Source: Eledone cirrhosa
Lineage: Eukaryota
Direction: 5' to 3'
Assembly: GCA_964016885.1 (NCBI GenBank)
Contig: OZ024751.1
Span: 19,468,001 to 19,532,000 of the forward strand
Length of the DNA stretch: 64,000 nucleotides
This document shows, piece by piece, positions 1-64,000 of the stretch; the stretch's first letter is position 1, and each line of letters starts with the position of its first letter. Position numbers and translations under genes: made by a program. Below the pieces are notes generated by a model, which had not been told where the DNA came from, searched no databases, and saw nothing but the letters and a program-made list of their open reading frames with translations.

Positions 1-10
1 GAGTGAGTGA

Positions 11-44
<34 letters not shown>

Positions 45-302
45 AGTTTCGAAAATATACTAACGGAAAGTTAAATCAATTGGATAAATTCTTAGAAAAT
101 GTAGAGATCTCCATTAGCGTAGAAAACTGGGTAAAATACCACTATTGACCTAAAAAGGTGGGTTCCATCCGCTACGAAGAATCGAACGCCGAACCTCTCA
201 AATTCTACCTTTTATTTATAGCAATCGACTGTGGTTGTAGTTATTTTCTATGTCTGAGATTTCTACATTTTCTAAGAATGTGTACGTGTGTGTCTTTGTA
301 TG

Positions 303-336
<34 letters not shown>

Positions 337-338
<2 letters not shown>

Positions 339-468
339 AAAAAGCCGTCGAAACGGCTTGAGCTCTGCCGTCGGGCTCATACTTTTTCCTATTACCCCCT
401 CTACTACCCTAAGTATTGAGTACTCTGGTGCGTTATGGTCCATCTGGTTCCTTACCACAATTCCTTCG

Positions 469-470
<2 letters not shown>
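337..470 (+). mobile_element. Family A (TA)n-embedded short element carrying the 3' half of a hammerhead (GAAAcggc-loop-gccGTC)
   Basis: Near-identical to copies at 5767, 7880, 24050, 53686, 54638 and 60787. Flanked on both sides by (TA)n. Confidence 0.75.
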
Positions 471-506
<36 letters not shown>

Positions 507-579
507 ATAATAATAAATTAGAAGACTAAAATCCAAAGAGCGATTCTTTGCTTAAACTTTAATCTGTTATTTTAATAAA

Positions 580-618
<39 letters not shown>

Positions 619-650
619 AGATCAAAAGATGGTTAAAGGAGTTCCATGTA

Positions 651-717
651 TTTTATTATGCGCATTTCAAAAACAAACATCATCATGCAATAATATTTGT
701 GTTTTCATCAGATAAAA
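651..717 (-). ncRNA. Minimal type I hammerhead motif, mirror copy of 840-906
   Basis: Reverse-complement arm of the 611-945 palindrome (tcatcag and tttc seen on the + strand). Confidence 0.75.
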
Positions 718-839
718 CAGGAGAACATGATATGGAGGCTAAAAAACACTTGTGGATAGTGCAGTTTTAAATCAACATATGTTGATTTAAAACTGCACTA
801 TCCACAAGTGTTTTTTAGCCTCCATATCATGTTCTCCTG

Positions 840-906
840 TTTTATCTGATGAAAACACAAATATTATTGCATGATGATGTTTGTTTTTGAAATGCGCATA
901 ATAAAA
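840..906 (+). ncRNA. Minimal type I hammerhead ribozyme motif (AUA site)
   Basis: ttttat-CTGATGA(846-852)-stem II aaacacaaatattat/atgatgtttgttttt-GAAA(889-892)-TGCGCA-TA-ataaaa. Stem I is ttttat/ataaaa and stem III is the palindrome ATGCGCAT. Confidence 0.75.
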
Positions 907-1031
907 TACATGAACTCCTTTAACCATCTTTTGATCTTATATTATGCATACTCCAGTCCTACAAACTGTAGAGTGCTTCTTATCCGATATCTGCATTGCT
1001 TTATTGTACTACAATAAAACTCACCTCCTAC

Positions 1032-1072
<41 letters not shown>

Positions 1073-1077
1073 TTTTT

Positions 1078-1317
1078 AACTAATATACCACCATTGTATT
1101 GTTCTTCTGCGTTGTTGGCATACATTTATTTATACACACACATACATACATACATACAAAAATATGGATTGAAGGAGACGAGGCTGTGTGTTAACTGACG
1201 AAGGGAAACAGTCCATCTCTTGCTTGTGTCGCAATCCATGTTTTTGTATGTATGTGTGTGTATAAATATATATATGCCAACAACGCAGAAGAACAATACA
1301 ATGGTGGTATATTAGTT
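1078..1317. mobile_element. Inverted-repeat element with ~90-bp arms and a ~60-bp spacer
   Basis: aactaatataccaccattgtattgttcttctgcgttgttggcata... at the left is the reverse complement of ...tatgccaacaacgcagaagaacaatacaatggtggtatattagtt at the right. Confidence 0.7.
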
Positions 1318-1819
1318 TTAAAAGGAGTCTTAACGTATCGGATATTGTCCTTCATTAGAAGAGAGAAAGTGAGAGAAGAAAAGATGTTTAAAGGGGAAAA
1401 GAGAGACATAGTGTACACTCACATTTACCTACACACGCGCGTGCACATACAGAATGACATATATACATACATACATACATACATACATACCTTCACACAC
1501 AGGCCTTTATGCTCATATCTAGAAAGACACACACAAAGATATACAGTACATGCAACCATACATGCCTAGAAGCAGAGAAACAAATATATACTCACATTTG
1601 CATACCTACACACACACACACACATATATATATATACATATATCAACTAGAAACAGATTGACACATATATATATAATAAGCATATGGAACAATCACAGGG
1701 AATAATTTGTAAAGAATGTAAGCACACATAGCTAGGTAGGTAGACAACCCTTAATTTATATACATATACAAATATACATACATACACATGTATACACACA
1801 GAGAGAGAAAACGACAGAG

Positions 1820-1855
<36 letters not shown>

Positions 1856-2099
1856 CAGTACATTAATTTTAAAAGGCCCGGTGTAATACATTAGTGAAGG
1901 TCAAGGTGTAAAAGAGATAGAAGGGGGGGGGACACAGAGAGACAGAGAGACAGAGAGAGAGAGAGAGTGAGGTAGTGATAGGGAGAGTGAGGGGATTTGG
2001 AGAAAGAGAAAGACAGAGACAGAGGAAACGATGCTGCCAAAAATGGAGATGTCCTTCAGAAGATTGAACTTTCAACCACCAAATTACCACTTGGATGGT

Positions 2100-3060
2100 T
2101 GGTTGTGGTGGTGGTGCTGGTAGTGGTGGTGTTGGTGGCAGTAAAAATGGTGGTGATGAGGATGGTGGTAAAACTGATGATGGTGATGGTGAAGGTGATG
2201 ATGGTGGTGGTGGTGATGGTGATCATGGTGGTAAAGGTGGTGATGCTGAAGGTGGTAAAGGTGGTGATGCTGAAGGTGGTAAAAGTGATGGTGGTGGTGG
2301 TGGAATGGATGATATGATGGTATGATGGTATTAGACATTGAAGAGTAAAGACTGTATAAAGTGTGTGTAGGGGAGACAGAGAGAGAGAGTGACTAGACAG
2401 TGTTATAAGGAAGAGAGGGAGAGAAAGAGAGAGAGTGGATGAGAAAGGGGGTGAGAGAGCGAGAGAGAGTGGATGAGAAAGGGGGTGAGAGAGCGAGAGA
2501 GAGTGGATGAGAAAGGGGGTGAGAGAGCGAGAGAGTGGATGAGAAAGGGGGTGAGAGAGAGCGAGAGAAAGGGGGTGAGAGAGAGCGAGAGAAAGGGGGT
2601 GAGAGAGAGCGAGAGAGAGTGGATGAGAAAGGGGGTGAGAGAGCGAGAGAGAGTAAGTTAGAGAGGGCGGTAGAGAGAGGGGGCGTGAAGAGAGAGAGGG
2701 CGGGCGAGAGAGAGAGAGAGAGAGAGGGCGGGCGAGAGAGAGAGAGAGAGGGCGGGCGAGAGAGAGAGAGGGAGGGCGGGCGAGAGAGAGAGAGGGGGAG
2801 AGCGAGAGAGAGAGAGGGGGAGAGCGAGAGAGAGAGAGGGGAGAGCGAGAGAGAGAGCGGGCGGGAGAGAGAGGGCGGGCGAGAGGGCGGGCGAGAGAGA
2901 GAGAGAGGGGGCGGGCGAGAGAGAGAGAGAGAGAGGGCGAGAGAGAGAGAGGGAGAGAGAGAGAGAGAGGGCGAGAGAGAGAGAGAGGGCGGGCGAGAGA
3001 GAGAGAGAGGGGACGGGCGAGTGAGAGAGAGGGGGGGCGAGAGAGAGAGGGGGGGAGCCA
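2100..3060. repeat. (GGT/GAT)n and (GA)n-rich simple repeats
   Basis: Direct inspection. Explains the ORFs at 1997-3156. Confidence 0.9.
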
Positions 3061-3219
3061 GCCAGTCATCCATTTGCTAAGGACCAATTTAAGTATAGAA
3101 GAGACAATGATAAATATTACCTTGAGAGACAAGAGAACAACATTTGGTAGGAACATAGTGGGAGTGGGGGTGAGTGGGGGGGGGGTCGATCATAGAGGTG
3201 GTGGTGGGAGGAGATGAGG

Positions 3220-3366
3220 AAATATATACATATATACAAAGACGCACTCATATATACACAAACACATATCTGTGTGTTTGTGTATATATACTCGCATATA
3301 CATGCGTATAAATGTATGTATATATGTGCGTGCGTGTGTGTCCATGCATGTATGGATGCATATGGA

Positions 3367-3410
<44 letters not shown>

Positions 3411-3440
3411 AGTGTGCGTATATATATGCACACATTACAC

Positions 3441-3474
<34 letters not shown>

Positions 3475-3569
3475 CATGTGTGTGTATATATATATATATA
3501 TGCACGAACTACACATGTATATATATATATGTCTGCGTGTGTGTGTGTGTTTGTATATACACATAATTG

Positions 3570-3615
<46 letters not shown>

Positions 3616-3765
3616 AACATGCATATATATATATATATATATATACATACACACAAACATGCATATATATATATATATATAGAAACACAAACATGCATAT
3701 ATATATATATATAGAAACATGCATATATATATATTATATATATACACACACATACACACACATTC

Positions 3766-3796
<31 letters not shown>

Positions 3797-3919
3797 CAAA
3801 CATGCATATATATATATATATATACACAAACATGCATATATATATATATACAAACATGCATATATATATATTACACACACACACACGCACATATATATAT
3901 TACACACACACACACGCAC

Positions 3920-3974
<55 letters not shown>

Positions 3975-4131
3975 GTCAGTGGTGAGTAGATGAGATTGCT
4001 AGGTCTGTTGTTAGGCGTGGCAGTAAACACTGGAAATGACATAGCAATAACAATGTTTCTGACGACTCTGAACAATCAGAGCCGACCGAAGGTTCGAGAA
4101 AACAAGAGAACATAGAAAAAACACACATATA

Positions 4132-4162
<31 letters not shown>

Positions 4163-4645
4163 GAAACTTGAAGAATATATAAATGAGGGAGGGGGTAGAG
4201 GCACGGGAGGTGTAGGGGTTTGTAACTGTGTGTGTGTGTTTCTGAATAATATTGTGTTTGTGTATATATGTAAATGTCAATCCGTATAATTTTGAGTTTG
4301 TGGTACAGCTTGGAATGCGTACAAAAGTGCATACACACACATATATACATATATATATATATACATACATATATATATATATATAAATATATATAAATAT
4401 ATATATAAATATATAATATATATATATAAATATATATATAAATATAAATATATAAATATAAATATATATATAAATATATATATAAATATATAAATATATA
4501 TATAAATATATAAATATATATAAATATATATATATAAATATATATATATAAATATATAAATATATAAATATATATATATATATAAATATATATATATAAA
4601 TATATATATATAAATATATAAATATATATATAAATATATATATAA
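3220..4645. repeat. (TA)n/(CA)n compound microsatellites
   Basis: Direct inspection. Confidence 0.9.
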
Positions 4646-4777
4646 ATACCTCGTCTTTATACAGCTCTATCTTCGTGAACGAAAATAAAGGATCACCTGG
4701 ACTAGCCGCCAAACATTTCTATTGCTACCAAACTGAATTCTAGAAGCAAGGATTATCTAAGTACCATTCTTATAGTG

Positions 4778-5302
4778 TTAACCCTTTCGTAACCATATTT
4801 CACATGAAAGACAATGCCTATCATATTCAAATCATCTTTTAAAGAATCAAGAATTTGAAGGGATTTAATATTTTAACTAGCTTTCCCGGTATCAAGCTGG
4901 TGTTTGGAACACAGGGTTTGTTATATAAAAATACGATGGAAAGATTTTAGATAAATATAAACAATGTAACCCTTTAGTTACCATATTTCTAATGAAAGAC
5001 ACTGCCTATGATATTCAAATCATTTTGAAAATAATCAAGAAGTTAGAGATTCAGTAATATATCTATCCTTCTCATTATGAAACTGGTGTTTATGTAACAT
5101 CCTTTGTCATGTTCCTAGGTTACGCTGGAAGGTTTTTAAATGTAGACACTTTAACCCTTTTGCTACGATATTTCTAATGAAAGACACTAAGCTGGTGATT
5201 GGAACACAAAGTTTGTTACATTAAGTTATGATGAAAGGTTTTCAAATAAATATAAAGAATATAAACATGGGTGATTTCAGACACTGATCATCCAAAGGGT
5301 TG
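4778..5302. mobile_element. Three degenerate tandem copies of a TTAACCCT-ended (piggyBac-like) MITE
   Basis: taaccctt...ccatattt..atgaaagacactgcct recurs at about 4778, 4967 and 5151, and the block ends in aaagggttga. Confidence 0.45.
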
Positions 5303-5388
5303 AATGGAGAGATCCCTCTCCACCACATACTACAATATTCCTTCTTACTAATCATTTAACTAGAAACATCGAATCCACGCACACACAC

Positions 5389-5437
<49 letters not shown>

Positions 5438-5623
5438 AGAGGAGCTGTTAATGATCAAGAGAAAGCGATAGGAATCTAGGGGTAAAAAACAAATCATACA
5501 CAAAACGCCAGCATCAACAGTTTTGCAAGAGATGTCAACATGAATGGACCTGTTATTTTTATCTAAAGACATTTTTTCCAATTCCATCGCCCGTCCCCTT
5601 AATCTATTTTATTTATCATTCTT

Positions 5624-5659
5624 TCTTCTGATGAAGGACTAGCGTCCGAAACGTTAGGA
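5624..5659 (+). ncRNA. Ultra-minimal type I hammerhead motif (GUU site)
   Basis: tctt-CTGATGA-a-GGAC tagc GTCC-GAAAC GT T-agga. Stem III is the palindrome AACGTT and stem I is tctt/agga with one G-U pair. Confidence 0.7.
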
Positions 5660-5766
5660 CCCTCTTCCTGCTATATCAAGCGTTAAATTAAAATATACCT
5701 TCCATATACTATACCGATTGTGATGTTATTTCTGTTTACCTTTTACCTATATATATATATATATAT

Positions 5767-5940
5767 AACGGAGGAGATGTGGTAAGGAATCAGATGGGCC
5801 ATAGCGCACCAGAGTACTCAATACTTAGGGTAATAGGAGAAAGTATGACCCCGACAGCAGAGCTCAAGCCGTTTCGACGACTATTTCTGGACTGAAATAG
5901 CCGTCGAAACGGCTTGAGCTTTGCCGTCGGGGTCATACTT

Positions 5941-5944
<4 letters not shown>
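5767..5944. mobile_element. Family A element with terminal fold-back
   Basis: ...gtttcgacgactatttc tggact gaaatagccgtcgaaac... The inverted arms span about 5835-5944. (TA)n flanks. Confidence 0.8.
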
Positions 5945-5996
<52 letters not shown>

Positions 5997-6259
5997 TGAT
6001 AGCTACTTCTTGTCAGAAGAGTGCCATTTCTTCAGTGAACATTGCACGATTCTGTGCAAGCAGGTGACTTTTCAGACCACCTTTTGTTTTACAAGCACGT
6101 TGACAGGGGTGACACTTGAACTGTCTTCAACTGAACTGGACAGCACACACACACATGTATACATACACATATACACACACATATATACATACACAAAGAT
6201 GTTTACTCATACGTATGTATTTTTGTGTGTGCACGTGTCGCCACGATTTCTATACAGAT

Positions 6260-6435
6260 AGGTAAGAGAGAAAGAAATAGATATAGAGAAGGGGAGAGAG
6301 AGAGAGGGGGGGACAGAGGGAGAGAAAGAAGGAGAGAAAGAAGGAGAGACAGAAGGAGAGACAGAAGGAGAGACAGGAGAGAGAGTGAGAGACAGACAGA
6401 CAGACAGACAGACAGAGACAGAGACAGAGAGAAAC

Positions 6436-6484
<49 letters not shown>

Positions 6485-6601
6485 GACAGAGAGAGACAGA
6501 GAGAGAGAGAGACAGAGAGAGAGACAGAGAGAGAGACAGACAGAAAGACAGACAGACAGAGAGAGAGACAGACAGAGAGACAGACAGACATAGAGAGAGA
6601 C

Positions 6602-6636
<35 letters not shown>

Positions 6637-7670
6637 CTGACAGACAGAGAGACTGACAGACAGAGAGAGAGACAGAGAGACAGAGGGAGAGGGGGAGATG
6701 TTATAACAAATAAAACAATATAATTAGTTCCAGTTACTTCACACTAAAAACAAAAAAAAAGAAACAAAACACAACCCACCCCTTTAAACTTTTACGCCCC
6801 CACCCCACCACCACCACTCCCCTACATCTTTACCCCTCCCTAATCCAACTTGCCCACCTTCTCTTTGACTGGGGGATGAAATCCAAACCACATGTAGAAG
6901 AACTATCAAAAGATCAGGAGAGACCCCAACCCGCACTCCACTCCACCCCGCACTCCACTCCACTCCCAGTCATCCTTACTTCTCAGCACCGCCGCCGTCG
7001 CCATCTTCACACATACATCACTCCTTGGCACACCCGGGTCACACACCAGCATTTCCATCCCACCACTACCTCACGCGCCACCATCATCATCATCGTCAAC
7101 TTGAACGCCACCATTATCACAACAGCCACCATCATCATCGTCTTCACGACCAACGTCATCCACAAGCCATCATCATCATCCCTACCACCACCATCAACAC
7201 AAATACCACCACCACACCCACCACCATCACCAACATCACCACCACCAACAACAACAACGTTACCACCATCCACACGCCATCATCATCCCCAACACCATCA
7301 ACACCACCACCAACAACAACAACAACGTTACCACCATCCACACGCCATCATCATCCCCAACACCATCAACACCACCACCACCATCATCACCACTATCAAC
7401 ACCACCACCAACATCGCTACCGCCACCACCACCATCACTATCAACAACAACGTTACCACCATCCACACGCCATCATCAACACCAACAACACCAATACCAC
7501 CACCACCATCATCACCAACATCTCTACCACCACCACCACCATCATCATCAACACCACTATCAACATCACCACCAACATCGCTACCGCCACCACCAACATC
7601 ATCAACACCACTATCAACATCATCAACACCACCAACAACACCACCATTCACACGATGTCATCATCATCAA
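6260..7670. repeat. (GA/GACA)n and (ACC/ATC)n low-complexity repeats
   Basis: Direct inspection. Confidence 0.85.
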
Positions 7671-7843
7671 CGAGTACATTCAGTCGCCACCCTCTTGTTA
7701 CTCTGGAGTTTCGCCAGAGAGGAGCAGATGAAACTCCAGAGTAACAAGACTCACTATTCAGCCTTAATAAAGTCAATATTAATACTACTGCGTCATTGAG
7801 TACTCTTTTCTCTCAGCTGTCAACCACATACGGATGTGTGTGC

Positions 7844-7879
<36 letters not shown>

Positions 7880-7881
<2 letters not shown>

Positions 7882-8069
7882 CGAAGGAAATGTGGTAAGG
7901 AACCATGTGGACCATAACGCACCAAAGTACTCAATACTTAGGGTAGTAGAGTGGGTAATAGGAACGAGTAGGACCCCGACGGCTGAGCTCAAGCCGTTTC
8001 GACGGCTAATTCGAGTCCAGAATTAGCCGTCGAAACGGCTTGAGCTCAGCCGTCGGGGTCCTACTCGTT

Positions 8070-8072
<3 letters not shown>
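7880..8072. mobile_element. Family A element with terminal fold-back
   Basis: Perfect arms at about 7958-8074 around the loop cgagtccag. (TA)n flanks. Confidence 0.8.
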
Positions 8073-8116
<44 letters not shown>

Positions 8117-8157
8117 AAATGAAAATCCGAAGGCAAGGTAAAATTCCAATCATTTAA

Positions 8158-8216
8158 TCACGACACATGTTTCAATTGTGAAGCCGTGATTGATTATCAC
8201 TGATCTCATCAGGTGA
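8158..8216 (-). ncRNA. Type I hammerhead motif with canonical GUC site
   Basis: Minus strand: tcac-CTGATGA-gatcagtga...tcacaatt-GAAAC ATGT GTC-gtga. Stem I is tcac/gtga and stem III contains the palindrome ACATGT. Confidence 0.75.
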
Positions 8217-8457
8217 AAATGAATTGTCTTCAAATTCTTGATATGAGGATATATATATATACAAGTGGAAGCTTAGTACAATCGAAGCTTAAGGAGCAAT
8301 AAGGAATGAGTAGCAAAGCACTCAATAAGGGTAGGTCATTAGAGTAATAACATCACGTTTAAGTAGCTTGACAAATTGAATATTGCGGTAGTTAAACCCA
8401 ACCATACAATAACAAAGTAACGAAAGAACTAATCAGGTTAAAAACACACACACACAC

Positions 8458-8491
<34 letters not shown>

Positions 8492-8493
<2 letters not shown>

Positions 8494-8667
8494 CAAAAGA
8501 TGGTTAAAAGAGTTCCATGTATTTTATTTTGCGCATATGAAATACATGGAACTCTTTTAACCATCTTTTGATCTTATATATTATTTATACTCCAGTCCTA
8601 CAAATTGTAGAGTGCTTCTTATCCGATATCTGCATTACTTTATTGTACTACAATAAAACTCACCTCC

Positions 8668-8670
<3 letters not shown>
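8492..8670. mobile_element. Second copy of the 611-1031 element, with the palindrome collapsed at TGCGCA
   Basis: Same outer arms and same tail. The centre is tgcgca (8530-8535). Confidence 0.8.
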
Positions 8671-8704
<34 letters not shown>

Positions 8705-8894
8705 TTGGTGGTCACTGATCTGTCCAGCTCGTCGGCTACGAGTATATCATGAAAAATTATACATCTCATATGTATTGTGTCTGAAGAGGAAATGTTCTAG
8801 TTTATGTTATACATAAAACTTTGCATCTTCGAAATATATATATATATAATCAAATAAATAGAGATGATATAAAGAATATATCTTTCGTTTATTA

Positions 8895-8895
<1 letters not shown>
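8705..8895 (+). mobile_element. (TA)n-embedded element with a hammerhead-like core (CTGAAGA 8781-8787, GAAA 8831-8834) and long stem II
   Basis: Homologous to 23640-23822. Stem II is ggaaatg...catcttc with an internal ttatgt/acataa hairpin. Confidence 0.55.
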
Positions 8896-8927
<32 letters not shown>

Positions 8928-9215
8928 CTAGCAGTGGTACCCGGCGTTGCACGGGATAAGGTATTTTGGAACGCGGGCCGCCAACTGACCTAATCCGTGG
9001 AAAAACCGCATGCCTGGATAATATGTAAAGAAAATAAACCGAATACTCTGATGGCTGGATAATCTTTAAGATTTTCCTCGATGAAGCAGGAAAAATGCAG
9101 GTTTTCTATCCCTAGGGGATCAAGAAATTGAATTTTTTTTTTATGTGCATAATATGCCTTGAAATTTCGGGAAAATCGGCTAGACGTAACGCCTGAAAAA
9201 ACCCCTGTACTATTT
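8928..9215 (-). mobile_element. Non-autonomous Helitron-like element
   Basis: The minus strand ends cccgtgcaacgccggg-taccactg-CTAG|t, a GC hairpin ~8 nt before a CTAG 3' end. The other end runs into (TA)n. Confidence 0.6.
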
Positions 9216-9731
9216 ATATATATATATATAAATATACCGTTTTTTAGAAATAGGAAATTTCTCTACATATCTATACAGCTATGCCTGAAGCTAAATCCTA
9301 TTTCTATTAAATATATATATAAATTAATAAAAATAATGAATAAACAAAGAAACAGTTACTTATATTAAAAAATTCATCATTTTACGATCGTTTCTAGGAT
9401 ATATATGTTAGTGTTGGTATGCATATCCTTTAGATCTATGTAAAATTTTTACAAACTATCAGAGAGAATATACATACCTACACATATATATGCTGTCTTC
9501 AGAAATAATTTGGTAGATTTATCTACATATATATATATATAAGGATTAAAATACTGGAGCGTGTTGGAGTTAAACACCCTCTTCGTATTATAGAAATGAA
9601 TGTTATACACCTCCTTAGTGATTTTTATTATATATTTTTACCCATAATCTTGCAATACTTTAGTGTATGTACACTCCATATTCTTCAGAGTTTTCGGCTT
9701 GTATAGGCCGATAATACTTCTTGTTGTTTTA

Positions 9732-9776
9732 ATTACCCTGATGAGTCCTTAATAGGACGAAACATTGTTGGCTAAT
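9732..9776 (+). ncRNA. Minimal type I hammerhead motif (GUU site)
   Basis: attacc-CTGATGA(9738-9744)-GTCCT taat AGGAC-GAAAC att GT T-ggctaat. Stem II is a perfect 5 bp and stem I has one bulge. Confidence 0.75.
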
Positions 9777-10163
9777 AAAGACTTTTGATGTATTGAAGGC
9801 TTCTTTGTTTTACTTTCATAATATATATATATATATATATTATCAGCAGTGAGTTAACAAAATCAGTGCACCATACTGAAATACTGCATTTAGTTGAAAC
9901 AGAAATATGGAATTTAGTTCTGGTCAAGTTGTTTGTATTTGCATCATAGTCGGAATCAAACTCACATTTGCCATGTGGTGAAGAGCTGTGTTGCAACTGT
10001 ACCACAGCAGCAGTAATATTGTAAAGATGTTTCTGTAATATTGTCCTATGGATATGTTCTGGTATAAGGTATGCTATGCTATGGGTTTTTTTACACATCT
10101 AATTTCCATTGAGCTTTTTACAGGACAACGAAACTGACAAGGTGATATTTCGATTTATTTTTG

Positions 10164-10245
<82 letters not shown>

Positions 10246-10371
10246 AGTACTTTCGGTTTGCGAACAAAGAGAAAGTTCTCAATACCAAATTAGTGTGTGG
10301 TGTGTGGTGTGTGTGTAAAGTAAATAAATATTCTTAAAAAGACTCCAGTTGCATTTTCGATTCCTTTTCCT

Positions 10372-10438
<67 letters not shown>

Positions 10439-10522
10439 GAATATAACAATCTCACAGTTAAAGTACTACTATATTTTATATATATATATACACACACACA
10501 CACGCACCAAAGTTACTCTCTC

Positions 10523-10561
<39 letters not shown>

Positions 10562-10563
<2 letters not shown>

Positions 10564-10757
10564 GAGGTTATATTTAATTTGTTGGGATTCAACAAGCTTA
10601 AACATTTTTATAACTGATATAAAGCACTCAACAGCTTAGTGGAGTAAATACACAATATATTAATAAATGGAAACTATATTTTATAAAACCATATTTATGG
10701 TTTTATAAACCATAAATATGGTTTTATAAATATAGTTTCCATTTATTAATATATTGT
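10562..10757. mobile_element. Family B element, fold-back (10652-10757) lacking the ribozyme
   Basis: Shares ...aaagcactcaac...taataaatggaaactatatt with 21540, 23480 and 33050. Inverted arms surround accatatttatggt. Confidence 0.65.
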
Positions 10758-11155
10758 ATATATATATATATATATATATACATACATACACACACACCAA
10801 AATTACTCTCATATATATATATTTATATATACACAGACATATACATAGAATACATATATATATATATCTATATACGTACACACACATACACACAGTCATA
10901 TATATATATATATACATGGAATATATATAAATATATATATATACATATATATAAATCCTTAATATTATTACTGTTTGATTAACTAGCTCCAGAGCCCATG
11001 CTGTGTATTATCAATATATTTACCGATGTTTTACACTTCACACCTCTTTACTGGATGTACACTGTTATAATGTCTGTGTGTATGGATGTGTATCTTTATC
11101 TTTAGCTATATATATACACATACATACGCAAATATATATAAATACACACACACAT

Positions 11156-11188
<33 letters not shown>

Positions 11189-11397
11189 CATACGCAAATA
11201 TATATAAATACATATATATATATATACACACATACATACACAACACACATATGCATATAGATAAATGCGAGTACATTTATGTTTACGTATATATTTATGT
11301 GCGTGTCTATATATGGATATGAATGTATGAATGCATATATATATACAATATATGCAGATATATATAATTGTGTGCATGTATATATATATATATATTG

Positions 11398-11900
11398 AGA
11401 GCGAGGGCGAGAGAGAGGGGGCGAGAGAGAGAGGGCGAGATAGAGAGAGGGGGCGAGATAGAGAGAGGGGGCGAGAGAGAGAGGGGGCGAGAGAGAGTGG
11501 GGGCGAGAGAGAGTGGGGGCGAGAGAGAGAGGGGGCGAGAGAGAGAGGGGGCGAGAGAGAGAGGGGGCGAGAGAGAAAGAGAGAGCGAGAGGGAAAGAGA
11601 GAGCGAGAGAGGAAAGAGAGAGCGAGAGAGGGAAAGAGAGTGCGAGAGAGAGGGAAAGAGAGTGCGAGAGAGAGGGAAAGAGAGAGCGAGAGAGAGGGAA
11701 AGAGAGAGCGAGAGAGAGGGAAAGAGAGAGCGAGAGAGAGGGAAAGAGAGAGCGAGAGAGAGGGAAAGAGAGGGAAAGAGAGAGAGGGAAAGAGAGAGAG
11801 TGAAAGAGAGAGAGTGAAAGAGAGAGAGAAAGAGAGAGAGTGAAAGAGAGAGAGAAAGAGAGAGAGTGAAAGAGAGAGAGAAAGAAAGAAAGAGGGAGGG
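11398..11900. repeat. (GA)n-rich minisatellite
   Basis: Direct inspection. Confidence 0.9.
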
Positions 11901-12110
11901 GGCGGCTGTGGGTATAGATTATATGGATGTGCGTGAAATACGGTTATAACATTTCTCCAAGTTATTGGTGTTGTTGTTGTAACTTTGTTAACTTGCCTCA
12001 TTCAATATAATTGTTATATTATTTCGATATTGGTCCCCTGGGGGGGAATGAAGGAATAACTTATTGATAGAAGCATTTACGAGGTGTGTATGTGGGGGGT
12101 AAACATACTA

Positions 12111-12156
12111 ACATATACATATATATACATATATATATACATATACATATATATAC

Positions 12157-12190
<34 letters not shown>

Positions 12191-12291
12191 ATATACATAC
12201 ATATATACATACATATATATATACATACATACATATATACATACATACATACATATATATATATACATACATATATACATACATATATATA

Positions 12292-12325
<34 letters not shown>

Positions 12326-12345
12326 CATACATATATATATATATA

Positions 12346-12379
<34 letters not shown>

Positions 12380-12400
12380 CATACATATATATATATATAT

Positions 12401-12443
<43 letters not shown>

Positions 12444-12758
12444 CATACATATATATATATATATATACACATATATACATACATATATATATATATATAC
12501 ATACATATATATATATATATATACACATATATACATACATATATATATATATATACATACATATATATATATATATATACACATATATACATACATATAT
12601 ATATATATATACATACATATATATATATATATATACACATATATACATACATATATATATATATATACATACATATATATATATATATATACACATATAT
12701 ACATACATATATATATATATATACATACATATATATATATATACACATATATACATAC

Positions 12759-12807
<49 letters not shown>

Positions 12808-12912
12808 TATATACACATACATATACATATATATATATACATATATATACACATACACATATACATATATATACATATACATATACAGATATACATATAT
12901 ATATACATATAT

Positions 12913-12959
<47 letters not shown>

Positions 12960-12968
12960 TATATACAT

Positions 12969-13015
<47 letters not shown>

Positions 13016-13032
13016 CATATATATATATATAC

Positions 13033-13121
<89 letters not shown>

Positions 13122-13264
13122 CATACATATATATACATATATATATATACATATATATACATATATATATATACATATATATATATACATATATATATAT
13201 ACATATATATACATATATATATATACATATATATATATACATATATATATATACATATATATAC

Positions 13265-13313
<49 letters not shown>

Positions 13314-13896
13314 CATATATATATACATATATATATACACATATATATATATACATATATATATACACATATATATACACATATATATATACATATATAT
13401 ATACACATATACATATATACATATATATATACATATATATATACATATATATATATACATATATATATATACATATATATATATACATATATATATATAC
13501 ATATATATATATACATATATATATACATATATATATATACATATATATATACATATATATATACATATATATATATACATATATATATATACATATATAT
13601 ATATACATATATATATATACATATATATATACATATATATATATACATATATATATACATATATATATATACATATATATATACATATATATATACATAT
13701 ATATATATACATATATATATACATATATATATACATATATATATATACATATATATATATACATATATATACATACATATATATACATATACATACATAT
13801 ATATATATACATATACATATATACATATATATACATATATATATATACATATACATATATACATATACATATACATACATATACACATATACATAC

Positions 13897-13929
<33 letters not shown>

Positions 13930-14430
13930 CATATATATATATACATATATATATATACATATATATATATACATATATATATATACATATATATATATAC
14001 ATATATATATATACATATATATATATACATATATATATACATATATATATATACATATATATATATACATATATATATATATACATATATATATATACAT
14101 ATATATATATTCATATATATATATACATATATATATATACATATACATATACATATATACATATATATATATACATATATATACATATATATATATACAT
14201 ATATACATATATATATATACATATATATATATACATATATATATATACATATATATATATACATATATATATATACATATATATATATACATATATTTAT
14301 ATACATATATTTATATACATATATATATATACATATATATATATACATATATATATATACATATATATATATACATATATATATATACATATATATATAT
14401 ACATATATATATATACATATATATATATAC

Positions 14431-14475
<45 letters not shown>

Positions 14476-14594
14476 CATATATATATATACATATATATAT
14501 ACATATATACATATATATATATACATATACATATATATATATATATACATATATATACATATATATATACATATATATACATATATATATATAC

Positions 14595-14629
<35 letters not shown>

Positions 14630-14832
14630 CATATATATACATATATATATACATATATATACATATATATATACATATACATATACATACATATATATAT
14701 ACATATACATACATATATATATACATATACATATATATACATATATATACACATATATATACATATATATATATACATATATATACATATATACATATAT
14801 ATATATACATATATATATATACATATATATAC

Positions 14833-14865
<33 letters not shown>

Positions 14866-14890
14866 CATATATATATATACATATATATAC

Positions 14891-14921
<31 letters not shown>

Positions 14922-15141
14922 CATATATATATATACATATATATAGATACATATATACATATACATATATACATATACATATATACATATATATATATAC
15001 ATATATATATACATACATATATATATATATACATACATATATATATATATACATATATACATATATATATACATATATACATATATATATATACATATAT
15101 ATATATACATATATATATATATACACATATATACATATACA

Positions 15142-15177
<36 letters not shown>

Positions 15178-15181
15178 CACA

Positions 15182-15226
<45 letters not shown>

Positions 15227-15284
15227 ATATATATATATACACATATATACATATATATACACATATACATATATATATATACAC

Positions 15285-15315
<31 letters not shown>

Positions 15316-15371
15316 TATATATATATATACACATATATATATATACACACATATATATATATATATACACA

Positions 15372-15416
<45 letters not shown>

Positions 15417-15888
15417 ATATATATATACACATATATATATATATACACATATATATATATATACACATATATATACATACATACACATATATATAAATAC
15501 ATACATACACATATATATAAATACATACATACACATATATATAAATACATACATACACATATATATATACATACATACACATATATATATACATACACAT
15601 ATATATACATACATATATATACATATATATATACATACATACACATATATATACATACATACACATATATATACATACATATATATACATATATATATAC
15701 ATACATACACATATATATACATACATACACATATATATACATACATATATATACATATATATATACATACATACACATATATATATACATACATACACAT
15801 ATATATACATACATATACATATATATACATACATATACATATATATACATATACACATATATATACATATATATATATATATACACAT

Positions 15889-15949
<61 letters not shown>

Positions 15950-16002
15950 CACATATATATATACACATATATATACATATATACACATATATATATACAC
16001 AT

Positions 16003-16036
<34 letters not shown>

Positions 16037-16120
16037 ATATATACACATATATATACATATATATATATATACACATATATATATACACATATATATACAT
16101 ATATATATATATATACACAT

Positions 16121-16151
<31 letters not shown>

Positions 16152-16178
16152 CACATATATATATATATATATACACAC

Positions 16179-16209
<31 letters not shown>

Positions 16210-16333
16210 CACACACATATATATACATATATATATATATATACACACACATATATATACATATATATATATATATATACATACATATATATATATTAAA
16301 AAATATATATATATATATATATATCGTCATGAC

Positions 16334-16381
<48 letters not shown>
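12111..16381. repeat. 4.3-kb interrupted (TA)n/(TACA)n microsatellite
   Basis: Direct inspection. Source of the six-frame YI/HI/VY ORFs. Confidence 0.95.
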
Positions 16382-16594
16382 ATTAATGGTTTATTTTCAT
16401 GATGTTTACAACTATCAGGCTTACATTGAAGGCGTTTTATTATATTGGTCATTTGTATTTTTTTCTGTTGTAAATCACCCCCATCCCTCCACACACTCCA
16501 TTAATAATGTGGCTTCTTTAAATTGCTCATGCTACTGTACACATATGTATGGATGGATGGAAGTATATTTGTGTGTGTATAAGTATGGATGCAA

Positions 16595-17073
16595 GTAAGT
16601 AAGTGTGGAAGTAACTAACTAAGTGTGGAAGTAACTAACTAAGTGTGGAAGTAACTAAGTATGGATGCAACTAACTAACTGTGGAAGTAACTAACTAACT
16701 GTGAAAGTAACTAACTAACTGTGAAAGTAACAAACTAACTGTGGAAGTAACAAACTAACTGTGGAAGTAACAAACTAACTGTGGAAGTAACAAACTAACT
16801 GTGGAAGTAACAAACTAAGTATGGAAGTAACTAAGTATGGATGGATGCAACTAACTAAGTATGGATGCAACTAACTAAGTGTGGAAGTAACTAAGTGTGG
16901 AAGTAAGTAACTAAGTGTGGAAGTAACTAACTAAGTGTGGAAGTAACTAACTAAGTATGGAAGTAACTAACTAAGTATGGAAGTAACTAACTAAGTATGG
17001 AAGTAACTAACTAAGTATGGAAGTAACTAACTAAGTATGGAAGTAACTAACTAAGTATGAAAGTAACTAACTA
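16595..17073. repeat. ~20-bp minisatellite (aagtaactaactaagtRtgg)n
   Basis: About 24 tandem units with blocks of variants. Confidence 0.9.
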
Positions 17074-17297
17074 GGAGAGGGGGAGAGGGAGGAGAGAGGG
17101 GAAGAGAGGGGGAAAGAGAGGGGAGAGAGGGGGAGAGAGGGGGGGGGGAAGAGAGAGGAAGTGAGAAAGAGATATAGGTAAAGAATCGAGCACCGTCACC
17201 CACCCACCCATGCTGAATTGATACTCTATGTATTACTCCATAACGTATTTCATGCTAGAGCAGTGCCAAACTTCTATACATATATTTTTTTTCTCTT

Positions 17298-18375
17298 TTA
17301 TCGACCTCGAAAAGATAAAAGACAAAATTGCCCTCGGCGGGATTTGAACTCAGCGAGGCCCGAAAGCCAGAAGAACGTTCTAACGACTGCCAATTCGCCG
17401 CACAATATTCCGTTTAATTTTCCAATAATTGTTCCTACTTTTGGCACAAGGCCAGCAATTACCCAGTGCATTACTGGTACTTTATTTATCGACCCCGTAA
17501 GGATGAAAGGCAAAAGTAACCTCGGCGGGATTTCAACTCGTCGGACCATAAAGGGGCGTAACTCTTTGCTGCAAAGCATGACGTCCGACTCTCTACCGAT
17601 ACTGCCAATCCACCATTTTACAATAATGAAAGAAAACAATGAAACCGATTCCTTCTCGCATATAAGGCACGAGAAAGTTATGAAATGCTCCTCCGTCGAT
17701 TTTGACGACGAGCGTTGCAGTTCTTCAACAGAACAACCTCCCCGTGAGATTACAAATATAAACACAAGACACATATACATATATACACACACACATATAC
17801 ATATATATATCTAGGGTTCTTATATATTTGATATATATTTATCCTTATCGAGCTCTCTTTGGATTTTGATCTTCAAATTTATTATTATTACATACTATAC
17901 ATATATACACACACACAGACAGGCACACAGACATATATATGCACACACAGAGATACACACACACACACACACATATATATATACACATACATCCAGAGAA
18001 TGTATTGTGTGTGATTAACAACTTAACTTGATTTCCTCATTTATTGCCATAAATCAACAACAGCACATTAACTTTTCTAAAGCAACAGCAGCACCACGAC
18101 ATCCCTTTCTCAAATAAATCTCACTTAGTTAAGTCACACACTCACTTAAACACACACAACACACACTCACATAAACACACACAACACAGAACACACTCAC
18201 ATAAATACACGCTCACATAAACACACACAACACACACTCACAAACACTCAACACGCACGGCATCAACAATATCATACACACACGCACAACATTATACACA
18301 TACATACATACATACAACATACACAACAGCATATACATCAACAACGTCACATAACACACGCATACACAACACAAT

Positions 18376-18419
<44 letters not shown>

Positions 18420-21165
18420 AACCAGCAACACAAACCAACGCCACACATACATACATACATACATACATACACACACACACAACCAGCAACACAAACATAC
18501 GCCACACCACATACACACTACACAACACACATACATACATACACACACACACACAACCAGCAACACAAACATACGCCACACCACATACACACTACACAAC
18601 ACACACGCACCACATACACGTTCAAAAACTTTCATTGATTAGACTTTAGATTAACCAAAATTGTTTGACAGGCCTTGTAGCATATAGTTACGCCCCTTTA
18701 CGTTCTGAGGTTCAAATCCCACCGAGGCTAACTTTGCTTTTCATCCTTACGGGGATCAATAAAATAAAGTACCAGTATTGCACTGGGGTCGATTTAATCT
18801 ACTTTCCCCTCCCCCTTTCCCTTCAAATTACTATCCCTGTGTCAAATGTAGAAACAATAGAGGAAAACAAATAGAACCATTTGAAGAAGAGACCAAAATA
18901 AATATTGAATTAAACAAGACAATAATTGTTTCTATTTTAGGCACAAGGCCAGCAATTACCCAGTGCATTACTGGTACTTTATTTTATCGACCCCGTAAGG
19001 ATGAAAGGCAAAGTTAACCTTGGCGGGATTTGAACTCAGAATGGCAAGGGCCGTAACTATGCGTCAAAGCATGGCGTCCGACCTTCTACCGATTCTGCCA
19101 ATTCACCACCCCCGTAAGGATAATAATGCCAACAGCAACATATCTATACAACACCCACCATGTGACCAACAGCCCCACCACACAACCACGCAGCCAACAC
19201 CACTACGCAACCATCACCGGCACCACATCACCACGCGACCATCACACCACCACGTAACAATAACCTCCACTATGAAAACCATCACTGCCACCACATCAAA
19301 ACACGACCATCACCACCACCACCACACGACATCACACGACCACGACCACCACTACAACCACCACCACACGACCACGACCACCACTACAACCACCACCACC
19401 ACACGACCACGACCACAACCACCACCACCACCCGAACACCACGCGACTATCACAACTCAACCACACAATCATCAGCACCACCACCACCACGACCACCACC
19501 ACCACTAACACCACCACCACCACACGACCACCACGCGACTATCACAACTCAACCACGCAATCATCAGCACCACCACCACTACAACCACCACCACCACCAC
19601 CACACGACCACGACAACTCAACCACGCAATCACCAGCACCACTACCACTACAACCACCACCACTAACACCACGACCACTACGCGACTATCACAACTCAAC
19701 CACACAATCATCAGCACCACCACCACTAACACCACCACACCACCACCACGACCACCACCACCACACGAATACGACGACCACTACAACCACCACCACCACC
19801 ACTTCTAATTACTATACAATAGTAGTTTGTTATAATAATTATTAAGTCAGTCTAGACGATGTAATTACTGAGGGAAACCCAACGGGATACAAAAACTTGT
19901 TAAAAATATAAAAACTGATTCAAGTGATATGACCGATACCGGTTACTGACGATTGGTGAACCTCATCCCACCCCACACTATCACACCTTACTACTAACTC
20001 AAATATACAGTCATTATACTGTAACAACAACAACAACAACAGTATAATTGTTTCTACTTTTGGCACAAGGCCAGCAATTACCTCAATACATTACTGGTAC
20101 TTTATTTTATCGACCCCGTAAGGACGAAAGGCAAAGTTAACCTCGGCGGGATTTGCCATTCTGAGTTCAAATCCCGCCGAGGTTAACTTTGCCTTTCATC
20201 CTTACGGGGTCGATAAAATAAAGTACCAGTAATACACTGTGGTAATTGCTGGCCTTGTGCCAAAAGTAGAAACAATCATTGCTGTTGCTGTTTAGCCCCA
20301 GGTCAAGCTTGTTTGAGGAGATATCTATCACCACCACTAGTTACAAGGGCCTATTATGACTGTTGCTTGGGCGGTGGATTGGCAGTATCGGTAGAGGGTC
20401 GGACGCCATGTTTTGCAGCACAGAGTTACGTCCCTTTACGGACTGAGTTCAAATACCGCCGAGGTTAATTTTGTCTTTCATCCTTACAGGGGTCGATAAA
20501 ATAAAAATACCAGTAATGTACTGGGTAATTGCTGGCCTTGTGCCAAAAGTAGAAACAATTATTACTGTTGTTTAGCCCCAGGTCAAGCCTGTTTAAGGAT
20601 ACAAGCCTATCACTACCACTAGTTCCAAGGAACAGTTCTATTGTTGCTGTTGTTGTTGTTGTTGTTGAGCTCTACGTCGGCTGATTGATCAAACCGACGT
20701 TACAGAATCTAACTCTCCAAATACGGGTCGCTCTCCGACAGGTTTGCGTTCGTGCCCTTGGCAGTGGAGACTTCTTGTGTCCTCGGCCCTAGGGCTACCT
20801 CCCTGCTCACCACCATAGGCGCTGAGCTGGCCAGCCGCAGGTGTGAGCCTCGCTAGTTTCAATGGCTCTTCCAGCGTATCTCCGTTACCGTCCTCCGGGG
20901 AAACGCCTTCTACATTCTGTCCACCGAGGTTGTGGGGGGGGAGGCCACCAAATTGTCAGAGTATAATTGTTTCTACTTTTTGGCACAAGGCCAGCAATTA
21001 CCCAGTGTATTACTCCAGTGCATTACTGGTACTTTATTTTATCGACCTCGTAAGGATGAAAGGTAAAGTTAACCTCGGCGGGATTTGAACTCAGAATGGC
21101 AAGGGCCGTAACTATGCTTCAAAGCATGGCGTCCGACCCTCTACCGATAGCCAATCCACCGCCCC
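17298..21165. mobile_element. Cluster of tRNA-derived SINEs (about 17298-17400 -, 17427-17615 -, 18665-18850 +, 18922-19110 -, 20046-20276 inverted pair, 20370-20560 +, 20964-21165 -)
   Basis: Consensus ggcggtggattggcagtatcggtagag (A box)...gagttcaaatcc (B box)-cgccgaggttaactttgcctttcatccttacggggtcgataaaataaagtaccagt...gcctTgtgccaaaagtagaaacaatt. The central domain resembles the Meta/MESC SINE core as I recall it. Confidence 0.8.
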
Positions 21166-21575
21166 TCTTTTTTCGATGGGATGTAAAATAAAAACTGAAA
21201 GACATTACATGTACCTCTTGACCAGGATCTCCACCGTCTCTAATACCTACCTCTAGGCCACCGAGACAGCTACGAAAATCTACTGAACATTCATACCTAT
21301 AAACCTACTTTCAAAATTTTCAAAACAAAATGTGATGTTGACCATATGCTTTGCTTAATTGTTTTATTTTTTTTTTTTTAAATGTTATTCTTTCTTAGAC
21401 TTCAGGTATTTTTTTAAAGCTAGGCATTGGCCGCTAAAATACTACAGTGGGCCCTGCAATGCTACCTTGGGCCCCGTGGGGCCCACTTGCCATTGAGCAA
21501 CCTGGCCAGTCTGCCACTATATATATATATATACAATTTATTAATAAATGGAAACTATATTTATAAAACCATAAT

Positions 21576-21640
21576 TATTTTATTATATATATTTCAAGGG
21601 CAACCAAGGCAATTTTGGTGCGCTTTCATCAGATAAAATA
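21576..21640 (-). ncRNA. Minimal type I hammerhead motif (family B, AUA site)
   Basis: Minus strand: tattttat-CTGATGA-aag c gcaccaa...ttggttgc c ctt-GAAA TATATA TA-ataaaata. Stem I is 8 bp. Confidence 0.75.
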
Positions 21641-21970
21641 CAAAATATGTTTTATAAATGTTGACATACCCGTAGAAAAACAACCTTGACGGTTGAAGGT
21701 TCGTTATATATATGTATATATATATATATATAGTTTCTGGGTATTTGTTATTATCCTTTGACTTATTTCTACCCGTTGTCTAAGTACAGGGGGGGGGGCT
21801 TTCAAAGTCGAATTAATACTTGCCACTCGGAGACAACAAATTCTTTCCATTTTATCATTGAGTGTTGATCGAGCGATTCCAGATTTATCAACTCGTGTGG
21901 CTTTTGGGGGCAACGGTGACGACGAGAAATTCCAAGTACATGTGCGTGCGTGTGCGTATATATATATATA

Positions 21971-22008
<38 letters not shown>

Positions 22009-22624
22009 TGTATGTGTGCGTGATTCTCGCATGTTAAATATGACGAATGGAAATATTTCGCTCAAATGATATTTCCCAGCATACACAAACAGAGAGAGAG
22101 GAGAGAGAGGAGAGAGAGAGAGAGGAGAAAGAAGAGGAGAGAGAGAGAGGAGAAAGAAAAAGAGAGAGAGGAGATAGAGAGAGAGAGAGAGAGAAAGAGA
22201 GAAAGAGAGAGACAGAGACAGACGGGCAGTTTTTTGGCCAACATCTACAAGTTCCTCCTAAACTGTTCTTTCAACCCCTCTCGTGCTTTAGGTGACTAAA
22301 GCATTCCCTAACCTTCCCCACCGTGACGTCACGTCACAACAGCTTCCTCCCCACCACTCTACACTCTCTCTCTCTCTCTCCAGGCCGAACATGCAATAAC
22401 AGTAATAGGATGTAGAATGTTAAGTAGAGAGCAACACTGCCGTCACAAACCGACAGACAAAGCCGCCGCAGCAGCACAAAGTCTTGCTTTCTCCTGCACA
22501 CTTATTTAGCTTCGGACCAAACTCTTCAGTTCCTCAATCCGATTAAATTGTGCTTTTAAAGCCTTAAGGATATTAATCCGAAAGTCCTCCACCACCGAAC
22601 CCACACCACTTTATCCTCAACTCT

Positions 22625-23225
22625 CAAAGAGAAAGAGAGAGAGAGAGAGGGAGAAAGAGAGAGAGACAGAGAGACAAAGAGAGAGACAGAGAGAGAAACA
22701 GAGAGAGAAACAGAGAGAGAGATAGCGACCAAGAGAGAGAGATAGCGACCAAGAGAGAGAAATAGCGACCAAGAGAGAGAAATAGCGATCAAGAGAGAGA
22801 GATAGCGACCAAGAGAGAGAGAGAGATAGCGACCAAGAGAGAGAGAGAGATAGCGACCAAGAGAAAGAGAGAGAGAGAGATAGCGACCAAGAGAAAGAGA
22901 GAGCGACTAAGAGAAAGAGAGAGCGACCAAGAGAGAGAGAGAGAGAGACCAAGAGAGAGAGAGAGAGAGAGAGAGAGCGACCGAGAGAGAGAGAGAGCGA
23001 CCGAGAGAGAGAGAGAGAGCGACCAAGAGAGAGAGAGAGCGACCATGAACCAAGAGAGAGAGAGCGACCAAGAGAGAGAGAGCGACCAAGAGAGAGAGAG
23101 AGCGACCAAGAGAGAGAGAGAGCGACCAAGAGAGAGAGAGAGCGACCAAGAGAGAGAGAGAGCGACCAAGAGAGAGAGAGAGCGACCAAGAGAGAGAGAG
23201 AGCGACCAAGAGAGATAGAGAGCGC
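22625..23225. repeat. 20-bp (agcgaccaagagagagagag)n minisatellite
   Basis: Direct inspection. Confidence 0.9.
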
Positions 23226-23307
23226 CACACACACTTGTGGTAACATACAGAATGACATGCTCTAAATAGAAATAACATGTCTCCACCTCTCCAGAAGACG
23301 GCATTTC

Positions 23308-23598
23308 AGAATGCGACCATTTCTGTTGGAAGCTCTCGGAGCTTCCAACAGAAATGGTCGCATTCTTTAAGGGTATGTCAATATTTATTTATAAAACTGA
23401 TCTATATTATATTTTATCCGATGAAAGCACACCATAATTTAACTTGGTGTCTTTGAAATATGTATAATGAAATAAATATGGTTTTATAAATATAGTTTCC
23501 ATTTGTTAATATATCGTATTTTTACTCCAATAATTTGTTGAGTGCTTTATATCAGTTATAAAAATATTTGCTTGTTGTATCCCAACAATTTAAATAGA

Positions 23599-23600
<2 letters not shown>
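23308..23600 (+). mobile_element. Family B element with a 5' hairpin (23308-23367) and a hammerhead with mutated core (CCGATGA, 23410-23474)
   Basis: Reverse-complement homologue of 32990-33245. Confidence 0.7.
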
Positions 23601-23641
<41 letters not shown>

Positions 23642-23713
23642 GTTTGATTGTCACCGATCTGTCCAGCTCGTTTGACCGCCAGTATGCCAAAAGAAACCTG
23701 CATCTCCTATACA

Positions 23714-23786
23714 TTTTGTCTGACGATAACATGTTTTGGATTATGTTATACATAAGCCTTGCATCTTCGAAATATATATAATAAAA
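23714..23786 (+). ncRNA. Hammerhead-like motif with long stem II (AUA site)
   Basis: ttttgt-CTGACGA-...gcatcttc-GAAA TATATA TA-ataaaa. The base of stem II is mismatched in this copy. Confidence 0.5.
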
Positions 23787-23832
23787 TAGAGATGATCTAA
23801 AGTAACTATCTTTTGTTTATTATATAAGAAAA

Positions 23833-24020
23833 GACGGTGGATTGGCAGTATCAGTAGAGGGTCGGACACCATGCTTTCCAGCATAGTTACGTCCCTTTAC
23901 GATCTGAGTTCAAATCCCGCCGAGGTTGACTTTGCCTTTCATCCTTACGGGGTCGATAAAATAAAGTACCAGTAATGCACTGGGTAATTGCTGGCCTTGT
24001 GCCTAAAGTAGAAACAATTA
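23833..24020 (+). mobile_element. Full-length tRNA-derived SINE with probable TSD (tatataagaaaagag)
   Basis: Matches the SINE consensus. tatataagaaaaga occurs immediately 5' and 3' of it. Confidence 0.8.
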
Positions 24021-24049
24021 TATAAGAAAAGAGTATTGAATACTGCAGG

Positions 24050-24188
24050 GTTAGTTCGGATCTAGCCGCCGAAACGGCCGGAGCTCAGCCGTCGGGGTCC
24101 TGACTCTTTTCCTATTACCCACTCTACGACCCTAAGTAGCGAATACTCTGGTGCATTATGGTCCACCTGGTATCTTACCACACCTTTG

Positions 24189-24191
<3 letters not shown>
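24050..24191 (+). mobile_element. Family A element, 5'-truncated at stem II
   Basis: ggttagttcggatctagcc gcc GAAAcggccggagctcagccGTCggggtcc... Confidence 0.7.
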
Positions 24192-24231
<40 letters not shown>

Positions 24232-24612
24232 AACACAGATACATATATATACAAAACATTTCTGCACTAATGGGTTCAAAGAGCAGGGAACAGTGGGAAA
24301 AAAAAAAATCAACAACAATAACAACCAATGACGAGAGTAACGAATAGAAACTTGAGTGAATATGAGAAAGTTGCGGATATGAGAGTGGAGGGAGTAAAGG
24401 GCAGGGTGAAAAAAGAGAGAGAGAGAGTGGATGGAAGAGGGAGAGTGGATGGAAGAGGAAGGGGAGATAACCTAAATGGAGGATCAGTGGAAAACTAGGA
24501 AAATATAAAATTGTAAAAAATAAAGTTGCCGAGAGATGTTTGCTTATGTCTGTGTGTATGTATATACACACACCCATACATATACATACACACACTATAC
24601 ACACACACACAC

Positions 24613-24673
<61 letters not shown>

Positions 24674-24916
24674 TATATATATATACATACACACGCATCC
24701 ATATATACATACATACATACATACACACGCATACATACATACATACATACATACATACATACACACATACCATGAGTGTGTGCGCACACGTACTCGGTCT
24801 ATGAATGGACGCATTTATTCATGCAGGCGTGCATTCAACGTTAGAGACCTATATAAAATCATTCAGAAACACGCATTCATTCGTCATATATATGTCTGTC
24901 TGTGTGTGTGTGTCTT

Positions 24917-24952
<36 letters not shown>

Positions 24953-25469
24953 AAGCCACCCACTCAACACAGATATATACAAACAAATACCCACTTACAC
25001 TAATTCTATGTTTAAATAGATGCAGAACGGCATCTACTTGTGGGGGTAGGGTAGAGAATAAGGTTCCCTATTATTATAAAGCTATTGATGGAGGATGGCA
25101 CCCTGCAACACCCCTACCGAAATCACCACCACTGCAGCCATCACTACCGCCACCGAAACTACCATCATTGCATCCATCATCACTACCACCAACAATAACA
25201 TAAGCACCACAAAAATCAGCACCACCGACCATCATCCCCGCAACCGCCATCTCCACAACCTCTACTACCACCACCACCACCACCACCGAGAATAGCACCC
25301 TGCAAAACCTTCTGCCATCATCACTACGACCAACACAACCACCGACCACCATTCCCATAACCACCAATACAACCTACACCACCGAGAATGGTACGCGGCA
25401 AAACCCCTACCGAAACGACCAACATCACTGCAGCAACCATCACCACCACCACCACCATCATCCTCCACA

Positions 25470-25665
25470 AACACCAACTCAACTGCTACCACCACCATCC
25501 TCCATAAACACCAACTCAACTGCTACCACCACCATCCTCCATAAACACCAACTCAACTGCTACCACCACCATCCTCCACAAACACCAACTCAACTGCTAC
25601 CACCACCATCCTCCATAAACACCAACTCAACTGCTACCACCACCATCCTCCATAAACACCATCTC
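25470..25665. repeat. ~39-bp tandem repeat, about 5 copies
   Basis: (accaactcaactgctaccaccaccatcctccataaac)n. Confidence 0.8.
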
Positions 25666-25739
25666 TCAAACGCTACCACCCCCACCAACACCAACATCCA
25701 CCACCGAGAATGGCACCCAGGAAAATCCCTACTGAAACT

Positions 25740-28700
25740 AGCACCACCACCTCCAATGCAACCATCATCACCACCATAACCACCACCACCACCTCCAATG
25801 CAACCATCATCACCACCATAACCACCACCACCACCTCCAATGCAACCATCATCACCACCATAACCACCACCACCACCTCCAATGCAACCATCATCACCAC
25901 CATAACCACCACCACCACCTCCAATGCAACCATCATCACCACCATAACCAACACCACCACCTCCAATGTAAACATCATCACCACCATAACCACCACCACC
26001 ACCTCCAATGCAACCATCATCACCACCATAACCAACACCACCACCTCCAATGCAACCATCATCACCACCATAACCACCACCACCACCTCCAATGCAACCA
26101 TCATCACCACCATAACCACCACCACCACCTCCAATGCAACCATCATCACCACCATAACCAACACCACCACCTCCAATGTAAACATCATCACCACCATAAC
26201 CACCACCACCACCTCCAATGCAACCATCATCACCACCATAACCAACACCACCACCTCCAATGCAACCATCATCACCACCATAACCACCACCACCACCTCC
26301 AATGCAACCATCATCACCACCATAACCACCACCACCACCTCCAATGCAACCATCATCACCACCATAACCAACACCACCACCTCCAATGTAAACATCATCA
26401 CCACCATAACCACCACCACCACCTCCAATGCAACCATCATCACCACCATAACCAACACCACCACCTCCAATGCAACCATCATCACCACCATAACCACCAC
26501 CACCACCTCCAATGCAACCATCATCACCACCATAACCAACACCACCACCTCCAATGCAACCATCATCACCACCATAACCACCACCACCACCTCCAATGCA
26601 ACCATCATCACCACCATAACCAACACCACCACCTCCAATGCAACCATCATCACCACCATAACCACCACCACCACCTCCAATGCAACCATCATCACCACCA
26701 TAACCAACACCACCACCTCCAATGCAACCATCATCACCACCATAACCACCACCACCACCTCCAATGTAAACATCATCACCACCATAACCACCACCACCAC
26801 CTCCAATGCAACCATCATCACCACCATAACCACCACCACCACCTCCAATGCAACCATCATCACCACCATAACCAACACCACCACCTCCAATGCAACCATC
26901 ATCACCACCATAACCACCACCACCACCTCCAATGCAACCATCATCACCACCATAACCACCACCACCACCTCCAATGCAACCATCATCACCACCATAACCA
27001 CCACCACCACCTCCAATGCAACCATCATCACCACCATAACCACCACCACCACCTCCAATGCAACCATCATCACCACCATAACCACCACCACCACCTCCAA
27101 TGCAACCATCATCACCACCATAACCAACACCACCACCTCCAATACAACCATCATCACCACCATAACCACCACCACCACCTCCAATGCAACCATCATCACC
27201 ACCATAACCACCACCACCACCTCCAATACAACCATCATCACCACCATAACCACCACCACCACCTCCAATGCAACCATCATCACCACCATAACCACCACCA
27301 CCACCTCCAATGCAACCATCATCACCACCATAACCACCACCACCACCTCCAATGCAACCATCATCACCACCATAACCACCACCACCACCTCCAATGCAAC
27401 CATCATCACCACCATAACCAACACCACCACCTCCAATGCAACCATCATCACCACCATAACCACCACCACCACCTCCAATGCAACCATCATCACCACCATA
27501 ACCACCACCACCACCTCCAATGCAACCATCATCACCACCATAACCACCACCACCACCTCCAATGCAACCATCATCACCACCATAACCAACACCACCACCT
27601 CCAATGCAACCATCATCACCACCATAACCACCACCACCACCTCCAATGCAACCATCATCACCACCATAACCACCACCACCACCTCCAATGCAACCATCAT
27701 CACCACCATAACCACCACCACCACCTCCAATGCAACCATCATCACCACCATAACCACCACCACCACCTCCAATGCAACCATCATCACCACCATAACCAAC
27801 ACCACCACCTCCAATGCAACCATCATCACCACCATAACCACCACCACCACCTCCAATGCAACCATCATCACCACCATAACCACCACCACCACCTCCAATG
27901 CAACCATCATCACCACCATAACCAACACCACCACCTCCAATGCAACCATCATCACCACCATAACCAACACCACCACCTCCAATGCAACCATCATCACCAC
28001 CATAACCACCACCACCACCTCCAATGTAAACATCATCACCACCATAACCACCACCACCACCTCCAATGCAACCATCATCACCACCATAACCACCACCACC
28101 ACCTCCAATGCAACCATCATCACCACCATAACCACCACCACCACCTCCAATGCAACCATCATCACCACCATAACCACCACCACCACCTCCAATGTAAACA
28201 TCATCACCACCATAACCACCACCACCACCTCCAATGCAACCATCATCACCACCATAACCACCACCATAACCAACACCACCACCTCCAATGCAACCATCAT
28301 CACCACCATAACCACCACCACCACCTCCAATGCAACCATCATCACCACCATAACCACCACCACCACCACCATAACCAACACCACCACCTCCAATGCAACC
28401 ATCATCACCACCATAACCACCACCACCACCACCATAACCAACACCACCACCTCCAATGCAACCATCATCACCACCATAACCACCACCACCACCTCCAATG
28501 CAACCATCATCACCACCATAACCACCACCACCACCTCCAATGCAACCATCATCACCACCATAACCACCACCACCACCTCCAATGCAACCATCATCACCAC
28601 CATAACCACCACCACCACCACCATAACCAACACCACCACCTCCAATGCAACCATCATCACCACCATAACCACCACCACCACCTCCAATGCAACCATCATC

Positions 28701-30820
28701 ACCACCATAACCACCACCACCACCTCCAATGCAACCATCATCACCACCATAACCACCACCACCACCTCCAATGCAACCATCATCACCACCATAACCACCA
28801 CCACCACCTCCAATGCAACCATCATCACCACCATAACCACCACCACCACCACCATAACCAACACCACCACCTCCAATGCAACCATCATCACCACCATAAC
28901 CACCACCACCACCTCCAATGCAACCATCATCACCACCATAACCACCACCACCACCTCCAATGCAACCATCATCACCACCATAACCAACACCACCACCTCC
29001 AATGCAACCATCATCACCACCATAACCACCACCACCACCACCATAACCACCACCACCACCTCCAATGCAACCATCATCACCACCATAACCAACACCACCA
29101 CCTCCAATGCAACCATCATCACCACCATAACCACCACCACCACCACCATAACCAACACCACCACCTCCAATGCAACCATCATCACCACCATAACCACCAC
29201 CACCACCACCATAACCAACACCACCACCTCCAATGCAACCATCATCACCACCATAACCACCACCACCACCACCATAACCAACACCACCACCTCCAATGCA
29301 ACCATCATCACCACCATAACCACCACCACCACCTCCAATGTAAACATCATCACCACCATAACCAACACCACCACCTCCAATGCAACCATCATCACCACCA
29401 TAACCACCACCACCACCACCATAACCAACACCACCACCTCCAATGCAACCATCATCACCACCATAACCACCACCACCACCACCATAACCAACACCACCAC
29501 CTCCAATGCAACCATCATCACCACCATAACCACCACCACCACCTCCAATGTAAACATCATCACCACCATAACCAACACCACCACCTCCAATGCAACCATC
29601 ATCACCACCATAACCACCACCACCACCACCATAACCAACACCACCACCTCCAATGCAACCATCATCACCACCATAACCACCACCACCACCACCATAACCA
29701 ACACCACCACCTCCAATGCAACCATCATCACCACCATAACCACCACCACCACCTCCAATGTAAACATCATCACCACCATAACCAACACCACCACCTCCAA
29801 TGCAACCATCATCACCACCATAACCACCACCACCACCACCATAACCAACACCACCACCTCCAATGCAACCATCATCACCACCATAACCACCACCACCACC
29901 ACCATAACCAACACCACCTCCAATGTAAACATCATCACCACCATAACCAACACCACCACCTCCAATGCAACCATCATCACCACCATAACCAACACCACCA
30001 CCTCCAATGCAACCATCATCACCACCATAACCACCACCACCACCACCATAACCAACACCACCACCTCCAATGCAACCATCATCACCACCATAACCACCAC
30101 CACCACCACCATAACCAACACCACCTCCAATGTAAACATCATCACCACCATAACCACCACCACCACCTCCAATGTAAACATCATCACCACCATAACCACC
30201 ACCACCACCACCATAACCAACACCACCACCTCCAATGCAACCATCATCACCACCATAACCAACACCACCACCTCCAATGCAACCATCATCACCACCATAA
30301 CCACCACCACCACCACCATAACCAACACCACCACCTCCAATGCAACCATCATCACCACCATAACCACCACCACCACCACCATAACCAACACCACCACCTC
30401 CAATGCAACCATCATCACCACCATAACCACCACCACCACCACCATAACCAACACCACCACCTCCAATGCAACCATCATCACCACCATAACCACCACCACC
30501 ACCTCCAATGCAACCATCATCACCACCATAACCACCACCACCACCACCATAACCACCACCACCACCTCCAATGCAACCATCATCACCACCATAACCACCA
30601 CCACCACCTCCAATGCAACCATCATCACCACCATAACCACCACCACCACCTCCAATGCAACCATCATCACCACCATAACCACCACCACCACCTCCAATGC
30701 AACCATCATCACCACCATAACCAACACCACCACCTCCAATGCAACCATCATCACCACCATAACCACCACCACCACCTCCAATGCAACCATCATCACCACC
30801 ATAACCACCACCATAACCAA
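25740..30820. repeat. 5.1-kb homogeneous 42-bp minisatellite (63-bp variant in the right half)
   Basis: Unit cctccaatgcaaccatcatcaccaccataaccaccaccacca. Variants gca/gta and acc/aac. A +21-bp insert appears from about 28350 onward. Confidence 0.95.
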
Positions 30821-30879
30821 ATAACAGGCAAACGCAAGCAATGCAAAAGCAATGCAAGGCTGTATTTGGCCAGAGGCTT

Positions 30880-31320
30880 TAAGAGCTGAGGGTAAACAAT
30901 ACATTGGTGTATATTATTGGCGGTGGGGTAGAATCTGAGGTTGTAATGGCAGGGGAGGGAGTAAACAATATCTAGATCTGTATCATCTGTGGGGTGGAGG
31001 AGTAGGACCAGAGGCTGTAAAAGCTATATATAAAGGGGGGGGAGCAATATCTAAATCTGTATTATCTGTGGATGGTGGAGGGGAAGGACCAGAGGCTGTA
31101 AAAGCTATATATAAGGGGAGGTAAACAATATATTGATGTGTATTATCTGTGGATGGTGGAGGGGTAGGATCAGAGGCTGTAAAAGCTATATATAAGGGGA
31201 GGTAAGCAATATATTGCTGTGTATTATCTGTGGAGGGTTGGGGGTAGGATCAGAGGCTGTAAAAGCTATACATAAGGGGTGGTAAGCAATATATTGCTGT
31301 GTATTATTTAGGGGGTAGGA
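30880..31320. repeat. ~80-bp tandem repeat, about 5 copies
   Basis: caatat...tgtattatctgtgg...ggatcagaggctgtaaaagctatata recurs near 30966, 31045, 31126, 31207 and 31287. Confidence 0.8.
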
Positions 31321-31649
31321 TACGACGTCAATTAGAGATGGTGTCCAATAAATCCGCTACATAACTTTCAACACATTATGTAACAAAAACAAACCAACAA
31401 TATTGCAGTTCATTTTTAGTTCTCCATCCACCCATATACCTATCTTTCTGTTCCTCTCTCTCTCTCTCTTCATTCAAATGAGATTATCCCAGCACAGAGA
31501 GAGAGAGAGATTGATATCATCGATCTATCTAGTCACATACCTATCTATTTATCCATGCCTAGCCCCCTCTCTTCCTTTATCTAATATAGACGGACATACA
31601 AACAGGTAAATAGACAGACAGGTAAGTAGGTAGGTAGATAGATAACTTT

Positions 31650-32535
31650 CTATTTATTTACCACCAGGGCGTCAAAGAGTGGGACAAGTACAAGGGGGGG
31701 GGGTACATAAAAAGGCGTCCTCAATAAGGAGGAGGCAATAACAAAATATAAAAATATATAATATAACAAAAATAAATTGAATAACAAAATCCTCAATAGG
31801 GAGGAGGCGCCTTGGGGGGGGGGGGGGTCGCACACACACCCGAAAAAGTGCGCAACCCTTCTCCACGGGAGCACAGAGAGAGGGTGCTCCCTTGATCTTT
31901 CATCTTTCTCACCTACAGTCTGATGTAGAGTGAAGGCCCATTCACACGGGCCATTCTCGCCACTTTCATCCATCTTTCATAAAAACGGCTGGGGTGCAGC
32001 ACCTCTCTCTCCACCCTGATCCTTCTTCCGAAATGATATCGGAAGAAACGGACCAGTTGTTGGCCAGAGAGAAAGGTGTCTGACCTCAGTTCTTTCAGAC
32101 GCGTCCACCATACAACCTCTTTCGCCATGGCTATTACGCACAGAAACACCGCCTCTCCTTCGTTTTTGAAGAGGGGAGGCGGCTTGATCGTTACAATAGA
32201 CTCGGTGGTCAACCGGATCGGTCCCACCCGTGACAGCAGTCGTTCGACATAGCCCCACAGATCGGCAATGCCCGAGCAACGGTTTCCTCGTCGCACACGC
32301 ATCTGGGACAGATCTTTTTTGAGGGGTCCCTTGTCTGTAGAGCCTTTCTCGAACGGGCAGAGCCCCTCGGTAGCACTGCCAGGCCAGGGACCTCTGGAAG
32401 TTATCCATGGGTCCCGGGCTGAATGTCCTACCGAACAGGTTGGCCAGTTCCTCTTCCTCCATGCCTAGGGCTTCTCCGAGGGCGTCGTCGCACCTGCTAA
32501 CCACCAGCCCTCTATAGAATGACGAGTGTACCCAG
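31650..32535 (-). mobile_element. 3' fragment of a Tx1/L1-clade non-LTR retrotransposon (zf-RVT region plus 3' UTR), frameshifted
   Basis: DNFQRSLAWQCYRGALPVRERLYRQG, then a frameshift to CPRC...LWGYVERLL...AKEVVWWTR...RFFRYH. Ends in taaataaata and is cut at its 5' side by a SINE. Confidence 0.75.
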
Positions 32536-32685
32536 TACATTACTGGTACTTTATTTTATCGACCCCCGTAAGGATGAAAGGCAAAGTTAACCTCGGCGAG
32601 ATTTGAACTCAGATCAAAAAGGGACGTAACTATGCTTCAAAGCATGGCGTCCGACTCTCTACCGATACTGCCAATCCACCGCCCT
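32530..32685 (-). mobile_element. tRNA-derived SINE
   Basis: Matches the SINE consensus. Confidence 0.8.
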
Positions 32686-32748
32686 TATATATATATTATA
32701 TATTATTCAAAATATTAACAAATGAAAAATATTCTCAATCAAAATATA

Positions 32749-32814
32749 TACTTTATTATATATATTTCAGAGGTACTGTGTTGTTTTTTCAGTACGTCCT
32801 CGTCAGATAAAATA
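32749..32814 (-). ncRNA. Minimal type I hammerhead motif (AUA site)
   Basis: Minus strand: tattttat-CTGACGA-gga c gtactg...cagtac c tct-GAAA TATATA TA-ataaagta. Confidence 0.75.
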
Positions 32815-32943
32815 CATGAATTGATGTACGACATCCCTCAACTGTCTTGATAGTTCAATTCCAGTACTACCAATACTGGAATTGAACCATCAAGACCGTT
32901 GAGGTATGTCATACATCAATTCATGTATTTATTCCGAATAATA

Positions 32944-32975
<32 letters not shown>

Positions 32976-33106
32976 CATATATATATATATGTAAAAGTTC
33001 TATTTAAATTGTTGGAATACAACAAGCAAATATTTTTGTAACCGATATAAAGCACTCAACAAATATTTGGAGTAAAAATACGATATTAACAAATGGAAAC
33101 TATATT

Positions 33107-33171
33107 TATTTCATTATACATATTTCGAGGACACCAAGTTAAATTATGGTGTGCTTTCATCAGATAAAATA
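33107..33171 (-). ncRNA. Minimal type I hammerhead motif (family B, AUA site) within element 32990-33245
   Basis: Minus strand: tattttat-CTGATGA-aag c acacca...tggtgt c ctc-GAAA TATGTA TA-atgaaata. The first stem II pair is an A-C mismatch. Confidence 0.7.
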
Positions 33172-33342
33172 TAATATAGAGCCGTTTTATAAATAAATAT
33201 TGACATACCCAAAGAATGCAACCATTACTGTTGGAAGCTCCCGGATATATATATACATATACCCTTCTACTACATATCTATACATTTTCGTAGATATCTA
33301 TCTATGCCTATTATCTGTCGATACAGTTACGCAGCCAGCAAC

Positions 33343-33388
<46 letters not shown>

Positions 33389-33425
33389 ATGTGCAGGTAA
33401 AACAAAAACGAGCAATCAGCACTTA

Positions 33426-33673
<248 letters not shown>

Positions 33674-33844
33674 CTTTTTTCCTTTTTTTATTCGGCTGTC
33701 CTCTCAATTGACATAAAAAAACAACACTACACTTCCGGTACGTTGATGATGATGATGATGATACGTCTTTTTTATAAAGCACGATTGTCACCACTACGAC
33801 CACGATAACAACAACAACAATATAAATAACCATTGGGGGATGTA

Positions 33845-34765
33845 ATTATGGTTTCTACTTATGGCGCAAGGCCAGCAATTATCCCAGTTCATTACTGGTA
33901 CTTTATTTTATCAACCCGATAAAGTTACCCTCGGCGGGATGTGAACTCAGACAGTAAAGGGACGTAACTCTATACTGGAAAGCATGGCGTCCGACCCTCT
34001 ACCGATACTGCCAATCCATTCGGCACAAGTCCAGTAATGTTTTTGGAAGGGGGATGAAAATCGATTAAAGTGACTCCAGTGCATTACTGGTGATTTATTT
34101 TATCGATCCTCTTAAGGAGCGACGGTTGCTTCTGACAGGACTCGCTGGAATAAGTGGGCGAAGAAGAAGACCCTGTAAGGAAGACAGGCAAAGCTAACCA
34201 CGGCGGGATTTGAACTCAGAATGTAAAGGGACATAACTATGCCGCAAACCATTTTGTTCGATGCTCCACCGATACTGCCAATCCACAATCTAAACTATAA
34301 TAAAGTAAGGAGTGCGGGACTGCGTACGGTTTATTTCTTTTAATCCAGTTAGTAAAATAAGTTGGATTACTTTGAATAAATAATTAATGAATATTACATA
34401 ATTTATCTACTAAATTTCGTAGCTGTTGATTAAATATATTTTATTGCTTATTTAAAGATTCACTTCTTTAAAATGTTCAAAAGTCAACACTTCCGGTTAG
34501 CGATCGCTTAAATAAATATTCATATATTTCCGTCACTAATTTTCTCCTAATGCAGTTTATATATAATATCGTCTTTTTTTAATGTATCATGGATTACGTT
34601 ACTGATTACGTAAGACAGTGTAACACAGTTCTGCTAGTTATAATAATAAGGGTTACTGATTTAGGCACATGGCCAACAATTTAGGGACAGGGGAAAGTCG
34701 ATTAAATCGACACCAGTCCGTTACTGGTACTTTGTTTTATCGACCCCCGTAACGATTAAAGGCAT
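33845..34765 (-). mobile_element. tRNA-derived SINE copies (about 33845-34020, 34020-34290, 34655-34765)
   Basis: Match the SINE consensus, with some copies degenerate. Confidence 0.7.
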
Positions 34766-34839
34766 AGATAGGGGACGTTACAAAAGTGATTGAGGTACTT
34801 AGCGATAAGTTGTCACTGGGGTGAGATAGAGTTGCGGTG

Positions 34840-36347
34840 GTGGTGTGTGTTCGTGTGTGTGTGTATGTGTGTGTTCGTGTGTTCGTGTGTGTATGTATGT
34901 GTATGTGTGTGTATGTGTGTGAGTATGTATGTGAGCACGCGTGTGAGAGAGTACGTGTGTGAGAGTACGTGTGCGTGAGTACATGTGTGCGTGAGAGCAT
35001 GTGTGCGTGAGAGCACGTGTGCGTGAGAGCACGTGTGCGTGAGAGCACGTGTGCGTGAGAGCACGTGTGCGTGAGAGCACGTGTGCGTGAGAGCACGTGT
35101 GTGTGAGAGCACGTGTGTGCGACAGTACGTGTGTGCGACAGTACGTGTGTGACAGTACGTGTGTGTGACAGTACGTGTGAGAGTATGTGTGAGTGTGTGT
35201 GAGAGTGTGTGTGAGTGCGTATGTATTTATTTGTCAATCAATGAACAATAAAGTGAATGAAAAGAAATAACTTGGTCCCCCCCCCCTGGAAGAAGAGGAA
35301 TAAAAGGGGGAGGGGTGGGGAGAGGGAGTCATGGCATTACATCCACGGCTCACCCCTCCACATCGCCCTCCACCTCATTTGAACAGTGACGACCAGACAT
35401 TGTGAGCAAATAACGTTACCTTTCGTCTAAAAATCCCTTCTTTCATTACCCCCTCCACCCCCACCCACCCCATGTTTCCTTCATTACCACCACCACCCCC
35501 AGCTTCCTTCACCACCACCACCACCTTTCATCACTCCTGCACCACCGCCGCTTCCTTCTCCACCACCACCATAACAATTAGAACAATATTAAGAAGTATT
35601 ATTCTGATCGGGATTACACCATCACCATCACCACCACCATTGCTATCATTATTTATCACGACCACCACCACTACTACTACCACCACTACCACCACCACCA
35701 CCACCACCACTCATTATCATCATTATCACTACTATCACCACCACCACTACTACCACCACCACCACCACCACCACCTCTACTACTACCACCACCACCACCA
35801 CCTCTACTACCACCACCACCACCACCTCTACTACCACCACCATCAATACCACTACAATCACCACTACCACCACTACTACTACTACCACCACCACTCATTA
35901 TCATCATTATCACTACTATCACCACCACCACTACTACCACTACCACCACCACCTCTACTACTACCACCACCACCACCATCACTACAACCACCACCATCAC
36001 TACAACCACCACCACCACCACTACTACTACAACCACCACTATAATCACCACCACTACAATCACCACTACCATCGCTATTATCACCACCAACATCACTATC
36101 ATCATCATTACCACCACCACCACCACTACTACTACTAGCAACATCACCACCACCACCCCACCATTACTATCACCCCCCCACCACCACAGTTCGATATAAG
36201 TGCCTGCCCTTGGGAAATGCAAGAATGCTATGATCCCTCCCTCCCTATACACCCCCCTCTATCTATCTCTGCCCTTCTCTATGTTCATCCTTCTATACTC
36301 CCCCACCCCCGCCTATACACGCACATTACATCTCAATCGTATTTGTG

Positions 36348-36435
<88 letters not shown>

Positions 36436-37490
36436 TACATATACACACTCATATATATATACACACACACACATACATATACATATACACACTCGTATAT
36501 ATACATATATACACACACACACACAATCATATATATATATACACATATGCACACAATCATAAATATATACACACTCTCAAACACAAATATACATAAACAC
36601 ACTCATATATATATTTATATACACATACGCATACACACATACACACTCATATATATACACACGCGCACACACACATACGCACTCATATATATATATACAC
36701 ACATACGCACACAATCATATATATATATATACGCACACACAAATACACACACACATACTAACCAGGTTTTTATTGTATATTAATTGCAGTCAAACAAACA
36801 TTCACTAAAAGGGAAGGTTTTTCATATGTTCCTCATTCAATATTGGTGCAGTGGTGGTGGTGGTTGTAGTGGTGGGTGGTGGTGGTAGTGAATGTGGCAG
36901 TGGTGGTGAATGTGGCAGTGGTGATGGTAGTGAATGTGGCAGTGGTGGTGGTAGTGAATGTGGCAGTGGTGGTGGTAGTGAATGTGGTGATGGTAGTGAA
37001 TGTGGCAGTGGTGGTGGTAGTGAATGTGGCAGTGGTGGTGGTAGTGAATGTGGTGATGGTAGTGAATGTGGTGATGGTAGTGAATGTGGCAGTGGTGGTG
37101 GTAGTGAAGGTGGCAGTGGTGATGGTAGTGAATGTGGCAATGGTGGTGGTAGTGAAGGTGGCAGTGGTGGTGGTAGTGAAGGTGGCAGTGGTGGTGGTAG
37201 TGAATGTGGCAGTGGTGGTGGTGGCAGTGGTGGTGGTAGTGGTGGTGGTAGTGAAGGTGGCAGTGGTGGTGGTGGTAGTGAATGTGGCAGTGAATGTGGC
37301 AGTGGTGGTGGTGGTAGTGAATGTGGCAGTGGTGGTGGTAGTGAATGTGGCAGTGGTGGTGGTAGTGAATGTGGCAGTGGTGATGGTAGTGAATGTGGCA
37401 GTGGTGATGGTAGTGAATGTGGCAGTGGTGGTGGTAGTGGTAATGGCAGTGGTGGTGGTAGTGGTAATGTCAGTGATGGTGGTGATGATT
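34840..37490. repeat. Simple and minisatellite repeats: 20-bp (gagagcacgtgtgcgtga-like), (ACC/ACT)n, (TA/CA)n, ~24-bp (gtgaatgtggcagtggtggtggta)n
   Basis: Direct inspection. Confidence 0.85.
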
Positions 37491-38136
37491 GAGGTGAACC
37501 CAATGATGGTGGTGGTGGTAGTTTTAGTGGTGGTGGTAGTTTTAGTGGAGGCAGTTATTGAGGTGAACCCTGTAACAGAGGATTTCGTGGTGGTGGTGGT
37601 GGTGGTTGAGGGGAACCCAATGATATAGGTGGTGGTGATGGCTGACGTGGTGGTGGTAGTTTTAGTTTGGTGGTTGTGGTGATTGTGATGGTAGTGATTG
37701 GGGCGAACCCAGCAATAGAGGTGGCAGTGGTGGTATGATTGTAACACCGTTGGAACCCCACCTACCCCTACTCTACTCTATCGCCAAAGGCCCAGAAGTT
37801 GTATATTGAAATGCACTCAATTAAATAATAAGTGAGGTTTGGTAACTTTAAACTATTTTATACACTGAAAATCTGATTGAAAACGTAGAGGGGGGGGGGG
37901 GGGTATATAGAAACAGAGAGGGAGGAAGGATGGAAGAAAGGAATCCGAAGGTAGGTATGATGTTACTGCTACTACTACATCATAAATTTATATTCATTTT
38001 ATGCCAGCACCCAATCCACGTTAAAGGAAAAAAATAAAGAAAAAGAAGAGATCAACCAATCTAAGTCGCATGTTTGTAAAATAGAAAAAGAAAAGCAGAA
38101 TAACAAAGGGGAGATAAGTGAGTGAGTTGTACTTAC

Positions 38137-38374
38137 TTGAAAGACTTGTAAATCCAATGTAGCAATGTGGTTCAACATACGAAGTCCTGCAGTTGTTACT
38201 GCTAATGTATGTGCTGGTAACACTGCAGGGGCTATATCACCACGACCTTGTACCCCAGAGTGTAATAACATTCCATATAACAGTGACACAATTCCAACCA
38301 GTTCGGTCACTTGGAATGTAGCTAACAGTTGAGTTGGGTCATCAGTTTTCTTACTTCCGAAAACATTACTGTTT
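38137..38374 (-). CDS. SCAPER: SCAPER internal exon, 238 nt, phase 2/0
   Basis: Acceptor ttctcattttctag|A and donor CAA|gtaagt. Translation NSNVFGSKKTDDPTQLLATFQVTELVGIVSLLYGMLLHSG...TLAVTTAGLRMLNHIATLDLQVFQ matches SCAPER as recalled (human DPTGLTAALQATDLAGVLHMLYCVLFHG...SLRFFNSFAALHLPAFQ). CG+A joins the upstream exon as Arg. Confidence 0.92.
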
Positions 38375-38453
38375 CTAGAAAATGAGAAGAAAAACATAAC
38401 ATTATTGAAGCTACTGTTGCTAGATACACAACTTACAATGAAGCAGGGAATCT

Positions 38454-38653
38454 TTAACCCTTTAGCATTCACATTACTCTATATATACTATTATATTTTC
38501 ATGGTAAAGGCTTTACCTCACATAATATCGAATCTATGAGATTTTGAAAGTATTTATTTTGAGAATACCTTAACATCAGTTTGAGTGACCAGTTACAGAA
38601 AAAGGTAGAGAATTCTGGCCGGGTTTTGGTCGGTTTGAACATTAAAGGGTTAA
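38454..38653. mobile_element. piggyBac-like MITE with TTAA TSD
   Basis: TTAA CCCTTTAgcattca ... tgaacatTAAAGGG TTAA. Confidence 0.6.
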
Positions 38654-39176
38654 AACCGAGTTTAACACTTTATTTACCATATAAGGGTTTGCTGAACAGT
38701 TCTGAAAAGGCTGACTATGAACTTGTGATGCTACTAGAGTTGTAAAATCTTGCATGCATTAATTTCAATTCTGATTAATATCTGCATTGTTTTTTCTAGG
38801 GATTATATTCAAAAATAATCCTCATTTGGTCAGCCTAGGAAATTTTCAGCCAACCCCCATATTTCCTATGAAATACACTGCCTGTGGTTTTCAAATCATT
38901 TCAAAAATAATCAGGAGAGATTTAGTAAAATAATAACACATAACTTTATCGTGATTCAGCTGGTGTTCAGAAGTTAAAAAAGATTTTTGCATAAAATTAT
39001 GATGGAAGATGTTTAGAGAAATATAAACACTTTAAAACAAACAGTTTTGTATTACAGAACCAGGGAGGATTTCAAGCAATTTGGTATCAAAAGGGTTAAA
39101 ACGTATAGAGAATCTATTCCATTTCAAGACATCCGAAACCTATTGTTATACATATTGGTGGCCTTTTAAATACAAA

Positions 39177-41860
39177 AGGGCAGTGAATTGACAAAATCGG
39201 TAGAGCGTCAGACGACATGCTTTGCAGTATTTAGTTATGACTTTCTACGTTCTGGTGGTTAGCTTTGCCATTTATCCAAACTGGGGTCAATTTAATCAAC
39301 TCCCCTTTCTCAAAATTGTTGACCTTGTGCCTAAATCGGAACCCATTAATATTATTATATGAAATGGCAGTGGATTGGTAAAGCTGTTAGAGCATCTAAC
39401 AAATACTTCACAATATTTGTACCGGCCCTTTACGTCTTGGGTTCAAATCCTGTCACGGTCAACTTTGACTTTCACCCTTCATGGGTTGATAAAATAAAGT
39501 ATAAAGTACCAGTCAAGTACTGGCTGGCAGGGGTCGATATAATCAACTCCACCAGCCTCCCCTCTCAAAATTGTTGGCCTCGGTAGAGCGTTAAGATACC
39601 ATGCTTTGCAACATAGAGTTACGGCCCTTTGCGTTCTGAGTTCGAATCCCGCCGAGATTAAATTTGCCTTTCATCCTTACGGGGGTCGATAAAAGTAAAG
39701 TACCAGTAATACACTTGGATAATTGCTGGCCTTGTGCCAAAAGTAGAAACAATTAGTAGCACCAGCAGTGGATTGGCAGAGCGTCAGACGCCATGCTTTG
39801 CAGCATGGAGTTACGGCCCTTTACGTTCTGAGTTCAAATCCCGCCGAGGTTAACTTTGCCTTTCATCCTTACGGGGTCGATAAAAGTAAAGTACCAGTAA
39901 TGCACTTGGATAATTGCTGGCCTTGTGCCAAAAGTAGAAACAGTTATTACTTATGTAGCTAGTAGTCAGTGTCTCAGTACGGTAATCTTTCCATGCTCTG
40001 GGAAACCACGTACAGACATCTGACGGAATGGACTGCCACACAATACTGGTTACACAAGATATTGGGTTTTTTTTACGACTGAAAACTAAAATAAACTTTA
40101 AAAAAAAACAAACAGCACCAACAATAGCACTTACTCTACTACTACTACTACTACAAACAATAAACAACACCATGTAGTAGTAATAGTAGCAGTAGTACAT
40201 ATATATGTGTGCGTGTGTGTTTGAATATTGCTGTGTATAGAAGCATTTGACTATCTGTATATAAACATGCATCTGTGCATAGTGTATGTATGTGTATGAA
40301 GTTTGAGTACATGTTTACGAAGATATCTATTCATCATAAACATTACTGTATGTTTGTGTGCATGTGTGTGTGTGTGCATGTGTATATGCGTATGTACGAG
40401 TTTGCATGAAATCACACACACACTCATGTTGACTTGAGGGGGTGGAAAAACATGTTTACCCATTAAACTTTAATCGTCTTTTTATCCAATGCTAACCCCC
40501 TAAGGAGTCGCCAGGTTAAACGGGCGCTAACCACAACACCAGCATCAACAGTAACACCACCACCAACAGTAACACCAACAGTAACACTAACACCAGCACC
40601 ACCACCAACACCAACACCAAATCAACAATGTAAGCCACCATCAATGCTAATCTGCAATGCTAATGTATTTTTCACAGCTTTGATGGTGCAACACTTTCAC
40701 CAAAACAGCTAAAAGGATTTTATATACATAAACAACAATAACAACAACAATAATAACAACAACAACGATTTCTGTTTTAGGCCGCAGGGGTCCCAGACGT
40801 TGAGGACAATACAAGGACGAAAAAAAACAACACAGCATGGGGTAACAATAATTCGCACATTGGCTCAAGGCCAGCAATAATAAATAGTGATGGTTTCTAA
40901 AGTAGGCACATGACCAGCAATTTGTAGGGAGGAGGAGGGGAAGTCAATTATAACGACCCCTCCCCAGCACTTAACTGGTACTTAAGTGGACGGGGGGGGG
41001 GGGGCAGCGTGTTGTATCCTTGAGCATGGCAGCTTTATTTCACATTGCTCCAGTCAAGGTGGCAATAAATGAGTTGTGCCTCTAAATTCATGTGGCAAGC
41101 CTTATTACATATGGCATGATTCCTGAATCTCCCTGAGAACTAGGATGAAAGGCAAAGTTGACATTGATGGGATTTGAACTCAGAAGGTATAAGGTATAAG
41201 GCCGTAACATTTTGTCCAGCGCTCTAACAGCTCTGCTAAATCACCTCCCACACATGGTATAATATATAGTTTCTACTTCTGGCACAAGGCCAGCAATTAC
41301 CCCCAGTGTATTACTGGTGCTTTATTTTATCGACCCTGTAAGGATGAAAGGAAAAGCTATAACCTCGGCGGAATTTGAACTCAAAACGCAAAGGGCCATA
41401 ACTGTGCTACAAAGCATTGTGTCTGGTCCGACACCCCAATACTGCCAAACCACTGCCCTATGGTATATATAATTGTTTCTACTTTAGGCACAAGGCCAGC
41501 AATTATCTCAGTGCATTACTGGTACTTTATTTTATCGACCCCGTAAGGATGAAAGGCAAAGTCAACCTCGGCGGGATTTGAACTCAGATCGTAAAGGGAC
41601 GTAACTATGCTGGAAAGCATGGCGTCCGACCCTCTACCGATACTGCCAATCCACCGCCCTTGGTATATATAATATTTCTGATTTAGGCGCGAGACCAACA
41701 TTTTGGGGGGATGGTAAAGTCGATTAAATCAACCCCACTGCATTACTGGTATTTGATTTTATCGACCTCGTGAGGATGAAAGTCAAAGCTAACTTCGACA
41801 GGATTCGAACCCAGGACATAAAGAGCCATAACATTTTGTCCGACGCTCTAACGACCATGC
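39177..41860. mobile_element. Two SINE clusters: four head-to-tail + copies (39177-39945) and four to five - copies (40890-41860)
   Basis: Repeated matches to the SINE consensus. Confidence 0.8.
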
Positions 41861-43686
41861 TAATGATACGATATATTATATAATATAATGATATACATAA
41901 TATAATTATTATTTATAATGTTTTCATTGCTTTAATAATGAAACAGGAGAAAACTGAGCAAAAAGAAAGTCACAGAAGAAAGAAGAGGTTACAAAAACAT
42001 CTGGGGGTCCATTGTTTGCATGCAGAAACGATTAGCGATGCGGAAAGAGTTGACCTCCTGCTTCAGGCAAGACTAAAATATGCTCCTTCCAGTTGGCCAT
42101 GAGCCGCAGTCTCTTCATAACTCCCTCACATCTATCTCCTCCCAACCACCCACCTCTCTCTCTGTCAACACCTCCTCGTCCGCGATCTACTTTCACACTT
42201 TCATCAGTGAAACATATGACAGAAATATATATATATATGCACTAAACAAATAAGGACATTCTCCCCACAATTCCTCAAAACATGATGACACACACTTTTA
42301 AAAGGAACTTAATCATAACAAGCCAATCCCTATGGAGAGCCTTTACATGTTCGTTGGACCTGTTAGAAATAGCAGCTAAACTATAACTTCAAATCACACC
42401 CAATCGTTTTTTTTTGTTTTGCTTTTTTGTTTAAGAGAAGGCTACAATACTTAATGTACTCCTAGATACACTGTGTACATATATTAATCACCCATAGCAT
42501 CACCACCTTCCTTAGGTAATGTTTATTGGCTACATCAAAAGAAAGTGTGTAGTGTTCTTTTTCAAGATGGTGGGGAAGTCTAAAGTTTGTCTTGAGCCCG
42601 GAGACTCATCAAGCCAGAGTTTATTCCACTTTCTGTGGCATGAAGCGACAGAGTACAAGATTCCCCACACACTGGACAGGGTGCCAGTCCATCGCAGGGT
42701 TAAATCCCAAGCTATTGCTGGTACTCATTTTCAGTGGTATATTCTGGAGCAATGTGAAATGTGTTTCGCTCAAGAACACAACCCACAACCAAGCCCAGGA
42801 ATCAAACCCACGACATTATGATCATAAGTCCAACACCCTTATATTTTCTTGTGGGGGTCAGATAAATGTGCATGGCGATAATTTGGCTGCTATTTCAAGC
42901 AACTCATCCACAGAAAAACTTCCTCACTGATACAATAAAATAGCGTGTCTCGTTTAGTCCCAGATCCAACCATGATCATCCCATTGAATTTCAATATAGT
43001 GAATGCATTAATCCCGCTAGTCCTTAAAACAGGTCCTGTGTTTAGAGTCTCGTCCCCACTATGCTGCGAGTTCAAATCTCGGAGCTATACCAAATCACTT
43101 CCCTTCTCTCTCTCCTATGCCATGTCTGTGGTGTTATGGTAAACCACAATGTGACAAATCAATCATCACACACACACACAACCCCCACCCCATTATAATA
43201 CCTTGTTTCTCATACCTCAATGTTTGTGTCTGTTGATAACAACAACAACAACAACAGTAAGTGCCTCTCCTAATAGTAATAAATAGCGCATCTAAAGATT
43301 ATCGCCAACATCATCAAATGAGGTGACACTTTATAGAAAGGTGTTCAAACCATATGTTCGGGTTTAACACCTTCATAGTTGTTGGTCTAAAGCAGGAGAG
43401 ACGTGGTGGTGGTGGTGGTGGTATTGGTGGTGTTGATGATGGTCTAAGCCAGGAGAGGGATATACTGATGGTGGTGGTAATGATAATAGTGGTGGTGGTG
43501 CTCTAAGCCAGGAAAGAGATATACTGGTGGTGGTGGTGGTGGTGTTGATGGTGGTGGTGTTCTAAGCCAGGATAGAGATATACTGGTGGTGGTGGTGCCA
43601 AAAACAATATACCTTAATGTTTTTCTTTCACCCTCACTAACACACAGATAGACAGATGGATGTATACCTACATAAATATATGCATG

Positions 43687-43736
<50 letters not shown>

Positions 43737-44209
43737 GATACAGACATACACACAAACACAGCAATCAAGTACAACCAAGCAAAAATTCACATCACCACCA
43801 ACATCACCACAATCAACATCACCACCAACACCATCACATCACTACATCATCACCACCAACTTCACATCACCACCACCATCACATCACCACATCACCATCA
43901 CCAACACCACCACATCACATCACCACCACCACCACCACATTACCACCAATATCATACCAACACAACCACCACCACACCAAATATTCATCATTATGATTAT
44001 TATTTTAAGTATTATCACCCCCATCAGTAGTGGTGGGGGGTCCTTATCATCGGTGTCCCCCACCCCAGACCCTCATCTAACAGAAATAAAACTAAGAAAC
44101 AAACAACAAACAAAAGAATATATGAATACATAAGTAGATGGGGACTGACAGACAATAAACAGAGTGTCAAGAGGGGTCAGGACCTGGAGGGTGAGTGGGA
44201 GTGAGGGGG

Positions 44210-45520
44210 TGAGAAAAAGAGGGAGAGAGAGAGGTAGAGAGAGGTAGAGAGAGAGAGACATAGAGAGAGAGAGAAGGAGGAATAAGAGAAATGTAGAGAA
44301 ATGTAGAGAGAGTGAGGGTAGAGAGACAAGAGAGAGAGAGTGAGGGTAGAGAGACAAGAGAGAGAGTGAGTGAGGGTAGAGAGACGAGAGAGAGTGAGTG
44401 AGGGTAGAGAGACGAGAGAGAGTGAGTGAGGGTAGAGAGACAAGAGAGAGAGAGTGAGGGTAGAGAGACAAGAGAGAGAGAGTGAGGGTAGAGAGAGAAG
44501 AGAGAGAGAGTGAGGGTAGAGAGACAAGAGAGAGAGAGTGAGGGTAGAGAGACAAGAGAGAGAGAGTGAGGGTAGAGAGAGAGAGTGAGGGTAGAGAGAC
44601 AAGAGAGAGAGAGTGAGGGTAAAGAGAGAGAGAGTGAGGGTAGAGAGAGAGAGTGAGGGTAGAGAGACAAGAGAGAGAGAGTGAGGGTAAAGAGAGAGAG
44701 AGTGAGGGTAAAGAGAGAGAGAGTGAGGGTAAAGAGAGAGAGAGTGAGGGTAGAGAGAGAGTGAGGGTAGAGAGACAAGAGAGAGAGAGAGTGAGGGTAG
44801 AGAGACAAGAGAGAGAGAGAGAGTGAGGGTAGAGAGACAAGAGAGAGAGAGAGAGTGAGGGTAGAGAGACAAGAGAGAGAGAGAGAGTGAGGGTAGAGAG
44901 ACAAGAGAGAGAGAGAGAGTGAGGGTAGAGAGACAAGAGAGAGAGAGAGAGTGAGGGTAGAGAGACAAGAGAGAGAGAGAGTGAGGGTAGAGAGACAAGA
45001 GAGAGAGAGAGTGAGGGTAGAGAGACAAGAGAGAGTGAGGGTAGAGAGACAAGAGAGAGTGAGGGTAGAGAGACAAGAGAGAGTGAGGGTAGAGAGACAA
45101 GAGAGAGAGAGGGTAGAGAGACAAGAGAGAGTGAGGGTAGAGAGACAAGAGAGAGAGAGAGTAGAGAGACAAGAGAGAGAGAGAGAGAGAGTAGAGAGAC
45201 AAGAGAGAGAGAGGGTAGAGAGACAAGAGAGAGAGTAAGGGTAGACAGAGTGAGGGGCAGAGTGAAGGGCAGAGAAAGTGAGGGTAGACAGAGTGAGGGG
45301 CAGAGAAAGTGAGGGTAGACAGAGTGAGAGGCAGAGAAAGAGGGAGGGACAGAGAAAGAAAGAGGAGGGGGACAGAGAAAGAAAGAGGAGGGGGACAGAG
45401 AAAGAAAGAGGAGGGGGACAGAAAGAAAGAGGAGGGGGAAAGAGAAAGAAAGAGGAGAGGGACAAAGAAAGAAAGAGATGGGGGGGGTAGAGAGATGGGG
45501 GGGGGGGGGGGGGTAGAGAG
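44210..45520. repeat. (gagtgagggtagagagacaa(ga)n) minisatellite
   Basis: Direct inspection. Confidence 0.9.
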
Positions 45521-46113
45521 ATGCTGGCTTTTGATAAATGCCTTTAATGGTTTTCAACTAGAGTGTGGCAGCTATGTGGGTAGGTAGGTGATATAGGGTG
45601 AAGCAGATACTTGGTGACACTATATCACCCCACACACTCACACCACTACCACCACCCAATTCCTGTTACCTCAATAACCCCTCCCCCCTGCCCTCACACC
45701 GCAAAAAAACAACAGTCACAGTTCATTATCAATTAATATCCGTGATTTCACGATTTTTCGACAATAACAAATTAAAATATACATATATGCATAATACATA
45801 CACCACACTACATGTACAGAGGCACGAGGGAGCCTGTACGGGGTAGGTCGACTTACAAGAAATAACAGCCAAATCTTTCTAAAATCACAAGCTACCGTCT
45901 TACAACAAAACATCAGATTGTGTGTGCGTATATGAATGTATATATTGTACATATGTATCAGTGGCAAAGGGTAACCTGGAAAGCAGGGCATGCAGTCCAA
46001 TTGCCATGGCGGAAAGTGGGGCTGTGCAGCCTTAACCCCCCCCCCCCCCCCCCCCCCCTCCCACACACACACACACACACCCCTCAAATGACCCTCCCGG
46101 TCAAAGCCGCATG

Positions 46114-46115
<2 letters not shown>

Positions 46116-46159
<44 letters not shown>

Positions 46160-46320
46160 TGTGGTGTGGTGTGGTGTGGTGTGGTGTGGTGTGGTGTGGT
46201 GTGGTGTGGTGTGGTGTGGTGTGGTGTGGTGTGGTGTGGTGTGGTGTGGTGTGGTGTGGTGTGGTGTGGTGTGGTGTGGTGTGGTGTGGTGTGGTGTGGT
46301 GTGGTGTGGTGTGGTGGTGT
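46116..46320. repeat. (TG)n followed by (GTGGT)n
   Basis: Direct inspection. Confidence 0.95.
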
Positions 46321-46507
46321 GCGTGTGCATACGATTTAGTAAGCAGCCAAAATTCTGCATGCTTCAACCCGACGCAATTGATCAACTCAAGATTCTATAA
46401 CGCATGCACTGCATGCACACACCCTTCACCCCTGGTATGTATATGCATGTATGCATGTGTATGTATATGCGCGGAGACATAGAAATAGTCAGGCTGGATA
46501 CTCAATT

Positions 46508-46826
46508 GCGCGGTTAAACCACTGGGAGTGAAGAACCCGTAGCCTTTGTCAGGGCATTCATCTAGGAGAAGGCAACTCAGGAAACTGGGATAACTCCAAC
46601 ATAAAACCTTCAGCTCAGTAGTTATCGATGATGTTGATCTTTTCTTCTTTTCGAGTTATAGCTACTGTCCCTCAGAGAGTGGGATTGGCTCAGTGCACAG
46701 TCTTTTCTCATTTTAAAAAAAAAAATCTTCACGCACAGGCATTGCACGATAGCATTAATTGATAATTATTAATAATGGTATATCGTGCAATGGCCATACT
46801 CGATAACGAGAGGGCAGCCATCATCA
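46508..46826 (+). mobile_element. Interspersed ~320-bp repeat, second copy at 54320-54634 (possibly LINE/RTE-related)
   Basis: cgcggttaaaccactggg...ggcaactcaggaaactgggataactcc...gccatactcgataacgag...gccatcat is collinear in both copies. Confidence 0.7.
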
Positions 46827-47767
46827 TATATTGTGTATACATATATGCTTTGACTTGAATCTACATGCCTGATTAGCAGATCCATACTGGAATTGGGTCT
46901 ATCACATAAAGACCTCGGGTCAATCATATGTATGTATGTGATACATGCCTAACGTTCGATATGGAATAAAAATATTTTAAAGTGAAACCTCATCTCATAC
47001 ATAATACACACAGTCTCACAATCCGAATGTGGCACGTGGGACAAAATAAATCAATCAACTGAGACTATCCTCGAAATATCAAGGTCGGAACTCCCTTTAG
47101 GTAATAAAGCAGCAAGGAAGAGAACTCCAATAGCTTGGAACTATTTAAGACAATGGACCTATCCTATAAACTACCTTCGTGAAAGCAGTGGCATGTTTCA
47201 ATCTTATTACATCTCATCAGCAAAGTATATTTACTCAGCATGCTGGTTAGACTGTTCATATACATAGACTTCATGCAGAGCCTCCCCCAACGCCTTCCTC
47301 TCCTCTTGTGCTTCCCCTTTGTTGTCACAAACAGCATGTAATTTCTTTCTATATTCTTCTTGTTCAACATGCAAAGTACATATGCTTCACTGAAGAGATC
47401 TGATAAGATTGAAATTGTTGCAGTCTAATGACTGAAACCGGTAAAAGGCGTAAAAGAATAAATATATGAATAATTACAGAAAATGACAAAGAAAGAAGGA
47501 AACAAAGAAAAAGAAAAAATGAAGGAAAAAAGAAAAAGGAAAAATTAAGTAAAAAAGAAAAAGAAAAAAAAATGAAAAAAAAAATGAAGGAAAAACGAAA
47601 AAGAAAAAATGAAGGAAGAAAAAGAAAAAATGAAGGAAACAAAGAAAAAAATGAAAGCAACAAATAAAAAAATGAAAGCAACAAATAAATAGAAGAAAAA
47701 AAGAAAAATTAGTAAAAAAAATAGAGTGAAGTAGTAGTGTGATGTTGAAGAATGGAACGATACTTAC

Positions 47768-47914
47768 CGTTTCGTTAAGAACCTCGTCAGAGATATAAGC
47801 AATCCAAGGCTGTGTTGTAAGAAATCCGATATGGACTTGTTGTTGTCAATTGGTCCTTGAACTAAACTGAAATAGTGCGTCAATTTGTCCACTACACCAA
47901 CACTGATCACATAA
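47768..47914 (-). CDS. SCAPER: SCAPER (S-phase cyclin A-associated protein in the ER) internal exon, 147 nt, phase 2/2
   Basis: Minus strand reads ctttccctgcag|T TAT GTG...AAA CG|gtaagta. Translation YVISVGVVDKLTHYFSLVQGPIDNNKSISDFLQHSLGLLISLTRFLTKR matches the SCAPER C-terminal segment as I recall it (human SYVVNMGLIDKL...SVQGPVDENPKMAIFLQHAAGLL). It splices in frame to the 38137-38374 exon. Confidence 0.9.
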
Positions 47915-48103
47915 CTGCAGGGAAAGAAAAAGAAAAAGTGAAAGAGTGAGTATCAAAGAAGTGGAGGTATTTATTTTATGGCGATACATTTGATATATAA
48001 ACGCACCCCCAACGTATATAACCATAATAATAGTCAATCACTGTAAATAAATGTTGCAAAAATCGAGTAAAATATCTCTGGAGAAAGAAAAAAAATGGAC
48101 AGT

Positions 48104-50240
48104 GGAGCTTGTGAGGAATCGAAACCAACACCTCTCAGATGTCAGGTGAGTCCGTTAACCACTAGACTACAGCTAGTCAGGTGAGTCCGTTAACCACGAG
48201 ACTACAGCTAGTCAGGTGAGTCCGTTAACCACGAGACTACAGCTAGTCAGGTGAGTCCGTTAACCACGAGACTACAGCTAGTCAGGCGAGTCCGTTAACC
48301 ACGAGACTACAGCTAGTCAGGCGAGTCCGTTAACCACGAGACTACAGCGAGTCAGGTGAGTCCGTTAACCACGAGACTACAGCTAGTCAGGTGAGTCCGT
48401 TAACCACGAGACTACAGCTAGTCAGGTGAGTCCGTTAACCACGAGACTACAGCTAGTCAGGTGAGTCCATTAACCACGAGACTACAGCTAGTCAGGCGAG
48501 TCCGTTAACCACGAGACTACAGCGAGTCAGGTGAGTCCGTTAACCACGAGACTACAGCTAGTCAGGTGAGTCCGTTAACCACGAGACTACAGCGAGTCAG
48601 GTGAGTCCGTTAACCACGAGACTACAGCTAGTCAGGTGAGTCCGTTAACCACGAGACTACAGCTAGTCAGGTGAGTCCGTTAACCACGAGACTACAGCTA
48701 GTCAGGTGAGTCCATTAACCACGAGACTACAGCTAGTCAGGCGAGTCCGTTAACCACGAGACTACAGCGAGTCAGGTGAGTCCGTTAACCACGAGACTAC
48801 AGCTAGTCAGGTGAGTCCGTTAACCACTAGACTACAGCTAGTCAGGTGAGTCCGTTAACCACGAGACTACAGCTAGTCAGGCGAGTCCGTTAACCACGAG
48901 ACTACAGCGAGTCAGGTGAGTCCGTTAACCACGAGACTACAGCTAGTCAGGTGAGTCCGTTAACCACGAGACTACAGCTAGTCAGGTGAGTCCGTTAACC
49001 ACGAGACTACAGCTAGTCAGGTGAGTCCGTTAACCACTAGACTACAGCTAGTCAGGTGAGTCCGTTAACCACTAGACTACAGCTAGTCAGGTGAGTCCAT
49101 TAACCACTAGACTACAGCTAGTCAGGTGAGTCCGTTAACCACGAGACTACAGCTAGTCAGGTGAGTCCGTTAACCACTAGACTACAGCTAGTCAGGTGAG
49201 TCCGTTAACCACTAGACTACAGCTAGTCAGGTGAGTCCGTTAACCACGAGACTACAGCTAGTCAGGTGAGTCCGTTAACCACTAGACTACAGCTAGTCAG
49301 GTGAGTCCGTTAACCACGAGACTACAGCTAGTCAGGTGAGTCCGTTAACCACGAGACTACAGCTAGTCAGGTGAGTCCGTTAACCACTAGACTACAGCTA
49401 GTCAGGTGAGTCCGTTAACCACGAGACTACAGCTAGTCAGGTGAGTCCGTTAACCACGAGACTACAGCGAGTCAGGTGAGTCCGTTAACCACGAGACTAC
49501 AGCTAGTCAGGTGAGTCCGTTAACCACTAGACTACAGCTAGTCAGGTGAGTCCGTTAACCACGAGACTACAGCGAGTCAGGTGAGTCCGTTAACCACGAG
49601 ACTACAGCTAGTCAGGTGAGTCCGTTAACCACGAGACTACAGCTAGTCAGGTGAGTCCGTTAACCACCTGACTACAGCTAGTCAGGTGAGTCCGTTAACC
49701 ACGAGACTACAGCTAGTCAGGTGAGTCCGTTAACCACGAGACTACAGCTAGTCAGGTGAGTCCGTTAACCACCTGACTACAGCTAGTCAGGTGAGTCCGT
49801 TAACCACGAGACTACAGCTAGTCAGGTGAGTCCGTTAACCACGAGACTACAGCTAGTCAGGTGAGTCCGTTAACCACGAGACTACAGCTAGTCAGGTGAG
49901 TCCGTTAACCACGAGACTACAGCTAGTCAGGTGAGTCCGTTAACCACCTGACTACAGCTAGTCAGGTGAGTCCGTTAACCACCTGACTACAGCTAGTCAG
50001 GTGAGTCCGTTAACCACGAGACTACAGCTAGTCAGGTGAGTCCGTTAACCACCTGACTACAGCTAGTCAGGTGAGTCCGTTAACCACTAGACTACAGCTA
50101 GTCAGGTGAGTCCGTTAACCACTAGACTACAGCTAGTCAGGTGAGTCCGTTAACCACGAGACTACAGCTAGTCAGGTGAGTCCGTTAACCACGAGACTAC
50201 AGCTAGTCAGGTGAGTCCGTTAACCACGAGACTACAGCTA
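48104..50240 (-). repeat. 60 x 35-bp satellite (48141-50240) amplified from the 5' half of a tRNA-like/SINE head
   Basis: Unit gtcaggtgagtccgttaaccacgagactacagcta. The terminal unit plus 48104-48140 reads on the minus strand agctgtagtctagtggttaacggactcacctgacatctgagaggtgttggtttcgattcctcacaagct (A box, anticodon-like arm, B box). Confidence 0.9.
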
Positions 50241-50304
50241 GAAGTATAAACAACCGTTTAGCTTAAGTAAACTATGGATGTTGTAAGTATATTAACAGTT
50301 TGTT

Positions 50305-51084
50305 GTATTTCTGTCTTACCAGAGGTTTCAAGAAGTAAACATACCTGTCTCATCTGATGTCATGACCTCTGATGAGACAGACATGTTTGTCTCATCTGAT
50401 GTCATGACCTCTGATGAGACAGACATGTTTGTCTCATCTGATGTCATGACCTCTGATGAGACAGACATGTTTGTCTCATCTGATGTCATGACCTCTGATG
50501 AGACAGATATGTTTGTCTCATCTGATGTCATGACCTCTGATGAGACAGATATGTTTGTCTCATCTGATGTCATGACCTCTGATGAGACAGACATGTTTGT
50601 CTCATCTGATGTCATGACCTCTGATGAGAGATATGTTTGTCTCATCTGATGTCATGACCTCTGATGAGACAGACATGTTTGTCTCATCTGATGTCATGAC
50701 CTCTGATGAGACAGACATGTTTGTCTCATCTGATGTCATGACCTCTGATGAGAGATATGTTTGTCTCATCTGATGTCATGACCTCTGATGAGACAGACAT
50801 GTTTGTCTCATCTGATGTCATGACCTCTGATGAGACATATGTTTGTCTCATCTGATGTCATGACCTCTGATGAGACAGACATGTTTGTCTCATCTGATGT
50901 CATGACCTCTGATGAGACAGACATGTTTGTCTCATCTGATGTCATGACCTCTGATGAGACAGACATGTTTGTCTCATCTGATGTCATGACCTCTGATGAG
51001 ACAGATATGTTTGTCTCATCTGATGTCATGACCTCTGATGAGACAGATATGTTTGTCTTGAAACCACTGGTAACACAGAAATAC
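50305..51084. repeat. ~17 x 42-bp quasi-palindromic array (50346-51058) inside ~29-bp inverted termini, hammerhead-core derived
   Basis: Unit gtctcatctgatgtcatgacctCTGATGAgacagacatgttt. Flanks are gtatttctgtcttaccagaggtttcaaga and tcttGAAAccactgGTAacacagaaatac. Confidence 0.85.
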
Positions 51085-51349
51085 GTATAACTTAATATGT
51101 ATGAGTATATATGTGTATGTAAACTCGTAACTCTTGGTGAAATCGTAGGAGTGCCATATTGACATATACTCAGCTGAGTATACTGGAGCAACGTAAAATT
51201 GAGTGTTTTGCTCAAGAATACAACACAAAACCGAGTCCAACAATGGAACACTCGACATTATGATCGTAAATCCACTAAGTAAGACGTTCCAGTGACTGCC
51301 AATCCGCTTTCTATGTATGTTTGTTTGAGGGAGCAAGTGTGTGTGTATA

Positions 51350-51446
51350 CAGGGTGTCCCAACAAACGTATACACACTTTGATTACCTATACAGGCAATA
51401 TTTATTAGAATGCTATTGAAGTGTATATACATTTTCGGGGGACACC

Positions 51447-51449
<3 letters not shown>
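51350..51449. mobile_element. Tc1/mariner-like MITE
   Basis: ta CAGGGTGTCCC...gtatacacactt ... aagtgtatatac...GGGACACCCT terminal inverted repeats. Confidence 0.6.
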
Positions 51450-51493
<44 letters not shown>

Positions 51494-53578
51494 AGAAAAT
51501 AAAAGTAAGGAAGATATCCAATCAAATGATATATAATATGTTGCATAAATAAAACATTTAATTGAATTACAATATAAAATATAAACAGTTATATTTTAAT
51601 GAAAAGTTACCTGGAAATGAGAAGTGGAACTTTTAGAAACTTTTTTATTGCATATTTTATATTCTACACACAAATCTCACTTCGTCAGCTGTCGACTTAG
51701 GATCACAACGATTTGGACTACAGAGACACCCTCACACACACCTCGCACGCAGACACATTCACCATCACCACACTCGCATACACACATCATAGCACCTCAC
51801 TTACCCACACACGCACGCAACACTCACAGTACACCAAACATGCATAAACTTTGAAAATATTTATTTTTTTTTTTTTCAATATTAAAAGACTTTTTGCGGA
51901 GGAGGGGTGACAAAGTGTTTTGTTTTGATTTGGGGTTTTTTCCCCTCCTGTCTTCCACAGTCAAACCATAGCCATTTTCGTACTAAATGACAAGTTTCCT
52001 CGTTTTTAAGTGCTCCAATTGATCTTTTTTATTAAAAAAAAAAAATAAAAAAAAAAATAAAAAAAATCTATATCGAAAGGAAGAGATTTCTCATCTTCGA
52101 TGACAACAACGGTGATATTAATGATGATGATGATGATGGCGGCGACAACAATGATGACGACGACGATAATGACGACACGAGGATAAATTGAAATTTGGAC
52201 AAATCCTGGAACTTGCAGCATATATATATATATATATATACACAGTAATGCGTTTCTTACAAATAGATAATACAGAGAACGGAGATTGTAAAAGCGTTAG
52301 AAAGTCTCTCTCTCTCCTTCTCTCACAATCTAACCAACTTTTTTTTTTTTTTTTTTTTTTTTTTACTACAAAGCGACAGAGTATAGACAGACACGCCATT
52401 AAGGGCAACCACTGAAGTCCTACACACACACACAGATCGACTCACTACCTCACACTTCCATTTAAAATCAACTAAAAAAAAATATACAAAAATAACAACA
52501 AACCAGAGGAGGGAGAGAGAGGCAGAGAAGGGGAGAAAGGGAAAAAAGAAAAAGAAAATAGCACCCCACAAACATCCCGTATTATTATCGACCTGAAACA
52601 CAACATAAAAATCGCAGCTTTTCAAAGTCTCAAACGAAAACCACCTTCTGGAGGACTTAAAAGCTTGAAACTTTCCATTAACCAATATCAATTCACACAC
52701 TCTCTCACACACACACACACACACAAATATACCCTCACACATACACACACACCGAAAAACACATTCACACACACACACACACACACACACATATCCACAT
52801 TCACAGAAACATACTCTCTCTCACACACACTAAACCAAAAACAGAGCCAAAGACACACACACACACTTTCACACAAATATACCCTCACATTTACACAGAC
52901 CGAAAAACACATTCACACATATCCACATTCACACAAAACCAAAGACACACACACACACACACACATGCCCAAATTGAAACCACTTACCAAAAACAACAAT
53001 ATCATAAACCAGTATTGATATCAATGTTATCAATATTATTATTATTATTTATCAATTATAATAATAGTAATGCTCAATATAATTTTATCAAACTATCACT
53101 TCTGAATAGACTGAGAGCATATTTTTTTTATTTTTTTTTTATATATCTCATCCCACTTCCCCCCCACCCGTTCCCACCGCAACACCCGCTCAAACCATAA
53201 GTTAGCGTTTGCAAGAAAGAAAAAGAAAAAAAAACACAAACTAAAAGAAAATACGATTTAAATAAATAATCGAAAAAAAAAAAAATAATAATAATAAGAT
53301 AACACAAAAACACAAACAACAATGAAAATATTCAGAGAAATGGATGCTACATTCTAAAACTCTCCATAACTCCTTCCTTCTGAACTTACAACGAACACCA
53401 AAGAAAAAGAAAAAAAAGCTATTACAAAACTAGGGTAAAAACACGATTGAAAAAATGATTATGTATATATATACTTAAATAAATAAATATACACACACAC
53501 ACATGAGAGAGAGGGGGAGGGGAAGAGAGAAAGATAAAGAGGGAGAGAGGGGGGGGAGAAAGGGAGGGAGAGAGGGAA

Positions 53579-53619
<41 letters not shown>

Positions 53620-53685
53620 AAGAGGGGGAGAGAGAAAAAAAGAAGGAGGGAGGGAGAAAGAGAGAGAGAAAGAGAGAGAGAGATT

Positions 53686-53765
53686 CAGGACCCCGACGGC
53701 TGAGCTCCAGCCGTTTCGACAGCTAGGTCGGATCTAGCTGTCGAAACGGCTGGAGTTCAGCCGTT
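53686..53765. mobile_element. Family A fold-back fragment
   Basis: ggctgagctccagccgtttcgacagctag gtcggat ctagctgtcgaaacggctggagttcagcc. Confidence 0.75.
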
Positions 53766-54637
53766 TCTCGAGAACGTCTGTTAGAATACTTTGCAGTATT
53801 CGTTCCAGCTCTCTGCACACCGAGTTCAAATCCAGCCAGAGTTTGACTTTGCCTTTCGAGATCAATAAATAAAATACCAGTCCAATACTTGGGTCCGATT
53901 GTACTCTCCCTTCCTCTCTCTTCCCTTATCTTTCTCTCTCTCTCTCTCTCTCTCTCTTGAAGAAATCAGCTTTGTATAGACTTGGACAGGGACGGGTATC
54001 GAAAGGTTTAAACTCCCAAGAGGTATGTGAGTTCAAGGCCTGTGTTTTTACACCTGTGTTTGCGTTATCAGTTCTTTAACCGCGTGCGTGTGCGTGTCTC
54101 GGGTCACTCTTGAGTGCTACTGGTAACATGTAACCCAGTACATCATGTCGCATGGTCGAGTCGTCGGCGGCTAAACCGGCAACCCCACCAAGTTTACTTG
54201 GTGAGGAGGGTGATTTTGAACACCCTGCAGGACAAAAAACAAAACCTGACAAAGGGCTGAAGATCTCATAAGAGTCCACGGCCATCCAAAAGTGTGTAAA
54301 TATGTATATACACATGTACCGCGCGGTTAAACCACTGGGTGTGAAGGACCCCTAGCTTTTGTCAGTGCATTCTTCTAGAAGAGGGCAACTCAGGAAACTG
54401 GGATAACTCCGATATAAAACCTGCAGCTTAGTAGTTACCGATGATGTTGATCTTTTCTTCTTTTCGGGTTATAGCTACTGTCGCTCAGAGAGTGGGATTG
54501 GCTCAGTGCACAGTCTTTCCTCACTTTAAAAATATCTTCACGCACAGATATTGCACGATAGAATTAATTAATTAATTATTAATAATGGTATATCGTGCAA
54601 TGGCCATACTCGATAACGAGGGGTCAGCCATCATATA

Positions 54638-54820
54638 TAACGAAGGAGTTGCGGTAAGGATCCAGATGGACCATAATGCACCAGAGAACTCAATTCTTAG
54701 GGTAGTAGAGTGGGTAATAGGAAAAGGTATGACCTCGACGGCAGAGCTCAAACCGTTTCGGTGTCCAGAAATAGCCGTCGAAACGGCTTGAGCTCTGCCG
54801 TCGGGGTCATACATGTTCCT
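54638..54820. mobile_element. Family A element with terminal fold-back
   Basis: Family homology. The turn region is gtttcggtgtccagaaatagccgtcgaaac. Confidence 0.75.
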
Positions 54821-55299
54821 ATATATATATATAAAATATAGAATGTTGATTGCATGGGATGGGGAGAAAAGGGGGTGGAGAGTATCTGAGAAAATTGGTT
54901 GGTAGATACCTCTGTTTATATAAAAATAACAGCAGTCAGTAAATGGTGTTGACAGTGGTGGTCGTGTGTGACAGTGGTGGTCGTGTGTGACAGTGGTGGT
55001 CGTGTGTGACAGTGGTGATAGGTCCCGGCCACGCCCAAATATTAATGGCTCCCCGCTGGTCACTGTGGGGGAGGGGAGGGGGGGTCCGTCCATTTGTCTG
55101 TTAATGTTTGCCAACCGTTCCCTGTCTGTCTGTCGGCCGGCCTGCCTGTGTGTGTGTGGACTGGTGTAACGGAAACTAAAGGGTCTTCCTCAACGACACA
55201 ACGTGCCACCAGATATCGAACTCACGACTTTAAGATCGTGATCCGAACACCCTAACCACTAAGCCACGCGCTTTCACAGATACGTTCACACACACACAC

Positions 55300-55343
<44 letters not shown>

Positions 55344-58300
55344 CATACGTATACATACATACATATATATATACATACATACGTATACATACATACATAT
55401 ATATATACATACATACGTATACATACATACATACATACATACGTATACATACATACATATATATATACATACATATATATGTATACATACATATACATAC
55501 GTATACATACATACATATATATGTATACATACATATATATACATAGATATATATACATAGATATACATACATATATATACATAGATATACAAATATATAT
55601 ATATACATAGATATACATACACATATATACATAGATATACATACACATATATATATATATATATAGACATATAGACACACACACTATACGTATATACACA
55701 TACGTATATATATACATATAGACACACTATATATATATACATATACGTATACGTATATACACATACACACACACACTATATATATATACATATACGTATA
55801 TACACATACACACACACACTATATATATACATATACGTATATACACATACATATATATACATACATAGACACTATATATATATATACATATACGTATATA
55901 CACATATACGTATATACACATATATATATACATACAGACACTATATATATATACATATACGTATATACACATATACGTATATACACATACATATATATAC
56001 ATACAGACACTATATATATATACATATACGTATATACACATACATATATATATATACATACAGACACTATATATATATATATATATATATATACATACAG
56101 ACACTATATATATATATATACATATACGTATATATACACATATATATATACATATAAACACATGCGTTCTTATACACATGCATATGTACGCGTGTTTTTG
56201 AACATGGGGGTGCGGGGTGGAGGGAAAGAAAACCTAAACGGGTGGGGAGGGTGCTGGAAGGAGGGGTGTCTGCGGTAAAAAGGGCGTGGTCAATAGGTGA
56301 CGGCAACAACATTGTATAGAAGGAGAGCTAATGGAGGTGTGAGGGCATGAACGCCGCCACACCGTCCCACCAAACCTAACTACATTGGTCAGCAGGAGAG
56401 AGAGAGAATATATGGTGTGAAGGTAACAGATTGATGATCAATGGAGATAATGGCGGCAATTATAGTGATATAAGGGGCTTTGGGGGGTCCTGGGGGGGGT
56501 AGTGGTGGTGGTGGTGGTTGTAATGGTAGTGGTGGTGGTTGCAGTGGTTGTGGTGGTAGTGGTAGTGGTTGTGGTGGTAGTGGGTGGTAGTGGTGGTGGT
56601 GGTGGTTGTAATGGTCGTGGTGGTGGTCGCAGTGGTTGTAATACTGGTGGTTGTGGTGGTAGTGGTAGTGGTGGTAGTGGTGATTGTAATGGTCGCGGTG
56701 GTGGTTGCAGTGGTTGTAATACTGGTGGTGGTAGTGGTTGTGGTGGTAGTGGTTGTGGTGGTAGTGGTAGTGGTTGTAGTGGTGGTGGTGGTGGTGGTAG
56801 TGGTAGTGGTGGTGGTGGTAGTGGTGGTAGTGGTGGTGGTAGTGGTGGTAGTGGTGGTGGTAGTGGTGGTAGCAGTGGTTGTAGGGGTGATAATGAAGAC
56901 AGCTTGGTGGCCAATCAATGAATATAGTGAAGCCGATGGTTGTAGTGGTGGTGGTGCTGATTTTAGTGTGGTTGTGGTGGTTGTGGTGGTGGTAGTGGTT
57001 GTAGTGGTGGTGGTGCTGATTTTAGTGTGGTTGTGGTGGTTGTGGTGGTTGGGGTGGTGGTAGTGGTTGTAGTGGTGGTGGTGCTGATTTTAGTGTGGTT
57101 GTGGTGGTTGTGGTGGTTGGGGTGGTGGTAGTGGTTGTAGTGGTGGTGGTGCTGATTTTAGTGTGGTTGTGGTGGTTGTGGTGGTTGGGGTGGTGGTAGT
57201 GGTTGTAGTGGTGGTGGTGCTGATTTTAGTGTGGTTGTGGTGGTTGTGGTGGTTGGGGTGGTTGTAGTGGTTGTAGTGGTGGTGGTGCTGATTTTAGTGT
57301 GGTGGTGGTTGTAGTGGTGGTTGTAGTGGTGGTGGTGCTGATTTTAGTGTGGTTGTAGTGGTTGTGGTGGTTGTAGTGGTGGTAGTAGTTGTAGTGGTGG
57401 TGGTTGTAGTGGTTGTGGTGGTTGTGATTTTAATGTGGTTGTGGTGGTTGTAGTGGTGGTGGTGGTTGTAGTGGTGGTGGTTGTTGTAGTGGTGGTTGTT
57501 GTAGTGGTGGTTGTTGTAGTGGTGGTTGTTGTAGTGGTGGTTGTTGTAGTGGTGGTTGTTGTAGTGGTGGTGATTTTAGTGTGGTTGTAGAGGTGGTGGT
57601 GGTGGTTGTGATGGTTGCAATGGTGAAGCCAATGGTTGCAATGAGTGGTGGAGGGCTTAGATGGATTTAAGATGGATTTAAGATAGATACACAGGGAGAG
57701 AATAGATAGACAGAAGGGAGAGACAGACAGGGAGAGACAGGGAGAGATAGATAGATAGATAGAGAAAGAAAGTGTCAACATTATTGGTCTGAGACAAAGT
57801 GACAGTGACAACAACATTGAAATGTGTGTGGAAGGTGGGGGGGGGGGTCTCCCAACAGATGAACCAATGGATGGTGGGTTGGAAGAGTGAGAAAATTATA
57901 TATATACATATATATATATATACATAATATACATTATACATATATATATAAATATATATATATAATATATATGTATATATAATATACAGACATATATATA
58001 TATATATATATAATATAAAGACATATATATATATGTATATATAATATAAAGACATATATATATATATATATATATAATATACAGACATATATATATATAT
58101 ATATGCATATATAATATACAGATATATATATATATAATATACAGATATATATATATATAATATACAGATATATATATATATAATATACAGATATATATAT
58201 ATATATAATATACAGATATATATATATATATAATATACAGATATATATATATATATAATATACAGATATATATATATATATAATATACAGATATATATAT

Positions 58301-58426
58301 ATATAATATACAGATATATATATATATAATATACAGATATATATATATATAATATACAGATATATATATATATAATATACAGATATATATATATATAATA
58401 TACAGATATATATATATATAATATAC

Positions 58427-58468
<42 letters not shown>

Positions 58469-58474
58469 CAGACA

Positions 58475-58508
<34 letters not shown>

Positions 58509-58518
58509 ATATACAGAC

Positions 58519-58551
<33 letters not shown>

Positions 58552-58558
58552 ATATACA

Positions 58559-58611
<53 letters not shown>

Positions 58612-58633
58612 CAGACATATATATATAATATAC

Positions 58634-58664
<31 letters not shown>

Positions 58665-59240
58665 GCATATATAATATATAGACATATATATATATATATA
58701 TATATATCTGAACACTTTCTAAGTGGAAGAGGAGCTGAGAGTGGTGGAGGAGAGAGAGAGAGAGAGGGGGGGGGGGGTCATTGTCAAAGAAATCAAAACC
58801 CCTTTTTTTTCCTGTTCCTTTCTATTTGACTCAGAGAATAGACAGAAATGGTGATCGGCACTAAAAGGGTCACTACTTTTGTACAATGGCTGGTGATGGT
58901 GGTGGTGGTGGTGGTAGTGACATGGCTGTAGTGGTGGTGGTGGTGGTATTGCAGTTGGTGGTGGTGGCGGTGATGGTGGTATTTGAGGTGGGGGGTGGGG
59001 ATGTTATTGCAGTTATTATTGGTGTTACTATTGTTAGAATTGTTGGTCGTCTTCATCGTTGGGGTGATAGTGGTGGTGACAATAGTGGTGGGGTGGATAA
59101 TGGTGGTGGTGGGGGGTGGATAATGGTGGTGGTGGGGGGTGGATAATGGTGGTGGTGGGTGGATAATGGTGGTGGTGGGGTGGATAATGGTGGTGGTGAT
59201 AATGGTGGTGGTGGTGGGGATAATGGTGGTGGTGATGAAG
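55300..59240. repeat. (TA/TACA)n, (GGT/GTA/GTT)n including a ~63-bp unit near 56950-57350, and (taatatacaga(ta)n) repeats
   Basis: Direct inspection. Confidence 0.85.
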
Positions 59241-59612
59241 ACAACCAAACCCAAACAAACCAAACCAATACAAACCAACATCAGATTGAATGGAGAGAGT
59301 TAAAAAGGAGGACAAGAAATATATTTTTTTTGTTCATCGGATCTACATTTGTTCATTCACACAATCATTTTGTGTGCGAGTGTGAGAGAGTCAGAGTGTG
59401 AGTGTGAGAGAGTCAGAGTGTGAGTGTGAGTGTCAGAGTGTGAGTGCAAGTGTCAGTGTGTGTTATAAAGAGTTACCCAACAGAGTATGGTTATAATTGT
59501 CGGAGTCCCGACTATTTATAACACACACACTCACTCACATATATATATATATATATATATATATTCCAGCTTTCGTTTTTTTTACTCTCACTTATTCTTT
59601 TCTCTTATTCTA

Positions 59613-59648
59613 TCTTCCGATGAAAGACTAACATCCGAAACGTTAAAA
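59613..59648 (+). other. Degenerate copy of the 5624-type hammerhead
   Basis: tctt-CCGATGA-aagactaacatcc-GAAACGTT-aaaa. Flanks resemble 5600-5730. Confidence 0.5.
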
Positions 59649-59715
59649 CTCTTTTCCTACAATGTCAGGTATTTCTCTAATATATATCACCATTATATTG
59701 TATTCGGAGCATGCA

Positions 59716-59755
<40 letters not shown>

Positions 59756-59919
59756 GTCGATCGACTTTCGTCAAATCAGACCGAGGAAACAATGTTTCTG
59801 TCGGTCTTTCCAATTGCTAATATTCTCTATCGGTCGCAACATAACGCATCGCCCGGTCTAAGAATCGAACTCACAACCTCACGATTGCGAATCCAATTCT
59901 CTTACCACTCAGCCACATG

Positions 59920-59977
<58 letters not shown>

Positions 59978-60057
59978 AATGAAAAATGGCGTGCTGTGTT
60001 GTTACAAATGTGATATACAAATTAAAATGAAGAATTAGAAATAGAAGCCAGGACTAT

Positions 60058-60101
<44 letters not shown>

Positions 60102-60109
60102 TATATATC

Positions 60110-60772
60110 TAGGGCAACAGACCAGTGTCTGTCCTTAGCGCATCAACATACGTTAACCTTGGTATTCCTCTTCCAGTGTGTCCATGTAGGGGCTCCCACA
60201 GGAGCACCGAGTGCAATGTCAACTCTGGACGTCGGTGAGCATGTCCAGCTAACCTCAGTCTCCTCTGTCACTTTTGAGCTGACTCTTGGGAGGCTCCCAT
60301 ACAGCTCTGAGTTTTTCATCCTCAGTGTATACTGATTAATGTTCAGAGCCATCCTCAGCATTCTCGTGTAGCACCCATCCACCATCTGAGTGAGTTTCTT
60401 GGTCAGTGTCCAAGTCTCAGACCCGTACAGCAGCACAGACTCCATTACAGCAATGAAGAGGCGGACCTTCAGGTCTTCATGAAGGTCCGACTTCCACACC
60501 AATCTCAAGCTGTGGCACGCCGCCCAGGCTTTGCTCTTCCTCTCAACCACATAATCTTCCGTATTCCCAATCTTTGCTCCCAAATACAGGAAGTCCTCAA
60601 CCAATTCCAGCGGCTTCCCGCCTACATTAGTGATCCCCTCTGGCCTCTCAACATTCTCTACCAGATATTTTGTTTTAGTCTCATTCATTCTCAGCCCCAC
60701 ACTCATCGACACAGTCTCAACCTCCCGCATCAAATCCTCTGCCTCCTTCACTGTATTTGTCACCAAAACTAT
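60110..60772 (-). mobile_element. RTE-clade LINE reverse-transcriptase C-terminal fragment (pseudogenised)
   Basis: IVLVTN...GLRMNETKTKYL...LELVEDFLYLGAKI...KAWAAC..L..VWKS...VLLYGSETWTL...DGCYTRMLRMALNI. Frameshifted near the 3' end and truncated by (TA)n just after the expected xADD motif. Confidence 0.85.
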
Positions 60773-60786
60773 GTATATATATATAT

Positions 60787-60963
60787 AACAAAGGAAGTGT
60801 GGTAAGTCACCAGGTGGACCATAACACACCAAAGTACTCAATACTGTGTAATAGAGTGGGTAATAGGAAAAGAGTCAGGACCCCGACGGCCGAGCTCCAG
60901 CCGTTTCGACAGCTAGGTCTGTTGAAACGGCCGGAGCTCAGCCGTCGGGGTCCCGACTCTTTT

Positions 60964-60968
<5 letters not shown>
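60787..60968. mobile_element. Family A element with terminal fold-back
   Basis: gtttcgacag ctaggt ctgttgaaac turn. (TA)n flanks. Confidence 0.78.
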
Positions 60969-60997
<29 letters not shown>

Positions 60998-61839
60998 GTA
61001 ATAATAAATTTAAAGACTAAAATCCAAAGAGGGCTCGATAAGGATAAATATATGTCAAATATATAAGAACCGTAGAGCAAATATTTATTAAAATAACAGA
61101 TTAAAGTGAAACTCAGAAGATCCCGTTAAGGGTGAAAGCAGCGATTCTTTGCTTAAACTTTAATCTGTTATTTTAATAAATATATATTAAAATGTGTAAA
61201 TGTGGTTGGTGTTAGGAAGGGCATCCAACTGTAGAAAACCTGCCAGACAGTCCTATGCGAGCAAGACAATCACTCTTGCCTCAAGTGGGAAAACCCCCGT
61301 CCAAACCCATGCAAGCGTGGAACACGGACGTTAAACGTTGATGATGATATATATAATATATCCCAAATACATCACGGTTGACATTTTCGAGGGTCTGTGG
61401 TTCAATGGAGAGAAAGAAGGCAGTGGTTGGAAGGGGTGAAATGGTCGTTCGCATTTGTTCCTCTTTTTCTCACCATTATCCACCCTTCATCACTCTCTCT
61501 CTCTCTCTCTCTCTCTTCCAACAAACTCTTCATTTATTATACACCACTCCACGCCACTACGATGCTCACTCATACACACGCATACACACACTATCACTCA
61601 CTCTCACACACACACACACACTCTCCCTGATATCATTCAGAAAATGCTTGAGTGTTGGATAAAAACACACGCTACAAATATACAAACACATATCAATAAA
61701 TAAATAAAAGATTATATATATATATATATATATATATTTAGCGAGAGAGAGAGACATGTTGTTCTAGTGTTTGGCTGCCATTACAGCTAGTAGTGCCACC
61801 TACCTTAACAGGGGTCAGTAACTTCACTCAACTTCCACA

Positions 61840-62350
61840 CACTCAAACAACACAACACAACACAACATAGCATACAAAACACATCTCACAACTCCAACAT
61901 ATCTCCCAACACATCTCACAAAACAACGCCTAACAACACCCAACACATCTCCCAACACCCAACAACACACAACTCAGAACACCCCACAACACAACACATC
62001 TCCCAACACAACTCACAACACCCAACACAACACAACTCCCAACACAACTCACAACACCCAACACAACACATCTCCCAACACAACTCACAACACCCAACAC
62101 AACTCACATCTCACAATACCCAACACATCTCCCAACACCCCACAACACAACACAAAACACCCCACAACACAATACCCAACACATCTCTGAACACCTCACA
62201 ACACATCTCTGAACACCCCCAACTCACATCACCCCACAACACAATACATCTCCCAACACCCCACAACACAACTCACAACACATCTCTCAACACCCCACAA
62301 CACAACTCACAACACATCTCTCAACACAACTCACATCACCCCCACAACAC
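61840..62350. repeat. CA-rich degenerate minisatellite
   Basis: (caacacatctcccaacac/acaactcac)n. Confidence 0.8.
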
Positions 62351-62658
62351 AGCCTAATATCAATAAGATTACATATAACAAAATTAACATCTTTTCCATT
62401 CTTTAAATGACAACTTTTCATCCTCCACTTCTTCAAACAGTAACACAAACACACACAGACAGACAAATACATACCAACAGTACACATACACACACACAAA
62501 GTACATACATATACATAGACAAATAGCACATACAGTACACGCAGTACATACATAGACACACAGTGCACACCCATACAACCATCACTTTATAGAAAACCTC
62601 AAACACCAACCAACATATCATTATAGCATTGTTCTAGAAATTTCACCAGAGAGAAAAT

Positions 62659-62711
<53 letters not shown>

Positions 62712-62715
62712 TTTT

Positions 62716-62757
<42 letters not shown>

Positions 62758-63557
62758 ATATATAAAAAAAATTTGTTTTACACACACACAAATCCACACA
62801 CACACACACAAATATAGACAAACAATTTATAAAAACCAATCGTTTTGTTTCGCACACACACACACAATCGTTTTGTTTCACACATACAGACACATATATA
62901 CACACCTTTCTCTTCGATCTTCGTCACCAACCTCCCCCCACTGCTCCTTACCTCCCTATCCCACCAACACCACACGTCTCATCAGTCTCTCATACATTAT
63001 TTTATGTATTTCTTTCAAAGAGGTGCTTCAAACATCTGCCTTACTACGGCACTTTTTTTTTGCGGGGGGGGGGGGGGGGGCTTTTGGCTTGTTATTGTTG
63101 CTATTTGTTGTTTGTTATTGTTTGTTTGTTGTTATTGTTATTGTTGTTTGTTGTTATTGTTGTTTGTTCCAAGGCGGAGATTTTTGTTGTTGTTTGTTTG
63201 TTTTATATCTTTTATTGCCAATATGATGGGTACTAATAGCAAAACACCCAACTTAAACATGAAAAAATAAATATATATATATATATATAATAAAATAGTA
63301 ACACCACCACACTATACTACACTACACTACACAAAGCACTGACCGCACCCCCCACCCCCCCACCCGCCCCCAACAAATAATAACAACAATAATAACAATA
63401 ACAATAGTAATAACAATAGTAATGGTAGTAGTAGTAGTAGCAGTAATAATAATAATAATGATGGTAATGATAAATTATCAAAGAACCTTTTTAATGGTTT
63501 TGGCAGCAGCAAACAAACTAAAGATGAAATATGTGTAAAATATAAAATAAAAATAAA

Positions 63558-63588
<31 letters not shown>

Positions 63589-63689
63589 TAAAAGGTGGGA
63601 GGAGAGATTTAGATAGATTTTCCTGTATTTTATATTATATTATATATTTATGTTCATTTCTTTATTGTGACATTATTATATAGACACAC

Positions 63690-63725
<36 letters not shown>

Positions 63726-64000
63726 TTTCCTGGATAAGATAACTTGGTGAGGAACCAGCTACTTGTTATACAAATTTTCTGCAGAGAACTTTTCAGAGAT
63801 TGTTTTCTAAAAGGGAAAACACACAGTGTACGTGCATATATATATATATTATATATATATATATATATATTATATGGCACAAGACCATTTCTAAATGGTC
63901 TGAAATGTTGGCAAAAAGTTTAGCAAACAACTTAGCCTCCATATACAGACTTTCTTAAACTACTTCACACCTTTTAAAGTGTGTATTTGTGTGTGTGTGT

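What the first reader, a model, noticed from the sequence alone, without database searches (positions are those of the whole stretch)
32749..33171. Adjacent same-strand hammerhead pair able to form a double hammerhead and excise a ~358-nt RNA
Two minus-strand motifs from different subfamilies share stem I 5' strand UAUUUUAU. Their stem III segments AUAUGUAU and AUAUAUAU cross-pair over 8 bp with one G-U, and each 5' stem I strand can pair with the other's 3' strand (AUAAAGUA, AUGAAAUA). This is the geometry needed for dimeric cleavage. Predicted cuts at 33115/33114 and 32757/32756 would release about 358 nt containing a ~125-nt hairpin, in the size range of retrozyme monomers and circRNAs. Both motifs are on the SCAPER sense strand, so the host pre-mRNA could supply the transcript (inference).
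Basis: partly seen in the sequence, partly recalled or inferred. Interest (0 to 1): 0.75.

Follow-up and report, generated by a model that had tools for sequence, protein, structure and literature searches.

The report
Two Penelope transposon stubs, chance neighbours
Both self-cutting-RNA (hammerhead) motifs are really there, but they are leftover ends of two different jumping-gene families in a genome with over 37,000 such motifs, so the pair is likely an accident of both landing in the same AT repeat, and it is predicted to fold poorly into a working double ribozyme.

Summary
Observation confirmed; interpretation mostly not. Both minus-strand type I hammerhead motifs, the 8-bp cross-pairings, the 358-nt spacing and the position in a ~57-kb SCAPER intron (sense strand) check out. 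But each motif lies in a solo terminal repeat (pLTR) of a different Hydra-clade Penelope-like retrotransposon family; I found the RT/GIY-YIG bodies of both. The genome has 37,679 exact matches to the motif (control 0), all with the same stem III, so the cross-pairing is generic. Same-strand pairs at this spacing occur 150 times, convergent pairs (which cannot dimerise in cis) 189 times in an equal-width bin: clustering in (TA)n tails, blind to orientation. The A/B junction is unique in the genome, and no reinserted copy of the predicted circle junction was found. The hairpin is the usual inverted 5' copy of element B and sequesters B's stem I and CUGA; copy A carries a private A-C mismatch and a 14-nt deletion. 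The double fold costs about +24 kcal/mol (model without tertiary contacts). No RNA data were available, so weak cleavage is not excluded. The scan noted Hydra stubs before on other DNA of this genome.

The parts
32992..33247 (-). Element A: solo pLTR of Hydra-type Penelope-like family A, (TA)n on both sides
   Evidence: >=4359 first-look candidates, 40 scored, 86-95% identical; same sequence flanks an RT/GIY-YIG ORF in L078
33107..33171 (-). Hammerhead motif A (type I, palindromic UAUGUA); private U11.1->C at 33127 gives A-C; 14-nt deletion just 3' removes the distal stem I strand
   Evidence: C in 0 of 19 other copies; family letter in 96-97% of summed contig depth in two runs; distal stem in the consensus fold of 17 other copies
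32941..32990 (.). (TA)n tract shared by the 3' end of A and the 3' end of the inverted B arm: the likely common target
   Evidence: TRF; (TA)4+ follows 19 of 19 other A copies and 20 of 24 other B copies
32867..32945 (+). Inverted head-to-head copy of element B with an internal ~97-nt deletion that removed its hammerhead; forms the long hairpin with the forward copy
   Evidence: alignment to B copies; head-to-head partners in 11 of 24 other B and 8 of 19 other A copies
32686..32866 (-). Element B: solo, 3'-shortened pLTR of Hydra-type family B with (TA)n tail
   Evidence: >=1741 candidates, 40 scored, 89-93% identical; lies 3' of GIY-YIG-ending ORFs in L081, L092, L095 etc.
32749..32814 (-). 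Hammerhead motif B (type I, palindromic UAUAUA, G-U at base of stem II as in many family members); its 5' stem I strand and CUGA are sequestered by the hairpin
38137..38374 (-). SCAPER exon upstream of the host intron (aa ~1289-1368 of P0001)
   Evidence: next exon C11:19448765-19448914

Best explanation
The two hammerhead motifs are the terminal repeats (pLTRs) of two different Hydra-type Penelope-like retrotransposon families, which likely inserted independently into one (TA)n microsatellite in a SCAPER intron and are predicted to be mostly inactive here. Shown: each motif sits in a high-copy dispersed element whose longer copies carry an RT plus C-terminal GIY-YIG ORF; both end in (TA)n; B carries the inverted 5' copy typical of these elements; the junction is unique. 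Inferred: the element's endonuclease targets (TA)n, every insertion leaves a new (TA)n tail, so copies pile up next to each other in either orientation; all families keep the same palindromic stem III and U-rich stem I, so any two neighbours can be drawn as a double hammerhead. Predicted: in the SCAPER pre-mRNA the 64-bp hairpin captures B's stem I strand and CUGA, and A's A-C mismatch and deletion weaken the core that would cut site B, so the 358-nt RNA would be released rarely if at all.
For: A and B are found separately: 0 of 19 other A loci carry B at this spacing and 0 of 24 other B loci carry A. Full-length A element L078: inverted copy, A, 579-aa ORF starting 47 nt after A, GIY-YIG, 3' UTR, A, (TA)n; B bodies 43% identical in protein to A. 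Hydra marks of PMC8557442 section 11: RWR, DKT, CxCx5C, CxxC/CxH. 37,679 motif matches. 150 same-strand pairs in a 31-nt bin against 7.3 expected for uniform placement, and 189 convergent pairs in a 31-nt bin. 30 of the 150 fetched: all 30 have a TA run between the motifs (28 of 10 nt or more); of 22 with both stems II parsed none are identical and 17 are under 75% alike. Junction unique; 0 copies of the predicted B-to-A circle junction with B's loop. Double fold +23.7 kcal/mol over the ensemble, +15.6 without the inverted arm.
Against: The geometry is formally complete (8/8/8 pairs) and both catalytic cores are intact; B differs from its family majority at only 2 substitutions and one 2-nt gap, none in the ribozyme. 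The folding model ignores tertiary contacts, Mg2+ and proteins, and I ran no known active dimer as a positive control, so +24 kcal/mol cannot be read as a rate. The convergent-pair control uses another spacing (200-230 nt) and other half-patterns, and the uniform expectation is too low because half-patterns are commoner than the full one. In the first 100 listed motifs, pairs within 600 nt were 3 same-strand, 1 convergent, 8 divergent, too few to settle orientation. Clade placement rests on motifs and a by-eye look at Hydra-1_Obim, not on a tree.
Confidence: 0.85

Rival explanations
1. Same accidental origin, but the pair works weakly: during SCAPER transcription a small fraction folds (perhaps helped by a chaperone or the element's own protein) into the double hammerhead and releases a 358-nt linear or circular RNA.
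For: Complete nested geometry and intact cores; host transcription on the right strand; dimeric constructs of minimal PLE hammerheads cleave at low level in vitro (PMC4209133); the Anolis PLE hammerhead is described as protein-assisted (PMC11167929 passage); the circle would be 75% paired, 26.5% GC.
Against: Hairpin sequesters B's 5' strand and CUGA; A-C mismatch and deletion private to this copy; no reinserted circle junction; in Anolis no RNA-seq reads ended at the PLE cut site.
Confidence: 0.11
2. The 358-nt stretch is a non-LTR retrozyme monomer that amplifies through a circular RNA, or a selected regulator of SCAPER.
For: Size within 170-400 nt and low GC, as for animal retrozymes (PMC7229834 passages); retrozymes are reported to derive from PLE pLTRs (bioRxiv 10.64898/2026.07.22.740005).
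Against: Not a tandem of one unit; the two flanks belong to different families; junction single-copy; decay in A; 150 comparable pairs in this one spacing bin.
Confidence: 0.03

Closest known systems
Hydra clade of Penelope-like elements (Craig et al. 2021, PMC8557442; includes Hydra-1_Obim from Octopus bimaculoides)
   Same: C-terminal GIY-YIG, DKT, CxCX5C linker, CxxC and CxH around E and N, hammerhead in the pLTR, (TA)n insertion, inverted 5' copies
   Different: Different families: the Hydra-1_Obim hammerhead listed in supplement File S2 has other stems; RWR instead of RWK; unit about 3.9 kb with a long 3' UTR against 'generally <3 kb'; here only solo pLTR stubs
[quoted passage not shown]
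   Same: Type I, long helix II, palindromic helix III, mostly single dispersed motifs, dimer requirement, low activity; close dual motifs already reported (on opposite strands)
   Different: G10.1-C11.1 not kept (A-U in family A, A-C in this copy, G-U or G-C in B); no extra base between 9 and 10.1; C-C mismatch at step 4 of stem II; here the neighbours are same-strand and of two families
Non-LTR retrozymes (Cervera and de la Pena 2020, PMC7229834; Li et al. 2026, bioRxiv 10.64898/2026.07.22.740005)
   Same: Type I hammerheads a few hundred nt apart on one strand, low GC, size range
   Different: Retrozymes are tandem copies of one unit; this is a single-copy chimera of two families with no sign of amplification

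Membership tests
Minimal type I hammerhead of PLEs | CUGANGA and GAAA boxes with NUH cleavage triplet | tested here: met
   (AUA triplets)
Minimal type I hammerhead of PLEs | Long helix II and palindromic helix III | tested here: met
   9-step stem II with C-C mismatch; UAUGUA / UAUAUA
Minimal type I hammerhead of PLEs | G10.1-C11.1 pair and extra base between 9 and 10.1 | tested here: not met
   A-C here (family A-U), G-U in B; no unpaired base in the family folds
Minimal type I hammerhead of PLEs | Located in the pLTR of an RT/GIY-YIG element | tested here: met
   L078 for A; L081, L092, L095 for B (3' copy only; a B copy before an ORF start was not seen)
Minimal type I hammerhead of PLEs | Self-cleavage as dimer | not testable with these tools
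   folding only
Hydra clade PLE | DKT in place of DKG; RWK motif | tested here: met
   DKT at aa 118, RWR at aa 37 of the A ORF (K to R); N-terminus of B not examined
Hydra clade PLE | CxCX5C linker; CxxC and CxH around E and N; no CCHH | tested here: met
   CNCRNKSNC / CNCRKKSEC; CDLCIEE / CNLCNLE; CRH / CHH; one Cys in the GIY-YIG core by eye
Hydra clade PLE | Insertion into (TA)n | tested here: met
   19 of 19 A and 20 of 24 B copies
Hydra clade PLE | Generally under 3 kb | tested here: not met
   pLTR-to-pLTR about 3.9 kb in L078; the paper says 'generally'
Hydra clade PLE | Placement in the Hydra clade on an RT tree | not tested
   reference proteins seen only as supplement text
Non-LTR retrozyme | Tandem repeats of one unit, a hammerhead in each | tested here: not met
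   two families, stem II 55% and upstream 110 nt 62% alike
Non-LTR retrozyme | Unit present in many genomic copies | tested here: not met
   junction 1 match; circle junction with B's loop 0
Non-LTR retrozyme | Monomer 170-400 nt, low GC | tested here: met
   358 nt, GC 0.265
Non-LTR retrozyme | Expressed as linear and circular RNA | not testable with these tools
   no RNA holder listed

The most novel reading that the evidence does not exclude
(TA)n-targeting Hydra elements that share one stem III palindrome create roughly a thousand accidental cross-family hammerhead pairs in this genome; those in host introns act as double hammerheads, cut pre-mRNA and release chimeric circles, a nursery for new retrozymes and hybrid pLTRs. 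This locus would be one, and the two hybrid pLTRs that switch family right at the cut site (L135, L136) would be its products elsewhere.
Probability: 0.08. Interest if true: 0.65.

Novelty: new member of a known kind. Interest (0 to 1): 0.2.

Why it matters
As it stands it is ordinary: two more stubs of a known retrotransposon clade. It is a useful caution that in this genome close, cross-compatible hammerhead pairs arise by insertion bias alone. If cross-family pairs did cleave inside host pre-mRNA, it would give a concrete route from Penelope pLTRs to new retrozymes and a burden on intron-rich octopus genes; better candidates than this locus exist (7 of 20 other pairs have a lower folding penalty, lowest L109, L126, L119, L112).

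Tried and rejected
Rfam: no family at gathering score in the window; at E<=10 only hairpin-type miRNA models below cut-off, no hammerhead. SCAPER_N family search of the genome rang nowhere and was uninformative. Pfam gave no significant hit on the SCAPER exons or the PLE ORFs; the closest full-length homologues are mostly unnamed, two cephalopod ones are labelled 'GATA zinc finger domain-containing protein 14-like'. Expression: no RNA holder listed; six guessed-RNA contig sets laid nothing; this says nothing for or against expression. Lunse et al. 2017 (dimer cleavage of PLE hammerheads) is not held; only its title was seen in a reference list. Considered and rejected: hairpin as retrozyme cargo or miRNA (it is an inverted copy of B); family-specific pairing code (stem III is shared by all 37,679 pattern matches by construction); the RT fragments 3.3 kb upstream of B in L049 as B's partner (different RT type; B's own body found).

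Full report
1. Observation. Both motifs are present on the minus strand as described. Motif A: stem I 5' strand 33171-33164, CUGAUGA 33163-33157, stem II to 33127, GAAA, UAUGUA, predicted cut 33115/33114, 3' strand to 33107. Motif B: 32814-32807, CUGACGA 32806-32800, stem II to 32769, GAAA, UAUAUA, cut 32757/32756, 3' strand to 32749. The three cross helices of a cis double hammerhead pair 8 of 8 each, with one G-U each, in a nested arrangement, and the piece between the cuts is 358 nt. In that fold core A would cut site B and core B would cut site A (from the established double-hammerhead geometry, described in PMC4209133). The hairpin has 64-nt arms, 89% complementary. The exon at 38374-38137 is SCAPER (93% to an Octopus vulgaris protein); the next exon lies at C11:19448914, so the pair is about 5 kb into a 57-kb intron on the sense strand. 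A loose scan finds 6 such motifs in the window, 4 on the SCAPER strand.

2. Two separate elements. A genome search with 32700-33250 returned, besides the window itself, copies of the upstream ~310 nt only (4359 candidates, 40 scored). A search with 32690-32875 returned a second family (1741 candidates, 40 scored). Of the loci fetched, 0 of 19 other A loci carry B at this spacing and 0 of 24 other B loci carry A. Both end in (TA)n: 19 of 19 A and 20 of 24 B copies. Head-to-head inverted partners occur in 8 of 19 A and 11 of 24 B copies. The inverted arm here is such a partner: it aligns to B's 5' end, skips about 97 nt including the hammerhead at a TATT microhomology, and resumes in B's 3' end and tail.

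3. The parent elements. Walking upstream from longer copies led to coding bodies. L078 holds a whole A element: inverted partial copy, A, an ORF starting 47 nt after the end of the A match (579 aa to a break, then the GIY-YIG part), a long 3' UTR, A again and (TA)n. B lies 3' of related GIY-YIG-ending ORFs, 43% identical to A's over 267 aa. The proteins show RWR, DKT, CxCx5C, CxxC before E and CxH after N, and one Cys in the GIY-YIG core (last by eye). These are the marks of the Hydra clade in Craig et al. 2021 (PMC8557442; section 11 read whole; passages), which also reports hammerheads, (TA)n insertion and inverted 5' copies; its supplement lists Hydra-1_Obim from Octopus bimaculoides, a different family with a different hammerhead (rows and passages). 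I built no tree. So A and B are solo pLTRs of two Hydra-type families.

4. Is the pair special? A pattern for the motif has 37,679 exact matches in the 3.0-Gb genome, 0 for the reversed control. By construction all carry stem III ATATRTAT, so any two cross-pair over 8 bp. Same-strand pairs with a gap of 285-315 nt occur 150 times, against 7.3 for uniform placement (an underestimate, as half-patterns are commoner). Convergent pairs, which one transcript cannot join into a double hammerhead, occur 189 times in a 31-nt bin at 200-230 nt (other spacing and half-patterns, so a rough control). I fetched the first 30 of the 150: all have a TA run between the motifs (28 of at least 10 nt); both stems II were parsed in 22, none identical, 17 under 75% alike. 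20 of the 30 could be folded (10 dropped because two full motifs were not parsed): 12 have complete 8/8/8 cross-pairing and 7 have a lower folding penalty than this locus. Among the first 100 motifs listed, pairs within 600 nt were 3 same-strand, 1 convergent and 8 divergent; 3 per 100 would mean roughly a thousand same-strand pairs genome-wide (rough extrapolation). The A-tail/inverted-B junction has one match, this locus. A pattern for the junction that a ligated and reinserted circle would leave found 2 places, neither with B's stem II loop.

5. Is this pair fit to cleave? Copy A has C at 11.1 where 19 of 19 other copies have U; two public runs of unrecorded kind read the family letter in 96% and 97% of summed contig depth. 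It also lacks 14 nt that supply the distal stem I strand in the family fold. Copy B is close to its family (2 substitutions, one 2-nt gap, none in the ribozyme), but the hairpin pairs 32814-32803, that is stem I 5' and CUGA, with probability 0.79-1.0 at 10 of 12 positions; all three cross helices have probability 0.0. Forcing the double fold costs +23.7 kcal/mol, or +15.6 without the inverted arm. Against over-reading this: the model lacks tertiary contacts, Mg2+ and proteins, every pair tested had a positive penalty (7.9-184.7), and no known active dimer was run as control. Published context: minimal PLE hammerheads show no monomer activity and low dimer activity in vitro (PMC4209133, parts 1-2 of 4 read); in the Anolis Poseidon element cleavage was not needed for insertion in vitro and no RNA-seq ends were found at the cut site (PMC11167929 passages). 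Expression could not be tested.

6. Mechanism. Most likely (0.85): independent (TA)n-targeted insertions of A and of a B palindrome into one microsatellite, order unknown, followed by decay (shown: separate families, tails, inverted copy, private changes; inferred: targeting by the element's endonuclease; predicted: little or no cleavage). Rivals: weak accidental cleavage from the SCAPER pre-mRNA (0.11); a true retrozyme unit or selected regulator (0.03). Retrozymes are tandem copies of one unit (PMC7229834 passages; bioRxiv 10.64898/2026.07.22.740005, part 1 of 5 and passages), which this is not.

7. Novelty. New members of a known kind. A search for hammerhead + Penelope + octopus listed 4 papers, of which only Craig et al. 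bears on it; I did not find these two families described, but Repbase, Dfam and subscription papers were not searched, and Lunse et al. 2017 could not be read (title only). Earlier notes of this scan reached the Hydra reading on other DNA of this and other genomes; my reading was fixed before I looked. The boldest reading left open (0.08) is that accidental cross-family pairs in introns do cleave and seed hybrid pLTRs or new retrozymes; two hybrid motifs that switch family inside the shared 14-nt block around the cut site exist, but deletion between neighbours or template switching explains them equally well. Interest 0.2.

Noticed in passing
L135:1472-1534 and L136:1473-1534 (G000:C5:95180886, C27:21268027): Hybrid pLTRs: 5' half and stem II of a B-related family joined to the 3' half of an A-type family, with the switch inside the shared GAAATATGTATAAT block that spans the cut site; 2 matches genome-wide for this pattern.
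   Followed up: partly
window 32803-32937: A 64-bp, 89% complementary duplex on the SCAPER pre-mRNA; such inverted PLE insertions are common (11 of 24 B copies) and could supply double-stranded RNA for A-to-I editing or small RNAs (inference; high editing in cephalopods is recalled, from no call).
   Followed up: no
window 711 (-) and 846 (+); 21632 (-); 23720 (+): Four more motifs of related families in the same intron, including a head-to-head identical pair with stem III UGCGCA.
   Followed up: no
both motifs, step 4 of stem II: A C-C mismatch at the same step in families A and B, whose surrounding pairs differ.
   Followed up: partly
window 32531-32678 and 33840-34286, 34713-34770: Several copies of another dispersed short repeat (SINE-like) next to the locus.
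   Followed up: no
window 31916-32464 (-): 183-aa frame resembling the 3' end of a non-LTR retrotransposon, also in L004, L048, L076; no Pfam hit.
   Followed up: no
P0073, P0110: Cephalopod proteins named 'GATA zinc finger domain-containing protein 14-like' are homologues of the PLE ORF and look mis-annotated.
   Followed up: no
L083, L084, L087-L090, L101 (G000:C3:89.4-90.3 Mb): Seven B-family bodies clustered within about 0.9 Mb, all with the pLTR match stopping at the same point (position 83), likely a segmental array.
   Followed up: no
window 25742-30549: 4.8-kb tandem array of a 42-nt unit, 114 copies, in the same intron.
   Followed up: no
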